From an uncultured Chloroflexia bacterium (GTDB taxonomy: Bacteria; Chloroflexota; Limnocylindria; Limnocylindrales; CSP1-4): a stretch of 64,000 nucleotides of DNA. Below, piece after piece: positions 1 to 64,000 of this stretch (positions within the stretch are counted from its first letter, which is position 1; each line of letters opens with the position of its first letter). The notes under the pieces were generated by a model. It had not been told where the DNA came from. It worked only from the letters and a program-made list of their open reading frames with translations, and searched no databases. The stretch covers positions 480,001-544,000 of the forward strand of contig CAWHDR010000001.1 of the NCBI GenBank assembly GCA_963828165.1. Reading direction: 5' to 3'. A program made the position numbers and the translations under genes.

Positions 1-1
1 C

Positions 2-370
2 GAGGACCGGGTCGACCTGCTTCACGACGGTGGCGTCGTCGGCGGCCGCATCTCCAGGGAGCGCTGGGTCGAGGTGATCTCGACGGCGCCCGCGAAGCTG
101 TTCGGGATGTATCCGCGAAAAGGCTCGGTCAGCGTCGGGGCTGATGCCGACCTCGTGATCTACGACCCCCAGCGCAAGCGGACGATCTCGGCGAAGACGC
201 ACCACATGGACGTGGACTACTCGTGCTACGAGGGGCGGACGGTCCAGGGCTCGAGCGACGTCGTGCTGTCGCGGGGCTCGGTCATCGTCCGCGACGGGAC
301 GTTCACGGGGCGCAAGGGCCACGGTCGGTTCATCAAGCGAGCGCCGGCCGAGTACGCGCGGATGGCGTGA
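2..370 (+). CDS. hydA: Dihydropyrimidinase/hydantoinase, C-terminal part (gene starts before the window)
   Basis: Frame open from nt 2: EDRVDLLHDGGV..ISTAPAKLFGMYPRKG..GADADLVIYDP..HHMDVDYSCYEG..GHGRF, the typical cyclic amidohydrolase C-terminus. Confidence 0.88.
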   Translation, partial: EDRVDLLHDGGVVGGRISRERWVEVISTAPAKLFGMYPRKGSVSVGADADLVIYDPQRKRTISAKTHHMDVDYSCYEGRTVQGSSDVVLSRGSVIVRDGTFTGRKGHGRFIKRAPAEYARMA

Positions 371-810
371 CAACGGGTACGCGTCGTCACCTGTCCGTCC
401 CGGCCGATCTCGATCGCCTGGCCGATATCCGTACGCTCGTGCGCGAGGTGGCGACCAGTTGCGGGGCTCCCGAGGTCTGCATGGACGAGCTCGTGCAGGC
501 GGTCGACGAGGCTGCGACCAATGTCGCGGTCCACGGCTACCGGGGCGCCCGGGGCGATCTCGACGTGACCGCGGAGCTGGTCGGGGACCGGATCGTGATC
601 ACGCTCGAGGACACCGCCCCACTCTTCGACCCGACCCTCGCGCCCGACGCCGACGTCTCGAGCGCGCCCCAATCACGAAAGCCTGGCGGGATGGGCATCC
701 ACCTGATGCGTCTCGCCACGGACTCGGTCACGCACGCGCCGCGGCCGGGTGGCGGCAATATCCTGACCCTGGAACGTCGATTGGATCCGCGCCCGAAGGA
801 GGATCGCTGA
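367..810 (+). CDS. Anti-sigma factor Ser kinase (RsbW-like, HATPase_c)
   Basis: AVDEAATNVAVHGY (N box), D-x-A-x-x-FDP, GGMGIHLMR; GTG start overlaps the hydA stop (GTGA). Confidence 0.88.
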   Translation: MTTGTRRHLSVPADLDRLADIRTLVREVATSCGAPEVCMDELVQAVDEAATNVAVHGYRGARGDLDVTAELVGDRIVITLEDTAPLFDPTLAPDADVSSAPQSRKPGGMGIHLMRLATDSVTHAPRPGGGNILTLERRLDPRPKEDR

Positions 811-1214
811 TGGCTATGGAAACGACGATCGAGCGGATCGAGGGGCCGATCCCGGTCACCGTCGTGAACCTCGACGGCGAGCTGGATGCGTCGAACTTCG
901 AGGCCCTCATCGATACGGTCCGAGGGCTGTACGACGAAGGGGCGCGCCAGTTGCTGCTGGACCTGTCGCAGCTGCGGTTCATGGCGAGCTCCGGGCTCGT
1001 CGCACTCCACTCGATCGTGCGCATCATGCACGGCGAACCGCCGCTGGACCCGGAGGCCGGCTGGTCGGCGCTCCATACCCAGGTCGGAGAGACCCAGACC
1101 GAGGTCCAGCTGTGCGGGCCGCTCCCGGCGGTCGAACGGGTCCTTGCCCGCACCGGTCTCGATCGGATGTTCGTCGTCCACCCGGATCGGGCGTCGGCGC
1201 TCGCCGCGATCTGA
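810..1214 (+). CDS. STAS-domain anti-sigma factor antagonist (RsbV-like)
   Basis: LDGELDAS..LLLDLSQLRFMASSGL (phospho-Ser motif)..VERVLARTGL; ATG overlaps the upstream stop, GGAGG RBS. Confidence 0.88.
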   Translation: MAMETTIERIEGPIPVTVVNLDGELDASNFEALIDTVRGLYDEGARQLLLDLSQLRFMASSGLVALHSIVRIMHGEPPLDPEAGWSALHTQVGETQTEVQLCGPLPAVERVLARTGLDRMFVVHPDRASALAAI

Positions 1215-1260
1215 CCGGCGCGGGACGAAGCAGGGTCCCGTGCCGGGGCAGGGAACCACG

Positions 1261-2322
1261 ATGCCGCTTGATCCGGAGGCGATCATCGCGCCGTTTCGTG
1301 CGCTGCCCGGTGTCGATATCGCGATCGAAGGTCCGGCCGGCGTCGTCCTCGCCGGCACGACGAGCGAGCCGCCCCCCGGTGACGCCGTCACGCAGGTGAT
1401 CGAGGCCGGGCCGCTGGCGGGTAGCCGGATCAGCGTCTGGGGGGCTCGCGCCGACCCGGAGCTGACGGGGGCCTTCCTTGCGTCGCTGGCCGGCGTCCTG
1501 GCGCGAGGCGGCCACGCGGATCCTTCGACGGCGTCGCCGGATGCTGCCCACGTGCAACAAATCGACAATGAGCTGGCCCACGGGCGGCTTCTCCAGCGCA
1601 GCTTCGTGTCCCTCGTCGCCCCCGACGTTCCGGGCTACGAAGTGGCGAGCTACTACGAGGCCGCGCGCGAGGTCGGCGGCGACTTCTTCGATCTCTTCCG
1701 GCTGCGACGGCGCGGTCACCCGTTGAGCGTCGTGATCGCCGACGTCACCGGCAAGGGCATCGCCGCTGCGCTCCTGATGGCATTCTCTCGGCCGCTCCTC
1801 CACGCGGCCATCGATCAAACGACCGGGCCCGCTGCGGCGCTCGAGCGCACGAACCGCATCCTCGTCGAGGAGCGGCGATCCTCCTTGTTCATCACGGCGC
1901 TGTGCGCCCGGATGGATCTGCCCAGCGGCCGCCTCGCGGTGGCGAACGCGGGGCACGAGCCGCCGCTGGTGGCGCGGGCCGACGGCTCGCCCATCGAATG
2001 CCTGCTCGGGTCGGGTCCGTTGATCGGGGCCTTCGCGACCATAGCGATTCCCGAGGTTGCGACGGATCTGGCGCCCGGCGACCTCGTCTTGTTCTATACC
2101 GACGGGGTCACCGATGCGCGCGATGCCACCGGTGAGCGGTTCGAGGAGCAGCGCCTGTTCGCGGCCGTCGAGTCGGCACGTGGCCGGACGGCACAGGAGG
2201 TCGTCGATGCGGTGGCCGGCGCGGTGGATCGATTCCAGGGACCCACCGAGCCGGCGGACGATGTCACGATCGTGGCCATTCGACGGTCGCCAGCCCGGAC
2301 CCCCGCCCACTCCCGCTCGTAG
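1261..2322 (+). CDS. PP2C/SpoIIE-family phosphatase (RsbU-like)
   Basis: EVGGDFFD, IADVTGKG, NAGHEPP, YTDGVTD, DDVTIV motifs. Confidence 0.92.
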   Translation: MPLDPEAIIAPFRALPGVDIAIEGPAGVVLAGTTSEPPPGDAVTQVIEAGPLAGSRISVWGARADPELTGAFLASLAGVLARGGHADPSTASPDAAHVQQIDNELAHGRLLQRSFVSLVAPDVPGYEVASYYEAAREVGGDFFDLFRLRRRGHPLSVVIADVTGKGIAAALLMAFSRPLLHAAIDQTTGPAAALERTNRILVEERRSSLFITALCARMDLPSGRLAVANAGHEPPLVARADGSPIECLLGSGPLIGAFATIAIPEVATDLAPGDLVLFYTDGVTDARDATGERFEEQRLFAAVESARGRTAQEVVDAVAGAVDRFQGPTEPADDVTIVAIRRSPARTPAHSRS

Positions 2323-2358
2323 GACGATCCGGCAGGTCTGCCAAGCGCTGAACGTGAA

Positions 2359-2389
2359 CGGACCCGCCGGATTGGTTCCGGCGGGTCCG
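2359..2389. terminator. Hairpin between convergent genes (probable terminator)
   Basis: Perfect 13-bp stem CGGACCCGCCGGA / TCCGGCGGGTCCG with a 5-nt loop. Confidence 0.65.
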
Positions 2390-2408
2390 CGAGGAGGAGA
2401 TCGGCGGG

Positions 2409-2858
2409 TTAGACGGCGTCAGACGGGCGGCGGCTGAAGATGCGGAGTGCGGCGAGGATCAGCGCCTCGACCAAGGTCCAGCCGATCAGCGCGACCAGCG
2501 CCGCGACATCGAGCCTCGACTCGCCTGCAGTCACGCGGTCGATCGAGAACATCCCGCGGAACGGTTCGACGAACGGGTCGGTGATGCTGAGGATCAGCGA
2601 TACGACGTCGTTGCCGGTGTTTGCGACGAGCAGCAGCAGGATGATCCGGAGGATCAGCGCCGCCTGGAGGATGCCGAAGAGGAAGGTGACGACCCGCGAC
2701 GCGGTCGTGACGCCGCTCGGTCCGGGCGCGACGTAGGCTCGTTCGGTGGTTCGGACGGATGCGGCTTGGGTCGCGGGATCGGTGTAGCCGGGTGCCGCCG
2801 GTGCGGCCGGGTCGACCGTGGTGGTCTCCCGGGTCGTGGTTCGCTCGTAATCGGTCAT
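2409..2858 (-). CDS. YggT-family membrane protein
   Basis: MTDYERTTT.. start with GGAGG RBS; LRIILLLL..ITDPFVEPFRGMF..LDVAALVAL. Confidence 0.78.
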   Translation of the reverse strand: MTDYERTTTRETTTVDPAAPAAPGYTDPATQAASVRTTERAYVAPGPSGVTTASRVVTFLFGILQAALILRIILLLLVANTGNDVVSLILSITDPFVEPFRGMFSIDRVTAGESRLDVAALVALIGWTLVEALILAALRIFSRRPSDAV

Positions 2859-2955
2859 GGTTGGGCCTCCCTGGGACGGGCTGACCCAGGCAGCATGGGC
2901 CGCCGAGGTCCCGTGAGACGTCGCAACCCCCGAGCGGCCGAGTTGCAGCGGCGTG

Positions 2956-3702
2956 TCAGCGGCGCCACGCAAATAGACGCGTCGCACCGACATCGCACCA
3001 CACAAGGCCCGGCTCGGCGGGCGGCTCTTCGCCAAGTATGAGCGCGCGGACCCAACCGAGCGACGAACCCGGGAGGCGGGCCGCAAAGATTTCCGGATAG
3101 CGGCGAACCAGCGCTCTGTTTCTAGCCGTGGCGCGTACGACCCAGCACCCGGCGACGCGATGCGGGCGTTCGCCACCGACCGCGACGGCAAACGCTTCCG
3201 CCTCGGCGAGCTTTCGAGTTGACGCGCGAGCAGCGGCACCAAGATCCCCAATCGTGTTCCAGCACTCCACGAACGTTAGTCGGCGGCGGCGATCGTCGCG
3301 GAGGCCAACATCGGTCGAGCGTGACGGGTCCGCCGGCCGGGTCGGTAGCTCGAAGGATCCGCGATATCCGGCCGCACGCCCGAGTCGAAGCACCAGCTCC
3401 TGGATGCGCAGGTGGCCCGCGTCGATCGGCTCCTCGGTGGGATCCCGACCGAGGTCAATGTCAAGGCGGGTGTCGAGGGCAACAGCCACTCGCTGCCAGG
3501 TATCGAGGGTGTGACCGCCGCCGAGTCCGCGCTCCATAGCCGACACGGCGGATCGCGAGAGGCCGACTCGCTCGGCCAGCCGCTGCTGGGTCATGCCTCG
3601 TCGCCGGCGAGCCCCCCGGATCCGACCGCCGAGTCTGGCCGTCTGCTCTCGATTGCGCCGGCCGGCTTCCGCGGCCAGTTCCTGCTTCCGGTATTTGGGC
3701 AC
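2956..3702 (-). CDS. XRE-family HTH protein with C-terminal restriction-endonuclease-like domain
   Basis: IRGARRRRGMTQQRLAERVGLSRSAVSAMERG (HTH_3), followed by E..STDV..LTFVECW, a PD-(D/E)xK-like strand pattern. Confidence 0.75.
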   Translation of the reverse strand: MPKYRKQELAAEAGRRNREQTARLGGRIRGARRRRGMTQQRLAERVGLSRSAVSAMERGLGGGHTLDTWQRVAVALDTRLDIDLGRDPTEEPIDAGHLRIQELVLRLGRAAGYRGSFELPTRPADPSRSTDVGLRDDRRRRLTFVECWNTIGDLGAAARASTRKLAEAEAFAVAVGGERPHRVAGCWVVRATARNRALVRRYPEIFAARLPGSSLGWVRALILGEEPPAEPGLVWCDVGATRLFAWRR

Positions 3703-3820
3703 GATGAATCCCCTTCGGGTGCCCGTTCCTAGGCGGGCTGGGCGACGGGCTGGAGGCGGCGGCCACGAACGCGACGTGAGCTTCGCCGCGGCCGTGCTTG
3801 CTCCATGATCGCCGCACGCC

Positions 3821-3971
3821 CTGCACGTGGCCTTATCTGGGTCGTCGGCGGCAGCCGGGTCGGCCCTAGCGCCTCAGACGCCCCCGTTTGACCATGCAGG
3901 CGGCACAGGCGTCGACAAGGGACGCGCGATCCTGCGTAAGTGGTCCGCATCCCCAGACATCGACCATGCAG
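3821..3971. repeat. ~150-bp palindromic intergenic element (REP/REPIN-like)
   Basis: Imperfect terminal inverted repeats CTGCACGTGGCCTTATCTGGG / CCCCAGACATCGACCATGCAG; internal copy of GACCATGCAG at 3890-3899. Confidence 0.45.
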
Positions 3972-4086
3972 CGGTCACGGACACGCCCAAGGGTGCGGCA
4001 GTGGCCTTTGGCGCCGCGGGCGCCGTCAGCATGGCTCGCGGGCAAGCCCGAGCGTCCAGCGCGCGCCAAGATCTCCGGGCGAGCCC

Positions 4087-5622
4087 TCAACGCGTACGCG
4101 GGAACCCCAGGTCCACCTTGGAAGTCCCCGGATCCGGCCAGCGCGACGTGACGATCTTGGCCCGCGTGTAGAACTGGATACCCTCCGGCCCGTACATGTG
4201 CAGGTCGCCGAAGAGCGAGGCCTTCCAGCCGCCGAAGCTGTAGTACGCCACGGGCACCGGGATCGGCACGTTGATGCCCACCATGCCGGTGTTCACTTCG
4301 AACTGGAACTGGCGAGCCGCGCCGCCATCGCGGGTGAAGATCGCCGTCCCGTTGCCATAGGGGTTGTCGTTGACCAGGGCGACCGCCTCTGGATAGCTCG
4401 GGACGCGGACCACTTCGAGGACCGGCCCGAAGATCTCGTTCCGGTAGCACTCCATCTCCGGGCTCACCCGGTCGAGGAGCGAAACCCCGAGGAAGAAGCC
4501 CTTCCCTTCCTGGAACAGGACGTGCTGTCGGCCGTCGACGACCAGGTCGGCGCCCTGGGCCGGTCCGGAATCCAGGTAGCTCGCGACCTTGTCGCGGTGC
4601 TCGCGGGTGACGAGCGGGCCCATCTCGGCATCCGGGTCCGTGCCGGGCCCTACCTTGATCTTCGGCAGGCGGACCTTGAGCGCCTCGACCAGCGGGTCGG
4701 CGATATCGCCGACGGCCACTACGACGCTGATCGCCATGCATCGCTCGCCCGCCGAGCCGTAGGCCGCGGATACGGCCGCATCGGCGGCCATGTCGATGTC
4801 CGCGTCGGGCAGGACGATCATGTGGTTCTTGGCGCCGCCGAGGGCCTGGACGCGCTTTCCGTTGCGGGTGCCGGTCTCGTAGATGTGCCGCGCGATGGGC
4901 GTCGACCCGACGAACGAGACGGCAGCGATGTCCGGGTGCTCGAGGATCGCATCGACGGCGACCTTGTCGCCGTGGACGACGTTGAAGACGCCATCCGGGA
5001 CCCCCGCGTCGTGGAGCAGCTCGGCCAGGAAGTTGGCGGCGGACGGGTCCTTCTCCGACGGCTTCAGGATGAAGGTGTTGCCGGTCGCGATGGCCGTCCC
5101 GAACATCCACATCGGGACCATGGCCGGGAAGTTGAACGGGGTGATGCCGGCCACGACCCCGAGTGGCTGGCGGATCTGGTACACGTCCACGCCGGTGCTG
5201 ACCTGCTCGCTGAAGCCCCCCTTGAGCAGGTGCGGAATCCCGGTCGCGAACTCGAGGTTCTCGAGCCCACGGGCGATCTCACCCAGCGCGTCCGACGGGA
5301 CCTTGCCGTGCTCGGCCGTCAGATGCGCCGCGAGCTCGTTGCGACGCTGGTCGACCAGGTTCCTGATCTTGAACATGATGTCGGTGCGCTTCGACAGCGA
5401 CGTCGCGCGCCAGGCGGGGAATGCCGCCTTGGCCGCGGCGACAGCCGCCGATACCTCGTCGACCGAGGCGAGATCGACGTGACGCGTCAGCTCCCCGGTC
5501 GCTGGGTCATACACCGGACCCTCGCGGCCGGATGTGCCCGGTACGAACCGACCGTCGATCCAGTGGCTGACCCGTCCGGGCGGGGACGTCTTGGAGATCT
5601 CGGGTTCAGCGACCTGCGTCAT
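4087..5622 (-). CDS. mmsA: CoA-acylating (methyl)malonate-semialdehyde dehydrogenase
   Basis: ITPFNFPAMVPMW, KPSEKDP, FVGSTP, ALGGAKNH, GERCMA (catalytic Cys), EIFGPV, GINVPIPVP. Confidence 0.95.
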   Translation of the reverse strand: MTQVAEPEISKTSPPGRVSHWIDGRFVPGTSGREGPVYDPATGELTRHVDLASVDEVSAAVAAAKAAFPAWRATSLSKRTDIMFKIRNLVDQRRNELAAHLTAEHGKVPSDALGEIARGLENLEFATGIPHLLKGGFSEQVSTGVDVYQIRQPLGVVAGITPFNFPAMVPMWMFGTAIATGNTFILKPSEKDPSAANFLAELLHDAGVPDGVFNVVHGDKVAVDAILEHPDIAAVSFVGSTPIARHIYETGTRNGKRVQALGGAKNHMIVLPDADIDMAADAAVSAAYGSAGERCMAISVVVAVGDIADPLVEALKVRLPKIKVGPGTDPDAEMGPLVTREHRDKVASYLDSGPAQGADLVVDGRQHVLFQEGKGFFLGVSLLDRVSPEMECYRNEIFGPVLEVVRVPSYPEAVALVNDNPYGNGTAIFTRDGGAARQFQFEVNTGMVGINVPIPVPVAYYSFGGWKASLFGDLHMYGPEGIQFYTRAKIVTSRWPDPGTSKVDLGFPRTR

Positions 5623-5727
5623 GGGTGGATCCTCGTGCGATGGTGCGGCCCGGCGACGCGGGGCGCGGGGTGCAGTCCCCTCACGATACTCCGTTGACGC
5701 CATCGACCCGCTGTGGGGCTCGAAACC

Positions 5728-6600
5728 CTAGAACTGCGGCCGTGTCTCGGGATCCGGCCACGACGGACTGTCATCGCCGGCACGCGTCGCGCGGACTCGC
5801 GCGCGCCAGCGCGACCAATGCGGGAGCGCCGCGATCGTGATCGCCGCGCCAACGACGATCCCGGCAGCGATCAGGCCCGCGACCGGGAACGGCCCGAGTA
5901 CCGCGGGATCGCGCCACGTGATCGAGACGGCAGCTCGGACCATCGCCCACGCCCCGATGGCCAGGAGCAGCAGACGCCCCTGCGTCGCCCGAGATCGGTC
6001 GCCCACGCCGCCGAGGATCAGCAGCAGGACCAGGACGAGCGTCGCGCTCCCCTCGTAGAGCTGCGCCGGGTGCGACGGAAGCTCGGGAACCAGTGAGGCC
6101 CAGGGACCCGGACCGAGGTATGCCGTCGACCAGACGGCGTCGAGCGGCGATCCCTGGCCGCTCCCGCCGAGCGCCATGGCCAGCTTGCCGCCGCCCAGTG
6201 CCACGAGCAACGGCAAGGCCAGCACGTGCGCCCAGCGGCCCACCGGTGCGCCGAGCAGCTTTCCGACGTAGGCGCCGGTCAGCGACCCGCCGACGACGGC
6301 GAGCCCGAGCTCGAGCCCGCCGATCGCGGGATCGAGCAGACTGAGCGGACTGGCGGCGAAGGCCTCGGGGACCGTCGTCAGCTGGCCGAGCCGACCTCCG
6401 ATCACGGCTCCTGGCACGGCTCCCACGACGATGTACAGCAGGTCGTCCGGGCGCAATGAAGAGCGCCGAGCCAGGACGCCCGCGACCACCAGGCAGGCGC
6501 CGACCAGGGCGGCAAGGGCGACCGTCTGCCAGCGCACGACGAGGCCGTCGCCGAGGCGCAAGAGGGGGTCGAAATCGAACGCGATGACGGCGATCGGCAC
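5728..6600 (-). CDS. Lgt-like (prolipoprotein diacylglyceryl transferase family) membrane protein, divergent paralogue
   Basis: GAVIGGRLG, HPAQLYEG motifs and multiple TM segments; the GRxGN motif is not conserved; start approximate. Confidence 0.7.
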   Translation of the reverse strand: MPIAVIAFDFDPLLRLGDGLVVRWQTVALAALVGACLVVAGVLARRSSLRPDDLLYIVVGAVPGAVIGGRLGQLTTVPEAFAASPLSLLDPAIGGLELGLAVVGGSLTGAYVGKLLGAPVGRWAHVLALPLLVALGGGKLAMALGGSGQGSPLDAVWSTAYLGPGPWASLVPELPSHPAQLYEGSATLVLVLLLILGGVGDRSRATQGRLLLLAIGAWAMVRAAVSITWRDPAVLGPFPVAGLIAAGIVVGAAITIAALPHWSRWRARVRATRAGDDSPSWPDPETRPQF

Positions 6601-6864
6601 GGTCCCGGCAGTGTACCCGTGCGTGGGGTGTCGGCTGGCCGACACGTGGCCTGTCGCGCGTTCCGTCGCGGCTCGATGCCACAGCCGACACCATGCCGGT
6701 CATACGGCGGTCGCGCTGGGGGCGCACTGCCGTGATGGGGGGAATGGGATCGGCCAGCCTTGGGGGGCGACCGATCAGAGTCCGACGTCCGGTCCTCCGG
6801 GGGGATGGGCCGGACGTCGTGACCACTCGTAGGGGACGTCGTGCGACACCGATCCGCCACCCCG

Positions 6865-7650
6865 ATGGGCCTGGAGATCACGCTCCTCGGCCGATTCTCG
6901 GTCCGGACCACGACCGGGCAGGAGATCCGGCTCGTGGGGCGCCACGCGCAGGCCCTGTTCACGCTCCTCGTGTTGACCCGTCGACCGCGGACTCGCGAGG
7001 CCATCGCGACCGACCTGTGGCCGGAGTCGATGGTCACCGCCACAGGTCCATTACGCCAGGCCCTGTATCAGATGCGCGGAGCCCTGGCAGGCGCGGGGCT
7101 GGACCTCGATGCGACGCTCGAGGCGGATGCGGAGACGCTTGGCCTGCGACCGGACGTCGTTCACCACCTGGACGCGGATCGCTTCGAGGTGTGCATCGCT
7201 GACGCCGCCTGTGGCGCCGAGGCCGCGGTGGCGCTCTACGGTGGCGACCTCGCCGAGGGGCTTGGGCACGACTGCTTCGCCGCGGAGCGCGAGCGGCTCG
7301 CCGACCGCTACGAGGATGCCCTCGCACACGTGGCCGCTCAACGGCTGGAGGCGGGAGATGTGGATGGCGCCCGCGAAGCCGCGGAGCGGCTCATCGCGCG
7401 CGATCCGCTCCGCGAGGAGGCGCACGAGGTCCTCATCGCCGTGCATGGTCTGGTCGGGTCGCGATCACAGGTCGTCCGCCAGTACCGGCGCCTGCGCGTG
7501 GTGCTCGCGCGCGAACTCGCCGAGCGCCCGTTGCCGGAGACCGACGCGACGTATCGCCTCGCCCTGGCGCGGACCGTGGAGCGCTCGCACCTGCGCGCGA
7601 GCGCGATGGAGCGGCCGGCGGCGATCGCGTCCCTGGCCGCCGTCGGCTAG
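6865..7650 (+). CDS. SARP/AfsR-type regulator with BTAD domain (stand-alone)
   Basis: LEITLLGRFSV, LWPES, ALYGGDLAEG, DPLREEAH..LARELAERPLPET. Confidence 0.85.
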   Translation: MGLEITLLGRFSVRTTTGQEIRLVGRHAQALFTLLVLTRRPRTREAIATDLWPESMVTATGPLRQALYQMRGALAGAGLDLDATLEADAETLGLRPDVVHHLDADRFEVCIADAACGAEAAVALYGGDLAEGLGHDCFAAERERLADRYEDALAHVAAQRLEAGDVDGAREAAERLIARDPLREEAHEVLIAVHGLVGSRSQVVRQYRRLRVVLARELAERPLPETDATYRLALARTVERSHLRASAMERPAAIASLAAVG

Positions 7651-7736
7651 CTGCCGCCCGGAAGGGTCAACACGCCCCCGGACACTCCACCGGTGCGCGG
7701 GCCACTAGCCTCACCCGTCGGGCGTAGCATCAAGCC

Positions 7737-8162
7737 GTGCTACGCCCCGTTCTGACGCTGCTCGGCGCGATCCTCGTGCTTGCCGCATGTGCCGCGAGTG
7801 GCGGTGCCGACAGCCCGTCCGGAGGGCTGCCAACATCTCCCGCAGGTGCGTCCGGCGAGCCGGATGCGACCGGTGGCGACTCGCCCCCAATGGGGAGCGG
7901 TGGCGACTCGCTCCCCGCGTCGATCACCGATCCCATCGTCGCCGACGCAGCCACGCGCCTCGGCGTGGATCCATCTGCGGTCACGATCGTGGAGGCCAAG
8001 GCGGAGACGTTTTCCGATGGGTCGCTCGGGTGCCCCGAGCCCGGGATGATGTACACGCAGGCGCTCGTCGATGGGTACCAGGTCGTCGTGGAGGCGAACG
8101 GCACGCAGCTCGACTATCGCGGCAGCGCCCCGGGCAGGTTCAGGATCTGCCAGAACCCCTGA
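7737..8162 (+). CDS. Hypothetical lipoprotein
   Basis: Lipobox LVLAAC; low-complexity linker; domain with FSDGSLGCPEPGMMYTQALVDGY..LDYR. Confidence 0.78.
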   Translation: MLRPVLTLLGAILVLAACAASGGADSPSGGLPTSPAGASGEPDATGGDSPPMGSGGDSLPASITDPIVADAATRLGVDPSAVTIVEAKAETFSDGSLGCPEPGMMYTQALVDGYQVVVEANGTQLDYRGSAPGRFRICQNP

Positions 8163-8209
8163 TGAACGCGTCCGCCGACGGCGCCTACGCCGGGGGACTT
8201 GAGACAGCC

Positions 8210-8548
8210 CTAGTCGGACTGGGACGGTGGCGGGATCGTCCGTTCGGCGTCCGGACGCTCGGCTTCGACCGCCGGAGCCACGGGAGCGAACGAGGACGGC
8301 CACGGGATGGTCCGTTCGGCGTCCGGGTGCTCGGACTCGATCGCAGGCGCCACGGGCGAGGCTGAGCTCGGGACCGGGATCGTCTGCTCGGCATCCGGAT
8401 GGTTGGTCTCGATGGCTGGGGCCACGGGAGAGGAGGAACCTTCCGGCACGAGCGACGGCGCGGCCGATCCGTCATCGAGGCGCTGTCGACACGCGGCGGC
8501 GACCCCGATCAGGAGCAGTGCGAGGAGTGTGATGAGCGCGATCCGCAT
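8210..8548 (-). CDS. Small probable lipoprotein made of three 24-aa repeats
   Basis: Signal peptide ending VAAAC; repeats PVAPAIExxHPDAExTIPxPSS. Confidence 0.65.
   Translation of the reverse strand: MRIALITLLALLLIGVAAACRQRLDDGSAAPSLVPEGSSSPVAPAIETNHPDAEQTIPVPSSASPVAPAIESEHPDAERTIPWPSSFAPVAPAVEAERPDAERTIPPPSQSD
8231..8437. repeat. 72-bp tandem repeat, ~3 copies (coding)
   Basis: Units start with CGGGAT at 8231, 8303 and 8375 (period 72). Confidence 0.85.
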
Positions 8549-8617
8549 CGACACCCACATAGTGTGCCGCAGGGACGATGAATCGGCTTTCAAGGGAGAC
8601 ATGTATCCCTAGACGTA

Positions 8618-8648
8618 CCGAGACCCCCGGCGGTGCCGGGGGTCTCGG
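8618..8648 (-). terminator. Hairpin downstream of the M6 protease gene
   Basis: 14-bp stem CCGAGACCCCCGGC / GCCGGGGGTCTCGG. Confidence 0.65.
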
Positions 8649-8693
8649 GGCTTCTGGCTCGGGACGATCAGGTCCCGTCGTGATGGCTGTGGC

Positions 8694-11474
8694 TTACGGC
8701 GCCGGTGCCGGCACGACCCGGATGGTCGCGTAGGTGTTGCCCTTGCCGACCTTGCGAACCTCGAACGAGACGCCGATCGCGACGCCGTCGTCAGCCGGGT
8801 TGCCGGTGCCGAGAACGATGTTCGAGCCAAGATCCACGCCGTAGAACTCGGGCAGCGGATTGCCGTTCGCATCGACCACGCGGGTCGAATACGGGGCGTT
8901 ACCGACCGAAGGCACGACGACCGAGGCGTCGATGTCGCGGAAGAACAGGCTGCTCCCCCGGATCTCGATGCCTGGATACCAGCCCTTCGCGTCCGTGAAC
9001 TTGCGGACCGCGGACTGCGACCCGAAGTTCGTGCAGTACTCACTGAACGGCTCTGCGGGCAGCAGCTCGAAGCACTCGCGGAACGGGTACGTGCTGCGCA
9101 GGCCGAACGCGATGTTCGACGACTGCGGGCGCGATGGGAGGTTGTTGAGGGTCGATGGATCCTTGTCGGCCGCCAGCCCTGTCCGCCGGAACGGGTCGAA
9201 GTGGCTGTCGACGAGGAGGAGGCCACCCTTCGAGCCGGTGCTCGGCAGGGCCGTGGTCGTCGTGGTCACGTGGTTGTTGTTTCCCCACGTGGTGTCGCGG
9301 TACCAGACGAGCATGCCAGGGGCGTTGTACTTGATCTTCTCGACCTTCCACGCGTCGTGGAGGTAGGTCGAGTCGTACGTGTACTGCAGGCCCTTGTCGA
9401 AACCGTCGAAGTTCCGCCACTCGGCCATGTAGTAGTGGGCCTTGACCTGCGTACCCGAGTCGCGGTGCCAGCCAACGCCGGTCGTATTGGTGAAGGTGGA
9501 TACCACGGGCACCCAGTCGCCGTCGGTCTCCGCGTCGTCACTCCAGACGGTCGCGCCGCCCGAGGTGATCGAGAAGTCGTCGGCGAACCAGTTGCGCTCC
9601 TGGAACGCTTCGTCGGTCGCGAGTCGCAGTCGGAGCTTGATGTTCTGGCCGGCGAACGGGGCCAGCTTGACGTAGTCGAGACGCCAGCCGTGGCTGTCAC
9701 CGGTCAAGCCGTACTTCTTGTCGCCGTAGTCGTGCATCCGGCCGTTCGGGTCGGCATACCCATCGGGCGTCGAGACCTCGACGTCGGCGCCCGTGTAGAT
9801 CTTCTGCTCGGCCCACGTCGTGCCGCCATCGGTCGAGACCTCGAGGAACCCGAAGTCCCAGTCTGCCTCGATGACGTAGTTGTTCCAGAGATTGAACCGG
9901 GTGTCGGCGCCGGCCGGCACCGCGATGTCGCGGGTCAGTCGGACGTCCGCATTGGCCTGGTCGGAACCGCTGTACCACATGCCGGTCCCGCTGTGCGGCT
10001 CGGCGAGGGTGATGACCTTGTTCGGAAGGTCGACCTTGATGCCGTCCTTCGTGCCCTTCGGGGTCCGCGACGTCTGGCCGAGCTGGACATTGCGCGCCGC
10101 CGAGCCCGGAGTGAGGATCAGCGGGTCGGCCCAGCCGAGCACCCACTTGTCCCACAGTCCCATGTGCGTCGGGAGCGACTGGAAGATCGGGCCGCTGTGC
10201 GAGCCCGTGCTCATGAGATCCCAGAAGTCGACAGCGGACTCACCGGCACCCGAGGTGTCGTACAGGTCCGGCAGGCCCAGATCATGGCCGTACTCGTGGG
10301 CGAACACGCCCACACCCGAGTCCTCGGGCTGCACGATGTAGTTCCAGACCTCGATGTCGGTGCCCGGAACCTGGTGGCCGCCGATGATGGTCGAGGAGTG
10401 TGCCCAGATGGCGTAGACGCCCTGCGCGCCACCGCCACCGGACTTGTCCTCGCCCGAGTGGACGAGCACGAGGTGGTCGACGATGCCGTCAGGCTCGAAG
10501 ACGTTGCCGTCACCGTCGGCATCGCCCTGGTCCTCGATGTCGTAGTCCTCCCAGGGGAAGTCCGGCTGCGCGGCTGCGAGTGCGTCGACGGCATGCTCGC
10601 CGAGCGTGCCGGCGCCGCCGGGGTTGTCCGGATGGCCGTTCATGGACTGGATGGCACCGGCTTCCCACACGCCCGCGGCGTTCTGGAAGCAGCGGTTAGC
10701 GCCGTACCACCCCTCGGAATGCGGGACGGTCACCCACGGGGTGGCCGAGCCATTCACGGTGTACGCGCCCTTGGACATCTCCTCGTACATGTTCTTCATG
10801 GTGTAACCGGAGATGTCGATGCCGGCCTTGCCGTCGGGACCGATCAGGTCGGGCCGGACCCGGGTGGTGATGCCCGTCTTGGTGTAGAGCATCTTGTTGA
10901 AGTGGTCCGGCGAGAAGTCCGGCACCCAGAACGTGTTGTTGTCCTCGTGGGTGTAGGTCGTCGGATCCGGGATCTTGTTGTGGAGCGGACCGTTCTGGAC
11001 GTTACCGGGGATGCATTCGCGGCTCTCGAATACCGTCCGCGGCACCATGCTGCCCGTAAAATCGTCGTTCGCCGAGTTGTTGAACTCGACGAGGATCGTC
11101 AGGAGCCGAGCCTCCTGCATGTTCTTGGCTTGCTTGATCTTGCGCGGGCTCGTCTTGGCCTTCATGGCCTTGGCCTCGATCTTGGCCAGCATCTTCGCAT
11201 CGCGCGGGTTGCCGCCGGCGAACTTGCGATCGACCGCGTTGGCCTTATCGATCGCGGCCTTGCGGAGGCCGTTCTTGCCCTTGACTTCCTTGCCGCTGGT
11301 CGAGCGTTCGGCCTGCGGCGCGGCGTAGTTGATGTAGTAGCCGAGGTCTTCGGCCGGGGAAGGTTCGTCCGCGCTTGCGACTCGCTGGGCGACGAAGAGC
11401 GCCGAAGCGAGGAGCGCCAGGACGATGAACGGCGTCAGCAGCCGCATCGCGGCCGTACGCGTCGTCGGTGACAC
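8694..11474 (-). CDS. Secreted immune inhibitor A (M6) family metalloprotease
   Basis: Signal peptide; GVFAHEYGHDLGLPDLYD zinc motif, FWDLMSTGS Met-turn; C-terminal WDFGFLEVSTDGG and YYMAEWRN InhA segments; GTG start with GGAGGAG RBS. Confidence 0.93.
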   Translation of the reverse strand: MSPTTRTAAMRLLTPFIVLALLASALFVAQRVASADEPSPAEDLGYYINYAAPQAERSTSGKEVKGKNGLRKAAIDKANAVDRKFAGGNPRDAKMLAKIEAKAMKAKTSPRKIKQAKNMQEARLLTILVEFNNSANDDFTGSMVPRTVFESRECIPGNVQNGPLHNKIPDPTTYTHEDNNTFWVPDFSPDHFNKMLYTKTGITTRVRPDLIGPDGKAGIDISGYTMKNMYEEMSKGAYTVNGSATPWVTVPHSEGWYGANRCFQNAAGVWEAGAIQSMNGHPDNPGGAGTLGEHAVDALAAAQPDFPWEDYDIEDQGDADGDGNVFEPDGIVDHLVLVHSGEDKSGGGGAQGVYAIWAHSSTIIGGHQVPGTDIEVWNYIVQPEDSGVGVFAHEYGHDLGLPDLYDTSGAGESAVDFWDLMSTGSHSGPIFQSLPTHMGLWDKWVLGWADPLILTPGSAARNVQLGQTSRTPKGTKDGIKVDLPNKVITLAEPHSGTGMWYSGSDQANADVRLTRDIAVPAGADTRFNLWNNYVIEADWDFGFLEVSTDGGTTWAEQKIYTGADVEVSTPDGYADPNGRMHDYGDKKYGLTGDSHGWRLDYVKLAPFAGQNIKLRLRLATDEAFQERNWFADDFSITSGGATVWSDDAETDGDWVPVVSTFTNTTGVGWHRDSGTQVKAHYYMAEWRNFDGFDKGLQYTYDSTYLHDAWKVEKIKYNAPGMLVWYRDTTWGNNNHVTTTTTALPSTGSKGGLLLVDSHFDPFRRTGLAADKDPSTLNNLPSRPQSSNIAFGLRSTYPFRECFELLPAEPFSEYCTNFGSQSAVRKFTDAKGWYPGIEIRGSSLFFRDIDASVVVPSVGNAPYSTRVVDANGNPLPEFYGVDLGSNIVLGTGNPADDGVAIGVSFEVRKVGKGNTYATIRVVPAPAP

Positions 11475-11739
11475 GATCTGTCTCCTCCAGATTCGTAGGG
11501 TGACGCGAGCGCATGCGGCGGGGCCGCATGCGTCCACGGCGGAGCTGGGGGCGATCCAGCCGGTGCCTGGCCTCCAACATCAGACACGGCGATCTCACTT
11601 CGACGCCTGGGGATTGGGGCTCCCCAAGGCTCGAATGCGTTCGTGCTAGGACCCTAACGCCGTAACCGGCCGTGGGTCAACTCAGGGGCGGCGACGTGGC
11701 CACCATGCGTTGCTCGTTGGCAACGCAACTTTCTCGGGC

Positions 11740-12852
<1,113 letters not shown>

Positions 12853-12871
12853 TCACCCGGGGTGGCCGAGC

Positions 12872-13039
12872 ATGAGCGGCGCGTACGCCGCCCTCGGCAT
12901 CCTGCTCATCCTGTTCGCCATCCCGTTCGGGTTGATGCTGGCACCCCTGGCCATCGGCGTGATCGTCCTCGTGTTCGCCGTGCGCCGCATGGACCGGGCC
13001 GTCGGGCCCATGGATCGCTCGACATCGGCCTCGGCATGA
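12872..13039 (+). CDS. Small membrane protein
   Basis: 55-aa hydrophobic ORF with typical high-GC codon usage. Confidence 0.5.
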   Translation: MSGAYAALGILLILFAIPFGLMLAPLAIGVIVLVFAVRRMDRAVGPMDRSTSASA

Positions 13040-13290
13040 GCGACCTCCTCCTGCTGGCCGTCGTGATCGGTTTCCCGGCCGCGACGATCCTCGGCTTCCT
13101 CGGTCTCCTGACGCTCGGGGTGGCGGCCGTCGCGGATCTCGACGGGAACGGCCCCATGCACGCCCCATCCGGCCCACTCGATGGCGCGGCTCAACCGGCG
13201 CCGGGGTCGTCCTCGAGCGTATCCACCGCCGTCGGATCGCCGACGAGCGGCCCCGCTGCCCGGATGTCGTCGGTCACGCCGGCGGCGTAA
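13036..13290 (+). CDS. Possible small membrane protein
   Basis: ATGA overlap with the previous ORF and a hydrophobic N-terminus, but it overlaps the pckA 3' end by ~100 nt. Confidence 0.3.
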   Translation: MSDLLLLAVVIGFPAATILGFLGLLTLGVAAVADLDGNGPMHAPSGPLDGAAQPAPGSSSSVSTAVGSPTSGPAARMSSVTPAA

Positions 13291-14852
13291 TCGGCGAAGT
13301 TCGCGGCGAACATCCCCGCGAGGATCCTGGCCTGTCGGTCATAGGCGTCCTTGTCTGCCCATGTGGCGCGGGGGTCCAGGAACGACGCCGGCACGTCCGG
13401 ACAGGTCAGCGGGACCTCGACGCCGAAGTTCGGATCGACCCGCATCTCCACGGACGCGAGAGCGCCGTTGAGCGCCGCCCGGACCATCGCCCGGGTGTGC
13501 GCGATGTCCATGCGCTCGCCTGTTCCGTACGGCCCGCCCGTCCAGCCGGTATTGACGAGCCAGACGGTGGCGTCCTGGGCGGCCAGGCGCTCGGTCAGCA
13601 TCGCGGCGTAGAGACCCGGGTGACGCGGCATGAACGGGGCTCCGAAACAGGCGCTGAAGGTTGCCTTGGGCTCCTTGACCCCGACCTCGGTGCCGGCCAG
13701 CTTGGCGGTGTACCCGCTGATGAAGTGGTAGGCAGCCTGGGCGTGGGTCAGCCGCGAGATCGGCGGCAGCACGCCGAACGCATCGGCCGTCAGCAGCACG
13801 ACGGTCCGTGGCTGGCCGGTCATCCCGGTCGGGTCGGCGTTGCCGATGTAGTGCAGCGGATACGCGCCCCGGGTGTTCTCGGTGAAGCGCTCGGAGTCGA
13901 GATCGAGTTCGCGCGTGTCCGGGTCCAGGTCGACGTTCTCGAGCACGGTCCCGAAGCGCCGGGTCGTCTGGAAGATGTCGGGTTCGTACATCGGTGAGAG
14001 CCGGATCGTCTTCGCGTAGCAGCCGCCCTCGAAGTTGAACAGGCCGTCCGGGCCCCAGCCGTGCTCGTCGTCGCCGATGAGGCTGCGCTCGGGGTCCGCG
14101 GAGAGGGTGGTCTTGCCGGTCCCGCTGAGCCCGAAGAAGACGACGGGGTCCCCGGCCTTGCCGACGTTGACCGATGAGTGCATCGGCAGGACGCCCTCGT
14201 CGGGCATGAGGTGGTTCATGACGGTGAACGCCGACTTCTTGATCTCGCCCGCGTACTCCGTGCCGACGATCAGGATCTCCATGCGCTCGAGATGGACGAG
14301 GATCGCCGTCTCGGTGCGCGTTCCCTCGGTGGCCGGATCGGCCTTGAACGACGGAACGCAGATGATCGTGAAGTTCGGTTCGAAACCCACGAGGTCCGCC
14401 GCCCCCGGGCGGCGGAAGAGGTTGCGCGCGAACAGGCTGGCCCAGGCGGTCTCGGTGTAGATGCGCAGCCGGCGCTGGTGGGTCGGATCCGCCCCGATGT
14501 GGAGGTCCTGCGCGTAGAGCTCCTTCTCGGCGCAGTAGGCGACCAGGCGCGCACGGAGGCGGTCGTAGTTCGCCTCGGTGATCGGCCGGTTGACCTCGCC
14601 CCACCAGATCTTGTCGCGGGTGGTGGGCTCGTCGACGATGAACTTGTCCTGGGGCGAGCGACCGGTGTGCTTGCCGGTGCGGACGACCAGCGGGCCGTCC
14701 GCGGCGATGATGCCCTCGCCGGCTCGGATCGCGTCCTCCACGAGCTCGGCCGACGAGCGGTTCACCCGCAGGCGGCGGCCCAGCGGCGGGCGAACTCGGC
14801 CGGCGGCGGGCGTCGGGGGATGATCGGGGCGGGCGGGATGCGTGGTGGCCAT
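13191..14852 (-). CDS. pckA: Phosphoenolpyruvate carboxykinase (ATP)
   Basis: TGRSPQDKF, YAGEIKKS, FFGLSGTGKTTLSAD, IGDDEHGW, NFEGGCYAK, TENTRGAYP. Confidence 0.97.
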   Translation of the reverse strand: MATTHPARPDHPPTPAAGRVRPPLGRRLRVNRSSAELVEDAIRAGEGIIAADGPLVVRTGKHTGRSPQDKFIVDEPTTRDKIWWGEVNRPITEANYDRLRARLVAYCAEKELYAQDLHIGADPTHQRRLRIYTETAWASLFARNLFRRPGAADLVGFEPNFTIICVPSFKADPATEGTRTETAILVHLERMEILIVGTEYAGEIKKSAFTVMNHLMPDEGVLPMHSSVNVGKAGDPVVFFGLSGTGKTTLSADPERSLIGDDEHGWGPDGLFNFEGGCYAKTIRLSPMYEPDIFQTTRRFGTVLENVDLDPDTRELDLDSERFTENTRGAYPLHYIGNADPTGMTGQPRTVVLLTADAFGVLPPISRLTHAQAAYHFISGYTAKLAGTEVGVKEPKATFSACFGAPFMPRHPGLYAAMLTERLAAQDATVWLVNTGWTGGPYGTGERMDIAHTRAMVRAALNGALASVEMRVDPNFGVEVPLTCPDVPASFLDPRATWADKDAYDRQARILAGMFAANFADYAAGVTDDIRAAGPLVGDPTAVDTLEDDPGAG

Positions 14853-15064
14853 CAGTGGTCGGACTCCTTGGCGCGAGTCATCACGTCACGAGTCGACCGG
14901 CCGCGCGTGATGCGGGCCCTGACGGGCACCGCAAGAGTCGGCTTCCACAGTCGCGTAGGGCGGGATTGTACATGGGTCGGCGGCTGGAGGTTGCGCTCCG
15001 GTGGCGAGAAGGTTGCGTCGGGGCACCGCCGCGGTTCCGTTTCTGGCCTGCGGCGCGCCGTGCC

Positions 15065-15093
15065 TTGACGATTGCCCAGGCCGCACCTAGCAT
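15065..15093 (+). promoter_or_regulatory. Sigma70-type promoter for the riboswitch/thrC-like transcript
   Basis: TTGACG-17 nt-TAGCAT about 20 nt before the riboswitch. Confidence 0.6.
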
Positions 15094-15112
15094 CGCCCTA
15101 CAACTGAAGAGC

Positions 15113-15218
15113 GCTTATCAAGAGTGGCAGAGGGACCGGCCCGTTGAAGCCACGACAACCTACCGGCGCGATGCCGGCAAGGTGCCAATTCCGGGCAGGT
15201 CCTCCTGCGAGATAAGGG
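15113..15218 (+). ncRNA. SAM-I (S-box) riboswitch
   Basis: CTTATCAAGAG..GGCAGAGGGACCGGCCCGTTGAAGCC..ACAACC..GGTGCCAATTCC..GATAAG matches the SAM-I consensus; P1 is CTTATC/GATAAG. Confidence 0.93.
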
Positions 15219-15309
15219 AACTCTTCGGAGCCCCCTCGAAGCGATCAGGCTCGTCCGTCCGTACCGGTCCCCGCGCCGCGCCACGCCGCCCACGCCCGGA
15301 GACCACGAA

Positions 15310-16644
15310 ATGACGACCGATACGCTGACCCCGCCGACAACGACGACACGAGACGCGCCAGCCGTTGTCGCCCGCGGGCGCCTGACCGGCATGACCTGTC
15401 GCAACTGCGGCCTCACCCAGCCGATCGCCCTGGCCTACGTCTGTCCGGCCTGCTTCGGACCGCTCGAGGTGACCTACGACCTGGCCGTGGTCGCGGCCAC
15501 GCTGACACACGAGACGATCGCGCGGCGCGCGCCGGGCATCTGGCGCTACCTGGAGCTGCTCCCGGTCGACGCGGCGCCGGCGCGGTCGCTGCCAGTCGGC
15601 TCCACGCCGTTGCTCGATGCCGCCCGGCTGGCCCCGACCCTGGGCGTCGACCGGCTCTGGCTGAAGGACGACACCCGCAATCCATCCCTGAGCTTCAAGG
15701 ATCGGGCGGTCGCGATCGCAGCCGCACGCGCCGTGGGATTCGGCGTGCCGGCGCTCGCCTGCGCCTCGACCGGGAATCTCGCGGGCGCCACGGCGGCCGC
15801 GGCGGCGGCAGTCGGGATTCCCGCCTATGTGTTCATCCCGGCCGACCTCGAGCCCGCCAAGGTCGACCACGCGTTGGCCTACGGCGCGACCGTGGTCCCC
15901 ATCGACGGCACCTACGACGACGTCAACCGCCTGTGCCTGGAAGTGGCAGACGAGACCGGCTGGGGCTTCGTCAACATCAACCTGCGGCCGTTCTACGCGG
16001 AGGGTTCGAAGACCCTCGCCTACGAGATCGCCGAGTCGCTCGGCTGGCGCACGCCGGACGTGATCGTCGGACCGGTCGCGTCGGGCGCGATGTTCACCCG
16101 CGTCGCGCGCGGGTTCGAGGAGCTCGCCGACCTCGGTCTCGTCGAGCGCCGGCCGATCCGGTTCGTCGGCGGTCAGGCGGCTGGCTGTGCGCCCGTGGCC
16201 ACGGCCTGGGAGGCGGGAACGGACGTCATCACCCCGGTTCGGGAGCCGGACACGATCGTCCGCTCGCTGGCCATCGGCAACCCGGCCGACGGGCGCTACG
16301 CGGTCGAGGTCGCCCGGGATAGCGGCGGCTCGATCGAGGCGATCTCCGACGAGGTCACCGCGGCGGCGATCCGCGATGTCGCGCGGCTCGAAGGGCTCTA
16401 CCCGGAGACGGCCGGCGGCGTGACGCTCGGCGCGGTCGCCGCCGCGCGGCGACGCGGCGTGATCCGCGATGGTGACGAGGTCGTGGCGCTCCTCACAGGC
16501 AACGGACTCAAGACGCCCGACGCCCGCCTCCTCGGGCTGCCGGACGGCGGCAACGCCCCGGCCCGACCCGGACAGCCCGGGCTCGCCCCGGTCATCCGCC
16601 CGAGCCTGACGGCCTTCGAAGCCTGGCTGGAGGACGCTTCATGA
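15310..16644 (+). CDS. Threonine synthase-like PLP enzyme (possibly a carrier-dependent O-phosphohomoserine sulfhydrylase)
   Basis: N-terminal CxxC..CxxC, NPSLSFKDR (PLP Lys), ASTGNLA, EGSKTLAYEI, LTGNGLK; downstream of the SAM riboswitch. Confidence 0.88.
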   Translation: MTTDTLTPPTTTTRDAPAVVARGRLTGMTCRNCGLTQPIALAYVCPACFGPLEVTYDLAVVAATLTHETIARRAPGIWRYLELLPVDAAPARSLPVGSTPLLDAARLAPTLGVDRLWLKDDTRNPSLSFKDRAVAIAAARAVGFGVPALACASTGNLAGATAAAAAAVGIPAYVFIPADLEPAKVDHALAYGATVVPIDGTYDDVNRLCLEVADETGWGFVNINLRPFYAEGSKTLAYEIAESLGWRTPDVIVGPVASGAMFTRVARGFEELADLGLVERRPIRFVGGQAAGCAPVATAWEAGTDVITPVREPDTIVRSLAIGNPADGRYAVEVARDSGGSIEAISDEVTAAAIRDVARLEGLYPETAGGVTLGAVAAARRRGVIRDGDEVVALLTGNGLKTPDARLLGLPDGGNAPARPGQPGLAPVIRPSLTAFEAWLEDAS

Positions 16645-16913
16645 GCACCGTTCGCATCCCCCCGACCCTCCGAACCTCGACCGGCGGGGCCAAGCTCGTC
16701 GACGTCTCGGGCGGCACGGTCCGCGAGGTGATCGCGGGCCTGGTCGCCGCGCATCCCGGGCTCGAATCGCAGCTGATCGCCCCGGACGGCGACCTGAACC
16801 GCTTCGTGAACGCCTTCCTCAACGACACCGACGTGCGCCACCTCCAGGCGCTCGACACCCCCGTCGGCGAGGCGGACACCCTCGTGCTCCTTCCGGCGAT
16901 GGCCGGCGGCTGA
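16641..16913 (+). CDS. MoaD/ThiS-family ubiquitin-like sulfur carrier
   Basis: VRIPPTLR..LNRFVNAFLND..LLPAMAGG with C-terminal GG; ATGA overlap with the upstream gene. Confidence 0.93.
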   Translation: MSTVRIPPTLRTSTGGAKLVDVSGGTVREVIAGLVAAHPGLESQLIAPDGDLNRFVNAFLNDTDVRHLQALDTPVGEADTLVLLPAMAGG

Positions 16914-16921
16914 CTCCGTCC

Positions 16922-18085
16922 TTAGGCGCCGTCGAGGGCTCTCGCGAGGTCGGCGATCAGGTCATCGACACCTTCGATGCCGACCGAGAGGCGCACGAGG
17001 GCCGGATCGACCTCGAGCGGTGAACCCGCGACCGACATGTGGGTCATCGCGGCGGGGATCTCGATCAGGGACTCCACGCCGCCGAGCGACTCGGCCAGGG
17101 TGAACAGTCGCGTCCCTTCGGCGATGGCGATCGCCCGTTCCGCGGCCGATCCACCCGAGCCAGGGGCGGGCACGAACGACACCATCCCGCCGACGGCCGG
17201 GTAGAACACCTTCGCCACGTCCGGCCGCTCGCGCAGGAACGCCGCCACGGCCGCCGCGTTCGACTGATGGCGCTCCACGCGCAGATGCAGTGTCCGTAGC
17301 CCGCGTAGCACGAGGAAGCAGTCCTGCGGCCCTGGCACGGCGCCCATCGCGTTCTGGAGGAAACGCAACCGCTCCCCGACTGCGTCGTCAGAGGTGATGG
17401 CCAGGCCAAGGATCGTGTCGGAATGGCCGGCGAGATACTTCGTGGCCGAGTGGAACACGATGTCGGCACCGAGCGTCAGCGGCCGCTGGATCGCTGGCGA
17501 GGCGAACGTGTTGTCGACGACGATCAGCGGCCGGCGGCCGCCTTCTGCCGCCCGACGCTCGACGGTCGCGGCGACCGCGGCGATGTCGACGGTCTTGAGC
17601 AACGGATTGGTGGGCGTCTCGAACCACACGAGCCGCGTCCGCTCCGACAGCGCCTCCCAGAGCATGTCCGGACCGGCGGCCAGATCCACGTACGACGTCG
17701 TGACGCCGGCGCCCTTGCGGACCTTCTCGAGATACCGATAGGTGCCGCCGTAGACGTCGTCCCCGACCACCACCTCGTCGCCCGGGCCGGCGAGCTCGGC
17801 GATCGCGGCGGTCGCCGCCGAACCCGACGCGAAGGCGAACCCGTGGCGGCCGCCCTCGAGTGTCGCGATCGCGCGCTCGAGCCGCTCCCGCGTGGGATTC
17901 TGCGATCGCGCGTACTCGTACCCGCCGCGTGGCTTTCCGACGCCGTCCTGCTGGTAGGTCGAGGTCTGGTAGATCGGCGGCGCCACCGCGCCGGTCAGCT
18001 CGTCGGGCTCGGCGCCAGCATGAACGGCGAGGGTGTCGAACGAGAGGTCTGCTTCGTCGGTCGGTCCGGGCATCGCGGCCATCAT
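16922..18085 (-). CDS. Cystathionine gamma-lyase/gamma-synthase family PLP enzyme
   Basis: PPIYQTSTY, YARSQNPTR, ETPTNP, DNTFASP, HSATKYLAGHSD, LAESLGGVESL. Confidence 0.93.
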   Translation of the reverse strand: MMAAMPGPTDEADLSFDTLAVHAGAEPDELTGAVAPPIYQTSTYQQDGVGKPRGGYEYARSQNPTRERLERAIATLEGGRHGFAFASGSAATAAIAELAGPGDEVVVGDDVYGGTYRYLEKVRKGAGVTTSYVDLAAGPDMLWEALSERTRLVWFETPTNPLLKTVDIAAVAATVERRAAEGGRRPLIVVDNTFASPAIQRPLTLGADIVFHSATKYLAGHSDTILGLAITSDDAVGERLRFLQNAMGAVPGPQDCFLVLRGLRTLHLRVERHQSNAAAVAAFLRERPDVAKVFYPAVGGMVSFVPAPGSGGSAAERAIAIAEGTRLFTLAESLGGVESLIEIPAAMTHMSVAGSPLEVDPALVRLSVGIEGVDDLIADLARALDGA

Positions 18086-18098
18086 GGCACCCGCGCCA

Positions 18099-18659
18099 TC
18101 AGGCTGTGGCGGCCCAATCGTCGAGCTCGAAGACCAGCTCCTTGCCATCGATGTCGTCGATCTGGGCGCCGACCTGACGGAAGCCGAACTTGGCGATGAC
18201 GGCGAGCGAAGGCAGGTTGTCCGGCGCGACGGCGGCCCGGAACCGGTTCACACCGTGCTCCACGACGGCCCAGTCGAGGAGCGCCCGAACCACCTCCGTG
18301 GCGACGCCCTTGCGCCGCTCCGCCCCCTCGACCCGGTAGCCGATCTCGACCCGTCCACTGTCGTCGGGCGGGCTGTGGAACCCGCACGTCCCGATGACCC
18401 GGCGTGATCCGTCCGGCTCTGTGCGCACGATCGCCCGGCCCAGCCACGGTTGTGCCGTCGGGTCGATGGAGAGGTCGGCGATGCGGAACTGCAGGAAGTG
18501 ATCGAGCTGTTCGGCCAGATCCGGAGGGATCGTCGCGCCGATCTCGGCTTCGGCGGCCGGGATGTCGCCCGCCAGCAGCGTCCGCATGAACGGCAGCGAC
18601 ATCGACACGAGCTCGTATCGAGGGGTGCGGATGGCTGGGACGTCGGTCACGACGCCCAT
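18099..18659 (-). CDS. GNAT acetyltransferase (RimJ/RimL-like)
   Basis: IGTCGFH..VEIGY..RRKGVATE..NLPSLAVIAKFGF. Confidence 0.85.
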   Translation of the reverse strand: MGVVTDVPAIRTPRYELVSMSLPFMRTLLAGDIPAAEAEIGATIPPDLAEQLDHFLQFRIADLSIDPTAQPWLGRAIVRTEPDGSRRVIGTCGFHSPPDDSGRVEIGYRVEGAERRKGVATEVVRALLDWAVVEHGVNRFRAAVAPDNLPSLAVIAKFGFRQVGAQIDDIDGKELVFELDDWAATA

Positions 18660-18736
18660 GATCCAACGTCACGGCCAAGGATCTCGCTCCGTGCGGTGGT
18701 CAACCCCTGAACCCACGGATCACGCGACGTGGCGAT

Positions 18737-20158
18737 TTAACTGTCCCGGTCCCCGTGGTGGGCCAGGTACTCGAGAAGGTCGAGCTTCGTGACCACGCCG
18801 GCCGGGCGCTCGCCGCGGACGGCAACCAGCGCTGAGGCATTGCCGCTCAACAGCGCGAATGCCTCATCTAGCGTCGCCGACGCCTCGACCAGCGGGAGGG
18901 GTGGATCCATGATCTCGCCGACCGTGCGCTCGACGACGCTCGGGTCCCGGTACGCGCGATCGAGCAGGCCCTTCTCGCTGATCGAGCCCACCAGCCCGAC
19001 GACGTCGTCGCCCTCGGGCTCCTCCGACACCGGTAGCTGGCTGATGCCGTACGCCTGGAGCGTGGTGATCGCCTCACCGACGCGCTCCGTGGTCCTAGCT
19101 ACGACGACGGGCGGGCGATCGGTCGGGTGGTGGCGGTCCGCCAGCAGCGCCGCGATGCGGGTAGCCGCCCCGGTCGTGGCCATCAGGCCGTTGACCCGCA
19201 TCCATTCGTCGTTGTAAAGCTTCGAGAGGTAGTTCCGGCCGCCGTCGGGCAGCAGCACCACGACGACCGCATCCGCTCCGCCGTCGGTCGTCATGAGGTC
19301 GCGGATCACCTCGCGCGCGGCGACCATGGCCGTGCCACACGACCCACCGGCGAGGATCCCCTCCTCGCGCGTCAGGCGGCGCGCCATCGCGAAGGCATCG
19401 CGGTCGCTGACCCGGACCCAGCGATCGACCACGGACGGGTCGTACGTGCCCGGCAGGAAGTCCTCGCCGACACCCTCCGTCAGGTACGGCCGCGCGGTAT
19501 CGCCAGACAGGATCGAGCCTTCCGGATCCGCTCCGATGATCTGGATCTCCGGGTTTCGTGCCTTGAGGACGTGGGCCGCGCCCGAGATCGTGCCGCCGGT
19601 GCCGACGCTGGCCACGAAGTGGGTGATCCGACCCTCCGTCTGGTCCCACAGCTCCGGGCCGGTCGTCTGCTCGTGGGCCGCCGGGTTCTCCTGGTTCCAG
19701 TACTGGTCGGGCTTGAACGCGCCCGGGATGTCGCGCGCCAGCCGCGCCGCGACGCTGTAGTAGCTCTCGGGCGATTCGGGGGTGACGTTCGTGGGGCACA
19801 GGACGACCTGGGCGCCGTACGCCCGGAGGAGCGCCTGCTTCTCGGTCGACTGCTTGTCGGCCATCACGAAGATGCAGCGGTAGCCCTTGAGCGCTGCCGC
19901 GATGGCGAGCCCGTGGCCGGTGTTGCCGCTGGTCGGCTCGATGATCGTGCCGCCCGGCTTGAGGAGGCCGTCGCGCTCAGCCGCCTCGATCATCGGCAGA
20001 CCGATCCGGTCCTTGACCGAACCGCCGGGATTGAGCATCTCCATCTTGGCGAGCAGGAGCGGCTGGCGCTCCTTCGCGCCCAGGTCTCTCGTCACCCGGC
20101 TGATCCGGACGAGCGGGGTGTTCCCCACGAGGTCGAGGATGGTCTCCGCGTACTGCAT
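18737..20158 (-). CDS. cbs: Cystathionine beta-synthase with C-terminal CBS pair
   Basis: NPGGSVKDRI, EPTSGNTGHG, GTGGTISG, PDGGRNYLSK, CBS domains (ISQLPV; GVVTKLDLL). Confidence 0.93.
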   Translation of the reverse strand: MQYAETILDLVGNTPLVRISRVTRDLGAKERQPLLLAKMEMLNPGGSVKDRIGLPMIEAAERDGLLKPGGTIIEPTSGNTGHGLAIAAALKGYRCIFVMADKQSTEKQALLRAYGAQVVLCPTNVTPESPESYYSVAARLARDIPGAFKPDQYWNQENPAAHEQTTGPELWDQTEGRITHFVASVGTGGTISGAAHVLKARNPEIQIIGADPEGSILSGDTARPYLTEGVGEDFLPGTYDPSVVDRWVRVSDRDAFAMARRLTREEGILAGGSCGTAMVAAREVIRDLMTTDGGADAVVVVLLPDGGRNYLSKLYNDEWMRVNGLMATTGAATRIAALLADRHHPTDRPPVVVARTTERVGEAITTLQAYGISQLPVSEEPEGDDVVGLVGSISEKGLLDRAYRDPSVVERTVGEIMDPPLPLVEASATLDEAFALLSGNASALVAVRGERPAGVVTKLDLLEYLAHHGDRDS

Positions 20159-20190
20159 CGCGGGCGAGTATAGGCGGACGGGACCGGCCG

Positions 20191-21108
20191 TCAGCCGTCG
20201 CGGTCGAGGCGGCCCTTCCGCAGCAGCAGCCAGGTGAGCCGTCGTCGCAACCGGCGAGGATGGGCGGGAGGATCCACGGTCGTTGGGTGCAGCGCCTGGA
20301 CGACCGGGTCCAGGATCTCCGCAAGGCGATCGGTCATGGCCCGGGCCGTGGCCAGCTCGTCACGGGTGCCCGGCGCCGGCAGCGGATCGCCAGCCTGGAA
20401 GCCTGCCAGCTCCCGAGCCGACCGCGGTGGGAGCACCCGCGAGGCCATCCGCCGGCCGACGTACAACTCCTCGGTGCCAGCCATCGCCAGCGGCACGACC
20501 GTGGCGTCCGTGCGGAGCGCGATGATCGCCCAGCCGGTCCGCATGGCTCCGATGCGCCCTGGCGGGCCGCTCACCGTTCCCTCCGGCATCTGGACGAAGA
20601 CCGCGCCGGCATCGACGACCGCTCGTGCCGAGGCCACGTGCGGGTCGATCCCCACACCGCCGCGCCAGACCGGCAAGAGGCCACCGATCCGGCGGACGAG
20701 CCACTCGCGCCATCGCGTCGTGAAGGTCGATGGGCCGCTCCCCAGGATCCAGCAGCGCGGCTCCACGGGTAGGGCGTGCATCACGACGAACGGGTCCATC
20801 CACCCCCGATGCGCACCGGCGACGAGCAGGTAGCCGCCGTTGGGGACGTGCTCCTGCCCGGAGGTTTCGATGCGGAAGCGGAACAGCCCGAAGCAGACGA
20901 ACCGGACGAGCAGCCGAGTGGCTCGATAGAGCAGCGACGCCTTCGCCTCCGGGGCTCGACCGAGCCAGGCCAGGCCCTCGGACACACCACCGCGGGCGGC
21001 GGCCATGGCCTCCGGGGAGATGCGGCCGGGCGGCGGTCGCCGTCGGGGACGATCCGGCGGCGATGGATCGGACGCGGTCGCCTCGGGCGGACGCGCGTCG
21101 CCGGTCAT
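20191..21108 (-). CDS. Lysophospholipid acyltransferase (PlsC-like)
   Basis: HRGWMD (HxxxxD) and MPEGT motifs. Confidence 0.85.
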   Translation of the reverse strand: MTGDARPPEATASDPSPPDRPRRRPPPGRISPEAMAAARGGVSEGLAWLGRAPEAKASLLYRATRLLVRFVCFGLFRFRIETSGQEHVPNGGYLLVAGAHRGWMDPFVVMHALPVEPRCWILGSGPSTFTTRWREWLVRRIGGLLPVWRGGVGIDPHVASARAVVDAGAVFVQMPEGTVSGPPGRIGAMRTGWAIIALRTDATVVPLAMAGTEELYVGRRMASRVLPPRSARELAGFQAGDPLPAPGTRDELATARAMTDRLAEILDPVVQALHPTTVDPPAHPRRLRRRLTWLLLRKGRLDRDG

Positions 21109-22151
21109 GGGCTCGGACGCGGCTCGGTCTCGTCAGGGGCCGCGGCATCGCCATCGACGGCGGGCTCGGGCTCGTCCGCGGCGTCGGTCTCGTCGGCTTC
21201 GTCGTCGAGCGTCTCGTCAACCGAGTCGTCGACCGCGTCGTCGTCGATCCGGTCGCCGACATTCGCCCACGGCTCATCGATCGGTCGGGTCATCCAGGCC
21301 GCGCCAAGCGCACCCCACGTCGCGCGCTGGGGATCCGTCGGCGGCTTGTCGCCCATCCGGCTCCCACGATGTCGCAGGACCAGCCCCACGACCCCGATCG
21401 CGATGAACGCCAGCGAGACGATCTGCGCGGTCGGAACGCCGAAGAACGTCCAGTTGTCCGCGCGCAGCGTTTCGAGCGCGAAACGCGTGACGCCGTACCA
21501 GATGAAGAAGGTGAGCAGCAGGTCACCGGGTCGCAGCCAAGACCGCAGCCGATACCCGAGGAACACGAGGAAGGCGGCGCCGACCAACCCCGAGATCGAT
21601 TCGTACAAGAAGAGCGGGTGGAACCGGGTGGTCTCGGCCAGCGTGTCGCACGAATAGATGACGAGCCGGTGGGCGCAGTCGATCGGGATGCCCCACGGCG
21701 CCGCCGTCGGCGGCCCGTACAGCTCCTGGTTGAAGTAGTTGCCCCACCGGCCGATGGCCTGCATGACGAACAGGGCGGGCGCGATGATGTCCGCCCAACG
21801 AGCGAACGACACGCCGCGGCGACGCGCGTACCACCATGCCGCGAGCGTACCGGTCACGATGCCGCCGAACACCCCCAGGCCCGAATAGGGCGGCAGGATG
21901 ATCTTGAGGGGATCGTTCGCGTACAGGGCCCATTGATCGATGACGTGGTAGAGCCGTCCGCCGATCAGGGCCGCGATCGACACGATGATGATGCCGTTGC
22001 CGACGATGTCGGGGTCCTCGCCGGCGGATCGCGCAAGGCGGATGAGGACGACGTATGCCGCCGCCAGCCCGATCGCGTAACAGAGCCCGTACCAGCCGAT
22101 CGTGATGGGACCGAGCTGGAGCGCGACGGGATCGGGCGGGATGTCGAACAT
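21105..22151 (-). CDS. lgt: Prolipoprotein diacylglyceryl transferase
   Basis: IGWYG, GGRLYHV, QAIGRWGNYFNQELYG, HPLFLYES; acidic C-terminal tail. Confidence 0.93.
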   Translation of the reverse strand: MFDIPPDPVALQLGPITIGWYGLCYAIGLAAAYVVLIRLARSAGEDPDIVGNGIIIVSIAALIGGRLYHVIDQWALYANDPLKIILPPYSGLGVFGGIVTGTLAAWWYARRRGVSFARWADIIAPALFVMQAIGRWGNYFNQELYGPPTAAPWGIPIDCAHRLVIYSCDTLAETTRFHPLFLYESISGLVGAAFLVFLGYRLRSWLRPGDLLLTFFIWYGVTRFALETLRADNWTFFGVPTAQIVSLAFIAIGVVGLVLRHRGSRMGDKPPTDPQRATWGALGAAWMTRPIDEPWANVGDRIDDDAVDDSVDETLDDEADETDAADEPEPAVDGDAAAPDETEPRPSP

Positions 22152-22207
22152 GCGCGGAGTGTAGCCGCGGCGGCTCGACGGGCGATGCGTCCCTATACTT
22201 CGCGACG

Positions 22208-22534
22208 GTGAACGCCGAGTTCAACTGGTGGATGCTGATGGTCGGGCTCGTCGTGGGAGCCGGGCTGGTCTGGTTCGTGGTCGCCGATCAGCGCCGTCGC
22301 GAGGTCGACATCGACGCGCGGGAGCGAGCGCAGGAAGCGCTCTGGCTGTCGGCCAGCCTCGAGGAGGAGGGCCGCCACGTCACGCCCGAGACCGCCGAGC
22401 GGCTCCTCGCCCTCCATCGCGCCTATCTCGAGGCGCCGCCACCGGACGAGACGCCACCACCCGACAGCTCGTCAGAGCTCCCCGACGATGACCGGCGGCG
22501 CGTCGATCGCGGTGCTGTCGAGATCGGTGAGTGA
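22208..22534 (+). CDS. Hypothetical membrane-anchored protein
   Basis: N-terminal TM helix and GC-typical codons; ~60-nt convergent overlap with the next gene. Confidence 0.6.
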   Translation: MNAEFNWWMLMVGLVVGAGLVWFVVADQRRREVDIDARERAQEALWLSASLEEEGRHVTPETAERLLALHRAYLEAPPPDETPPPDSSSELPDDDRRRVDRGAVEIGE

Positions 22535-23284
22535 GACCCCGAAGGTCGTCCCCGGCCCCACTTCGCTGACCGACGGGGTATCGCCGACCCAGAAGGCAAG
22601 GTCGTCGCCGAAGAACATCCGCCCGACGTTCTCGCGCTTCCCAGCGACTTCCACCCAGCAGCGGTATTCCTGTCCGGCCGGCGGATGGTCCAGGCCCATG
22701 GCCACGACCACGAGCCTCGTGGTTGTCGGCGAGAACAGGAGCGACCCTGACGTGTCGGCCTCGCTCGCCGACAGCGCGACGCGTTGTGCGTCCGGCTCGC
22801 CGGTGATCTCGATCGTTGCGCTCGTGACCGCTTCGAGCCCGGCGATCGCCCGGTCCTGAGCGGCCAGCTGTTCCGACAGGCCCTGGACGGCAAGGAAGGA
22901 TGTCGCGGCGACCGCCAGGGCGACGACTGCGGCGATGCTCGCGACCCACGGCAGCACGCGAGCGGTTCGCCCACGGGTTTCGTGGACGGCCGCGGGTGCC
23001 GTGGCGGGGCTGGCTGGCGTCGCCGTTCCCCGAGCCACGCCGTGCTCGCGCACGTAGGCAAGCGTCCGCTCGCGCAGGTCGGCCGACGGCGTCGTCCGCA
23101 CGACGTCGCGCAGGAGCGGCGCCGCTCGTCCGAGCCGCTCGAACTCACCGCCGCAGGCATCGCAGCCCACCAGGTGACCAGCGATCGCCGCGGCGATCGC
23201 CGTGTCCCCGGCCATCAGCCGCGCCAGCCCATCGGGCTCCACGGCCGCCAGCTCGAGCTGTTCGAGTACCTCGTCGTGATCCAT
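22472..23284 (-). CDS. Anti-sigma factor (zinc-binding HxxxCxxC plus RskA-like domain)
   Basis: HLVGCDAC, one TM helix, GQEYRCW..FGVSL extracytoplasmic domain; directly after the ECF sigma gene. Confidence 0.85.
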   Translation of the reverse strand: MDHDEVLEQLELAAVEPDGLARLMAGDTAIAAAIAGHLVGCDACGGEFERLGRAAPLLRDVVRTTPSADLRERTLAYVREHGVARGTATPASPATAPAAVHETRGRTARVLPWVASIAAVVALAVAATSFLAVQGLSEQLAAQDRAIAGLEAVTSATIEITGEPDAQRVALSASEADTSGSLLFSPTTTRLVVVAMGLDHPPAGQEYRCWVEVAGKRENVGRMFFGDDLAFWVGDTPSVSEVGPGTTFGVSLTDLDSTAIDAPPVIVGEL

Positions 23285-23303
23285 GCTTCTCCGCGTTCTC
23301 GTG

Positions 23304-24005
23304 TCAGCGATCCGGCCGGGCCACGGGGGCCCGGGCCAGGTATCGGGTGAACTCGGGGCCGGCCCCGCTGCCCAGGACCTCGCGCAGGCGCAGGAGCGCC
23401 CGCCGGGTCCGCGTCTTGACCGTCCCGAGCGGCCAGCCGAGTCGATCCGCGATCTCGGTCTGCGTCAGGTCCTCGCCATAGGCCAGGACGATCACCACCC
23501 GTTCGACCTCGGGCATCTCGGCCAGCGCCGCCTGCAGGGCCTCCCGCAGCTCGAGCAGGGCGACTTCCATGTCGGGCGAGCGGACCGGCGCCGAGCCCGC
23601 GACGATCGTGCCGCCAGCGAGCACGCGTTCGAGTGCGTCGGCATCGGGCTCCGGGCCCCCGCCGTAGGCGGACCCCGAAGCGGCCGCCGAGGTCAACGGT
23701 ACGAGGGTGGGGCGCCGCCCGGCCGCGCGAAGTCGGTCCACCGTGCGATTGCGCGCGATCGTATGCAGCCAGGCCGCAAGCGAGCCGACTGTCGGATCGA
23801 ATGTTTCCGCGCGGTTCCAGAGCGCCAGGAACGTCTCCTGCACGACCTCTTCGGCGAGTCCCCGATCTGAGGTAAGGCGATAGGCCGATGCGAACACCGC
23901 ATCGGCGTGACGGTCGTAGAGCGCGGCCAGGGCGTCGTGCGATCCCGCCGCGACCTCGCGAACGAGGCCGACGTCGACGCCAGGACCCGGGCCGACTCTC
24001 GTCAT
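23304..24005 (-). CDS. ECF sigma factor (SigK-like)
   Basis: ALAALYDRH, AEEVVQETFLALW, WLHTIARNRTVD, LTQTEIA..PLGTVKTR. Confidence 0.92.
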   Translation of the reverse strand: MTRVGPGPGVDVGLVREVAAGSHDALAALYDRHADAVFASAYRLTSDRGLAEEVVQETFLALWNRAETFDPTVGSLAAWLHTIARNRTVDRLRAAGRRPTLVPLTSAAASGSAYGGGPEPDADALERVLAGGTIVAGSAPVRSPDMEVALLELREALQAALAEMPEVERVVIVLAYGEDLTQTEIADRLGWPLGTVKTRTRRALLRLREVLGSGAGPEFTRYLARAPVARPDR

Positions 24006-24048
24006 CGGATACGTCCGGACCGGGCGTGGCGGTTTTCGAGGCTCGGGT

Positions 24049-24363
24049 TCACCACGAGCCGGCCTCCCGGTGGGCGACACCGGTCAGCGTGCCAGCCGGC
24101 AGGTGCGACTCCAGGCAGACGACGCCGTCCGATCCGACGATCGCGTCGTGGGCGGAGCCCGCCGGCAGCTCCAGGCGATCGCCGGCGGCGAGCTCCAGGG
24201 GACCATCGCCGAGGCCGAACGTGATCGACCCCGATGCCACGACGATGACCTTGTCGTAGGCGTGGTCGTGCGAGGCGTAGGTGTCGCCGGGGCCGTTGGA
24301 CCACGCCCCGGGGTCCAGCCCCTCCCCCGTGAGCCGCTCGCGCAGGACCGTCGCATCGCCCAT
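24049..24363 (-). CDS. Cupin-domain protein
   Basis: HDHAYDKVIVVASGSI..GDRLELPAGSAH. Confidence 0.85.
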   Translation of the reverse strand: MGDATVLRERLTGEGLDPGAWSNGPGDTYASHDHAYDKVIVVASGSITFGLGDGPLELAAGDRLELPAGSAHDAIVGSDGVVCLESHLPAGTLTGVAHREAGSW

Positions 24364-24367
24364 CGGA

Positions 24368-25549
24368 TCAGACGCCCGTGCCGACGCCGATGATCGAACC
24401 GATCATGAACGTCACGACGGCTGCGCCGAGCCCGATCGCGAGCTGGCGGACGCCGCTGAACAGCATCCCCCGTCCGGTCAGGAGGCTCACCCCGGCACCG
24501 ACCGCGAACAAGGCTGCGAGGCTCGCGCCCAGGCTGACGACCGTGATGGTCGGGCCGCCGCCGAACAGGAACGGGATCACCGGCACGGCGGCGCCGATCG
24601 CGAACGAGACCATCGAACCGACCGCCGCCCCCCAGGGTGAGCCGAGCTCGTCCGGGTCCAAACCCAGCTCCTCGCGCACGAGGATATCGAGCGCGGCTTC
24701 CGGATCCTGGAACAAGCGGTGGGCGATGCGGGCCGCCTCGTCCCGGGCGAATCCCTTCGCGCGGTAGGCCGCCGCGAGCTCGGCCTCCTCCTCCTCGGGC
24801 ATCGCCTCCATCTCGGCCCGTTCGAGCTCGATCTGTCGCTCGAACAGCTCGCGCTGGCTCTGCATGCTGATGTACTCGCCCGCGGCCATGCTGAAGGCCC
24901 CCGCCAGCAGGCCGGCGATCCCGGCGAGGAGGACCAGGGACGGGTGCGCGGACGACGCGCCGGCCACACCCATGACCAGCGACAGGTTGCTTACGAGGCC
25001 ATCGCTCACGCCGAAGATGACCGCGCGAAGCGTGCCCGACCGAGCGCTCGTGCGATGCCACGGCTCGCGCCGTGCGATCTCGGCGGCGTACGGGGCACGC
25101 CGGGTCGAGCCGACGCCATTGCGACCATCGGCGATGGGCTTGCCCTCGGACAGACGCTCCCAGATCTGCGCGTGCTCGCGCTCGTCGGCGGCGATCGCCG
25201 CGATCTCGGGCGATCCGCCCTGGCTCTCGTAGGCCTCTTCCTCGTCACCCTCGAGGGCCTTCACGAGCTCGGCGACCGAGCGCGTCCCGAACAGCCGGGC
25301 GATGAGCATGATGATGCGTACCCGCGGCCGCGGGCCATGCGCGGGTGGGACGGTCGCCCCGAGCTCGGTCAGCTTGCTGGCCCAGATGTCGGCGTGCCGC
25401 CGCTCGTTCGCCGCGATCCGTCGGAAGGCTTCCGCCCGGGTCTGATCCTTCTCGATCTCGGCGAGCGAGTCGTAGAGGACGATCGCGTCACGTTCGAGTT
25501 TGAGATTCTCGAGGCTGGTCGCGAGGTCGATGGGCGCCACGCGGCGCAT
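24368..25549 (-). CDS. Rubrerythrin-like domain + VIT1/CCC1 iron/manganese transporter
   Basis: ERRH and EREH di-iron motifs; IFGVSDGLVS, SMAAGEYIS, REELG. Confidence 0.9.
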   Translation of the reverse strand: MRRVAPIDLATSLENLKLERDAIVLYDSLAEIEKDQTRAEAFRRIAANERRHADIWASKLTELGATVPPAHGPRPRVRIIMLIARLFGTRSVAELVKALEGDEEEAYESQGGSPEIAAIAADEREHAQIWERLSEGKPIADGRNGVGSTRRAPYAAEIARREPWHRTSARSGTLRAVIFGVSDGLVSNLSLVMGVAGASSAHPSLVLLAGIAGLLAGAFSMAAGEYISMQSQRELFERQIELERAEMEAMPEEEEAELAAAYRAKGFARDEAARIAHRLFQDPEAALDILVREELGLDPDELGSPWGAAVGSMVSFAIGAAVPVIPFLFGGGPTITVVSLGASLAALFAVGAGVSLLTGRGMLFSGVRQLAIGLGAAVVTFMIGSIIGVGTGV

Positions 25550-25628
25550 CGTACCCGCGTGCGCGTTCTGGCGGCGTACGTCGCCCCCGTCTCGCACGAC
25601 GCCGGTCCGCCACCTAGACTCGCGATGC

Positions 25629-26627
25629 ATGAAGCCCCTCGTCACCAGGTACCTCTCGGCGGCCGATGTGACCGCGGCGATGCCCCCGGTCGAGGAACGC
25701 CTGACCCTGGCCGAGCGGACGATGACCGCGCTCGTCGCGGACGCCGAGCTGCCACCGAAGATCGGCGTTCATCCGCGCCCGGCCGGCTCCTTCGCGCACG
25801 CGATGCCGGCGGCCCTGCGCGACCCGGACGGCTCCGATCTGCTGGGGATGAAATGGGTGGCGGGCTTCCCGGAGAACCGGACGGGCGGGCTGCCCGCGAT
25901 CCACGCCGTCGTGGTCCTCAACGATCCGGCGACCGGCGTACCGCGGGCCATCCTGGACGGCGGCCCGATCACCGCGCAACGGACGGCGGCCGTGTCGGGC
26001 GTGGCGCTATCGCTCTTCGGCCCGCAACAGCTCGGTCGGGCGCCTTCGCCTCGGGCAGCGATCATCGGCGCCGGCGTGCAGGGCTACAGCCATCTCGAGG
26101 TGCTCGCGCATGTGCTGCCGGGGGTCGAGCTTGCGATCCACGACCGCCACCAGGAGCGTGCCGAGGCACTCGCCGAGACGGCCCGCGCGACGCCAGGGAT
26201 CGCGGCCGCGAACCCGGTCGATTCGGCGCAGGACGCGGTCACCGACGCCGACGTCGTGATCACCGCCGCCTCGTTCACGGACCCGGCCCATCGCCAGGCG
26301 ATGACCTCCGATTGGCTGACGCCGGACGCGCTCGTCATCCCCGTGGACTACGCGACGATGTGCGCGGCCGAGGTGGCCGAGGGGGCGGCCCTGTTCCTCG
26401 TGGACGATCGCGGCCAGTTCGTGGCGAACCGTCGGGCAGGCCAGTTCGATGGTTACCCCGACCCGGTCTCCACGCTCGGCGTGGCGATCCTGGCCGGGAC
26501 CGCACGGCCCGCGAGCGGCCGGGTCGTCGTCACGCACCTCGGTGTCGGGCTCGCGGACGTGATCTTCGCGGATGCGATCGTCCGGCGGGCCGAGGCAGCC
26601 GGTCTGGGCACGGCGCTCGGCGGCTGA
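25629..26627 (+). CDS. Ornithine cyclodeaminase/mu-crystallin family protein
   Basis: HAMPA, GMKWV, ITAQRTAA, IIGAGVQG, GVGLAD. Confidence 0.9.
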   Translation: MKPLVTRYLSAADVTAAMPPVEERLTLAERTMTALVADAELPPKIGVHPRPAGSFAHAMPAALRDPDGSDLLGMKWVAGFPENRTGGLPAIHAVVVLNDPATGVPRAILDGGPITAQRTAAVSGVALSLFGPQQLGRAPSPRAAIIGAGVQGYSHLEVLAHVLPGVELAIHDRHQERAEALAETARATPGIAAANPVDSAQDAVTDADVVITAASFTDPAHRQAMTSDWLTPDALVIPVDYATMCAAEVAEGAALFLVDDRGQFVANRRAGQFDGYPDPVSTLGVAILAGTARPASGRVVVTHLGVGLADVIFADAIVRRAEAAGLGTALGG

Positions 26628-26643
26628 AGGTCGGGGGACACAC

Positions 26644-29265
26644 GTGCGGCTCTTGAAGCGGGTGGTCATCGTTCTGCTCATCGTGGTCGTCGTCGCCGTG
26701 GCGGCCGGGGCGGGCGCGCTGGTCTGGATCACCAACCGTGCGATGCCGCAGACCGCCGGCACGCTCCAGGTGCCCGGTCTGGACGCCGCCGTCACCGTGA
26801 ACCGCGACGCGGCGGGGTTCGCCCATATCACCGCGACCACGGCGCACGACCTGTTCGTGGCCCAGGGGTATATCCACGCGCAGGAACGGATGTGGCAGAT
26901 GGAGGTCTGGCGGCGCATCTCGGCCGGCCGCCTCTCAGAGCTGTTCGGGGCGAGCTCGCTCGAGCAGGACCGGTTCATCCGGACCCTCGGCTGGCGGCAG
27001 GCGGCGGAACGGGATCTCGCCGCGCTCTCCGGCGACACGCGCGGGATCCTCGATGCGTATGTCGCCGGGGTCAACGCCTGGCTCGACGCCAATCGGGGCA
27101 ACCTCGGGCTGGCCTTCGTGATCACCGGCGCGAACCCCGAGCCCTGGACCGTGCTCGACACGCTCACGTGGGGCAAGGTCCAGGCCTGGAATCTCGCCGG
27201 GAACATGAGTACCGAAATCTTCCGGTTCCTCGCCGATGCGCGGCTCGGTGACCCCTCACGGACCGACGAGCTCTTCGCGACCAGGGAGTTCGGGCCGGTC
27301 ATCGTTCCCGCGCCGGACATCGATCCCTCGCCGGACATCGATCCCCTCGCAACCGAGGACGGCGGGACGGCCGGGACGATGGCCGGCGTCGCGCCCCGCC
27401 CGGACCCGCGACCTTCCGCGGCCATCACGGACGACCAGGCAGGCGCCTGGCGAGACCTCGCCTCGATCGGCGACGACCTGCTGCAGCTTGCGGGCCTCGA
27501 CGGATCGGCTGGCGGCCTCGCGTCGGATCATGGGATCGGCTCCAACGACTGGGTCGTGGCTCCCTCGCTGTCGTCGTCGGGTGGCGCGTTGCTCGCGAAC
27601 GACCCGCACCTTGGGATCTCGATGCCGTCGATCTGGTTCGTCAACGGCCTACATTGCGCGACCGTCGACGAGGCCTGCCCGTTCGACGTCGCCGGGGTCA
27701 GCTTCCCGGGGGTCCCGGGCGTGGTCCTGGGGCACAACGCCCGGATCGCGTGGGGTGCGACGAACGCGGCCGTGGACGTCCAGGACCTGGTCATCGAGAC
27801 GATCGACCCCGCGGATCCAGCCCGCTACCTGGGACCGGACGGTGCGTCGCTCCCCTTCACGATCCGGACCGAGCAGATCGCGGTCTCGGGCGGCGATCCG
27901 GTCACCATCGAGGTCCGGGACACCGTCCACGGCCCGATCCTCAACGATGTCGACGAGCGGCTGGCCGACAGCCCGCTGATGGCGCTGCGCTGGTCGGCGA
28001 TCCATCCGGCGGCCGCGCCGGACCGGACGTACGAGGCCATCCTTGGCCTGAACAAGGCCGCCGATTTCGAGGACTTCCGCGCCGCCCTGTCCCTGTATGG
28101 GGGGCCATCGCAGAACTTCGTCTACGCCGACGTCGATGGGCACATCGGGTATCAGCTGCCGGGCTATGTGCCGATCCGCTCCGATCCCGGCGATCGGGGC
28201 GATCGGCCGGTCCTGGGCTCGACCGGCAACGGGGAGTGGCTCGGCCGGATCCCCTTCGAGCAGTTGCCGTCGGTGTTGGACCCGGTCGATGGCTGGATCG
28301 TGACCGCCAACAACGCGGTGGTCGATGCCGCCGATCCGCGGTTCCTCGGCCAGGAATGGGACCCGGGCTACCGGGCCGAGCGGATCATCGACCTCCTCAA
28401 CCACCACGCGGAGGACGGGTTGACGGTGCCCGACATGGGCCTCATCCAGGCCGACACGTCGCCGCTTCGTGCCCGTGACATCGTGCTGTGGCTGGACGAG
28501 GCGCTGCCGGCCACCCCGGACGGGTTCACGATCGCCGACCGGATCGCGACCTGGGACGGCCGTTGCACGCTCGACAGTTTCGGCTGCTCGGCGTACATGG
28601 CGTGGGAGTATCGGATCCTGCGCGACCTCTTCGATGACGAACTCGGACCGCTGGCGCGCGACTACGTTGGCAGCCCGTGGAGTTGGGTGGCCCTCGAGCA
28701 ACTGATCCAGGACCCTGGTTCGCCGTGGTGGGACGACACAACGACGCCGACGGTCGAGACGGCGGACGTGATCGCGCTGCGCGCCATGGACGAAGCCGGG
28801 GCCGAGCTGCGGGCGGCGTTCGGCGACCCGGACTCGTGGGACTGGGCCCGGCTGCATACCGCGACGTTCAAGGAGGCGACGATCGGGACGGGCAGTGGGA
28901 TCGGGCCCCTTGAGTGGTACTTCAACGAGGGCCCGGTGGGCGCGCCGGGCGCAGCCGGTACCGTCAACAACACCTATTACCGCCTGAGCCGCGCCTATCC
29001 GGACCCGACGGATCCCGAGTTCGTGCCGATCGGCATCGATCAGCTGTTCACGGTCACGAACCTGCCCTCGTATCGATTGCTCCTGGACCTCTCCGATCTC
29101 GATGGCGCACGGATCGTCATCACCACGGGACAGTCCGGTCATCCCTTCGCGATCCACTACGCCGACCAGATCGAGCCCTGGCGGAACGACGACACGCTGC
29201 CGCTGCCGTTCACCCGTGACGCGATCGCCGCGGCCACCGTGGCGACCCTCACGCTCAGCCCGTGA
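26644..29265 (+). CDS. Penicillin acylase family (Ntn-hydrolase), membrane anchored
   Basis: AQGYIHAQERMWQM, GSNDW (N-terminal nucleophile Ser of the beta chain), LLANDPHL, GHNARIAWGATN, QNFVYAD, GQSGHP. Confidence 0.93.
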   Translation: MRLLKRVVIVLLIVVVVAVAAGAGALVWITNRAMPQTAGTLQVPGLDAAVTVNRDAAGFAHITATTAHDLFVAQGYIHAQERMWQMEVWRRISAGRLSELFGASSLEQDRFIRTLGWRQAAERDLAALSGDTRGILDAYVAGVNAWLDANRGNLGLAFVITGANPEPWTVLDTLTWGKVQAWNLAGNMSTEIFRFLADARLGDPSRTDELFATREFGPVIVPAPDIDPSPDIDPLATEDGGTAGTMAGVAPRPDPRPSAAITDDQAGAWRDLASIGDDLLQLAGLDGSAGGLASDHGIGSNDWVVAPSLSSSGGALLANDPHLGISMPSIWFVNGLHCATVDEACPFDVAGVSFPGVPGVVLGHNARIAWGATNAAVDVQDLVIETIDPADPARYLGPDGASLPFTIRTEQIAVSGGDPVTIEVRDTVHGPILNDVDERLADSPLMALRWSAIHPAAAPDRTYEAILGLNKAADFEDFRAALSLYGGPSQNFVYADVDGHIGYQLPGYVPIRSDPGDRGDRPVLGSTGNGEWLGRIPFEQLPSVLDPVDGWIVTANNAVVDAADPRFLGQEWDPGYRAERIIDLLNHHAEDGLTVPDMGLIQADTSPLRARDIVLWLDEALPATPDGFTIADRIATWDGRCTLDSFGCSAYMAWEYRILRDLFDDELGPLARDYVGSPWSWVALEQLIQDPGSPWWDDTTTPTVETADVIALRAMDEAGAELRAAFGDPDSWDWARLHTATFKEATIGTGSGIGPLEWYFNEGPVGAPGAAGTVNNTYYRLSRAYPDPTDPEFVPIGIDQLFTVTNLPSYRLLLDLSDLDGARIVITTGQSGHPFAIHYADQIEPWRNDDTLPLPFTRDAIAAATVATLTLSP

Positions 29266-30446
29266 GTGCGCCCGCGGCGGACGTGGTCGTCGTCGGGGCG
29301 GGCACGATGGGCGCCTGGACCGCGCTCCGCTCTCGCCGGGCAGGCTGGAGCACGACGCTCATCGATGCCTTCGGGGCCGGGCATCCGCGCTCCACCTCCG
29401 GCGACGAGACCCGGATCCTGCGCGCAGCGCATGGGGCCGACACGTTCTACACGCGCTGGTCGCGCGAGGCTCGAACGGCGTGGCAGGCATTCGAGGCGGA
29501 GGTCGGCGAGCGCTTCTACGTCGAGTCGGGGATGCTCTGGTTCGCCCATCGAGAGGACGGGTTCGAGGCCCACTCGATCGCGGCGCTGACCTCGCTCGGC
29601 ATCCCCGTGCGACGGCTGTCGCCGACCGACCTTGCCGACGGCTGGCCGCAGATCTCGGCCGATGACCTCGCCTTCGCCGCGTACGAGCCGGAGGCAGGCC
29701 TCCTCCTGGCACGGAACGGGGTGGCCGCCGTGGCCCGGACGTTCGCCGGGGACGGGGGGCGCTTCGAGCTCGCGTGGGTGGTCCCGGGTGCCACGGACGG
29801 CCGTCGTCTCCTCGACGTCGTCGCCGGCGACGGCTCCCGCTACCCGGGGGGCACGTTCGTGTTCGCGGCCGGGCCCTGGCTGCCGCGGCTCTTTCCCGAC
29901 GTCGCGGGCGAGCTCATCCGGGTGACCAAACAGGACGTGATGTTCTTCGGCCCGCCGGCGGGTGACGGCCGGTTCAACGCCGAGTGGCTCCCTTGCTGGG
30001 TCGACTACGACACCGCGACCTACGGCCTGCCGGCCGTCTCCGGTCGAGGCATGAAGCTGGCGCCCGATCGCTACGGCCCGGTCTTCGACCCGACGAACGG
30101 CGAGCGACAGGTCGATCCGGAATCGGTCCGGCTGGCGCGTCGATACATGGCGCGGCGGTTCCCGGCGATGGCCGGAGCGCCGGTCGTGGAGACTCGGGTC
30201 TGCCAGTACGAAACGACGCCCGACACCGACTTCGTGATCGATCGCCATCCCGCGTTCGACAACGTCTGGTTGGTCGGCGGTGGCTCCGGCCACGGGTTCA
30301 AGCACGGTCCGGTCATCGGGAGTTATGTGGTGTCACGCATCGCCGGGGCGCCGGCCGGAGACGATGAGGAGCGCTTCTCGATCACGCGAGTCCGTGAGTT
30401 CCGCCAGAACCTGCGAACCGGAGCCGACGCCGCGCGGGACGACTAG
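29262..30446 (+). CDS. FAD-dependent oxidoreductase (monomeric sarcosine/pipecolate oxidase-like)
   Basis: VVGAGTMG, TSGDETRILR, CQYETTPD, SGHGFKHGP. Confidence 0.9.
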   Translation: MSAPAADVVVVGAGTMGAWTALRSRRAGWSTTLIDAFGAGHPRSTSGDETRILRAAHGADTFYTRWSREARTAWQAFEAEVGERFYVESGMLWFAHREDGFEAHSIAALTSLGIPVRRLSPTDLADGWPQISADDLAFAAYEPEAGLLLARNGVAAVARTFAGDGGRFELAWVVPGATDGRRLLDVVAGDGSRYPGGTFVFAAGPWLPRLFPDVAGELIRVTKQDVMFFGPPAGDGRFNAEWLPCWVDYDTATYGLPAVSGRGMKLAPDRYGPVFDPTNGERQVDPESVRLARRYMARRFPAMAGAPVVETRVCQYETTPDTDFVIDRHPAFDNVWLVGGGSGHGFKHGPVIGSYVVSRIAGAPAGDDEERFSITRVREFRQNLRTGADAARDD

Positions 30447-31000
30447 AGCGTCGACGGCCCGGTGAAGTCCTTGCGCAGGTTCATCGAGAACGGCGAGCGG
30501 ATCGACGCTTCGGGGAACAGGACCGCGTCCTCACCGGGCTCGGTGATCCACTCGACCAGGTGGCGGTTGACGATGAGGGTGCCGACGTCGCGAGCGACGA
30601 CCGAGCCCGCCATGTTGAAGGCCATCGTCACGCCGGTGAACGGGATCATCGGCTCGCGCTGGAGGACGTTGCGCATCGGGTCCTGGCCGCGCGGGACGTG
30701 GAGCCGGCCGAGGATGACGTACGGCCCGATCGACAGCTGCATCCGGGCTTCCTGGAGCTCGACGCGTTGCTTCTCGTTCCCGCGTGGCCCGGTGCCCACG
30801 ACCGCCAGCAGGTCGTCGCGCACGATGCTGACCGAGTCCTGCGCGACCGCGTGGCCGTCATCGAGGCTGTGGAATTCGACCTTGTGCAGCCGGAAGCGCT
30901 CCTGGCCGTTGAGGAAGTCGGTCAGCCGCTCACCGAACATCGTGATCCTGCCGGTGATCGTGCAGTCACCGGCGAAGCCCTCGAACTCGACACCTTGCAT
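30443..31000 (-). CDS. Hypothetical protein (apparent internal duplication)
   Basis: Good codon usage; two similar halves (ITGRI..ERLTDFLN / ILGRLH..DPMRNVL). Confidence 0.7.
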   Translation of the reverse strand: MQGVEFEGFAGDCTITGRITMFGERLTDFLNGQERFRLHKVEFHSLDDGHAVAQDSVSIVRDDLLAVVGTGPRGNEKQRVELQEARMQLSIGPYVILGRLHVPRGQDPMRNVLQREPMIPFTGVTMAFNMAGSVVARDVGTLIVNRHLVEWITEPGEDAVLFPEASIRSPFSMNLRKDFTGPSTL

Positions 31001-31081
31001 GCCCCGACGGTACGTCTCTCGAGCCGCGGCCCGCCACGGCACGTTGGTACCGGTACCGGCTAACCCACGCGGACGACCCCG

Positions 31082-31420
31082 CTACGACTCGCTGATCTCC
31101 AGTGGGCCGTCCGGGACTTCGATCAGGATGCGGCCGTCGTCGATCACCACGGGATAGACGGCCAGCGGCTCCTCGGCCGGTGGGTCGAGCGGCTCCCCGT
31201 TGACGAGGTCGAAGCGGGACAGGTGGAGCGCGCAGGTCAGCGTGCCGTTGGTCAGGAAGCCCTTGTCGAGCTCGAAGTACTCGTGCGAGCAGACCCCCTG
31301 GACGGCCGTGACCTCGCCGCCGATGTTGATCACCAGGACCTGGTCGGTGCCATCCACCCAGGCCATCTTCATCTCGCCGTCGGCGACCTCGTCGACGCCC
31401 AGCAGGTCGATGCGTCTCAT
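31082..31420 (-). CDS. Rieske [2Fe-2S] ferredoxin
   Basis: CSH..CALHLSRFD motif. Confidence 0.92.
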   Translation of the reverse strand: MRRIDLLGVDEVADGEMKMAWVDGTDQVLVINIGGEVTAVQGVCSHEYFELDKGFLTNGTLTCALHLSRFDLVNGEPLDPPAEEPLAVYPVVIDDGRILIEVPDGPLEISES

Positions 31421-31475
31421 CGCGAGCCGCGGATGCGCGCGCGACCGAGCCAGCGCGAGCGACGTTGTGGAGGCA

Positions 31476-32837
31476 TCAGGCGGCGGCCACACCGGTCGCG
31501 CCATCCGTGCCGGAGGCCCACTTGGCTTCCAGCAGCTCGCGCAACCGATCGCGGGCTGACGCGAGCGGGACCCTGGCGACGACCGGCTCGAGGAACCCGA
31601 GCACGATGAACTTGCGCGCCTCGTCCGGCGGGATGCCGCGCGACTCCAGGTAGAACAGCTGCAGCTCGTCGACCGGGCCGACCGAGCTCGAGTGCATCGC
31701 GCGGCGGCAGTCGGGCTGGTCGATCTCGAGCGACGGGATCGCGACGGACCGGGCGGACTTCGAGAGGTTCATGCCGAACTCGCCGAGGAAGCTGTCGGTG
31801 CCGACTGCGCTCTTCTCGATCGTGATGAGACCCTTGAGGTAGGCCCGGGCGCTCTCGAGCAGGGCCGCCTTCGACAGCAGGTCGCCGGTCGTGTCGCGGC
31901 CGATATGCGTGGTGAATGAGGTCAGGTCGAACAGCTGCTCGTCGGCCCCGAACACGATCTCGACCTGCTCGACCGAGCTTCGGTCGCCGACCAGCCGGTT
32001 CTCGACACGGCTGCGCACGAGGCGCCCACCGAGCTGGGCGAGGGCCCACTGCAGCGTGGCGCCTTCTCCGATCGAGGCGAGCCGATGCTGGAACGCGACG
32101 GTGTCGTCGCCAAGCTCCTGCAGGCTCGCGAACTGGAGCGATGCGCCGGCTTCCAGCGTGGCCTCGGTCGTGCCGGCGAAGAATGCCTGGCCGGCGGAGG
32201 TTGTCGCGCCGTCCGATGCGACGAGCTCCTCCACGATCGATGCCTCGGCCTTCTCGCCGAGACGAATGAGGCTCCGGGTCACGAGCGCCCGGTCCGGCGC
32301 TCCGACCGCCCAGCGCACGACGATGGGCCGCTCGAGCCGGACGCCGGCGGGGACATCGACGAGCACGCCTTGCGACCAGAGCGCTCGGGTGAGCTGGGCG
32401 AATTTGTCGGTCGAGGGGACGGACGGGCCGCCATCGAGCAGGTCACGGACGACATCCACGTCGTCGAGCAGGGAGCGAACCACGACGCCGCCGGCCTCGG
32501 CCGCGTCCGACAGGGCGACGGCGACGACCCGGCCCTCGTCGAACTCGATCAGGCCGTCGGCGTCGTCCGGGAGCGCGCCCGCACGACGTTCCGTGCCGTG
32601 GTCGGTCGCGAACTCGGCCGCCTCGAGGCGTGCCGCGCGCAGGTCGATGTAGGGCGTGTACAGCAGGTTGGACTCGCCGGGGAGCGCCGACCACGCTTCG
32701 TAGGCGGCGCGTCGATCCGCGGCCAGCCAATCGGGCGACGTGGCGAGGACCGCGTCGAGGGCGCCCTCATCGACCGGCAACGAGAGCTCATCGAGGGCCC
32801 GACGCGCCGGCCTCGGTCGTGAGGCCGGGGCCGTCAT
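31476..32837 (-). CDS. sufD: Fe-S assembly protein SufD
   Basis: Beta-helix SufBD domain, PSLEI..HSSSVG..LFYLESRGI; overlaps the sufB stop. Confidence 0.9.
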   Translation of the reverse strand: MTAPASRPRPARRALDELSLPVDEGALDAVLATSPDWLAADRRAAYEAWSALPGESNLLYTPYIDLRAARLEAAEFATDHGTERRAGALPDDADGLIEFDEGRVVAVALSDAAEAGGVVVRSLLDDVDVVRDLLDGGPSVPSTDKFAQLTRALWSQGVLVDVPAGVRLERPIVVRWAVGAPDRALVTRSLIRLGEKAEASIVEELVASDGATTSAGQAFFAGTTEATLEAGASLQFASLQELGDDTVAFQHRLASIGEGATLQWALAQLGGRLVRSRVENRLVGDRSSVEQVEIVFGADEQLFDLTSFTTHIGRDTTGDLLSKAALLESARAYLKGLITIEKSAVGTDSFLGEFGMNLSKSARSVAIPSLEIDQPDCRRAMHSSSVGPVDELQLFYLESRGIPPDEARKFIVLGFLEPVVARVPLASARDRLRELLEAKWASGTDGATGVAAA

Positions 32838-34237
32838 CCGAGCGACCCCTCCATCTCGAGCTTCACGAGGCGGTTGAACTCGATGGCGTATTCCATGGGC
32901 AGTTCCTTGGTGAACACCTCGAGGAAGCCCTGGACGATCAGGTTGGTCGCCTCGTTCTCCGTCAGCCCGCGGGCCATCAGGTAGAAGACCTGGTCGGCCG
33001 AGACCTTCCCGACAGTCGCCTCGTGGCTCATCGTCGTGTCGTCTTCCTGGATGTCGATGTACGGGTACGTGTCGCTGCGGCTCTGGTCGTCGAGCATCAG
33101 GGCGTCGCAACGGACGCTGGCCACGACATTGGTGGCACCCGGTGCGACCTTGAGGTGGCCGCGATAGGTCGCGCGGCCACCGTCCTTGGAGACCGACTTG
33201 CTGACGATCCGCGATCGCGTGTTCGGGGCGAGGTGGATGGCCTTGGCGCCGGTGTCCTGGTGCTGCCCCTTGCCGGCGACCGCGACCGAGATGATGTCGG
33301 CGGTCGCGCCCTCACCGCGCAGGTAGATGGCCGGGAACTTCACGGTCTTGCGAGACCCGGTGTTCGCGTCGATCCACTCGACCGTCGAGTTCTCATGCGC
33401 GTGGGCGCGCTTGGTCACCAGGTTGTACACGTCATTCGACCAGTTCTGGATGGTCGTGTAGCGGACCTTTGAGCCGGGCAGGGCCACGACTTCGACGACG
33501 GCGGCGTGGAGCGAGTCCGTGGCGTAGATGGGCGCCGTGCAGCCCTCGATGTAGTGGACCTTGGCACCCTCGTCGACGACGATCAGCGTGCGCTCGAACT
33601 GGCCGGTGTTCTCGCCGTTGATGCGGAAGTAGGCCTGCAGCGGGAGCGGGACCTCGACGCCCTTGGGGACGTAGACGAACGAGCCACCCGACCACACGGC
33701 ACTGTTGAGCGCCGCGAACTTGTTGTCCTCCGGCGGGACGATCGTGCCGAAGTACTTCTTGAAGATCTCGGGGTACTCGATGAGCGCCTGGTCGGTGCCC
33801 ATGAACACGACGCCGATCTTGGTCAGCTCCTCGCGAACGCTGTGGTACACGACCTCGGAGTCGTACTGCGCACCGACGCCGGCCAGGAACTTGCGCTCCG
33901 CCTCCGGGATGCCGAGCTTCTCGAACGTCGCCTTGATCTGCTCGGGGACGTCGTCCCACGACTTCTCTTCGCGCTCGGACGGCTTGCGGTAGTAGACGAT
34001 CTTGTCGAAGTCGATCTTGTCGAGGCCGTCGGTCCACGTCGGCATCGGGCGCTTCAGGAAGTGCTCGTAGGCTCGCAGGCGGAACTGGAGCATCCAGTCC
34101 GGCTCGCCCTTGAACCCGCTGATCTCTTCGACGGTGGCGCGGGTCAGCCCACGCTTCGTCTCGCGCAGGTACGCGATGTCGTCGTGGAAGGCGAACTGGT
34201 CACGCTGGTCGGTGACGATCTCGCGGGTTGCGGTCAT
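32834..34237 (-). CDS. sufB: Fe-S assembly protein SufB
   Basis: LGIPEAERKFLAGV, GQFERTLI, YIEGCTAP, HEATVGKV, ELPMEYA. Confidence 0.97.
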   Translation of the reverse strand: MTATREIVTDQRDQFAFHDDIAYLRETKRGLTRATVEEISGFKGEPDWMLQFRLRAYEHFLKRPMPTWTDGLDKIDFDKIVYYRKPSEREEKSWDDVPEQIKATFEKLGIPEAERKFLAGVGAQYDSEVVYHSVREELTKIGVVFMGTDQALIEYPEIFKKYFGTIVPPEDNKFAALNSAVWSGGSFVYVPKGVEVPLPLQAYFRINGENTGQFERTLIVVDEGAKVHYIEGCTAPIYATDSLHAAVVEVVALPGSKVRYTTIQNWSNDVYNLVTKRAHAHENSTVEWIDANTGSRKTVKFPAIYLRGEGATADIISVAVAGKGQHQDTGAKAIHLAPNTRSRIVSKSVSKDGGRATYRGHLKVAPGATNVVASVRCDALMLDDQSRSDTYPYIDIQEDDTTMSHEATVGKVSADQVFYLMARGLTENEATNLIVQGFLEVFTKELPMEYAIEFNRLVKLEMEGSLG

Positions 34238-34302
34238 TCGTTCCTCGGTCCTCGTCGGGGGCGGCGCGACGGGCGCCGCAGGACGGCATCTTCGGCCGTT
34301 CA

Positions 34303-34331
34303 GTAATTCCGACCTAGATTATCGGGATTAC
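34303..34331. promoter_or_regulatory. Probable Rrf2-family operator upstream of sufB
   Basis: AT-rich inverted repeat GTAATTCCGA-N9-TCGGGATTAC (1 mismatch) in very GC-rich DNA. Confidence 0.6.
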
Positions 34332-34436
34332 CGCTCGGACCGTCAACGTGACCTTCCGGGATGGCGAGTCCGGCCCGTGTCAGAGCGCGCGGGCACCGAC
34401 CTGGCACTCGTCGGCGGCTACATGGCCTGACATCGA

Positions 34437-34465
34437 GGCACCGCCCCGGAGGCCGGGGCGGTGTC
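34437..34465 (-). terminator. Hairpin after the 34502-35131 gene
   Basis: GGCACCGCCCCGG-AGG-CCGGGGCGGTGTC stem. Confidence 0.5.
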
Positions 34466-34501
34466 GGTGAGTGACGATCGGGAGAGGGAGCGAGATGTGG
34501 A

Positions 34502-35131
34502 TCAGGTGCGGGCCGGCTCGTCGCTGGTGCTGTCGCTCGTCCGCTTGCCATTCGTCTTGCCGAAGCCATCGGGGGTATCGCTCGGTGGCTCCGCGAACGG
34601 GCTGTCGGTGTCGCTCGTCGCGTCGGCGTAGATGGAGGGCTGAACGGGCACGGGGACCGCGGCGTCGAAGGCGTGCGGCTCGTCCTCCCATTCGGCGCGT
34701 CGGGCCGCCATCTTCTCCCGCAGCTGCTGGGCGGCCAGCTGGAGGCGGGCCTTGATGCTCGGCGAGTTGGCGAGCGCCCAGCCGACGAGACCGATCGTAA
34801 TGGCTCCGGCGATCACGAACGGCAGGCGTGACGGCCGCTTCACGAGGCCGGCATCCTGGGCCGCGGACCGCGCGTTCTTGGCCATGTACTTGCCCGCGTC
34901 TCGAAGGTCCTTCCGCGCGTCACGGATCTCCTTGCCGATATCGATGTTCGGCACCTCGATCTTGGAAAGGTCCATACGCGGCACCTCGATCTCGCGGCGG
35001 AACTCGTTGATGTCCTTGCGGACCTCGCTCAGCTCCTTGCGCGTCTCGCCAAGGGCCTTGGCGATGTCGTCACGGGACATCTCGGGGAGCTTCAGCTCAG
35101 GGAGCCGCTCTCTCAGGTGAAGATCAGGCAT
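34502..35131 (-). CDS. Hypothetical protein, charged/coiled N-terminus and one TM helix
   Basis: GGAGG RBS, GC-typical codons, TM segment LPFVIAGAITIGLVGWAL. Confidence 0.7.
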   Translation of the reverse strand: MPDLHLRERLPELKLPEMSRDDIAKALGETRKELSEVRKDINEFRREIEVPRMDLSKIEVPNIDIGKEIRDARKDLRDAGKYMAKNARSAAQDAGLVKRPSRLPFVIAGAITIGLVGWALANSPSIKARLQLAAQQLREKMAARRAEWEDEPHAFDAAVPVPVQPSIYADATSDTDSPFAEPPSDTPDGFGKTNGKRTSDSTSDEPART

Positions 35132-35248
35132 CGCTCGCCCTCCTGCTCTGGGGTGTGGAGGGTCAGCCTACGCCAGGCTGCGTTTCGACCCCGCGCGCCG
35201 CCATCGGTCTCGGGTTGCGTCCGCGTGACGGCTCACCCCCGGACAGGA

Positions 35249-35281
35249 ACGAGCCCCTCGCGCCTGCCGCGAGGGGCTCGT
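35249..35281 (-). terminator. Hairpin after the CAP-domain gene
   Basis: 14-bp stem ACGAGCCCCTCGCG / CGCGAGGGGCTCGT. Confidence 0.65.
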
Positions 35282-35301
35282 GATGCGATCGGAGCGGATG
35301 G

Positions 35302-36111
35302 TCAGGTCTTGATCGTGGTCGTCTTCCACGCGCCCCAGTTGCCGGCCCGGTCGCGCGAGCGGACGCGGACGTCGTAGGTGCTGTTGCGACGCCAGATCCT
35401 GGTCATGGAGGTCTTGGTCGTCACTGGGTAGCTGCTCCACGCGCTGCCGTTGATCGAGCGCTGGACCTGGTAGTAGCGGAACCCGGAAGTCAGGACCTGG
35501 AGCCGGATATCGCTGCCCGACCACTTGACCCAGACGCGGACGTCCGTGCTGCTGAGATTTCGCTTCGCCGTGCCGACGATCCTGCTCCAGGCGCCCGTGC
35601 GATCCGGGCCCTTCAGGTAGACGCCGGCCCAATAGCGCTTGCCCGAGTCCGAGATCGCCAGTCCGAAGCCCACGTAGTTGTAGCCCTTCGACATGACGAT
35701 CGCCCTGTGGCCCGGTGAGCCCATCCAGCCCTGCACCGCGAATGACGCCGAATAGTCGAGGGCGGCCGCGGTGTTCCAGGCGATGATCTCGCCGGCTCCA
35801 TACCACTTGATGCCTGCATCGGCGATCAGGTCGAAGACGTCGGTGCCGCCGGACTGGGTATGGCTGAATCGGCCGGTCCTGGCCATGTAGGCCGCGCGAT
35901 CCCCGGCCAGCTCGGCGAGCCGGGTGTCCCAGCGAAGCGCCACGAGGCCGGCACTGGCCCGGCGGCGGTTCGTCAGTTTCAGGACGGACTGCTCGGCGGC
36001 CGAGATCTGGGCGTCGGTGGGCTCGCCCGCGGCCGCGGTGGCGGGCGCGAGGCCGATGACGAGGAGGAAGGCGAGTGCCAGTGGACTGAAGCGGCGGGCA
36101 GGTGATCGCAT
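35302..36111 (-). CDS. Secreted CAP (SCP)-domain protein with Fn3-like C-terminus
   Basis: Signal peptide; TNRRR..FSH..GEII..WMGSPGHRA; YDVRVRSRDRAGNWG. Confidence 0.88.
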   Translation of the reverse strand: MRSPARRFSPLALAFLLVIGLAPATAAAGEPTDAQISAAEQSVLKLTNRRRASAGLVALRWDTRLAELAGDRAAYMARTGRFSHTQSGGTDVFDLIADAGIKWYGAGEIIAWNTAAALDYSASFAVQGWMGSPGHRAIVMSKGYNYVGFGLAISDSGKRYWAGVYLKGPDRTGAWSRIVGTAKRNLSSTDVRVWVKWSGSDIRLQVLTSGFRYYQVQRSINGSAWSSYPVTTKTSMTRIWRRNSTYDVRVRSRDRAGNWGAWKTTTIKT

Positions 36112-36331
36112 GCCCCGACTGTCGCTGCCAGCCCCGCCGGCCGATACGGGCCGGATGTTCCAGAGGTGCGGGGAGGATGGTCATGGTCCGGACCGCACCC
36201 CTTCGGTACCGACTGCCCCCGACCGCCACGCTCCCCTCCACTCACCTCCGGCCGGACCGCGCCCCGGGTCGGCCCGGCCGACGATGTGGGACGATGACGA
36301 CATCCGAACCACTCGCAAACGAGGAGTCGCC

Positions 36332-36775
36332 ATGTCCGCCATCCGTCGCGCCGAGGTCGTGTGGTCCGGCGATCTGAACTCCGGCAGTGGCACGGTCAGC
36401 GCCATGTCGAGCGGCGCCTTCGAATCGCTCCCGGTCAGCTGGGGCGCACGAACCGAGTCACCCGAGGGCAAGACCAGCCCTGAGGAGCTGGTCGCTGCCG
36501 CGCACGCTTCCTGTTTTGCGATGGCCTTCTCCGGCGCCCTGGGCCGAGCCGGGACACCGCCGGATCGGCTGGACGTATCCGCAGAGGTGACCTTCGACAA
36601 GCTGGAGGCTGGCTGGCGCGTCGTGTCGAGCGCGCTGACCGTGCGCGGCGTAGTCCCGGGCATGTCGTCCGAGGACTTCATCGCCGCCGCCGAGGCGTCC
36701 AAGGACGGCTGTCCGATCAGCCAGGCGCTCAAGGGCAACGTCGAGCTGAGCGTGGACGCCACCCTCGAGGGCTGA
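36332..36775 (+). CDS. osmC: OsmC-family peroxiredoxin
   Basis: TSPEELVAAAHASCFAM..GCPISQAL; GAGGAG RBS. Confidence 0.92.
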   Translation: MSAIRRAEVVWSGDLNSGSGTVSAMSSGAFESLPVSWGARTESPEGKTSPEELVAAAHASCFAMAFSGALGRAGTPPDRLDVSAEVTFDKLEAGWRVVSSALTVRGVVPGMSSEDFIAAAEASKDGCPISQALKGNVELSVDATLEG

Positions 36776-36802
36776 CCGCCGGTCGTCCATCCGCCGGTAG
36801 AA

Positions 36803-36862
36803 GTGGTGGACCGCGCGATGTTTGCGGCCAAGGCCGGCGGTCGCAACCAGGTCCGCCTCGCG
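36803..36862 (+). pseudogene. Remnant of a GGDEF-domain C-terminus
   Basis: VDRAMFAAKAGGRNQVR resembles the GGDEF terminal motif ADxAMYxAKxxGRNxV; no upstream coding sequence. Confidence 0.6.
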
Positions 36863-36934
36863 ACCGGCCCTCACGGCATAGGCAGCTCCGAACGCGCATC
36901 GGTCAGGGGATGGAGCCCGCCGGTCGCCGCACCC

Positions 36935-37080
36935 GTGCACGGCCTGCTCCTATCAGCGAACGAACCATCGGAATCGAGCGCGAAACCCCGAAACCAACCT
37001 CTCATCCCGCGTGGGATGCGCCTCATGCACCAACGACGGCTTGGCAAGCCTCCGATCGACGATAAGAGCACCGGGTGCAT
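36935..37080. repeat. 146-bp palindromic intergenic element (copy 1)
   Basis: TIRs GTGCAC-N10-TATCAGCGAACG / CGATCGACGATA-N10-GTGCAT; related to 56191-56338. Confidence 0.65.
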
Positions 37081-37109
37081 GCGCCGCGATGGCCGGCCCG
37101 CACGGGGCG

Positions 37110-38048
37110 TCACCCGACCGTGAGCAGGCGCCGCGGGTTGGCGACGGTCATCGTCTCGATCTCCACCTCGCTGACACCCGCCTCGCGAAGCGTTGGCAGG
37201 AACGAGCGCGCGAGGTACGTGTAGCCATTGCCCTCGTACCGGGACAGCTGCGAGTCGTGGCACACGTCCTGGGAGAGGAGGATCCGGTCCACGTGGCCAC
37301 GCGACAGCAGCTCGCGGAGGAGGTCCACGGCCCGGCTCTCACCGTGACGCTCTGCCGGCGTGAAGGACATCCCGAGGAAGTCGAATTCGACGCTGGCGCC
37401 GCGCCCGACGATGGCCAGGTGGTGGTCGAGATGGGGGTACGAGTCGGCGTGGCCGATGACGACCCGAGTGGGATCCGCACCCTCCTCCTCGAAGATCCGG
37501 AGCTGGTCCAGTCCGACCGGCGACAGCACGGCATGGGTCGTGATCGCCAGGCCGGTCTGGCGGGCGGCCCGGGCCGCCGCGCGATGGACGCGTTCTTCCT
37601 GGGCCGACAGCCACGGCTTGTCCGTGCCGATCTCGCCGATGATCCCGGGACGGACGTCCGAGTCGCCGACACCGGTTGCCGCCTCGCCGACGATCTCGTC
37701 AGCGAGGTCGTCGACCGACCGCCGGTCGATCTGGGCCTCAGCCGGGTAGTACGCCCCGCGATACCAGCCGCAGCCCATGACGATGTGCAGCCCGCTGGCG
37801 CGGGCGAGGGCCGCCAGCCAGGCCGGGTCCCGGCCGACGCCCGGAAGGGTCAGGTCAACGAGCCCGCTGCCGCCAGCGGCCCGGTAGGCCGCGAGCTCCT
37901 CGAGGATCAGCGGCTCGTCGCGCGTGAGCTGCCAGTAATCCCAGCGATCGGGGATCTGCCACAGGGCGATCTGGGTGTGCTCGTGGGGGAGCGTGAACCC
38001 GAGCTCGCCGGGTTCGATGGGACCGAGGACCGTCTGGACGTGGGCCAT
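37110..38048 (-). CDS. Phosphotriesterase-related (PHP/PLL) amidohydrolase
   Basis: TLPHEH, GRDP, GEIG, ITTH, IGHAD, LLSQD metal-ligand motifs. Confidence 0.92.
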   Translation of the reverse strand: MAHVQTVLGPIEPGELGFTLPHEHTQIALWQIPDRWDYWQLTRDEPLILEELAAYRAAGGSGLVDLTLPGVGRDPAWLAALARASGLHIVMGCGWYRGAYYPAEAQIDRRSVDDLADEIVGEAATGVGDSDVRPGIIGEIGTDKPWLSAQEERVHRAAARAARQTGLAITTHAVLSPVGLDQLRIFEEEGADPTRVVIGHADSYPHLDHHLAIVGRGASVEFDFLGMSFTPAERHGESRAVDLLRELLSRGHVDRILLSQDVCHDSQLSRYEGNGYTYLARSFLPTLREAGVSEVEIETMTVANPRRLLTVG

Positions 38049-38059
38049 GGCCCGCGATG

Positions 38060-38701
38060 CTACGCCGTCGCGACGGCCGGTTGCTCGACCCGGGCGGCGG
38101 CGAGGAGGACGTCGAGGATGGCGCGGGCGCGGCGCACGGCCTCCTCGGGCCGGTAGGCCTCGCCCGCCTCGATGCGCTGGAGCAGCTGGCCGTCCAGCAA
38201 CCCGAGGAAGCCCCGGGCGAAGCCATCGACATCCAGCCAGGCCGGGAGCTCCCCTCGCGCGACGCCCTCGTGCAGCAGCATCAAAGCGGCCCCCACGAGC
38301 TGCTCCCGGCGCCGGGCGAGCATCTCGCGGACCTCGGGCTCGTCGGGCGCCTCGGCCCAGGCTCGCACCAGCCCGACCTGCCCCGGCGCACCCTCGAACT
38401 GGTCGATCGTCTCGACGTAATAGGCGGCGGCCGCCGTGAGCTTGTCCGCGGTCGAGGTCAATGGGGCGAGGCGGATGGCGAGCTCATCGAGGCCCTGCCC
38501 GGAGAGCAGGTCGCAGCTGTGGAGGAAGAGCGCGTCCTTACCCTTGAAGTGCGTGTAGATCGCCCCGACCGAGAGGCCGGACCGCTGGACGACGTCCGCG
38601 ATGGTGGCGCGGTGATAGCCCTTTTCCGCGAACACCTCGACGGCGGCGCGGATGATCCGCTCGCGGACCTGCTGTTCATGTGCGGCGGAGATGCGAGGCA
38701 C
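38060..38701 (-). CDS. TetR/AcrR family regulator
   Basis: IIRAAVEVFAEKGYHRATIADV..SVGAIYTHFKGKDALF. Confidence 0.92.
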   Translation of the reverse strand: MPRISAAHEQQVRERIIRAAVEVFAEKGYHRATIADVVQRSGLSVGAIYTHFKGKDALFLHSCDLLSGQGLDELAIRLAPLTSTADKLTAAAAYYVETIDQFEGAPGQVGLVRAWAEAPDEPEVREMLARRREQLVGAALMLLHEGVARGELPAWLDVDGFARGFLGLLDGQLLQRIEAGEAYRPEEAVRRARAILDVLLAAARVEQPAVATA

Positions 38702-38761
38702 GGCTGGATGGCTCCTGAGGAATGGGCGCTCCCTCGACTCTATCGCAAGCGTACGCACGAA

Positions 38762-38805
38762 TCAACCTTTTCTGGTTGACAAGGGGAATATCCATTCTCT
38801 ATGGT
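38762..38805 (+). promoter_or_regulatory. MMPL promoter with overlapping inverted repeats (probable TetR operator)
   Basis: TTGACA (38776)-18 nt-TATGGT (38800); TCAACC-N6-GGTTGA overlaps the -35 box; GAAT-N4-ATTC in the spacer. Confidence 0.65.
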
Positions 38806-38848
38806 TTCCGAGTTCGACTCGCCCGCTCGACCTTGGAGACGCGCCACC

Positions 38849-41203
38849 ATGTTTTCTCGCTGGGGAGCCTTCGTCTATCGCTTTCGTCGACCGATCGCGA
38901 TCCTCGCGGTGGTCCTGGCCATCGCCTCGGCGTCACTTGCGTCGCAGGTGACCGGGGCGCTCAGCGCCGGCGGCTGGACCGATCCTGATTCCGAATCGGC
39001 GGCGGTCGCCCAACGACTGGAGGACGAGTTCGGTGCCGGCGGTGGCGCGATCGTGGCTTTGTTCGACGGCGCGGCGGGTGACGACGCCCGCTCCGACGAG
39101 TTCCAGGCCGAGATCGCCGCGTCGCTCGACCGACTCCTCGCCGACGAGCGGACCGCTGGCGTCGTCGGCTGGGCGGAGACCCGCGACGACCGCTTCATCA
39201 GCACGGATGGGACGTCCGCCTACGTCCTGGTTCGGCTCGCGATCACCGACGAGGCCGCGGTCGACGAGATGCACGAGCTGCGCACCCTGATCGACCGGCC
39301 CGCCGGTATGACCATGCTGCTGACGGGCGTGGCGCCGGCGACCCAGGACCAGGCCGAGCAGTCGGAGAAGGAGCTGGTCCAGGCGGAGACGGTCTCGTTC
39401 CCGTTCGCCGCGCTCATCCTCATCCTCGTGTTCGCGTCGCTCATCGCGGCCGGCCTGCCCCTGGTCGTGGCCGCGTTGGCGATCCCCACGACGCTCGGCG
39501 GCGTCTACCTCGCCGCGCAGGTGACGGAGCTCTCGATCTACGTCCAGAACGTCGCGACGATGCTGGGCCTGGCCCTCGCCATCGACTACTCGCTGTTCAT
39601 GGTCAGCCGCTTCCGCGAGGAGCTCCGAAAGGGCCGGGACGTCGCCACCGCAGTCGAGATCACCGTCGCCACCAGCGGCAAAGCCGTCACCTTCTCCGGA
39701 CTTGCCGTGGCGGTCGGGCTGTCCGGGCTGCTCCTGTTCGAGCCGTCCGCCCTGCGCTCGTTCGGGATCGGTGGAGCCCTCACCGTCGCGGCGTCGGTCT
39801 TCTACGCCCTCACGTTCCTGCCGGCGGTCCTCGGCATGCTCGGGCATCGCGTCAACTCGGGCGGCGTGGCCGGATTGGGCGAGCGGATCCGGCGGGCGCT
39901 GGGTCGGCCGGTCGGCGAGGCGGCCGTCCTCGCCCGTGCGTCGCGCTGGGAACGCGTGGCGCATGCGGTCATGGCCCGTCCCGTCGCAGTCCTGATCCCG
40001 ACGCTTGCGTTCCTGCTCATTCTTGGCACGCCGTTCCTGCGACTCAGCCAGGGCATCCCCGATGCGTCGGTCCTGCCACCGGGCATCGAGAGCCGGGAAG
40101 CGGCGGTCGCGCTGTCGAACGACTTCCGGGCCGGCGAGACGTCTCCGATCGTGGTCCTCGCGACGGTCGACGGCTCCCCGACGGATGCGGCCAACGTCCA
40201 GCGCATCCTCGATCTCGGCGTGGCCATCGACGAGGTCGCGGACATCGACCGAGTCGAAGGCCCGTTCGTCGGGCTCAAGGATCCGGTCACCGGCGCCGAC
40301 CTTGACGCCGCGGGCATCTCGACCCTGTTCAACGCGCCACGCGACCAGCTCCCACCGGACGTCGCCGCCGGGCTCACCCGGCTCGAGGACGCCTACCTCC
40401 GCGATGCGACGGTGCGCCTCGATGCGATCAGTCCGCTCGCCCCGCTGAGTCCGGCGGGCTCCGCCGTCGTGCCGCTCGTCCGGGATGTCTCGGTCGATGG
40501 CGTCACCACGCAGGTCGGCGGGCTCGCGGCCGACGGGCAGGACTTCATGGCCAGCCAGTCCGGCACCATCCCGTACGCCATCGCCCTGACCCTTGGGGCG
40601 AGTGCCCTGATCCTGTTCCTGCTGTTCGGGTCGGTCATCATCCCGATCAAGGCCGTGATCATGACGCTGCTGTCGATCACCGCCTCGTTCGGCGCCCTGG
40701 TGTTCATCTTCCAGGACGGCAACTTCGCCGAGCTCCTCAACTTCGAGTCGCCGGGGTTCACCATCGCCGGCAACCCGATCATCATGTTCAGTGTCCTGTT
40801 CGGCCTCTCGATGGACTACGAGGTCCTGCTCCTGTCCCGCATCCAGGAGGCCTACCGGCGGACCGGCGACAACACCGCGTCGGTCGCCGAGGGCCTGGCC
40901 AAGACCGCCGGCGTCATCACCGGCGCGGCGCTGATCATGGTCACGGTGTTCTCGGCGTTCGCGCTCGCCGAGTCGATCACCATCAAGAGCATCGGCGTGG
41001 GCATGGCGATCGCGGTCCTCATCGATGCCACGATCGTGCGAGTCCTGCTCGTCCCGGCCACCATGCGGCTCATGGGCCGCTGGAACTGGTGGGCACCCGG
41101 ACCGCTGGGCCGCTTCGCGGACCGGCTCGGGTTCAACCACGTCGAGGATGTCGAGGTCCAGGCGGCATCCATCCCGGCGCCGTCGGCGACCCCGGCCGGG
41201 TAG
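38849..41203 (+). CDS. MMPL-family (RND) transporter
   Basis: GLALAIDYSLFMVSRFREE and FGLSMDYEVLLLSRIQE duplicated TM motifs; DATIVRVLLVPA. Confidence 0.95.
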   Translation: MFSRWGAFVYRFRRPIAILAVVLAIASASLASQVTGALSAGGWTDPDSESAAVAQRLEDEFGAGGGAIVALFDGAAGDDARSDEFQAEIAASLDRLLADERTAGVVGWAETRDDRFISTDGTSAYVLVRLAITDEAAVDEMHELRTLIDRPAGMTMLLTGVAPATQDQAEQSEKELVQAETVSFPFAALILILVFASLIAAGLPLVVAALAIPTTLGGVYLAAQVTELSIYVQNVATMLGLALAIDYSLFMVSRFREELRKGRDVATAVEITVATSGKAVTFSGLAVAVGLSGLLLFEPSALRSFGIGGALTVAASVFYALTFLPAVLGMLGHRVNSGGVAGLGERIRRALGRPVGEAAVLARASRWERVAHAVMARPVAVLIPTLAFLLILGTPFLRLSQGIPDASVLPPGIESREAAVALSNDFRAGETSPIVVLATVDGSPTDAANVQRILDLGVAIDEVADIDRVEGPFVGLKDPVTGADLDAAGISTLFNAPRDQLPPDVAAGLTRLEDAYLRDATVRLDAISPLAPLSPAGSAVVPLVRDVSVDGVTTQVGGLAADGQDFMASQSGTIPYAIALTLGASALILFLLFGSVIIPIKAVIMTLLSITASFGALVFIFQDGNFAELLNFESPGFTIAGNPIIMFSVLFGLSMDYEVLLLSRIQEAYRRTGDNTASVAEGLAKTAGVITGAALIMVTVFSAFALAESITIKSIGVGMAIAVLIDATIVRVLLVPATMRLMGRWNWWAPGPLGRFADRLGFNHVEDVEVQAASIPAPSATPAG

Positions 41204-41215
41204 GCTGTCACCCTG

Positions 41216-41800
41216 ATGGACGACCGACCTGAGCCGAACGTCACCCGCCTGCCGCCGGACAGCGGCCGCCAGGATCCCAATGCGGGCAGCGGCCGCGCGT
41301 ACACCTGGGAATGGGGACCGGACCAGGCGCGCCGCCCCGGCCTGCCCTGGGTCGGCGTCTTCCTGCTCGTATTCGGTGGGCTGCTGCTCGCCCGCGAGCT
41401 GTTCCCGGAGGCGCGCTCCCTCGGGTCGTTGATCGTGCTCGCGGTCGGCATCGCCTTCCTCATCAAGTGGGCAGTCGACCGCGGCACTGGCTCCCTGTAC
41501 GCCGGGGCGATCATCACCGCTCTCGCCGTCCCGGGCGTGCTCACCGACGCCGGACTCGCCCTCGAGGGCCTCGGCACGTTCTGCTTCGGGGTGGCCTTCC
41601 TGTTCATCGCCGCGGTCAGGGCTGCGTCCGGAGGCGGGCTCGGGTGGCAGGCCTGGTTCGGTGGATTGCTGGCGCTGCTGGGCGGCGTGAACATGCTCTC
41701 CCCGCAGGTCGGGGGCCTGGTCGTGCCGATCGCGCTGGTCGCACTCGGAGCTGTGCTCGTGTTCGGCGGCGCGTTCCGAGGGGCCGACCGCCGACGCTGA
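41216..41800 (+). CDS. Hypothetical multi-pass membrane protein
   Basis: About six hydrophobic segments; directly after the MMPL gene. Confidence 0.72.
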   Translation: MDDRPEPNVTRLPPDSGRQDPNAGSGRAYTWEWGPDQARRPGLPWVGVFLLVFGGLLLARELFPEARSLGSLIVLAVGIAFLIKWAVDRGTGSLYAGAIITALAVPGVLTDAGLALEGLGTFCFGVAFLFIAAVRAASGGGLGWQAWFGGLLALLGGVNMLSPQVGGLVVPIALVALGAVLVFGGAFRGADRRR

Positions 41801-41806
41801 GCGGGC

Positions 41807-43192
41807 CTACTCCGCGGGGCTGGCCACCACCGGCAATCCGTCAGCCGCTTCGGCCACGGCTTCGGCGAGGACATCCGCGATCCGCACGAGCTCCTCGTCC
41901 GCGACGATGAACGGCGGTCCGAGCAATATCGTGTCGCCGTCGATGCCGTTCGCATTGCCGGTACCCGAGTAGACCAGCAATCCACGGCCCCGGGCCGCGA
42001 GGACGATCGCCTCCGTGACCCTCGCGGCACGCGGGTACGGCCGGCGGGTGGCCCGGTCCGCCACGAGCTCCAGACCGACCATCAGTCCCCGGCCACGGAT
42101 GTCACCGACCCGCTCATGGCCGTCGAGCCGCTCGTGCAGGAGCGCCAGCAGCCGTTCGCCCTTGCTGGCACTGGCGGCCACCAGGTCCTCGTCGTGGAGG
42201 ATGCGCAGGACCTCCCGGGCGACTGCCGCCCCGACCGGCGAGTGCGAGTACGTGAACCCGTGGACGAAGCCGGCGCCCGGAGCCATCACGGTCTCGAACA
42301 CCGGTCCCGCCGCCGCGACGAACCCGAACGGCCAATACCCGGACGTCGCGCCCTTGGCCGCGACCAGCAGGTCCGGCCTCACGCCCCAGTGGTCGAGGCC
42401 GAACCAGCGTCCCGTCCGGCCGAACCCGGTCATGACCTCGTCCGCGACGAGCAACACGCCGTGGCGTGCGCAGACCTCCGCGATGGCGGGCCAGTAGTCG
42501 TCCGGGGGCGCGGCGGCGGCGAGCGTGGCCCCGACGATCGGCTCCGCGACGAAGGCTGCCACGCGACCGGCACCCGCCTCGGTGATGGTCGTGTCGAGCT
42601 CGGCGGCGAGGGCCGATGCGTCGCCCAGGGCGTGGGCCGCGGCCTCGCCAGCGCGGTATGCGTAGGCCGCCGACACGTGGCGGAAGCGGCCCAGCCAGGG
42701 CTCGTACGGACGGCGCAATGGCGGACGGCCCGACAGGTCCAGGGCCCCGAGCGTGTTGCCGTGGTAGCTGCCGTGCCGGGCGATGACCACGTCACGGTCG
42801 GGTTCGCCGCGGGCGAGGTGGTAGGCACGGACCAGCTTGAGGGCCGTCTCGATGGCCTCGGAGCCGCCCGAGACCGGGTAGATCGCCGGGTCGTCCACGG
42901 GCAGGACCGCGGCGACCTCAGTGGCGTAGGCCTCCAGTGGCTCGGTCGTGAACGCGCTGCCGTGGGCGTAGGCCAGGCGGCCGCCCTGGCCGGCCATGAT
43001 CGCTGCGATGTCCGCGCGCCCATGACCCACGTTGACGACGATCGCCCCGCCGGCCGCATCGAGGTACTCCCGCCCGGCCGAGTCGCGGATGGTCGACCCG
43101 GACGCCGACACCGCGACCGGTGGCGCATCGACCGTCGTACGGCGGAAGACGCGACCGCGCGTGGGGGCGAAGACGGACCGAGGCTCAGGCAT
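41807..43192 (-). CDS. Class III aminotransferase
   Basis: YLDAAGG, SGGSEAIE, SYHGNT, DEVMTGFGRTG, AAKG. Confidence 0.93.
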   Translation of the reverse strand: MPEPRSVFAPTRGRVFRRTTVDAPPVAVSASGSTIRDSAGREYLDAAGGAIVVNVGHGRADIAAIMAGQGGRLAYAHGSAFTTEPLEAYATEVAAVLPVDDPAIYPVSGGSEAIETALKLVRAYHLARGEPDRDVVIARHGSYHGNTLGALDLSGRPPLRRPYEPWLGRFRHVSAAYAYRAGEAAAHALGDASALAAELDTTITEAGAGRVAAFVAEPIVGATLAAAAPPDDYWPAIAEVCARHGVLLVADEVMTGFGRTGRWFGLDHWGVRPDLLVAAKGATSGYWPFGFVAAAGPVFETVMAPGAGFVHGFTYSHSPVGAAVAREVLRILHDEDLVAASASKGERLLALLHERLDGHERVGDIRGRGLMVGLELVADRATRRPYPRAARVTEAIVLAARGRGLLVYSGTGNANGIDGDTILLGPPFIVADEELVRIADVLAEAVAEAADGLPVVASPAE

Positions 43193-43285
43193 CGCCCGAT
43201 CGTAGGCCATGCGTCGCCGGGGCGCCGCCCCGCCGCCGGCTATCGCGAACGCCGACGCGGTCCCCCTCCCCTAGGATGGACGGGG

Positions 43286-46200
43286 ATGCAGCATCTCGAT
43301 GTCGAGCTCGGCCGCGACGAACCCGAGGCATACATCGCCCGGGACCGCCGCCGAGCGCTCGCGACCCGGACCGAGATGCCCGATCGGGTCCGCGGCGCGG
43401 CACTGTTCGCCGACGTCTCGGGATTCACGCCGCTGACCGATGCCCTCGCGAATGAGCTCGGCTCGCAACGTGGCGCCGAGGAGCTCACCGCCAACCTGGG
43501 CCGCGTCTTCCACGCCGTCATCGAAGAGCTCGATCGCCACGGGGGCGACGTCATCTACTTCTCCGGCGATGCCATCACCTGCTGGCTCGATGGCGACGAC
43601 GGCCTGCGTGCGACCGCGGCCGCGCTGGCGATGCAGGCCGCGATGGCCCGCGTCGGGACGATCCGGACGCCGGCCGGGACGACGGTCCAGCTCGCCCTGA
43701 AGGTCGCCGTGGCCGCAGGTGACGCCCGCCGGTTCGTGGTGGGCGACCCCGAGATCCAGCTCATCGACGTCCTGGCCGGCGCCCTGATCGACGACCTCGC
43801 GGAGACCGAGCATTACGCCGAGAAGGGCGAGGTCGTGCTCGATCCATCGGCGGTCGCGGGCCTTGGTGACCGGGTCCGGATCGCGGACTGGCGTGACGCC
43901 GCCGGCGGCGATCGCCGGTTCGGGGTCGTCGAGTCGCTCCTTGCGGATGTCCCGACGCGTGCCGTGGAGGAGCCGCCACCGTTGGATGACGAACTCGTCC
44001 GACCGTGGCTGCTCCCCGTGGTGTGGGAACGGCTCCGCGCCGGCCGCGGCGAGTTCCTGGCCGATCTGCGGCCCGCCTTCCCATTGTTCCTGCGCTTCGG
44101 GGGCATCGACTACGACCATGACGAGGACGCCATCGAGAAGCTCGACGACTTCGTCCGGCACGCGCAACGGATCATGGCCGGCTTCGGTGGGAACGTCCTG
44201 CAGCTGACGCTGGGCGACAAGGGCGCCTACCTGTACGGCGTGTTCGGCTCACCGGTCGCGCACGAGGACGACGCGGCGCGAGCGGCCGCAGCGGGCCTGG
44301 AGCTGCGCGACCTGGAACGCACGACCCATGCCCGCGACATCCAGATCGGCATCACCCACGGTCGGCTCCGCAGCGGCACGTATGGGCACGCGATGCGTCG
44401 GACGTTCGTCTGCCTCGGTGACGCGGTGAACCTGTCGGCCAGGCTGATGTCGGCAGCGGCACCGGGGAGCATCGTCGTCGGGGACGAATTGCACGACCTG
44501 GCCGGTGACGCGTTCCTGTGGGAGCGCCTGCCCGACTTGAAGGTCAAGGGCAGGACCTGGGACATCGTGGCGTATCAGCTGACCGGCTCACTCGAGCGCG
44601 CCTCCCGGCGTCGGATCCGCTACGAGTTGGAGCTCGTCGGCCGGCGCGGGGAGCTCGCCGCGCTCGACGAGGGCCTCGAGGCCGCGCTCGCGGGAGAAGG
44701 CGGGATCGTCGGGATCGCCGCGGAGGCCGGCATGGGCAAGTCGCGCCTCGTCGCGGAGTTCGTGCGTAGCGCCCGACGGCGCGGCGTTTTCGTCGCCTTC
44801 GGGGAGTGCCAGTCGTTCGGCACGAACGCGAGCTACTTCGTGTGGCGCGAGATCTGGCGACGCCTGCTTCGGGTCGAGGACGCCGACTCGGACGACGAGC
44901 AACGGCGGGGAGTCGAGGCGGCGCTCGAGGCGATCGATCCGGCGCTCGCGCCCCGCGCTCCCCTGCTCGCGACCGTGCTCGGGCTGGAGATCCCGGACAA
45001 CGACCTGACGGCCGCGCTCGACGCGAAGCTGCGCAAGGCGTCGCTCGAGGATCTCCTCGCGACGTGCCTTCGCGACCGGGCCGCCGGCGAGCCGCTCGTC
45101 CTGGTACTCGAGGACTGTCACTGGATCGACGCGCTGTCGCGCGACCTGCTCGAAGCGCTCGGCCGGGCCGCGCTCGGGCTGCCGGTCCTGATCGTCCTGG
45201 CCTATCGCCCGACCAACGAGCCCGGTGGCGGTCTCGGCGTCGAACGCCTGCCGTCGTTCTCGGAGATCGGCCTCGCCGAGCTCGACGCCCACGACGCGGC
45301 CGAGCTGATCCGCTCCAAGCTCGACCAGGTCCGAACCACGGGCGGGGAGGCGGGGTCAGGGTCGGAGGCTGGGGAGGCCCTCGTAGCGCTTGTCATCGAG
45401 CGATCCGGCGGCAATCCGTTCTACATCGAGGAGCTCATCACCTACATCTCATCGCACGGCGTGGACCCGGGTGACGCCGCCGCCGTTCGTGCACTGGAGC
45501 TGCCGGAGAGCCTGCACAGCCTCGTTCTGTCACGGATCGATACGATGGGCGAGGAACCGCGCCGTACCCTCAAGGTCGCCAGCGTCGTCGGGCGCGTGTT
45601 CGAGGCGCCGGTGCTGCCCGGCGCATACCCGGAGCTCGGCGGCCTCGACACGGTCATCGAGCAGCTCGACACCCTGCGTGCCGCCGATCTGGTCAACCTC
45701 GATCGCGAAGCCGATCAGGCCTACCTCTTCAAGCACGTCGCCACCCAGGAGGTCGCCTACGAGAGCCTGCCATTCGGCCTTCGGGCGATGCTCCACGGCC
45801 GGGTCGGCGGCTACATCGAACGCTCCGACCCGGACGCGATCGAGCGACGACTGGACCTCCTGGCGCACCACTTCTGGAACAGCGATGACGAGGAGCGCAA
45901 GCGGTCGTACCTCGCGCGCGCCGCCGACGCCGCCCGTGCCTCCTACGCGAACACCGCGGCCATCGACTACCTGACCCGCCTGGTCCCGCTGCTCGAGGGG
46001 GCCGAGCGCACGGACGCGATGCTCAAGCTGGCCAAGGTCCATGAGCTCGTCGGTGACTGGCCGGTGGCCGAGTCCGTCGCGGGGGAGGCGTTATCCCTCG
46101 CGACCGGCCTGGGCGACCGGAGCGCGCAGGGGTGGAGCCACGCGGCCCTGGCCGAGATCGCTCGCAAGCAGGGTCGGTTCGATGACGCCACCGGGCATTT

Positions 46201-47026
46201 GGACGAGGCGCAGGCCGCCTTCGAGGCCGTCGGCGCGGACGACGGGACGGGCCAGGTCCTCCACCTGGCGGGGACCGTGGCGGCCCAGCGCGGCGACTAC
46301 GACGCGGCCCAGGCCCGCTACGAGGAGAGTCTCGCCATCCGCCAGCGGCTCGACGACAAGGCGAGCATGGGCGGCCTCTATTCCAACCTCGGGGTCATCG
46401 CCGAATACCGGGGCGACTACGCCGGGGCGCGCGCCCTCAACGAGCAGGCGCTGGCCATCCGGACCGAGGTCGGCGATCGCTGGGCGATCGGCGTTTCCCA
46501 GAACAATCTCGGGATGATCGCGCTCCACGAGCGCGCGTTCGGTGAGGCGAGTGAGCGGTTCGAGGAGTCGATCCGCCTGAACCGCGAGGTGGGCGACGCC
46601 TGGATGGTCGCGATCGGTCACAACAACCTCGGCACGGCGACGCGCGGCCTGGGCGATCACATCGCCGCCCGCGAGCACTACGCGGCGAGCCTCCGGGTGT
46701 ACCGCGACTACGACGACCGTTGGGCCCTCGCGTTCCTGCTCGAGGACATCGCCGTCCTGGCCGGGCAGGCGGGGGATCCGGAGGTGGCCTTCGAGCTGCT
46801 CGGCGCCGCGGAGAGCCTGCGGACGACGATCGGGTCCCCCCGCGGCGCCGTCCTTGAGCAGGAGCTGGCCGATCGATTCGCCGCCGCGCGCTCGAGCTTG
46901 GGGAACGTGGCCGCGGACGCCGCGGTGGAACAAGGGCGCTCGATGGATCTCCACGACGCACTTGAGCTGGCGGTCTCGATCTGTGCATCGCTTGGCGTCA
47001 GCCAGACGCGTGACCAGGACTATTGA
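43286..47026 (+). CDS. Soluble-adenylyl-cyclase-like protein: two class III cyclase domains + STAND/AAA ATPase + TPR repeats
   Basis: FADVSGFT, FSGDA, LGDKG, GDAVNLSARLM; Walker A EAGMGKS, Walker B LVLEDCHW, GGNPFYIEE; C-terminal TPRs. Confidence 0.92.
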   Translation: MQHLDVELGRDEPEAYIARDRRRALATRTEMPDRVRGAALFADVSGFTPLTDALANELGSQRGAEELTANLGRVFHAVIEELDRHGGDVIYFSGDAITCWLDGDDGLRATAAALAMQAAMARVGTIRTPAGTTVQLALKVAVAAGDARRFVVGDPEIQLIDVLAGALIDDLAETEHYAEKGEVVLDPSAVAGLGDRVRIADWRDAAGGDRRFGVVESLLADVPTRAVEEPPPLDDELVRPWLLPVVWERLRAGRGEFLADLRPAFPLFLRFGGIDYDHDEDAIEKLDDFVRHAQRIMAGFGGNVLQLTLGDKGAYLYGVFGSPVAHEDDAARAAAAGLELRDLERTTHARDIQIGITHGRLRSGTYGHAMRRTFVCLGDAVNLSARLMSAAAPGSIVVGDELHDLAGDAFLWERLPDLKVKGRTWDIVAYQLTGSLERASRRRIRYELELVGRRGELAALDEGLEAALAGEGGIVGIAAEAGMGKSRLVAEFVRSARRRGVFVAFGECQSFGTNASYFVWREIWRRLLRVEDADSDDEQRRGVEAALEAIDPALAPRAPLLATVLGLEIPDNDLTAALDAKLRKASLEDLLATCLRDRAAGEPLVLVLEDCHWIDALSRDLLEALGRAALGLPVLIVLAYRPTNEPGGGLGVERLPSFSEIGLAELDAHDAAELIRSKLDQVRTTGGEAGSGSEAGEALVALVIERSGGNPFYIEELITYISSHGVDPGDAAAVRALELPESLHSLVLSRIDTMGEEPRRTLKVASVVGRVFEAPVLPGAYPELGGLDTVIEQLDTLRAADLVNLDREADQAYLFKHVATQEVAYESLPFGLRAMLHGRVGGYIERSDPDAIERRLDLLAHHFWNSDDEERKRSYLARAADAARASYANTAAIDYLTRLVPLLEGAERTDAMLKLAKVHELVGDWPVAESVAGEALSLATGLGDRSAQGWSHAALAEIARKQGRFDDATGHLDEAQAAFEAVGADDGTGQVLHLAGTVAAQRGDYDAAQARYEESLAIRQRLDDKASMGGLYSNLGVIAEYRGDYAGARALNEQALAIRTEVGDRWAIGVSQNNLGMIALHERAFGEASERFEESIRLNREVGDAWMVAIGHNNLGTATRGLGDHIAAREHYAASLRVYRDYDDRWALAFLLEDIAVLAGQAGDPEVAFELLGAAESLRTTIGSPRGAVLEQELADRFAAARSSLGNVAADAAVEQGRSMDLHDALELAVSICASLGVSQTRDQDY

Positions 47027-47147
47027 CGCCAGCGAGCAACAAATAGTGCGTTTTACGCTTGCACCGCCCGGGTTCGGGGGATAAGGTCGCACTCCGAGGG
47101 GTAGGCCGCCAGCTGGCGGCGGGTGCAGAGCGCGCGAGGGTGAAATC

Positions 47148-50100
47148 GTGAGTTTGCTGGGGACGTCTGTCGTTGTGTCTGACAACCCACGGCTGCGCCG
47201 TGGCTGGAGACGGGCTCCCGTCGTGCGCCGCGCGATCGCGCTGTTGCTGCCAGCCCTGCTCGTCGCTCAGCTGCTGCCGCAGTTCGCTCCAGTCGCCCTG
47301 GCCGCGGACGTGGTCGGTGTCGCGCTCAACAACGGCGTCACCGGCTCGGGATACACCGGGTTCAACGGCAATGCGACCAACCCGAACGCGCAGGACCTTA
47401 CGGCCCTGGGCGCCACCGACTGGCGGATCTGGGGCACGAGCGCAGGCGAACCGCTCCTGGCCGGCAGCGCCCGCAAGAGCGGTGGATCCGGGATCAGCTC
47501 CCTCTCCGACATCCAGCAGATCCCGAACATCCCGCTCCGTGCGCTGGGCCCGCTCGGTCTGTCGGTCGGCAACGGTTCGTCGACCTTGCCGTTCTCGTTT
47601 GCCTGGTCCGACGGCGCGTCCCCCGTCAGCGCCACCGCGACGAAGGGCGGGCTTCAGCACAACGCCCCGGCTGGCGGCTCCGTCGGCTACGGCTTCGGGC
47701 TCAGTGTGCCTGCATCCACGACGTCGCAGCGCCTTACCTTGTGGGTCTCCGCCCATCATGGCACCGGAAAGCTGACCGCCAACATCGGCAGCACCGTCCA
47801 GACGAACACGGGCGTGACCGGCGGCCAGAACCACGGCGGCGTCTACACGATCGACTTCTCCGGAGATGGCGTCGAGGAGGTCCTCGAGGTCGCGTACGTC
47901 CTGGACTCGCTGAGCCCGTCGCCCGACGAGGTCGGCCTCCCCTCGACCGAGGCAAACGTCGTCGTATACGCGGCGGCGCTGTCCCCGACGCCCGGGGCGA
48001 CTGTCCAGGCGCCTGTCCTCTATCAAGCGATTCCGGGAGGCACGCAACCAGGCGCTGATCAGCGGCCGCCTCACCGGCAGTCCCACGACGACGTATGAGG
48101 TGACCGTCAAGACAGCCGCGTCGTGCGTTGCCGGCGTGCTCGGCGCGGGCGGCTCCACCCTCGCAGTGGGCGGCTCGCCCTCGTTCTCTGTCACCACCAA
48201 TGCGAGCGGTCAGGCCGACTTCAGCTCGCTTGCGCCAAATGGTTCGGCTCTCGCCGCGTACGTGACCGCGGAAGTGACCGGCCCAGGCTCGATCACCAGC
48301 GCACCTTCCTCGTGCATCGTCGCTGGGGAAGATAACGACACGTGGCCGCGCGCCCGGGCGATCTCTTTGGTCGAGGGGGGCGGATCGGCGGCCGGCCATA
48401 TCGACGACGCTGGGCGGGCGCGCTGGTTCAAGGTTGCGATCCAGCCGGGCCAACGCCTGAACCTGACGTTGTCGGGCCTCCCGGCCGACTTCGACATGTT
48501 CGTGTTCCGGGACATCGCGAAGACCTATGCCTCCCTCACGAGTACGACGGATCTCACGCGTCTCAGCGCGGAATTCGCCCCCTCGGCGTTTTCCCCGTCG
48601 GCGTTCTCGCCCTCAGCGTTCTCTCCCTCAGCGTTCTCGCCCTCAGCGTTCTCCCCTTCGGCCTTCTCCCCTTCGGCCTTCTCGCCATCCGTTTTCTCAC
48701 CGTCCGCGTTCAGTCCGTCCGCGTTCTCGCCGTCGGCCTTCAGCCCGTCGGCGTTCTCGCCCTCGGCGTTCAGCCCGTCGGCGTTCAGCCCTCGGCGTTC
48801 AGCCCGTCGGCGTTCAGCCCGTCGGCGTTCAGCCCGTCGGCGTTCAGCGCGGACACCTATGCGAGCGCGCAGATCCGAAGCCTCATCACGGGCTCCGGAA
48901 ACGCCGGACTGACCAGCGAAAGCATCGTGGTCGACACGTGGAATAACACCGGCGACTTCTACATCCGAGTCAACGGCAAGAACGGCGCCTCGAGCCTCGC
49001 GCCCTTCACGCTCGGCATCACCGTCGTCGGCAGCGACTGTGATGGAGTACTACCCGTGGCCGCCGACAGCTTCGTTGCCCCGGCGGGCAGCTATGAGACC
49101 CTGATCTTGAGCGATCTGTCCCGCATGGACGAGGCCGTCACCGGCAACGCGGTGGCGGACAAGACGGCCCTCGCCGCCGACCTCGAGACCTTCGCGGCTC
49201 TGCCAGAGATCCGCGGTGACGTCGTCGACGTCAGCAGCCGGCCACGAATCGTGGCGCTCAACACCCAGGCCGACGACGCGACGACCTGCATGTACGCCAA
49301 GAACCTCGTCGCCTCGTCGATCCGTGATCTGGTGACGGCGTACCGCGCCACGAATCCCGGCTTGAAGTACGTCGTGATCGTCGGTGCCGACGACGCCATC
49401 CCATTCTTCCGATACCCCGACCAGGCACTGCTCGGCCCCGAAGCGGAGTTCGCCGCGCCCGTGAACAGTGGTACGGCCTCCGACGCGAGTCTGCGCGCGA
49501 ATTACGTGCTCGGGCAGGACGCCTACGGCGCATCGATCGACCTGTCGGTCCGGGCCTCCACGTTCCCGATCCCGGACCTCCCGGTCGGGCGCCTCGTCGA
49601 AACAGCCGCCGAAGCGTCACGCATGATCGATGCGTATGGCTCGACGAACCGCGGGACGGTCGACACTCCGACGTCTGCCCTTGTCACGGGTTACGACTTC
49701 CTCGATGACGCCGCCCGCGAAGTCAGCGACGAACTCGATGCGGGTATGGGCACGGCCGGGACGGTCAACGAAGTGATCTCGAGCAGCGATGTGGCGCCAC
49801 TGGCCCTCTGCGGTCTTCCGTCCGCGGCGCCGCTCAGCCTCCCTGATTGCTCCTGGGATGCGAACGCCCTGCGTACGGCGCTCCTTGGCTCGCCTCACGA
49901 CCTGGCATTCCTGGCCGGCCACTTCAGCGCCAACAGCGCCCTGGCGGCCGACTTCCGGACGAACCTGCTCACGACGGACCTCGCCGCCTCGCCGGTCGAC
50001 CTCCGGAGTTCCATCGTCTTCAGCGCGGGCTGCCACTCGGGGTACAACCTCGTCGATGGTGACGCGATCACCGGTGTCAGCCTGCCGCTCGATTGGGCGC

Positions 50101-52223
50101 AGGCCTTCGCCCAGAAGCGATCCATCCTGATCGCCGGGACCGGCTACCAGTACGGTGATACCGACTTCCTCGAGTACAGCGAACGGCTGTACCGCGACTT
50201 CGCGCGCGAGCTTCGCGCCGGGGCAGCCGGGACGGCGATCTCCGTCGGTGAGGCCCTCGTCCGGGCCAAGGTGACCTACCTCGCGACCACGCCGGACATC
50301 CGTGGCATCCACGAGAAGGCCATCCTCGAGGCGACCCTTTTCGGCCTCCCGATGTTCGGCGTGACGATGCCGGCCGGCCGTGGTGCGACACCGGGCACCG
50401 GTGGCCCACTCGCGACGACCGCGGTCACGACGGAGCCCGCGGCCTCGCTTGGACTCGCCACCCATGACCTGACCCTCACGCCGACGCTGACCCCGCAAAA
50501 TCGTCTGCTCAAGAACCCGCCCTACGACGCGACACCGGGGACCTTCACGGACGCCAAGTGGCTGTCCGGACCCAACGGCGTCGTCACCAACCCCGCCGAG
50601 CCGGCACTGCCGCTCGTCGCCCGGAACGTCACGGCCACAGACGACGACCTCGTCCTGCGCGGCGTCGGGTTCCGCGGCGGAACCTACGTGGACACGCCGG
50701 GGATCGTCCCGCTCACCGGAGCACCCACCACGGAGCTGCGTGGCGTGCACGCCCCGTTCGTCTCGCCCGTGTTCTACCCGATGCGCCTCTGGAGCCCGAA
50801 CTACTTCGGGGCACTGGGCGAGCACGGTGGCACGAACCTCCTCGTGACACCGGTCCAGCACAAGACGGACAACCCGCTCCTCGGGACGAGCATCCAGCGC
50901 AAGTACACCGGACTCGACCTGAAGCTGTACTACAGCGGCAATCTGACAGCGGCGGCCCTGTCCGACGCCCCGACCATCGTGGATGTCCAGACCGAAACCG
51001 TCTCGGGCAACGTCAACTTCACGGTCCAGGTCGTGGGCGATCCCAAGGCGGCCGTCCATGGCGTCTGGATCACCTTCACGGGCGGCACCGGCACCTGGGC
51101 GCCGCTCGACCTCACCCAGGACGCGACCGATTCTCGTCTCTGGACGGGCACGCTGCCATCGGCATCGGCGCCGGCGAACCTCAAGTTCGTCGTCCAGGCC
51201 GTCAACGGCTTCGGCCTCGTCTCGTTCGACGACAACCGTGGTGCCTACTACGCTGCTGCCGGCAGCGCCGGTGGGGCCGCGGAAACCTCCCTCGAGCTGA
51301 TCGCCCCGCCGACCAGTGGGACGTTCGGCCAGAGCCCGGCCATCACGGTCGAACTCAAGGCGGGCTCCACACTGCTCGCCAACAAGCCCGTCGTGATCGG
51401 CATCGGTGGTTCCGGCGCCGTCGGCGTGACCGGCTCCAACGGGCGCGCCACGGTCCGCGTGCCCCTCTCGACGTCACCTGGCACGACCCAGATCCAGGCC
51501 TCGTTCGGTGGTGACGCCACCCACGCAGCATCGAGCGATTCGGCCGAACCGTTCACGATCGCCAAGGCGACCGCGAGCCTGTCGCCGTTCAGCGCATTCG
51601 TGACGCAGACGCCGACCACGAACACGGGCGCCGTGACCACGCTCAGCGCGGCGCTGGGCGGCCCGACGCCCGTGCCACTCACCACCAGCCCGCTCATCCA
51701 GCGGACCGTGACCTTCACGCTGACCGGGCCGGTCACCAGGACCATCTCCACCATCACCGATTTCCTCGGCCAGGCGAAGCTGCCCAAGGGTCTGCCCGCG
51801 GGTACGTACAACGTCACGGCGACCTTCGATGGCGACAGCACGTTCACGAGTGCGACCCGCACGGGCTCCCTCATCATCGCCCCGTTCACCGGGTTCTTCT
51901 CCCCGGTCGACAGCCTGCCAACGCTCAATACCGTCAACGCGGGTTCCAGCATCCCGGTCAAGTTCAGCCTGGGCGGCAACCGCGGCCTGGCGATCTTCGC
52001 GACGGGCTACCCGCTGGCTTCGAAGATCACGTGCGACTCCGGCCTCCCCGTAGACGCGATCGAGGAGACGACGACATCAGCCAGCGGACTCGTCTACGAC
52101 GCGGCTACCAACCAGTACAAGTACACGTGGAAGACGCCAAAGACTTATGCGGGCGCCTGCTACCGGCTCGACCTCAAGATGATCGACGGCAGCGCCTTCA
52201 GCGCGAACTTCAAGTTCAAGTAG
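47148..52223 (+). CDS. Large secreted protein (~1,690 aa): PPC-like domain with SPSAF repeats, C25/gingipain-like peptidase, Ig-like and PxKF domains; interrupted by two frameshifts (~48047, ~48790)
   Basis: Joins ORFs 47148-48098, 48100-48912 and 48342-52223; signal peptide ..PVALA; YVVIVGADDAIPF, DLPVGRL, AGH, AGCH, LFGLP; C-terminal FTGFFSPVD..AGSSIPVKFSL; exact start uncertain. Confidence 0.8.
48577..48845 (+). repeat. 18 x 15-bp coding tandem repeat, (SPSAF)n
   Basis: 269 nt = 18x15 minus 1; unit 15 lacks one base. Confidence 0.95.
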
Positions 52224-52282
52224 TCCCGGTCGACCCGCTGGGCGCCGCGTGCGCCCAGCCGGGAACATCGGGAACCGGCATG

Positions 52283-52309
52283 GGGAACCGGCAGGGGCCG
52301 GGCGGTGTA
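52283..52309 (+). promoter_or_regulatory. ECF promoter GGGAACC-N14-GGTGTA (probably autoregulatory)
   Basis: Same boxes and spacing as at 53735-53761. Confidence 0.7.
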
Positions 52310-52328
52310 GTCAGTGCGGATCCGATAC

Positions 52329-52893
52329 GTGGAGGGCCGTCCACATCGAAGACGCCGACCTGATCACGCGCGCCCGGACCGGTGACGTCGCAGCGTACGA
52401 AGAGATCGTTCGCCGCTACCAGGACGTCGCCATCCGGACCGCGCACCTCGTGTGCCCGGAGACCGATGCCGACGATGCCGTCCAGGACGCCTTTCTCAAG
52501 GCCTACGACGCGCTGCCCCGCTTTCGCGATGGCGCCCCGCTGCGCCCATGGCTGCTGCGGATCGTCACCAACGAAGCGCGCAACCGGAGGCGATCGGCGG
52601 GGCGACGACAGGGGCTCGCGCTGCGCGCGGCGGCGAGGGAGCCGCGCGACGCCGCGGTCCCGGGGCCCGAGGCGACGGTGATCGCTGCCGAAGCGAGCGC
52701 CGAGCTCATGGCCGCCCTGAACACCCTGCGTGACGACGATCGAGAGGTCTTGGGGGCTCGCTTCCTCCTGGACCTTTCGGAAGCCGAGACCTCCGAAGCG
52801 CTCGGGCTCCCACGTGGGACCGTGAAATCACGGACCTCGCGCGCGCTCATGCGCTTGCGCGACGTCCTCACCGCCGCGGAGGTGTCGCGATGA
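52329..52893 (+). CDS. ECF sigma factor (apparent 1-nt frameshift near the start)
   Basis: AYEEIVRRYQ, DAVQDAFLKAY, PWLLRIVTNEARN, LPRGTVKSR; the plausible GTG start (VEGRP) is one base out of frame with IEDADL. Confidence 0.85.
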
Positions 52894-53732
52894 GCGATCA
52901 GCTCACACGGCTCGCCGCCCGTGACGACGCCGGTCTCGAGGCGATGCTGCGAGGCACGGCGGCGTCCATCGCCTGGCCGACCGCCAGCCCGCCTGGTGCA
53001 CCGGACGTCGCCACGCGCGTTCGCGTCCGACTCGCGGCTGCTCCTCGGCCCACGGCCCGCCGTCCGTGGGCGGCGTGGCGGCCGGTCCGGCGCGGCTTGG
53101 TGCTCGCGCTCATCGCCCTGCTCGCGCTGGCCGCGATCGCCGGGGCAATCGGGCTCGGATTGCCGGGGCTGCAGCTGATCCTTGGCGAGCCGCCGGCCAG
53201 CCTGCCGCCCTCCGTGGCACCCAGCCGGACCCCTCCCCCGGGCGCGCTGGGGTCATCGCTTGGCCTCGGCGACAACGTGACGCTCGAACAGGCCGAGGCC
53301 ATCACCGGGATCGTGGCGCAGCTCCCTGGCGATCCGGCCATCGGCCCACCCGACGAGGCGTATGTCGATCGAACGCGCGGGAACCAGGTCGCCTTCGTCT
53401 GGGCGGCGAGCGAGACGCTGCCCGAGACCCGTGAGCCGGGCATCGGGCTGATCGTGATGCGGTTCGAGGGCAAGCTCGACGACGGGTATCGGCAGAAGCT
53501 CATCGGGAACGGCGTGACCGTCGAGCGCGTGACCGTCGACGGTCAGCGTGGCTTCTGGGTCTCCGGCGAAGCGCATTTCTTCTTCTACGTCCACGAGGGC
53601 CGTGGACACATCGACGACGGTCGTCGATGGGTGGGTGACGCCCTCGCATGGACGGACGGCGACACGACGTACCGGGTCGAGAGCGCTCTGGGAAAGGACG
53701 CGACGATCACCCTGGCCGAGTCGCTGGAGTAA
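52890..53732 (+). CDS. Probable anti-sigma factor (one TM helix + extracytoplasmic domain)
   Basis: ATGA overlap with the sigma gene; TM helix; VTVDGQRGFWV..LAWTDGDTTYRV..LAESL. Confidence 0.75.
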   Translation: MSDQLTRLAARDDAGLEAMLRGTAASIAWPTASPPGAPDVATRVRVRLAAAPRPTARRPWAAWRPVRRGLVLALIALLALAAIAGAIGLGLPGLQLILGEPPASLPPSVAPSRTPPPGALGSSLGLGDNVTLEQAEAITGIVAQLPGDPAIGPPDEAYVDRTRGNQVAFVWAASETLPETREPGIGLIVMRFEGKLDDGYRQKLIGNGVTVERVTVDGQRGFWVSGEAHFFFYVHEGRGHIDDGRRWVGDALAWTDGDTTYRVESALGKDATITLAESLE

Positions 53733-53734
53733 CC

Positions 53735-53761
53735 GGGAACCGCGGAGCCGTGGACGGTGTA
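53735..53761 (+). promoter_or_regulatory. ECF promoter GGGAACC-N14-GGTGTA
   Basis: Second copy of the motif, ~50 nt before the lipoprotein start. Confidence 0.7.
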
Positions 53762-53809
53762 ATCGGGATGCGTGGGCAGTACCGCCCGCGCAACGAGAGG
53801 AAGGCACCG

Positions 53810-55168
53810 ATGTCACCCAGCCGGTCGAATCGACAGCTTCTGGCCATCGCGATCGCCGTGCTCGTCGCCGCGTGCTCCGGGTCGACGCCCGGGAGCGCGC
53901 CAACCACGGCGCCCGCCTCGCCCGCGCCGCCAGCGGCCTCACCCTTCCCGTCAGCCAGGCAGCCGGCCGCGTCGCAGCCGACCATCGCTTCCGGTGGCCG
54001 AGACGCCTGGCTGGTGGTCGGACGGCCGAGCGAATCGGACCTGCGCGTGACCCTGGCAAGCACCGGGGAGGAACTCATCAAGCTGCCGCTCGGCGTGCCA
54101 GACGCAACGTGGGGCCATCTCGTCACGGTCACCCCGAAACGCCCGAACAGCCTCATCGAGGATCTCGTCGTCCAGCCCGGATTCGGTGGACCGGTGCGGT
54201 CGGTCGAGGGAGCGTGGCAGCTGCCGACCGTCGGCCTCGATCCGATGCCGGCCGGCGTGTCGGCCGACGGCTCTACCGTCGTGCTCGTCGAAGACCTCCC
54301 GGACGGCGCCGCCGCGCGATCTGTCAGCCGGTTCGCGATCGTCGAGCGCTCCCTGCGATCGGAGCCACGGATCGTGGAGCTGCCGGGCCGCTTCGACTTC
54401 GACACGCTGTCCCCGGATGGCTCGATCCTGTACGTCGCGGAGCATGTGCCTGGTCCGCTTGCCGGCCGCTACCAGGTCCGCGCCGTGGACACCGCGACCG
54501 GGAAGATGCGCGACGCGATCATCGTCGACAAGCGCAACGTCGACGAGGTGATGGCCGGCTGGCCGGTCGACCAGGAAGCTCGGGCGGACGGCGTCGTCCT
54601 CACGCTCTACCGCGGCGCCGAGCATCCCTTCGTCCATGCCCTCCAGTCCGTCGAAGCATGGGCGGTCTGCATCGATCTTCCGTCCCGTGGCATGGAAAAC
54701 GCTGGAGCTGCGGCCGACTGGGGCGTCGTCGCGACGCCGGGCGGGCGTTCGAGCCTCGCCGTGAACGCGACCCTGGGAATCATCGTGGACATCGGACCGG
54801 ATCTGACCATCCGCCGGACCGTGGACTTCGAGCCGTCCGCGCGGCGGGGGATCACGCTCGCGAAGTTCGGCCACATCGAGGCCGGATCGGTCGGTCGGCG
54901 GGTGGTGGCCGCCCCGGATGGCACGGCGGTGTTCGCCGCGGGCGCCCGCGGGGTCGTTCGCATCGCCACGGCCGACCTGGCGGTCACGAACCGCTCGCTC
55001 GAGGGCCTCGCGGTCGACGCGATCGCGGTCACACCGGACGGTTCGACGGTCTACGCGCTCGTCCGCGAGGGCGGCCGGATCGCCCAGATCGACGCGGACA
55101 CGGGCAAGGTGCTCGGCTGGGCCGCCCGCGAGGGCTACGACCGCATGGTCGGAGTCGTGCCCTGGTGA
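53810..55168 (+). CDS. Lipoprotein with probable beta-propeller
   Basis: GAGGAAGG RBS, lipobox LVAAC, repeated SADGS/SPDGS/APDGT/TPDGS blade motifs. Confidence 0.82.
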   Translation: MSPSRSNRQLLAIAIAVLVAACSGSTPGSAPTTAPASPAPPAASPFPSARQPAASQPTIASGGRDAWLVVGRPSESDLRVTLASTGEELIKLPLGVPDATWGHLVTVTPKRPNSLIEDLVVQPGFGGPVRSVEGAWQLPTVGLDPMPAGVSADGSTVVLVEDLPDGAAARSVSRFAIVERSLRSEPRIVELPGRFDFDTLSPDGSILYVAEHVPGPLAGRYQVRAVDTATGKMRDAIIVDKRNVDEVMAGWPVDQEARADGVVLTLYRGAEHPFVHALQSVEAWAVCIDLPSRGMENAGAAADWGVVATPGGRSSLAVNATLGIIVDIGPDLTIRRTVDFEPSARRGITLAKFGHIEAGSVGRRVVAAPDGTAVFAAGARGVVRIATADLAVTNRSLEGLAVDAIAVTPDGSTVYALVREGGRIAQIDADTGKVLGWAAREGYDRMVGVVPW

Positions 55169-55247
55169 CGTAACAGGCTGCGAGCCGAATCTCAGCCGGC
55201 TCTCATCAGCGCCCGCCACGCTACCCTCCGACACGCGACCCTTCGGA

Positions 55248-55372
55248 GTCGCGGGCAGTCTGACCTCCCGCTCGCCGATTTCGAGATCACGGCGCCCAAT
55301 GTCGGTGGGTTCATCATCTCGATCGCCGACGAGGGCGCCCTGGAATTCCTGGTGATATTCGCGAAGGCTTGA
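55248..55372 (+). pseudogene. Remnant of a YceI-like protein C-terminus
   Basis: VAGSLT [frameshift] PLADFEITAPNVGGFIISIADEGALEFLVIFAKA*; no start codon. Confidence 0.5.
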
Positions 55373-55384
55373 GCGCGGAGCGGG

Positions 55385-56164
55385 CTACTTCGTGTAGACG
55401 CCCTCGGGATCGAGCTCCTCGCGGACCAGCCGCAGCTCTTCGGCGGTCGGTGGTGGCGTGGTGGCGAGGTTTGGCGCGACGTTGATCTCCCAGCCGATGG
55501 TCTCGCGCACTGCTTCGAGCGTCGCGCCCTCGTGCAGCGAGTCGAGGCGCATCTCGCCGGCCTCGTCGAAATGGTAGATGCCGAGGTCCGTGACCACGAA
55601 GGTCGGGCCACGACCCTTCCAGCCGCCCTCGCGCCGGATGCGTTCGGCTTGTTCGGCGCCGCCGAGGTTGCCGGGGCTCGTCCGGAAGTCGATGTCCTCG
55701 ACGAAGCTGCGCCGGCTCTGGCGCATGATCACGAACACCTCCCGGGCGTTGATCGCGATCTCGCACGCACCGCCGGAGCCGGGCAAGCGCGTCTGGGGCG
55801 CGTCATACGGGCCGATGACCGTCGTGTTGATGTTGCCGAAGCGATCGATCTGGGCCGCGCCCAGGAACCCCACGTCGATCAGCCCACCCTGCAGGTAGTA
55901 GCCGAACAGCTCGAGCATGCTGACGACGGCGGTGGAGCCCGTGACGATCGTCGGATCGCCGATCGACAGTGGCAGCCGCGACGGCCGTGCCCCGAACACC
56001 CCCGCCTCGTAGACCATCTCGAGCTCCGGCGCGACGGTCCGCTGGGCGAGGTTGACCGCGATGTTGGGCAATCCGACGCCGACGAAGCAGACGCCCTGGC
56101 CTTCAAGGGCACGCGCAGCGGCCACGATCATCATCTCTGACTTGGAGAACGTCGCCGCCGTCAC
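55385..56164 (-). CDS. CoA-transferase subunit B (glutaconate/3-oxoadipate type)
   Basis: FVGVGLP, YEAG, GAAQIDRFGNIN, LPGSGGA. Confidence 0.92.
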   Translation of the reverse strand: MTAATFSKSEMMIVAAARALEGQGVCFVGVGLPNIAVNLAQRTVAPELEMVYEAGVFGARPSRLPLSIGDPTIVTGSTAVVSMLELFGYYLQGGLIDVGFLGAAQIDRFGNINTTVIGPYDAPQTRLPGSGGACEIAINAREVFVIMRQSRRSFVEDIDFRTSPGNLGGAEQAERIRREGGWKGRGPTFVVTDLGIYHFDEAGEMRLDSLHEGATLEAVRETIGWEINVAPNLATTPPPTAEELRLVREELDPEGVYTK

Positions 56165-56190
56165 GGGATCGTCTCCGTCGGGGGCGCCGC

Positions 56191-56338
56191 GTGTACCCGA
56201 CGGGCGTATCGGCGAACGAGACCGGGCCCGTCGTCCAGATGTGCGCCATCTGCACCCAACAGCGGACGCGCGCCGGGAATCGACCCCGAATTCGGTCTCG
56301 AGCCGGCCCTCGATCGCTGATAGGGGCACCACATGCAC
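56191..56338. repeat. 148-bp palindromic intergenic element (copy 2)
   Basis: TIRs GTGTAC-N10-TATCGGCGAACG / CGATCGCTGATA-N10-ATGCAC; lies between the CoA-transferase subunit genes. Confidence 0.65.
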
Positions 56339-56358
56339 GGATCCAGTGCGGCTGGCGG

Positions 56359-57285
56359 TCACCGGTAGGCTCCGTAGTCGACCGCGCCGGACGGCGCGGG
56401 GCCGGGTTTCAGGCTCGCGAGCCGGTCCGCCCCGAGCTTGTCGAGGTACGCGGCCCGCCCGTCCAGGTCGTACACCCAGTCGCGCAACCAGGCCTGGACC
56501 GTGGCCTCGTCCCGCGTGATCGGGTCCCAGTCGAGATAGAAGCGGTTATCGCGGTCGTAGGCGCCCTGCACGTACGACGGATGCGCGCCCCACGGCTCGA
56601 CCACGACGGCATCCACGATCAGGCCCGGGATGATCGTCCGGTTCGGATCGGCGCGGATCACCGCTTCATCCACGAGCTCCTCGACGACGATGATCACCCG
56701 GTCTGCGGCGAACGCCGCTTCCTTCTGGCAGCCCAGCAGGCCCCAGACCTGGGTGTCGCCCCGAGCCGAAGCCCGCTGCGCATGGACGATCGCCACATCC
56801 GGCTTCAGCGGCGGGACGGCAAAGATGCGTTCCTCGCCGTAGGGCGAATCGATCGGCCGGATGAGCGGATTGGCGACGGGCAGGTCGGTCTCGAAGTAGC
56901 TGCGAAGTGGGAAGAACGGCAGGTTCATGGCGCCAGCCGTGTAGCGCCCGACCATCCCGAAGTGGCTGTACTCCTCGATCTCGAGGAACTCGCCAGGGAG
57001 CTCCCCTTCGATCCGCCGGCGGATGGCACCCAGCCCCCCGACGCCCGGGTTGCCGAGCCACGAGAACACGAGCTTGGACGCGACGCCGCCCGCGATCATC
57101 TGGTCGTAGATGAGGTCTGGTGTCAGTCGCGCCAGCGTGAGATCACGCTTGCGCTGGCGGATGATCTCGTGGCCCGCCGCGAACGAGATCAGGTGCGTGA
57201 AGCCCTCGATGGCGACGGTGTCGCCGTCGCGCACGAGATCGGCGATCGCGTCGCGCATGGACGCGATCTTGGAAGTGCCAGTCAC
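56359..57285 (-). CDS. CoA-transferase subunit A
   Basis: VRDGDTVAIEGFTH, HEIIRQ, PDVAIVHAQRA, GAHPS..YDRD. Confidence 0.92.
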   Translation of the reverse strand: MTGTSKIASMRDAIADLVRDGDTVAIEGFTHLISFAAGHEIIRQRKRDLTLARLTPDLIYDQMIAGGVASKLVFSWLGNPGVGGLGAIRRRIEGELPGEFLEIEEYSHFGMVGRYTAGAMNLPFFPLRSYFETDLPVANPLIRPIDSPYGEERIFAVPPLKPDVAIVHAQRASARGDTQVWGLLGCQKEAAFAADRVIIVVEELVDEAVIRADPNRTIIPGLIVDAVVVEPWGAHPSYVQGAYDRDNRFYLDWDPITRDEATVQAWLRDWVYDLDGRAAYLDKLGADRLASLKPGPAPSGAVDYGAYR

Positions 57286-57327
57286 CGGGCAAGTATCACC
57301 GACGGCGAGTGATGGATCAGCGGTGGA

Positions 57328-58692
57328 TCAACCGGCCGCTTCGACCTCGTGCAGGGCTCCCGCCTGGCTGACGTCGGCAAGGACTTCCGCCTCGTGCCCG
57401 GCGACTTGCGCGACGGCTTCCGCGAAGATGCGCAGGGCCGTCGCCATCTCGTCCTCGCTGACGGTCAGCGCGGGCGACAGCCGCACGCTCGACGTGCCGC
57501 ACTCCAGCACGAGCAGGCCGCGCTCGAAGCAGGCCCACTGGACCGCCTCGGCATGCTCGGCTGTGTCGAACTCGACGCCGAGCATCAGGCCCTTGCCGCG
57601 GACGTCGATGACGAGGCCATCGAAGCGACCGATGAGCGGCCGGAGGCCAGCCAGCGCCCCCTCGCCGCGCGCGGCGGCGTTGTCGATGAGGCCGCCTTCG
57701 AGCAGGTCGATCGTGGCGAGCGCCGCGGCGCACGCGACCGGGTTGCCGCCATACGTCGAGCCGTGCGCACCGGGCCCCCAGGTCTCGAGGAGCTCGGCCC
57801 GGGCGATCATCGCGCCGAGCGGCATGCCGGACGCGACGCCCTTGGCGGTGAGCAGGATGTCGGGCTCGACCCCCCAGTGCTCGATGGCCCACATCTTGCC
57901 GGTCCGCCCGGCGCCGGACTGGATCTCGTCCGCGATGAGCAGGATGCCGTGCTCGTCGCAGATCTGGCGCAGGCCCTGGAGGAAGCCGTCCTCGGGAACG
58001 ATGTAGCCGCCTTCGCCCTGGATCGGCTCGACGATGATCGCGGCGATCTCGTTCGCCGGCGCCAGCTTGTCGAACAGGACGTCATCGAACCACTTCAGGT
58101 CCTCGACCCGACCATAGGGCGCGTGGAAGACGCCCGGGAGGAGCGGGCCGAATCCTGCGTGATACTTCGATTTCGAAGCGGTCAGCGACACCGCGCCGTA
58201 GGTCCGACCGTGGAATGCGCCGAGGAACGCCACGATGTACGGGCGCTTGGTGGCGTAGCGAGCAAGCTTGATCGAGGCCTCGACCGCTTCCGCGCCGGAG
58301 TTGCCAAGGTAGGCGCGCGCCTTGCCGGCCATCGGCGCGATCTCGGCCAGGCGCCGGCAGGTGTGCGCGTAGATGGGCAGGTAGAAGTCGGACGCCGAAA
58401 AGTGGATGAGCTCCGCTGCCTGCTCCTTGATCGCGCCGACGACCTGCGGGTGCGCATGGCCCGTCGACGTCACCGCGATGCCGGCCGCGAAATCGAGAAA
58501 CAGGTTGCCGTCGATGTCCTCGACCGTCAGGCCCTCGCCGCGGACCGGAACGATCGGATAGGCACGGGGGAGACTCGGGGAGGTCCATTCCTCATCGAAC
58601 GCCACGTGCGCCCGGGCCTTCGGACCAGGTAGCTCCGTGACGATGTGCGGAACGGGACGATCGCCGGCGAGACGTGACGCGGCCGAAGACAA
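57328..58692 (-). CDS. Class III aminotransferase (4-aminobutyrate/acetylornithine type)
   Basis: FLDFAAGIAV, NSGAEAVE, AFHGRT, EPIQGEGG, DEIQSGAGRTG, TAKG; start uncertain. Confidence 0.92.
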   Translation of the reverse strand: MSSAASRLAGDRPVPHIVTELPGPKARAHVAFDEEWTSPSLPRAYPIVPVRGEGLTVEDIDGNLFLDFAAGIAVTSTGHAHPQVVGAIKEQAAELIHFSASDFYLPIYAHTCRRLAEIAPMAGKARAYLGNSGAEAVEASIKLARYATKRPYIVAFLGAFHGRTYGAVSLTASKSKYHAGFGPLLPGVFHAPYGRVEDLKWFDDVLFDKLAPANEIAAIIVEPIQGEGGYIVPEDGFLQGLRQICDEHGILLIADEIQSGAGRTGKMWAIEHWGVEPDILLTAKGVASGMPLGAMIARAELLETWGPGAHGSTYGGNPVACAAALATIDLLEGGLIDNAAARGEGALAGLRPLIGRFDGLVIDVRGKGLMLGVEFDTAEHAEAVQWACFERGLLVLECGTSSVRLSPALTVSEDEMATALRIFAEAVAQVAGHEAEVLADVSQAGALHEVEAAG

Positions 58693-58830
58693 GGGACACC
58701 TCTGACGGTCATGTGACGGCCACTGCATAGCGAGTATGCAGACTGGATATTCGCCGCGGAGTATAGCCGAGCCGATCGCCCCCCAGCCCAACGCCCTGGT
58801 GGCGTTCGCTCGGACGTCCTGAAGACACGG

Positions 58831-58862
58831 ACGAGCCGGGCCCCGTTCGGGACCCGGCTCGT
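58831..58862 (-). terminator. Hairpin after the protease gene
   Basis: ACGAGCCGGG..CCCGGCTCGT stem. Confidence 0.6.
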
Positions 58863-58890
58863 TGCGCTGCTCGCGGAGCGAGCGGCGTTG

Positions 58891-60966
58891 CTACTTCTTG
58901 TTGCCGGTGTTGGTCAGGCGGAACGTGTAGTCCGCATCGAGGAACGTCAGGTCCCCCGTGGGCAGGTTCGAGATCACCGCCAGCACGCTCGCCTTCGTCG
59001 AGTTCATGCACTTGGTCGAGAAGCCGGCCTGCTGGATGTCGTCGCCCTCGAAGCGATACACGAAGCCCGCCTCGTCCTGCGTCTCACCCGCGGACGTGGT
59101 GCCCGGAGTGAGGTCGCACGGCGACACGATCTGCAGGATCCAGTGGTTGTCCTGGATGCCGGTGGTCTCGAACCACTCGCCCTCAGCGGAGCTGAGCGTC
59201 GCTGCCGAATCGTTGACCTCCACGTCGTCCACGAACCAACCGGTGTCGAGGTACGCCGCATCGGTCGAATAGCGGAAGCGGACGTCAGTCGCCCCGGCGG
59301 GGAGCGTCGCGCTGAGGTGGATGTACTCGGGGTCATCGACGAAGTACGCGCCGCCCGACGTACCGGTGAGGCCGTTGCCCTCGGTGTTGTTGTCGTGCGG
59401 GTCGTCGTCGGTCGTGACCTCGGCGCCCGCGTCGTCAACGAGCGGGACGGTGACCCAGTCGGTGCCCACGAGGGCCTCGACGAAGCCGTAGTCCCAGCCC
59501 TCCTCGATGAAGTACCAGGTCCAGAAGTCGACCGTATCGCCTCCGGAGACCGAGTCGTCGACATCAAGGATGTTGTCGCTCAGGCTTTCGTAGTTGGCGT
59601 ACCAGTGGGTGTCACCGGAATGCGGTGCCACCCTGGAGGTGTCAACGCCATCGAGGGTCGCCTTGAAGGTCGGACCCGGGTTGCGGAACGTCTCATAGCT
59701 CGTGCCAAAGGGCAGCGCGGTCTGCTGCGGGACGTCCTTGTTGTGGAGGAAGTACGCGTTCGGGGTCGCGCCCTTGTACTGGCCGCGGCCCGCGAAGAAC
59801 AGGTCGTTGGCGAGCTGGATCGTCCAGTTGCCCGAGTCCTCGCCGAAATCGACGTTCGCCAGGTCGAAGAGATCCGAGTCCTCGTCGTCGAGGTAGATCG
59901 CGATCGCCCAGTCCTTGAACAGGTCCTCGGCCGATCGCAGGTCGGAGCCCGTCTCGGCGTTGAACGCGTCGATCGCGTTCTGGACGCCGACCATCCCGTC
60001 CGCCTCTTCCTCGAAGATCTTCTTGATCAGGAGATCGCCGGCCGTGCCGTCGTACTCGAGGTCGGCGTCGAGGTCACCGCCGCCGTTGCCGCCCGCCTGT
60101 TCCCAGAGGTACAGGAAGTACGAGAAGGACGCGCCGTAGTTCTCCAGGCCGCCGCCCCAGCGGGTCAGCGACGTCTCGCGATGGAAGACCTGGTGGAACG
60201 TGAAGTGGGAGCCGGCCGGCGGATACCCGTTGAGGAACGCGGCCAGGTCGGCCAGGCCCTCGTCGACCCACGACAGCTCGCCCGGGTCCGAGTAGTTCAT
60301 GAGCAGGTGTTCGAGCTCGTGGGCGATGACGCCCTCGTAGAGGAAGTCGCCCTCCTCGCCCGTCCGGTTGGCCCAGTCGAAGCTGTCGACCACCAGCACG
60401 TTCATCCCGGCATCCGAGATGTACTCCGGGGCGAAGTAGCCCGCGGTGTAGGTCGTGACCGCGCAGTCGTAGTACGACTCGTCCTGCACGTTGTAGGCAA
60501 GCATGACCAGCGCGTCGCTGTTCGGGTCGGCCGGGTCGGCCAGCCCGATCTCGCCGTAGTGCGCCTCGTCGACCGCCACGATCTGGTCGGTCAGCTCGTC
60601 ACCGAGCGACTCGATCTGCCCGGCGGTCATGAGGAACTCGTCCGGGGTGTTGTCGGCGCACGGGGTGAACTCGTCACCCGGATTGTGGTCGAACTGTGGG
60701 TTGACGCTGGCCACGGTCGGGTCGCCGACGGCGCCCTCCGGGACGTAGATGTAGACCGGCGTTCCGGTGGTCGTCGTGTTCGCGTAGACCCGCTCGAAGA
60801 CCTGGTCGTAGCTGCCGCCGGCATGGCTGTCGTTGATCGTGATGGTGATCGTCGGATCACCCGGCGATCCCGAGGAAGCCATCGCCGCGGGGGCGGCGGC
60901 GGTCGTAGCGATGGTCGATGCCGCGAGGGCGGCCGCCATCGTGATCCGAAGCAAGCGTTGCCTCAT
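58891..60966 (-). CDS. Secreted acidic zinc metalloprotease (HExxH..EG) with InhA-like C-terminal domain
   Basis: Signal peptide; VIAHELEHL..WVDEGLA; IEEGWDYGFVE, FRYSTDAA..GWFVDD. Confidence 0.87.
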   Translation of the reverse strand: MRQRLLRITMAAALAASTIATTAAAPAAMASSGSPGDPTITITINDSHAGGSYDQVFERVYANTTTTGTPVYIYVPEGAVGDPTVASVNPQFDHNPGDEFTPCADNTPDEFLMTAGQIESLGDELTDQIVAVDEAHYGEIGLADPADPNSDALVMLAYNVQDESYYDCAVTTYTAGYFAPEYISDAGMNVLVVDSFDWANRTGEEGDFLYEGVIAHELEHLLMNYSDPGELSWVDEGLADLAAFLNGYPPAGSHFTFHQVFHRETSLTRWGGGLENYGASFSYFLYLWEQAGGNGGGDLDADLEYDGTAGDLLIKKIFEEEADGMVGVQNAIDAFNAETGSDLRSAEDLFKDWAIAIYLDDEDSDLFDLANVDFGEDSGNWTIQLANDLFFAGRGQYKGATPNAYFLHNKDVPQQTALPFGTSYETFRNPGPTFKATLDGVDTSRVAPHSGDTHWYANYESLSDNILDVDDSVSGGDTVDFWTWYFIEEGWDYGFVEALVGTDWVTVPLVDDAGAEVTTDDDPHDNNTEGNGLTGTSGGAYFVDDPEYIHLSATLPAGATDVRFRYSTDAAYLDTGWFVDDVEVNDSAATLSSAEGEWFETTGIQDNHWILQIVSPCDLTPGTTSAGETQDEAGFVYRFEGDDIQQAGFSTKCMNSTKASVLAVISNLPTGDLTFLDADYTFRLTNTGNKK

Positions 60967-61185
60967 CCGTTGTCCTCCATGAGCCGTCCGGGGCGACCTA
61001 GGCTGGGGGTGGTCATTCGGCGGCTGGGTTCCAGGGCATCTGACGCGGGGGTCGAGCGTCGATGCGGGCTTGTGGGCGGCAACCTACAACGGCATGAAAA
61101 ACCGCGCGTTGCAACCGCTGTTCTGCTGGACAGGCGATTCGAGGACCTGTCGCGCCGGGCGCCCGTCCACCCGGTCGGCGCGCCC

Positions 61186-62766
61186 TCAGTCGACGATCGT
61201 GTGGCTCTGCTCCCGCAGGAACTGCGCGACGTAGTACATCGACAGGCCGGCTTTGCCGGTCGAGCCACTCCCCTTCCAGCCACCGAAGGCCTGGACGCCG
61301 GGCCACGCTCCCGTCGTCGCGCCGGCGCGCCGGTTGACGTAGACGGTGCCCGCCTGGATGCGGTCGAGGAACGTCTGCACCTCGGCCTCGTCCTCGGAGA
61401 AGATGCCCGCGGTGAGCCCGTAGATCGTGTCGTTGGCGAGGGTCAGCGCCTCGTCGAGCGTGTCGACCGCATGGACCGCGGTCAATGGCGCGAAGAACTC
61501 GTCGCGGAAGACGCGGTGGTCGGACGGCAGCCCGCCGACGACCGTCGGCTCGACGTAGAAGCCGCGCGACAGGTCACCGTCCGCGAGGTGCTCGCCACCG
61601 GTGAAGACCTGCCCGTCGCGACGCGCCTCGGAGACCGCCTTCTGGTGCCGATCGACCGCCTTCTGGTCGATGATCGGGCCGAGCCAGTTCGCCCGTTCGA
61701 GCGGGTCGCCGATGACGATCTGCTCGGTCTTTTCGACGAGCAGCTGGACGAGCTGGTCGTGGACCGGCCGCTCGACGTAGACGCGCGAGTTGGCCGAGCA
61801 CTTCTGGCCGCCGAAGCCGAAGGCCGACCGCATGATCCCCTCGGCCGCCTCGTCGAGGTCGGCGTGGCGCGACACGATGGCCGGGTTCTTGCCGCCCATC
61901 TCGACGATGCACGGCCGCGGCCAGTCCTTCGAGAAGGCGTGGAAGAGCTTCATCCCCACGTCGTACGACCCGGTGAAGACGATGCCGTCGATGCCCGCGT
62001 GGTCCTGGAGGTGCTGCCCGACCAATTCGCCCGGGCCCATGACCAGGTTCACGACGCCCTTCGGAACGCCAGCATCGATGTAGGCCTGGAGCATGTTCTG
62101 CGCCGATAGCGGCGAGGCGGTCGCCGGCTTGATGACGACCGTGTTGCCCGCCATCATCGCCGCGCTCGACGGCCCGGTGGCGAGCGCCATCGGGAAGTTG
62201 AACGGCGACACGACCGCGAACACGCCGTGCGGACGGAGGATCGACTTGGTGTGGACGGCCATGTCACCCAGGTTGTCCATCGGGTGGTCGTAGCCGCCGT
62301 TGTCCTCCATCGTCTGGGCGTAGTAGCGGATCAAGTCGGCCGATTCCTCGACCTCCCCGAGCGCTTCGATCCGGTTCTTGCCGACCTCGATGGCCATCGC
62401 CGCCGAGTAGTCCATGAGCCGGTCGCTGATGAGCTCCGCTGCGCGGCGCAGGATCGTCAGGCGCTCCTGCCAGGGCGTCGCGGCCCACGCGGGCTGGGCC
62501 CCCCGGGCGGCAGCGACCGCGTCGTCGATGTCGGCCGTCGTGCCCTTCGCGAACGTGCCAAGCACGAGGTCGCGGTCGATCGGCGAGCGGACGTCGAAAT
62601 CGTCGTCGGCGTCGCGCCACTCGCCGGCGACGTAGTTGCGGTGGTGGCCACCGAGCCCGGCCTTGACGCGGGTCACGGCCTCCTCGAACCCGCTGTGCAT
62701 CTCCTCGTTGTCGGCGCGCAGGGTCGCGTACGTGATCTTGATGCGCGGCTTGGCCTCGGACGTCAT
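61186..62766 (-). CDS. Aldehyde dehydrogenase (P5C-dehydrogenase-like)
   Basis: SPFNFP, FTGS, EMGGKNP, GQKCSA, NRRAGATTGA..FGGWKGSG. Confidence 0.93.
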   Translation of the reverse strand: MTSEAKPRIKITYATLRADNEEMHSGFEEAVTRVKAGLGGHHRNYVAGEWRDADDDFDVRSPIDRDLVLGTFAKGTTADIDDAVAAARGAQPAWAATPWQERLTILRRAAELISDRLMDYSAAMAIEVGKNRIEALGEVEESADLIRYYAQTMEDNGGYDHPMDNLGDMAVHTKSILRPHGVFAVVSPFNFPMALATGPSSAAMMAGNTVVIKPATASPLSAQNMLQAYIDAGVPKGVVNLVMGPGELVGQHLQDHAGIDGIVFTGSYDVGMKLFHAFSKDWPRPCIVEMGGKNPAIVSRHADLDEAAEGIMRSAFGFGGQKCSANSRVYVERPVHDQLVQLLVEKTEQIVIGDPLERANWLGPIIDQKAVDRHQKAVSEARRDGQVFTGGEHLADGDLSRGFYVEPTVVGGLPSDHRVFRDEFFAPLTAVHAVDTLDEALTLANDTIYGLTAGIFSEDEAEVQTFLDRIQAGTVYVNRRAGATTGAWPGVQAFGGWKGSGSTGKAGLSMYYVAQFLREQSHTIVD

Positions 62767-62825
62767 GGTCGATGGATCCTCGTGTCGGGTGTCACTCGCG
62801 CGCACGGCGCGACGGGATGGTGCGG

Positions 62826-63713
62826 TCAGTCTACGTCGAGCGACAGTGCGCCGACGACGGCGGCAAGGTCGTTCGCGACCGCGTCCGGCTGCCGGCCGCC
62901 GCGCTCCCTGGCGGCGATCTCGATGTCTCCGGTGCCGTGCTTGCCGGACAGGACGAAGATGCCGCGCATTCCGGCTCGTTGCCCGGCCCGGACGTCGCTG
63001 CGGATGTCGTCGCCGACCATCGCGATGTCGGCACGGGCGAGGTCGCGACCCACCTCTCGGCGAAGGTCGGTGATCGCCACGGAGAAGAACTCGGGGTGGG
63101 GCTTGCCGATGATGCGGGCGCGGCTCTCGGTCGCGAACTCGAGGCCGGCGACGAACGCGCCGGAGTCGAGCGTCGGTCCTTCGGGCGTCAGCCACCATGG
63201 GTTCTGGTGCATGCCGACCAGGACCGCGCCGTTGCGCACGAGTCGGAAGGCGCGGTTCATGTTGTCGAAGGTCACTTCCTCCGGCAAATCGCCGATGACC
63301 ACGGCGGCCGCCGAAGCCCCGCGCGTGCCGGCTTCCGCATGCGTGAGCAGCCGCTGGCCGGCGAACTCGCTCTGGGCGTCCTCCGACGCGAGCACGTAGA
63401 GGGGCGCCCCCGGGAAATGCCGCGCCGTCCATGCCGCTGACGCCGAGAGCGCCGACTGGAACCGCGATGCGGGGATCGGCGCGCCGATCTTGCCCGACCA
63501 GCGCGCGAGGGTAGCCCGGCTGACGGCCGAGGTATTCGTCACGATCCGATACGGGAAGCGGCGGTCCTCGAGCGTCGCGATCGCCTCGGGCGAGCCGGGA
63601 ACCGCCCGTTCCGCCACCACGATGACGCCGTCGAGGTCGAGCAGGAGCGCGCGCGTGCCCCGGAGGGCGTTGCGCAGCCCGACCGCCGAGAGCGTCGCCT
63701 TGAGGGTCGTCAT
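62826..63713 (-). CDS. HAD-IIA family hydrolase
   Basis: [24 protein letters not shown]. Confidence 0.92.
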
Positions 63714-63759
63714 CGGCGAAGCGTACCGACTATGCTCGGGCCGCGAAGCGGAGGACGAG

Positions 63760-64000
63760 ATGGGCCTGCTCGACGGCAAGAACGCGCTGATCTTCGGGGT
63801 CGCGAACGACCACTCGATCGCCTGGGGCATCGCGCGGGCGCTTCACGACGAGGGCGCCGAGGTGGGCTTCTCGTCGATCGAGAGCCTGATCGAGAAGCGC
63901 GTCCGGCCGCTGGCGACGTCGATCGGATCGACGTTCGTGGAGGCCGCCGATGTGCAGTCCGACGAGGACATCGCGCGCGTATTCGAGCGCTGGGGGGAGC
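63760..64000 (+). CDS. fabI: Enoyl-ACP reductase, N-terminal part (runs off the window)
   Basis: [25 protein letters not shown]; absent from the ORF track because it has no stop in the window. Confidence 0.88.

What the first reader, a model, noticed from the sequence alone, without database searches (positions are those of the whole stretch)
48577..48845. 18 codon-diversified SPSAF pentapeptide repeats inserted in a PPC-like domain
Seen: 18 units with only two amino-acid variants (APSAF, SPSVF) but heavy synonymous variation. The first Ser uses TCC/TCG/TCT/TCA/AGT/AGC and Pro uses all four codons, so the peptide rather than the DNA is conserved; the last three units are identical, suggesting ongoing expansion. 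The array splits a PPC-like fold (WFKVAIQPGQRLNLTLSGLPADFDMF..[repeat]..SGNAGLTSESI..GDFYIRVNG) just before the Cys peptidase. A Phe every fifth residue is unlike ordinary Pro/Ser linkers and unlike A(D/N)Lxx pentapeptide repeats. Inference: a new solenoid or self-assembling element, a bait/auto-inhibitory region, or a tandem precursor from which the fused protease releases peptides. This is the best candidate for an undescribed system in the window.
Basis: partly seen in the sequence, partly recalled or inferred. Interest (0 to 1): 0.85.

Follow-up and report, generated by a model that had tools for sequence, protein, structure and literature searches.

The report
Aromatic pentapeptide loop in secreted protease
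A run of 18 Ser-Pro-Ser-Ala-Phe units that interrupts a binding domain of a large secreted cysteine protease is real, is kept by selection in thousands of related proteases of soil and water bacteria, and is predicted to be a floppy, sticky loop whose job nobody has yet described.

Summary
The array at 48577..48845 is real (18.2 copies of 15 nt), but it is 269 nt long, not 270. Unit 15 lacks one base, so the frame shifts inside the array. A second shift lies near 48036-48057. Housekeeping genes of this assembly (uvrA, carB) are broken in the same way, so both shifts are probably assembly errors.

Read through, this is one roughly 1,690-residue gene: signal peptide, unknown domains, a PPC-like sandwich split by the array, a gingipain-like C25 peptidase, Ig-like domains and a PxKF end.

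The array is the hallmark of a very large family:
- 2,058 clusters at 50% identity match with E<=1e-30.
- 149 of the best 150 carry a period-5 array at this site.
- All 74 genomic loci with upstream DNA carry a repeat there.
- The family spans Chloroflexota, Actinomycetota and Proteobacteria.

Only the aromatic residue in every fifth place is fixed, and about 60 unit types exist. The usual length is 18 units. Lys, Arg and His are almost absent. Identical peptides are often encoded as differently as random synonymous draws.

AlphaFold2 folds the PPC and C25 parts confidently but leaves the array at pLDDT 34-48. My best reading is a selected, exposed, disordered "sticker" loop. A solenoid, a pro-region and a tandem peptide precursor remain weaker rivals. 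I found no description in print.

The parts
43334..47026 (+). Conserved neighbour gene encoding a Guanylate_cyc + AAA_16 (STAND-type) + TPR_12 protein. The start is uncertain; the ORF is open from 42116.
   Evidence: ORF list. Pfam: TPR_12 1.2e-32, AAA_16 9e-25, Guanylate_cyc 2.2e-9. A homologue lies beside the protease gene in 50 of 80 loci. It is adjacent in 8 of the 12 other genomes of the class that hold the protease.
47148..48038 (+). Frame-0 start of the protease gene: a signal-peptide-like N-terminus and a domain that matches no Pfam family.
   Evidence: ORF 47148..48098. It is 86% identical to residues 1-254 of the unbroken homologue P0004. No Pfam or NCBIfam hit. The N-terminus reads RRGWRRAPVVRRAIALLLPALLVAQLL..ALAAD. 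The signal-peptide call is made by eye.
48036..48057 (+). First frame break (frame 0 to frame 1), in or next to the run GGG at 48035-48037.
   Evidence: Three-frame translation. P0004 continues without a break across this point. DNA read.
48328..48516 (+). N-terminal half of the PPC-like beta-sandwich (EDNDTW ... DFDMFVFRD), frame 1.
   Evidence: Pfam PPC profile 3-39 of 70, E 6.4e-4, 21 bits, below the cut-off of 25.9. Coordinates. The AlphaFold2 sandwich has pLDDT 94-98 in homologue L009. Foldseek matches the ColG collagen-binding domain (5iku, E 6e-4) and the PPC domain 5sv5.
48517..48576 (+). Conserved helical lead-in (IAKTYASLTSTTDLTRLSAEF) that ends in the family motif L-[ST]-A-E-[FY].
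   Evidence: Flanks are conserved in the homologues. Helices are predicted at the matching place in L009.
48577..48845 (+). The array: 18 units of [S/A]-P-S-[A/V]-F, totalling 269 nt.
48787..48800 (+). Unit 15, only 14 nt long. This is the second frame break (frame 1 to frame 0), at a C run.
   Evidence: Contigs of 90-95% similar relatives in two runs carry one extra letter here and keep the frame.
48846..49031 (+). Lead-out (SADTYASAQIRSLITGSG) and the C-terminal half of the PPC-like sandwich (NAGLTSES..GDFYIRVNG..GITVVG), frame 0.
   Evidence: for coordinates. In P0086, PPC profile positions 40-70 follow directly after the array. AlphaFold2 model.
49314..50354 (+). Peptidase_C25-like catalytic domain. 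Conserved Asp at 49695-49697, His at 49920-49922, Cys at 50031-50033.
   Evidence: Pfam Peptidase_C25 E 2.6e-7, 30.7 bits against a cut-off of 23. Invariant columns D284, H359 and C396 in 28 sequences. Coordinates. Foldseek best hits for the homologue model are RgpB (4ief, E 3.1e-11) and Kgp.
51303..51560 (+). Bacterial Ig-like domain (Big_3_5).
   Evidence: Pfam E 1.6e-10.
51888..52223 (+). C-terminal PxKF domain and the stop codon.
   Evidence: NCBIfam NF038114, E 4.6e-38, 130 bits against a cut-off of 35.
52249..52893 (+). ECF sigma factor gene downstream. It is only loosely linked to the protease gene.
   Evidence: Pfam Sigma70_r2 and r4. A homologue is present in 10 of 80 loci.

Best explanation
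The array is the window's copy of a family-wide element: a tandem array, usually about 90 residues long, of [S/A]-P-x-x-[F/Y/W] pentads. It is inserted, between two short helical stalks, into a surface loop of the PPC-like beta-sandwich that precedes a gingipain-like (C25) catalytic domain in a large secreted multidomain protease.

Shown:
- The element is under purifying selection on the peptide.
- It has a preferred length of about 18 units and fixed landmarks.
- It excludes Lys, Arg, His and Cys.
- Structure predictors treat it as having no fixed fold.

Inferred:
- It works as an exposed, intrinsically disordered loop. Its evenly spaced aromatic residues act as many weak 'stickers'. The Pro/Ser spacers keep it soluble and unaggregated.
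- It carries no basic residue that an Arg/Lys-directed C25 enzyme (its own) could cut.
- It therefore adds multivalent, low-affinity binding or an extensible tether to a domain type that in other secreted proteases binds insoluble substrates.

In the window the gene is out of frame twice. This most likely reflects consensus errors of the assembly, not decay of the gene.
For: Family hallmark:
- 98 of 120 listed homologues carry the array between the same flanks.
- I read six of the 22 without it. All six begin inside or after the array.
- All 74 genomic loci that include upstream DNA carry a repeat at the site: 70 of period 5, 3 mixed 5/10, and 1 hexapeptide.
- The profile search finds 5,493 clusters at E<=1e-3 and 2,058 at E<=1e-30. 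Of the best 150, 149 have a period-5 or period-10 array.

Selection:
- In 17 of 29 loci, units that encode the same peptide differ at the DNA level as much as random synonymous draws from the gene's own codon usage (|z|<=1.3). The window shows z = +3.9.
- Gaiellaceae orthologues keep unit-by-unit register (identity 0.87-0.96 on the diagonal, 0.72 off it). Their array peptides are the same.
- Deviant units pile up at ordinals 5, 6 and 8 (65, 43 and 34 of 173 arrays).
- An unbroken run of 19-20 aromatic residues spaced by five occurs in 108 of 231 proteins.

Composition:
- Place 5 is F 83.5%, Y 13.5%, W 3%. This is by construction, because arrays were picked as runs with F, W or Y in every fifth place.
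- About 60 majority unit types exist.
- K is 0.03%, R 0.02%, H 0.01% and C 0% of 20,400 array residues, against 1.6%, 3.6%, 1.1% and 0.7% elsewhere.
- Net charge runs from +1 to -35.

Disorder and fold:
- Two AlphaFold2 models (275 and 720 residues, alignments of 53 and 46 rows) give the array pLDDT 34-48 and no secondary structure. The PPC part scores 90-98 and most of the C25 part scores high.
- The PPC fold is confirmed by matches to collagen-binding and PPC domains. The C25 fold is confirmed by matches to RgpB and Kgp.

Secretion: a crude signal-peptide test is positive in 137 of 163 full-length homologues.

Frameshifts as artefacts:
- uvrA lies in 2 open frames and carB in 3. rpoB, rpoC, dnaE and secA are whole.
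- That is about 3 breaks in 19 kb, so about 0.8 breaks are expected in this 5.1-kb gene.
- Relatives' contigs keep the frame at unit 15.
Against: - No experiment and no direct binding partner exists. 'Sticker loop' is a reading of composition plus low model confidence. Low pLDDT can also mean a fold or an oligomer that the predictors do not know.
- The strongly preferred length and the fixed landmarks at ordinals 5, 6 and 8 fit a defined structure at least as well as a floppy loop.
- Queried alone, (SPSAF)18 comes close to the Pentapeptide_4 cut-off (32.6 against 38 bits). The one hexapeptide variant (L033) comes close to Hexapep and YdcK solenoid models (25.8 against 27, and 28.4 against 30).
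- Arrays range from uncharged to -35. That is hard to fit with one common physical mode of sticking.
- The P1 preference of the enzyme is unknown. The argument from missing Lys/Arg rests on an Asp placed by topology only.
- Three Anaerolineae loci do carry Arg (ARGSR) in the insert.
- I could not show that the window's two frame breaks are errors. No run holding this genome was found.
Confidence: 0.45

Rival explanations
1. The array folds into a regular beta-solenoid, or into an oligomeric rod, that current predictors miss. One candidate is a 3-units-per-coil triangular helix, giving 6 coils from 18 units. Another is a pentapeptide-repeat-like quadrilateral helix. The rod would project from the PPC domain as a rigid spacer or a binding surface.
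For: - The preferred length of 18 units holds across phyla.
- Landmarks at ordinals 5 and 8 lie three units apart.
- In Gaiellaceae arrays, DNA identity rises at shifts of +-3 units (0.78-0.83 against 0.64-0.73 at +-1 and +-2).
- Pentapeptide_4 scores 32.6 bits (E 8.7e-8) for the array alone.
- The GGNAFV x17 variant scores near Hexapep and YdcK solenoid models.
- There is a weak match to the DotG repeat region (E 9.7e-5, poor alignment).
Against: - Both AlphaFold2 models give pLDDT 34-48 and no strands for the array.
- No in/out register fits all variants. Place 3 is Asp or Glu in 29% of units, and place 4 is Glu or Gln in 11%.
- All Pfam scores stay under their cut-offs.
- Array length ranges from 21 to 230 residues among the 150 representatives.
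- The window's own higher-order DNA period is 2 units, not 3.
Confidence: 0.12
2. The PPC-like sandwich and its loop act as a pro-region. Units of the array would occupy the active-site cleft as pseudo-substrates. They would be trimmed stepwise, delaying activation after secretion. The model is the inhibitory loop of the gingipain RgpB prodomain.
For: - The sandwich sits immediately N-terminal to the catalytic domain.
- RgpB is the best structural match.
- In RgpB, a loop of the N-terminal prodomain puts Arg126 into the S1 pocket and is cut there first (PMC4357240, passages read).
- The loop is predicted to be exposed.
- Units are uniform within a protein and differ between lineages.
Against: - The array does not gain confidence when it is modelled together with the catalytic domain (pLDDT 34-36).
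- It holds practically no Lys or Arg. Meanwhile an invariant Asp occupies the topological place of the Arg-binding Asp163 of RgpB (inference).
- The PPC fold is not the RgpB prodomain fold. No prodomain chain appears among the listed hits.
- One pseudo-substrate would be enough, so 18 copies are not explained.
Confidence: 0.12
3. The array is a multi-copy peptide precursor. Extracellular proteolysis, by the fused enzyme or by others, would release identical pentapeptides that act as a signal or a product. They might be sensed by the TPR domain of the adjacent cyclase-STAND protein.
For: - Every copy keeps the same peptide despite saturated synonymous sites.
- Unit types are lineage-specific, with at least 19 switches among 46 loci.
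- The junction is fixed: aromatic, then a small residue, then Pro.
- The loop is exposed.
- The neighbour gene with a TPR sensor is conserved.
Against: - No processing data exist.
- No Lys, Arg or Asn is available as P1 for a clan CD enzyme (PMC4357240 Table 2, as seen). That table does list Leu as P1 for family C80.
- Some arrays mix units: A/V/T in L020, I/V/N in L055.
- Switches of unit type occur by re-expansion of one or two units. That needs no co-evolving receptor.
- The preferred copy number and the landmarks are not expected of a precursor.
- The neighbour is missing from the 4-kb flanks of 30 of 80 loci.
Confidence: 0.07
4. The array is merely a tolerated low-complexity linker with no role of its own. 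Alternatively, the window's copy is a decaying pseudogene and the repeat is drifting.
For: - The window's gene has two frame breaks.
- The gene is patchy: 13 of 81 genomes of the class, and 0 of 3 other genomes of the genus.
- Arrays in other MAGs also carry frameshifts (L022, L026) or a stop codon (L017).
- Length varies from 21 to 230 residues.
Against: - Peptides stay perfectly conserved over saturated synonymous sites.
- The aromatic period is invariant, and K, R, H and C are excluded in 231 proteins.
- Landmarks are fixed.
- A repeat is present at the site in all 74 loci with upstream DNA.
- Housekeeping genes of the same assembly are broken at a similar rate.
- Both breaks sit at short homopolymer runs.
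Confidence: 0.08

Closest known systems
Pentapeptide-repeat proteins (Pfam Pentapeptide PF00805 and Pentapeptide_4 PF13599; right-handed quadrilateral beta-helix; consensus A(D/N)LXX recalled from memory)
   Same: Both have a strict five-residue period with Phe or Leu as the recurring hydrophobic residue and a small residue two places before it. The array alone scores 32.6 bits on Pentapeptide_4.
   Different: The array is below the gathering score (38). Pro is in the unit. Asp or Glu stands two places before Phe in 29% of units. No beta-helix is predicted. Units are perfectly identical. The array is inserted in a loop of another domain.
Gingipain RgpB zymogen: N-terminal prodomain with an inhibitory loop (PDB 4ief; PMC4357240, passages read)
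   Same: The catalytic domain has a C25 fold (Foldseek E 3.1e-11). A beta-sandwich lies directly N-terminal to it and carries a long protruding loop.
   Different: The sandwich here is PPC-like, not the RgpB prodomain fold. The loop is a 90-residue repeat without Arg. No autoprocessing site is known.
PPC / collagen-binding domains of secreted bacterial proteases (Pfam PF04151; PDB 5iku, 5sv5, 1nqd)
   Same: The fold matches. Both halves of the profile match in register. Both are accessory domains of a secreted protease.
   Different: The Pfam score is under the cut-off in the window (21 against 25.9 bits). The domain lies N-terminal to the peptidase, not C-terminal. It is split by an insert of about 140 residues (helices, array, helices).
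Aromatic 'sticker and spacer' low-complexity domains: FG-nucleoporins, the FUS/hnRNPA1 type, and the RNA polymerase II CTD heptads (all recalled from memory, no call)
   Same: All have evenly spaced aromatic residues in a Ser/Pro/Ala-rich chain predicted to be disordered, with about 18-20 aromatic residues. Only the aromatic residues are conserved.
   Different: These arrays are bacterial and extracellular. They form a closed loop inside a folded domain. Their period is exact and the units identical. They contain no Gly. No phase behaviour or partner is known.
Multi-copy peptide precursors, some fused to their enzyme (yeast alpha-factor, FMRFamide genes, fungal dikaritins, plant BURP-domain cyclases; recalled from memory, no call)
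   Same: Both have many identical short peptides in tandem that are kept identical by selection while codons drift. In the BURP case, the repeats and the enzyme share one chain.
   Different: The arrays have no dibasic or other known processing site. Copy number has a strong mode. Internal landmarks exist. Nothing shows release of peptides.
Left-handed beta-helix hexapeptide repeats (Pfam Hexapep PF00132), compared only with the rare variant in L033
   Same: GGNAFV x17 at the same site fits the [LIV]-G-x-x-[STAV]-x pattern and scores 25.8 bits.
   Different: The score is below the cut-off (27). It occurs in one locus of 79. It keeps the 'AF' of the pentads, so it may simply be a pentad with one extra residue.

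Membership tests
Peptidase family C25 (gingipain-like, clan CD) | Match to the Pfam Peptidase_C25 model above its gathering score | tested here: met
   E 2.6e-7, 30.7 bits against a cut-off of 23; residues 157-503 of the 48846.. piece match profile positions 47-371 of 374.
Peptidase family C25 (gingipain-like, clan CD) | Gingipain/caspase-like fold | tested here: met
   The AlphaFold2 model of homologue L009 has as best Foldseek hits RgpB (4ief, E 3.1e-11, TM 0.55 on the target) and Kgp (6i9a, 4rbm), then separase and CHAT proteases. This was tested on a homologue about 55% identical, not on the broken window protein.
Peptidase family C25 (gingipain-like, clan CD) | Catalytic His and Cys, in that order, each after a strand | tested here: met
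   G-H-F (H359) and G-C-H (C396) are invariant in 28 sequences, are present in the window, and are at least 90% conserved in 46 loci. That these are the catalytic pair is inferred from motif and order, not from a residue-level superposition.
Peptidase family C25 (gingipain-like, clan CD) | Arg or Lys specificity at P1 | not testable with these tools
   There is only a topological hint: an invariant Asp (D284) lies at the strand-to-helix junction 75 residues before the His, like Asp163 of RgpB. Sequence searches of the PDB gave no gingipain alignment.
PPC, bacterial pre-peptidase C-terminal domain (PF04151) | Match to the Pfam model above its gathering score | tested here: not met
   The window's N-half scores 21 bits against 25.9. 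The C-half of P0086 scores 19.5 bits. Each half alone is too short to reach the cut-off.
PPC, bacterial pre-peptidase C-terminal domain (PF04151) | Beta-sandwich fold of PPC / collagen-binding domains | tested here: met
   AlphaFold2 pLDDT is 94-98 for both halves packed as one sandwich. Foldseek hits are 5iku (E 6e-4), 5sv5 PPC domain (TM 0.62 on the target), 1nqd, 3jqw, and the CPE C-terminal domain.
Pentapeptide-repeat family (PF00805 / PF13599) | Match above the gathering score | tested here: not met
   Pentapeptide_4 scores 18.5 and 17.6 bits in whole proteins, 32.6 bits for the array of L009 alone and 21.1 bits for L045, against a cut-off of 38. PF00805 scores 8.5 bits. There is no hit at all for the SPSQW, SPSVF or SPDAF arrays.
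Pentapeptide-repeat family (PF00805 / PF13599) | Predicted right-handed quadrilateral beta-helix | tested here: not met
   No strands, and pLDDT 34-48 over the array in two models.
PxKF domain-containing proteins (NCBIfam NF038114) | C-terminal domain match above the cut-off | tested here: met
   130 bits against a cut-off of 35; residues 1015-1125 match profile positions 1-113 of 113.
Tandem peptide precursors (RiPP-like or pheromone-like) | Recognisable processing sites that flank each copy | tested here: not met
   There are no basic residues (K+R 0.05%) and Asn is 0.35% in 20,400 array residues. The only fixed junction is aromatic, then Ser/Ala, then Pro. No known protease of this clan is documented to cut there in what I read.
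Tandem peptide precursors (RiPP-like or pheromone-like) | Released peptide detected | not testable with these tools
   This needs mass spectrometry.

The most novel reading that the evidence does not exclude
The protease carries its own reporter. Once it is active outside the cell, the 18 identical pentapeptides of the loop are cut out, taken up, and bound by the TPR sensor of the cyclase-STAND protein encoded next door. That protein then turns the signal into a cyclic nucleotide. The cell would thus measure whether its secreted enzyme is working and staying nearby, with lineage-specific peptides acting as 'pherotypes'. The evidence does not exclude this. Identical copies are kept under selection, there are about 60 unit types with frequent switches, the aromatic/small/Pro junction is fixed, and the two genes are tightly linked.
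Probability: 0.05. Interest if true: 0.9.

Novelty: new variant of a known kind. Interest (0 to 1): 0.6.

Why it matters
Perfect peptide repeats are usually young DNA duplications. Here, identical five-residue units are held by selection while their codons have drifted to randomness. This holds in thousands of protease clusters from at least three phyla of mostly uncultured soil, sediment and water bacteria.

That makes the array a rare natural case in which three things can be read from sequence alone: the rule 'one aromatic residue every five, no basic residue', a preferred valence of about 18, and free choice of the spacer. It is a ready-made test bed for ideas on aromatic sticker patterning, on how disordered loops serve extracellular enzymes, and on how such proteases are activated or targeted.

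The family is large and unstudied, and extracellular proteolysis by these phyla matters for the turnover of soil and sediment organic nitrogen. The linked cyclase-STAND-TPR gene suggests a regulatory circuit around the enzyme.

There is also a practical point. Gene callers split these genes at the array, and Pfam labels the array 'Extensin_1'. A dedicated model would improve annotation.

Tried and rejected
- Self-association of the PPC[array] (complex prediction, 3 copies of residues 16-260 of A2). Verdict: no answer, score 0.00 against a mark of 0.42. I take this as no evidence either way.
- Reads for the two frame breaks. No run holds the stretch; the best share of words was 0.11. Laying four runs gave only short contigs of 90-95% similar relatives. 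Two of them cross unit 15 with one extra letter. Nothing covers 48036-48057. So I could not check the window's own reads.
- I first read rpoB and rpoC, which are whole, as a sign of a clean assembly and leaned towards a pseudogene. I dropped that after finding uvrA and carB split.
- Sequence searches of the PDB with the C25 piece and with profile A3 found no gingipain. I therefore could not make a residue-level map of the S1 pocket.
- The ESM Atlas gave only PPC-leaning clusters at 0.92 and held no structure.
- I tested whether switches of unit type happen by parallel point changes in ordered units, using the sister pairs L056/L078, L035/L043 and L041/L042. There was no diagonal signal. The arrays of L078 and L043 look freshly re-expanded from two units. 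The idea is rejected for these pairs.
- I tested for selection in favour of codon scrambling, which would show as identity below the random expectation. It was not seen: 7 of 29 loci lie below expectation, and none significantly.
- A second array in the same genome: none found.
- Literature. I searched for the repeat strings and PxKF, for pentapeptide repeat / pre-peptidase C-terminal / C25, for C25 / gingipain-like / Chloroflexota / Limnocylindria / Gaiellales / extracellular peptidase, and for pentapeptide / tandem repeat / disordered / aromatic / secreted protease. No listed title or abstract describes this element. I read only the listings.

Full report
**The observation.** The stretch 48577..48845 is a genuine tandem array. 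Tandem Repeats Finder reports period 15, 18.2 copies, 82% matches and score 236, and also a two-unit period of 30 with score 278. Read in frame 1, units 1-14 give APSAF, six SPSAF, SPSVF and six SPSAF. Across the 17 full units, the first codon uses all six Ser codons plus one GCC. Pro uses all four codons. The last three units are identical.

The array is 269 nt long, not 270. Unit 15 (48787..48800) has 14 nt. The frame-1 ORF (48100..48912) therefore runs on as RRSAR... to a stop, and the rest of the gene continues in frame 0 (ORF 48342..52223).

**One gene, broken twice.** The unbroken homologue P0004 (1,593 aa) aligns to the frame-0 ORF 47148..48095 at 86% identity (its residues 1-254). It aligns to the frame-1 piece 47965..48786 at 85% identity (its residues 258-503). 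The window therefore holds one gene of about 5.1 kb (47148..52223), with a first frame change between 48036 and 48057 and a second in unit 15.

Both breaks lie at short homopolymer runs: GGG at 48035-37 and CCC at 48789-91. I could not check the reads of this genome. No public run holds the stretch, the best share of words being 0.11. The laid contigs are 90-95% similar relatives. Two of them cross unit 15 with one more letter and keep the frame.

The assembly itself answers most of the question. rpoB, rpoC, dnaE and secA are whole. However, uvrA lies in two open frames, carB in three, and a uvrA paralogue in three. That is about three breaks in 19 kb of long housekeeping genes, so about 0.8 breaks are expected in a 5.1-kb gene. 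Arrays of two other MAGs are also shifted at a C run or a GG (L026, L022), and one carries a stop (L017). I conclude that the breaks are probably consensus errors. This is inferred, not shown.

**Architecture.**
- The N-terminus looks like a signal peptide (by eye). A crude test is positive in 137 of 163 full-length homologues.
- About 250 residues follow with no Pfam match, then an Ig-like stretch.
- Pfam PPC profile positions 3-39 of 70 end just before the array (E 6.4e-4, below the cut-off). In homologue P0086, positions 40-70 follow directly after it.
- AlphaFold2 on the intact homologue L009, with 53 aligned sequences, packs both halves into one sandwich at pLDDT 94-98. Foldseek matches this sandwich to collagen-binding and PPC domains: 5iku at E 6e-4, then 5sv5, 1nqd and 3jqw.
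- Downstream, Peptidase_C25 scores above its cut-off (30.7 against 23 bits). Next come Big_3_5 and a C-terminal PxKF domain (130 bits).
- The 720-residue model finds RgpB (4ief, E 3.1e-11) and Kgp as its best structural matches.
- His359 and Cys396 of the 48846.. piece are invariant in 28 sequences.

**The array is a family hallmark.**
- A word-indexed search gave 884 relatives, of which 120 were listed. Ninety-eight of those carry a period-5 array between the same flanks..DLTxLSAE[FY] and ..AFSSAQTRSLIG...
- I read six of the 22 that lack it. All six start inside or after the array. The other 16 are 830-1,166 aa long, and I did not read them.
- In genome contigs, 499 stretches encode relatives. 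Of the 79 loci kept, 70 have a period-5 array. Five of the remaining loci have no upstream DNA. Three Anaerolineae loci have a mix of SPDAF-like pentads and ARGSR-containing decapeptides. One locus (L033) has GGNAFV x17.
- A profile search of 1.84 billion representatives found 5,493 clusters at E<=1e-3 and 2,058 at E<=1e-30. Of the best 150, 149 carry a period-5 or period-10 array.
- The carriers named in the record titles are MAGs of Limnocylindria, Anaerolineae, Gaiellaceae, Acidimicrobiia, Solirubrobacterales, and Beta- and Gammaproteobacteria.
- Within the window's class the gene is patchy: 13 of 81 genomes, and none of three other genomes of the same genus.
- The window's genome has no second array.

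**What is conserved.** These figures come from 231 proteins with arrays, totalling 20,400 array residues.
- Place 1 is Ser 75% or Ala 14%.
- Place 2 is Pro 87%.
- Place 3 is Ser 53%, Asp 23%, Ala 11% or Glu 6%.
- Place 4 is Ala 45%, Val 26%, then Glu, Gln, Thr, Ile and others.
- Place 5 is Phe 83.5%, Tyr 13.5% or Trp 3%. This last result is by construction, because arrays were picked as runs with an aromatic residue in every fifth place.
- About 60 majority unit types occur.
- Lys, Arg, His and Cys make up 0.03%, 0.02%, 0.01% and 0% of array residues, against 1.6%, 3.6%, 1.1% and 0.7% in the rest of the same proteins.
- Net charge runs from +1 to -35.
- The commonest length is an unbroken chain of 19-20 aromatic residues (108 of 231). 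That equals 18 units plus the AE[FY] before the array and a degenerate unit after it. Among the 150 representatives, arrays span 21-230 residues.
- Deviant units are not random. Among 173 arrays with an intact start, they pile up at ordinal 5 (65 arrays, 49 of them SPDAY), ordinal 6 (43) and ordinal 8 (34). The window's single SPSVF is at ordinal 8.

**How the array evolves.**
- Identical peptides are encoded by many different 15-mers, up to 19 distinct units out of 20.
- In 17 of 29 loci, the mean pairwise DNA identity of same-peptide units equals that of random synonymous draws from the gene's own codon usage (|z|<=1.3). In nine loci, and in the window (z = +3.9), there is excess identity, which means some recent homogenisation. 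In no locus is identity significantly lower than random.
- Four Gaiellaceae orthologues keep unit-by-unit register (identity 0.87-0.96 on the diagonal against 0.72 off it), while their flanks are 79-93% identical. Their array peptides are the same.
- On a tree of 46 loci built without the array columns, the unit type changes at least 19 times.
- Sister pairs with different types share no register. The arrays of L078 and L043 show a fresh two-unit DNA super-repeat.
- Types therefore switch by re-expansion of one or two units, after which codons drift while the peptide is held.

**Structure.** Both AlphaFold2 models leave the array without secondary structure. pLDDT is 37-48 in the 275-residue construct and 34-36 in the 720-residue construct that includes the catalytic domain. 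Queried alone, (SPSAF)18 scores 32.6 bits on Pentapeptide_4 (cut-off 38). The GSGFS array scores 21 bits. The SPSVF array hits only 'Extensin_1', far below its cut-off. The SPSQW and SPDAF arrays hit nothing relevant. The hexapeptide variant comes close to Hexapep (25.8 against 27) and to a YdcK solenoid model (28.4 against 30). A PDB sequence search finds only the DotG repeat region, with a poor alignment. No single inward/outward register fits units that may carry Asp or Glu at place 3, or Glu or Gln at place 4.

**Reading.** The facts best fit an exposed loop with no fixed fold, kept for its evenly spaced aromatic residues, its Pro/Ser spacers, its length, and its freedom from basic residues. 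Family C25 enzymes cut after Arg or Lys. RgpB binds the P1 Arg with Asp163 at the start of the first helix of the caspase-like half (PMC4357240; I read the passages returned). This family has an invariant Asp (D284, 49695-49697) at the equivalent strand-to-helix junction, 75 residues before the His. If that Asp plays the same role, a 90-residue loop without Lys or Arg is one that its own enzyme cannot cut. This step is inference.

PPC and collagen-binding domains are substrate-binding accessories in other secreted proteases (recalled from memory; fold match). A many-sticker loop on such a domain would add weak multivalent binding or an extensible tether. I put 0.45 on this reading. The rivals are:
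- An unpredicted solenoid or oligomer (0.12). The preferred length, the landmarks three units apart, the +-3-unit DNA signal and the near-threshold repeat models speak for it.
- A pseudo-substrate pro-region on the RgpB model (0.12).
- A tandem peptide precursor (0.07).
- An inert linker or pseudogene (0.08).
- The remainder is 'something else'.

**Surroundings.** The gene upstream (43334..47023) encodes Guanylate_cyc + AAA_16 + TPR_12. Homologues lie directly beside the protease gene in 50 of 80 loci. They are usually upstream on the same strand, and downstream in the Anaerolineae clade. In the window's class, the four genomes with a close orthologue (53-73% identity) all have it adjacent to the protease gene. 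Four more genomes have a 30-35% homologue within about 5 kb. The window's genome has no close paralogue. This pair is worth following for its own sake, and it underlies the most novel reading.

**Novelty.** Four literature searches listed nothing on this element. I saw listings only, and supplements were closed. A fifth search was for the gingipain prodomain. Sources name these proteins 'PxKF domain-containing', 'C25 family cysteine peptidase' or 'hypothetical', and precomputed Pfam tags the array as Extensin_1. I rate it a new variant of a known kind: a selected low-complexity tandem repeat. Its unusual features are that it splits a domain, has an exact aromatic period, carries no basic residue, and has a preferred valence.

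Noticed in passing
window 43334..47026 (+), and loci L003-L081: There is a conserved gene pair. A cytoplasmic Guanylate_cyc (probably two cyclase-homology domains, by eye) + AAA_16 + TPR protein is encoded next to the secreted PPC[array]-C25 protease. This holds in 50 of 80 loci, and in 8 of the 12 other genomes of the class that hold the protease. The window's genome has no close paralogue of it.
   Followed up: partly
G000:C1:14976-18322 (carB), C1:2701766-2704628 (uvrA), C1:2839381-2841566 (uvrA paralogue): Long housekeeping genes of the window's assembly are split over two or three open frames. The assembly (6 contigs, 87.7% complete) therefore carries frequent single-base indels, and other 'broken' genes in this window should be read with that in mind.
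   Followed up: partly
L033:3632-3949: One Chloroflexia MAG has 17 copies of the hexapeptide GGNAFV in place of the pentads, at exactly the same site. They score just under the Hexapep and YdcK beta-solenoid cut-offs.
   Followed up: partly
L058, L064, L073 (about 3650-3990 in each): Three Anaerolineae loci replace part of the array by decapeptides such as SPDALARGSR. These are the only arrays I saw with regular Arg. The total length of the insert stays about the same.
   Followed up: no
L035:3734-3991 and L035:10148-10375: Two arrays of the same type, each with the same SADVF landmark, lie 6 kb apart in one betaproteobacterial contig. This suggests tandem paralogues of the protease gene.
   Followed up: no
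window 52249..53732 (+): An ECF sigma factor gene overlaps a 280-residue ORF with no Pfam match, possibly its anti-sigma factor. They lie directly downstream of the protease gene. Homologues occur in 10 and 7 of 80 loci respectively.
   Followed up: partly
G000:C1:1405342-1405686 (L002): A second protein of the genome, in a 1,339-residue open frame, ends in a PxKF domain (37% identity to the window's). It has no C25 match and no array.
   Followed up: no
P0121, P0133, P0137: A few family members have much longer arrays: 230, 150 and 125 residues of PDAFS, PDAFT and PDQWA units.
   Followed up: no
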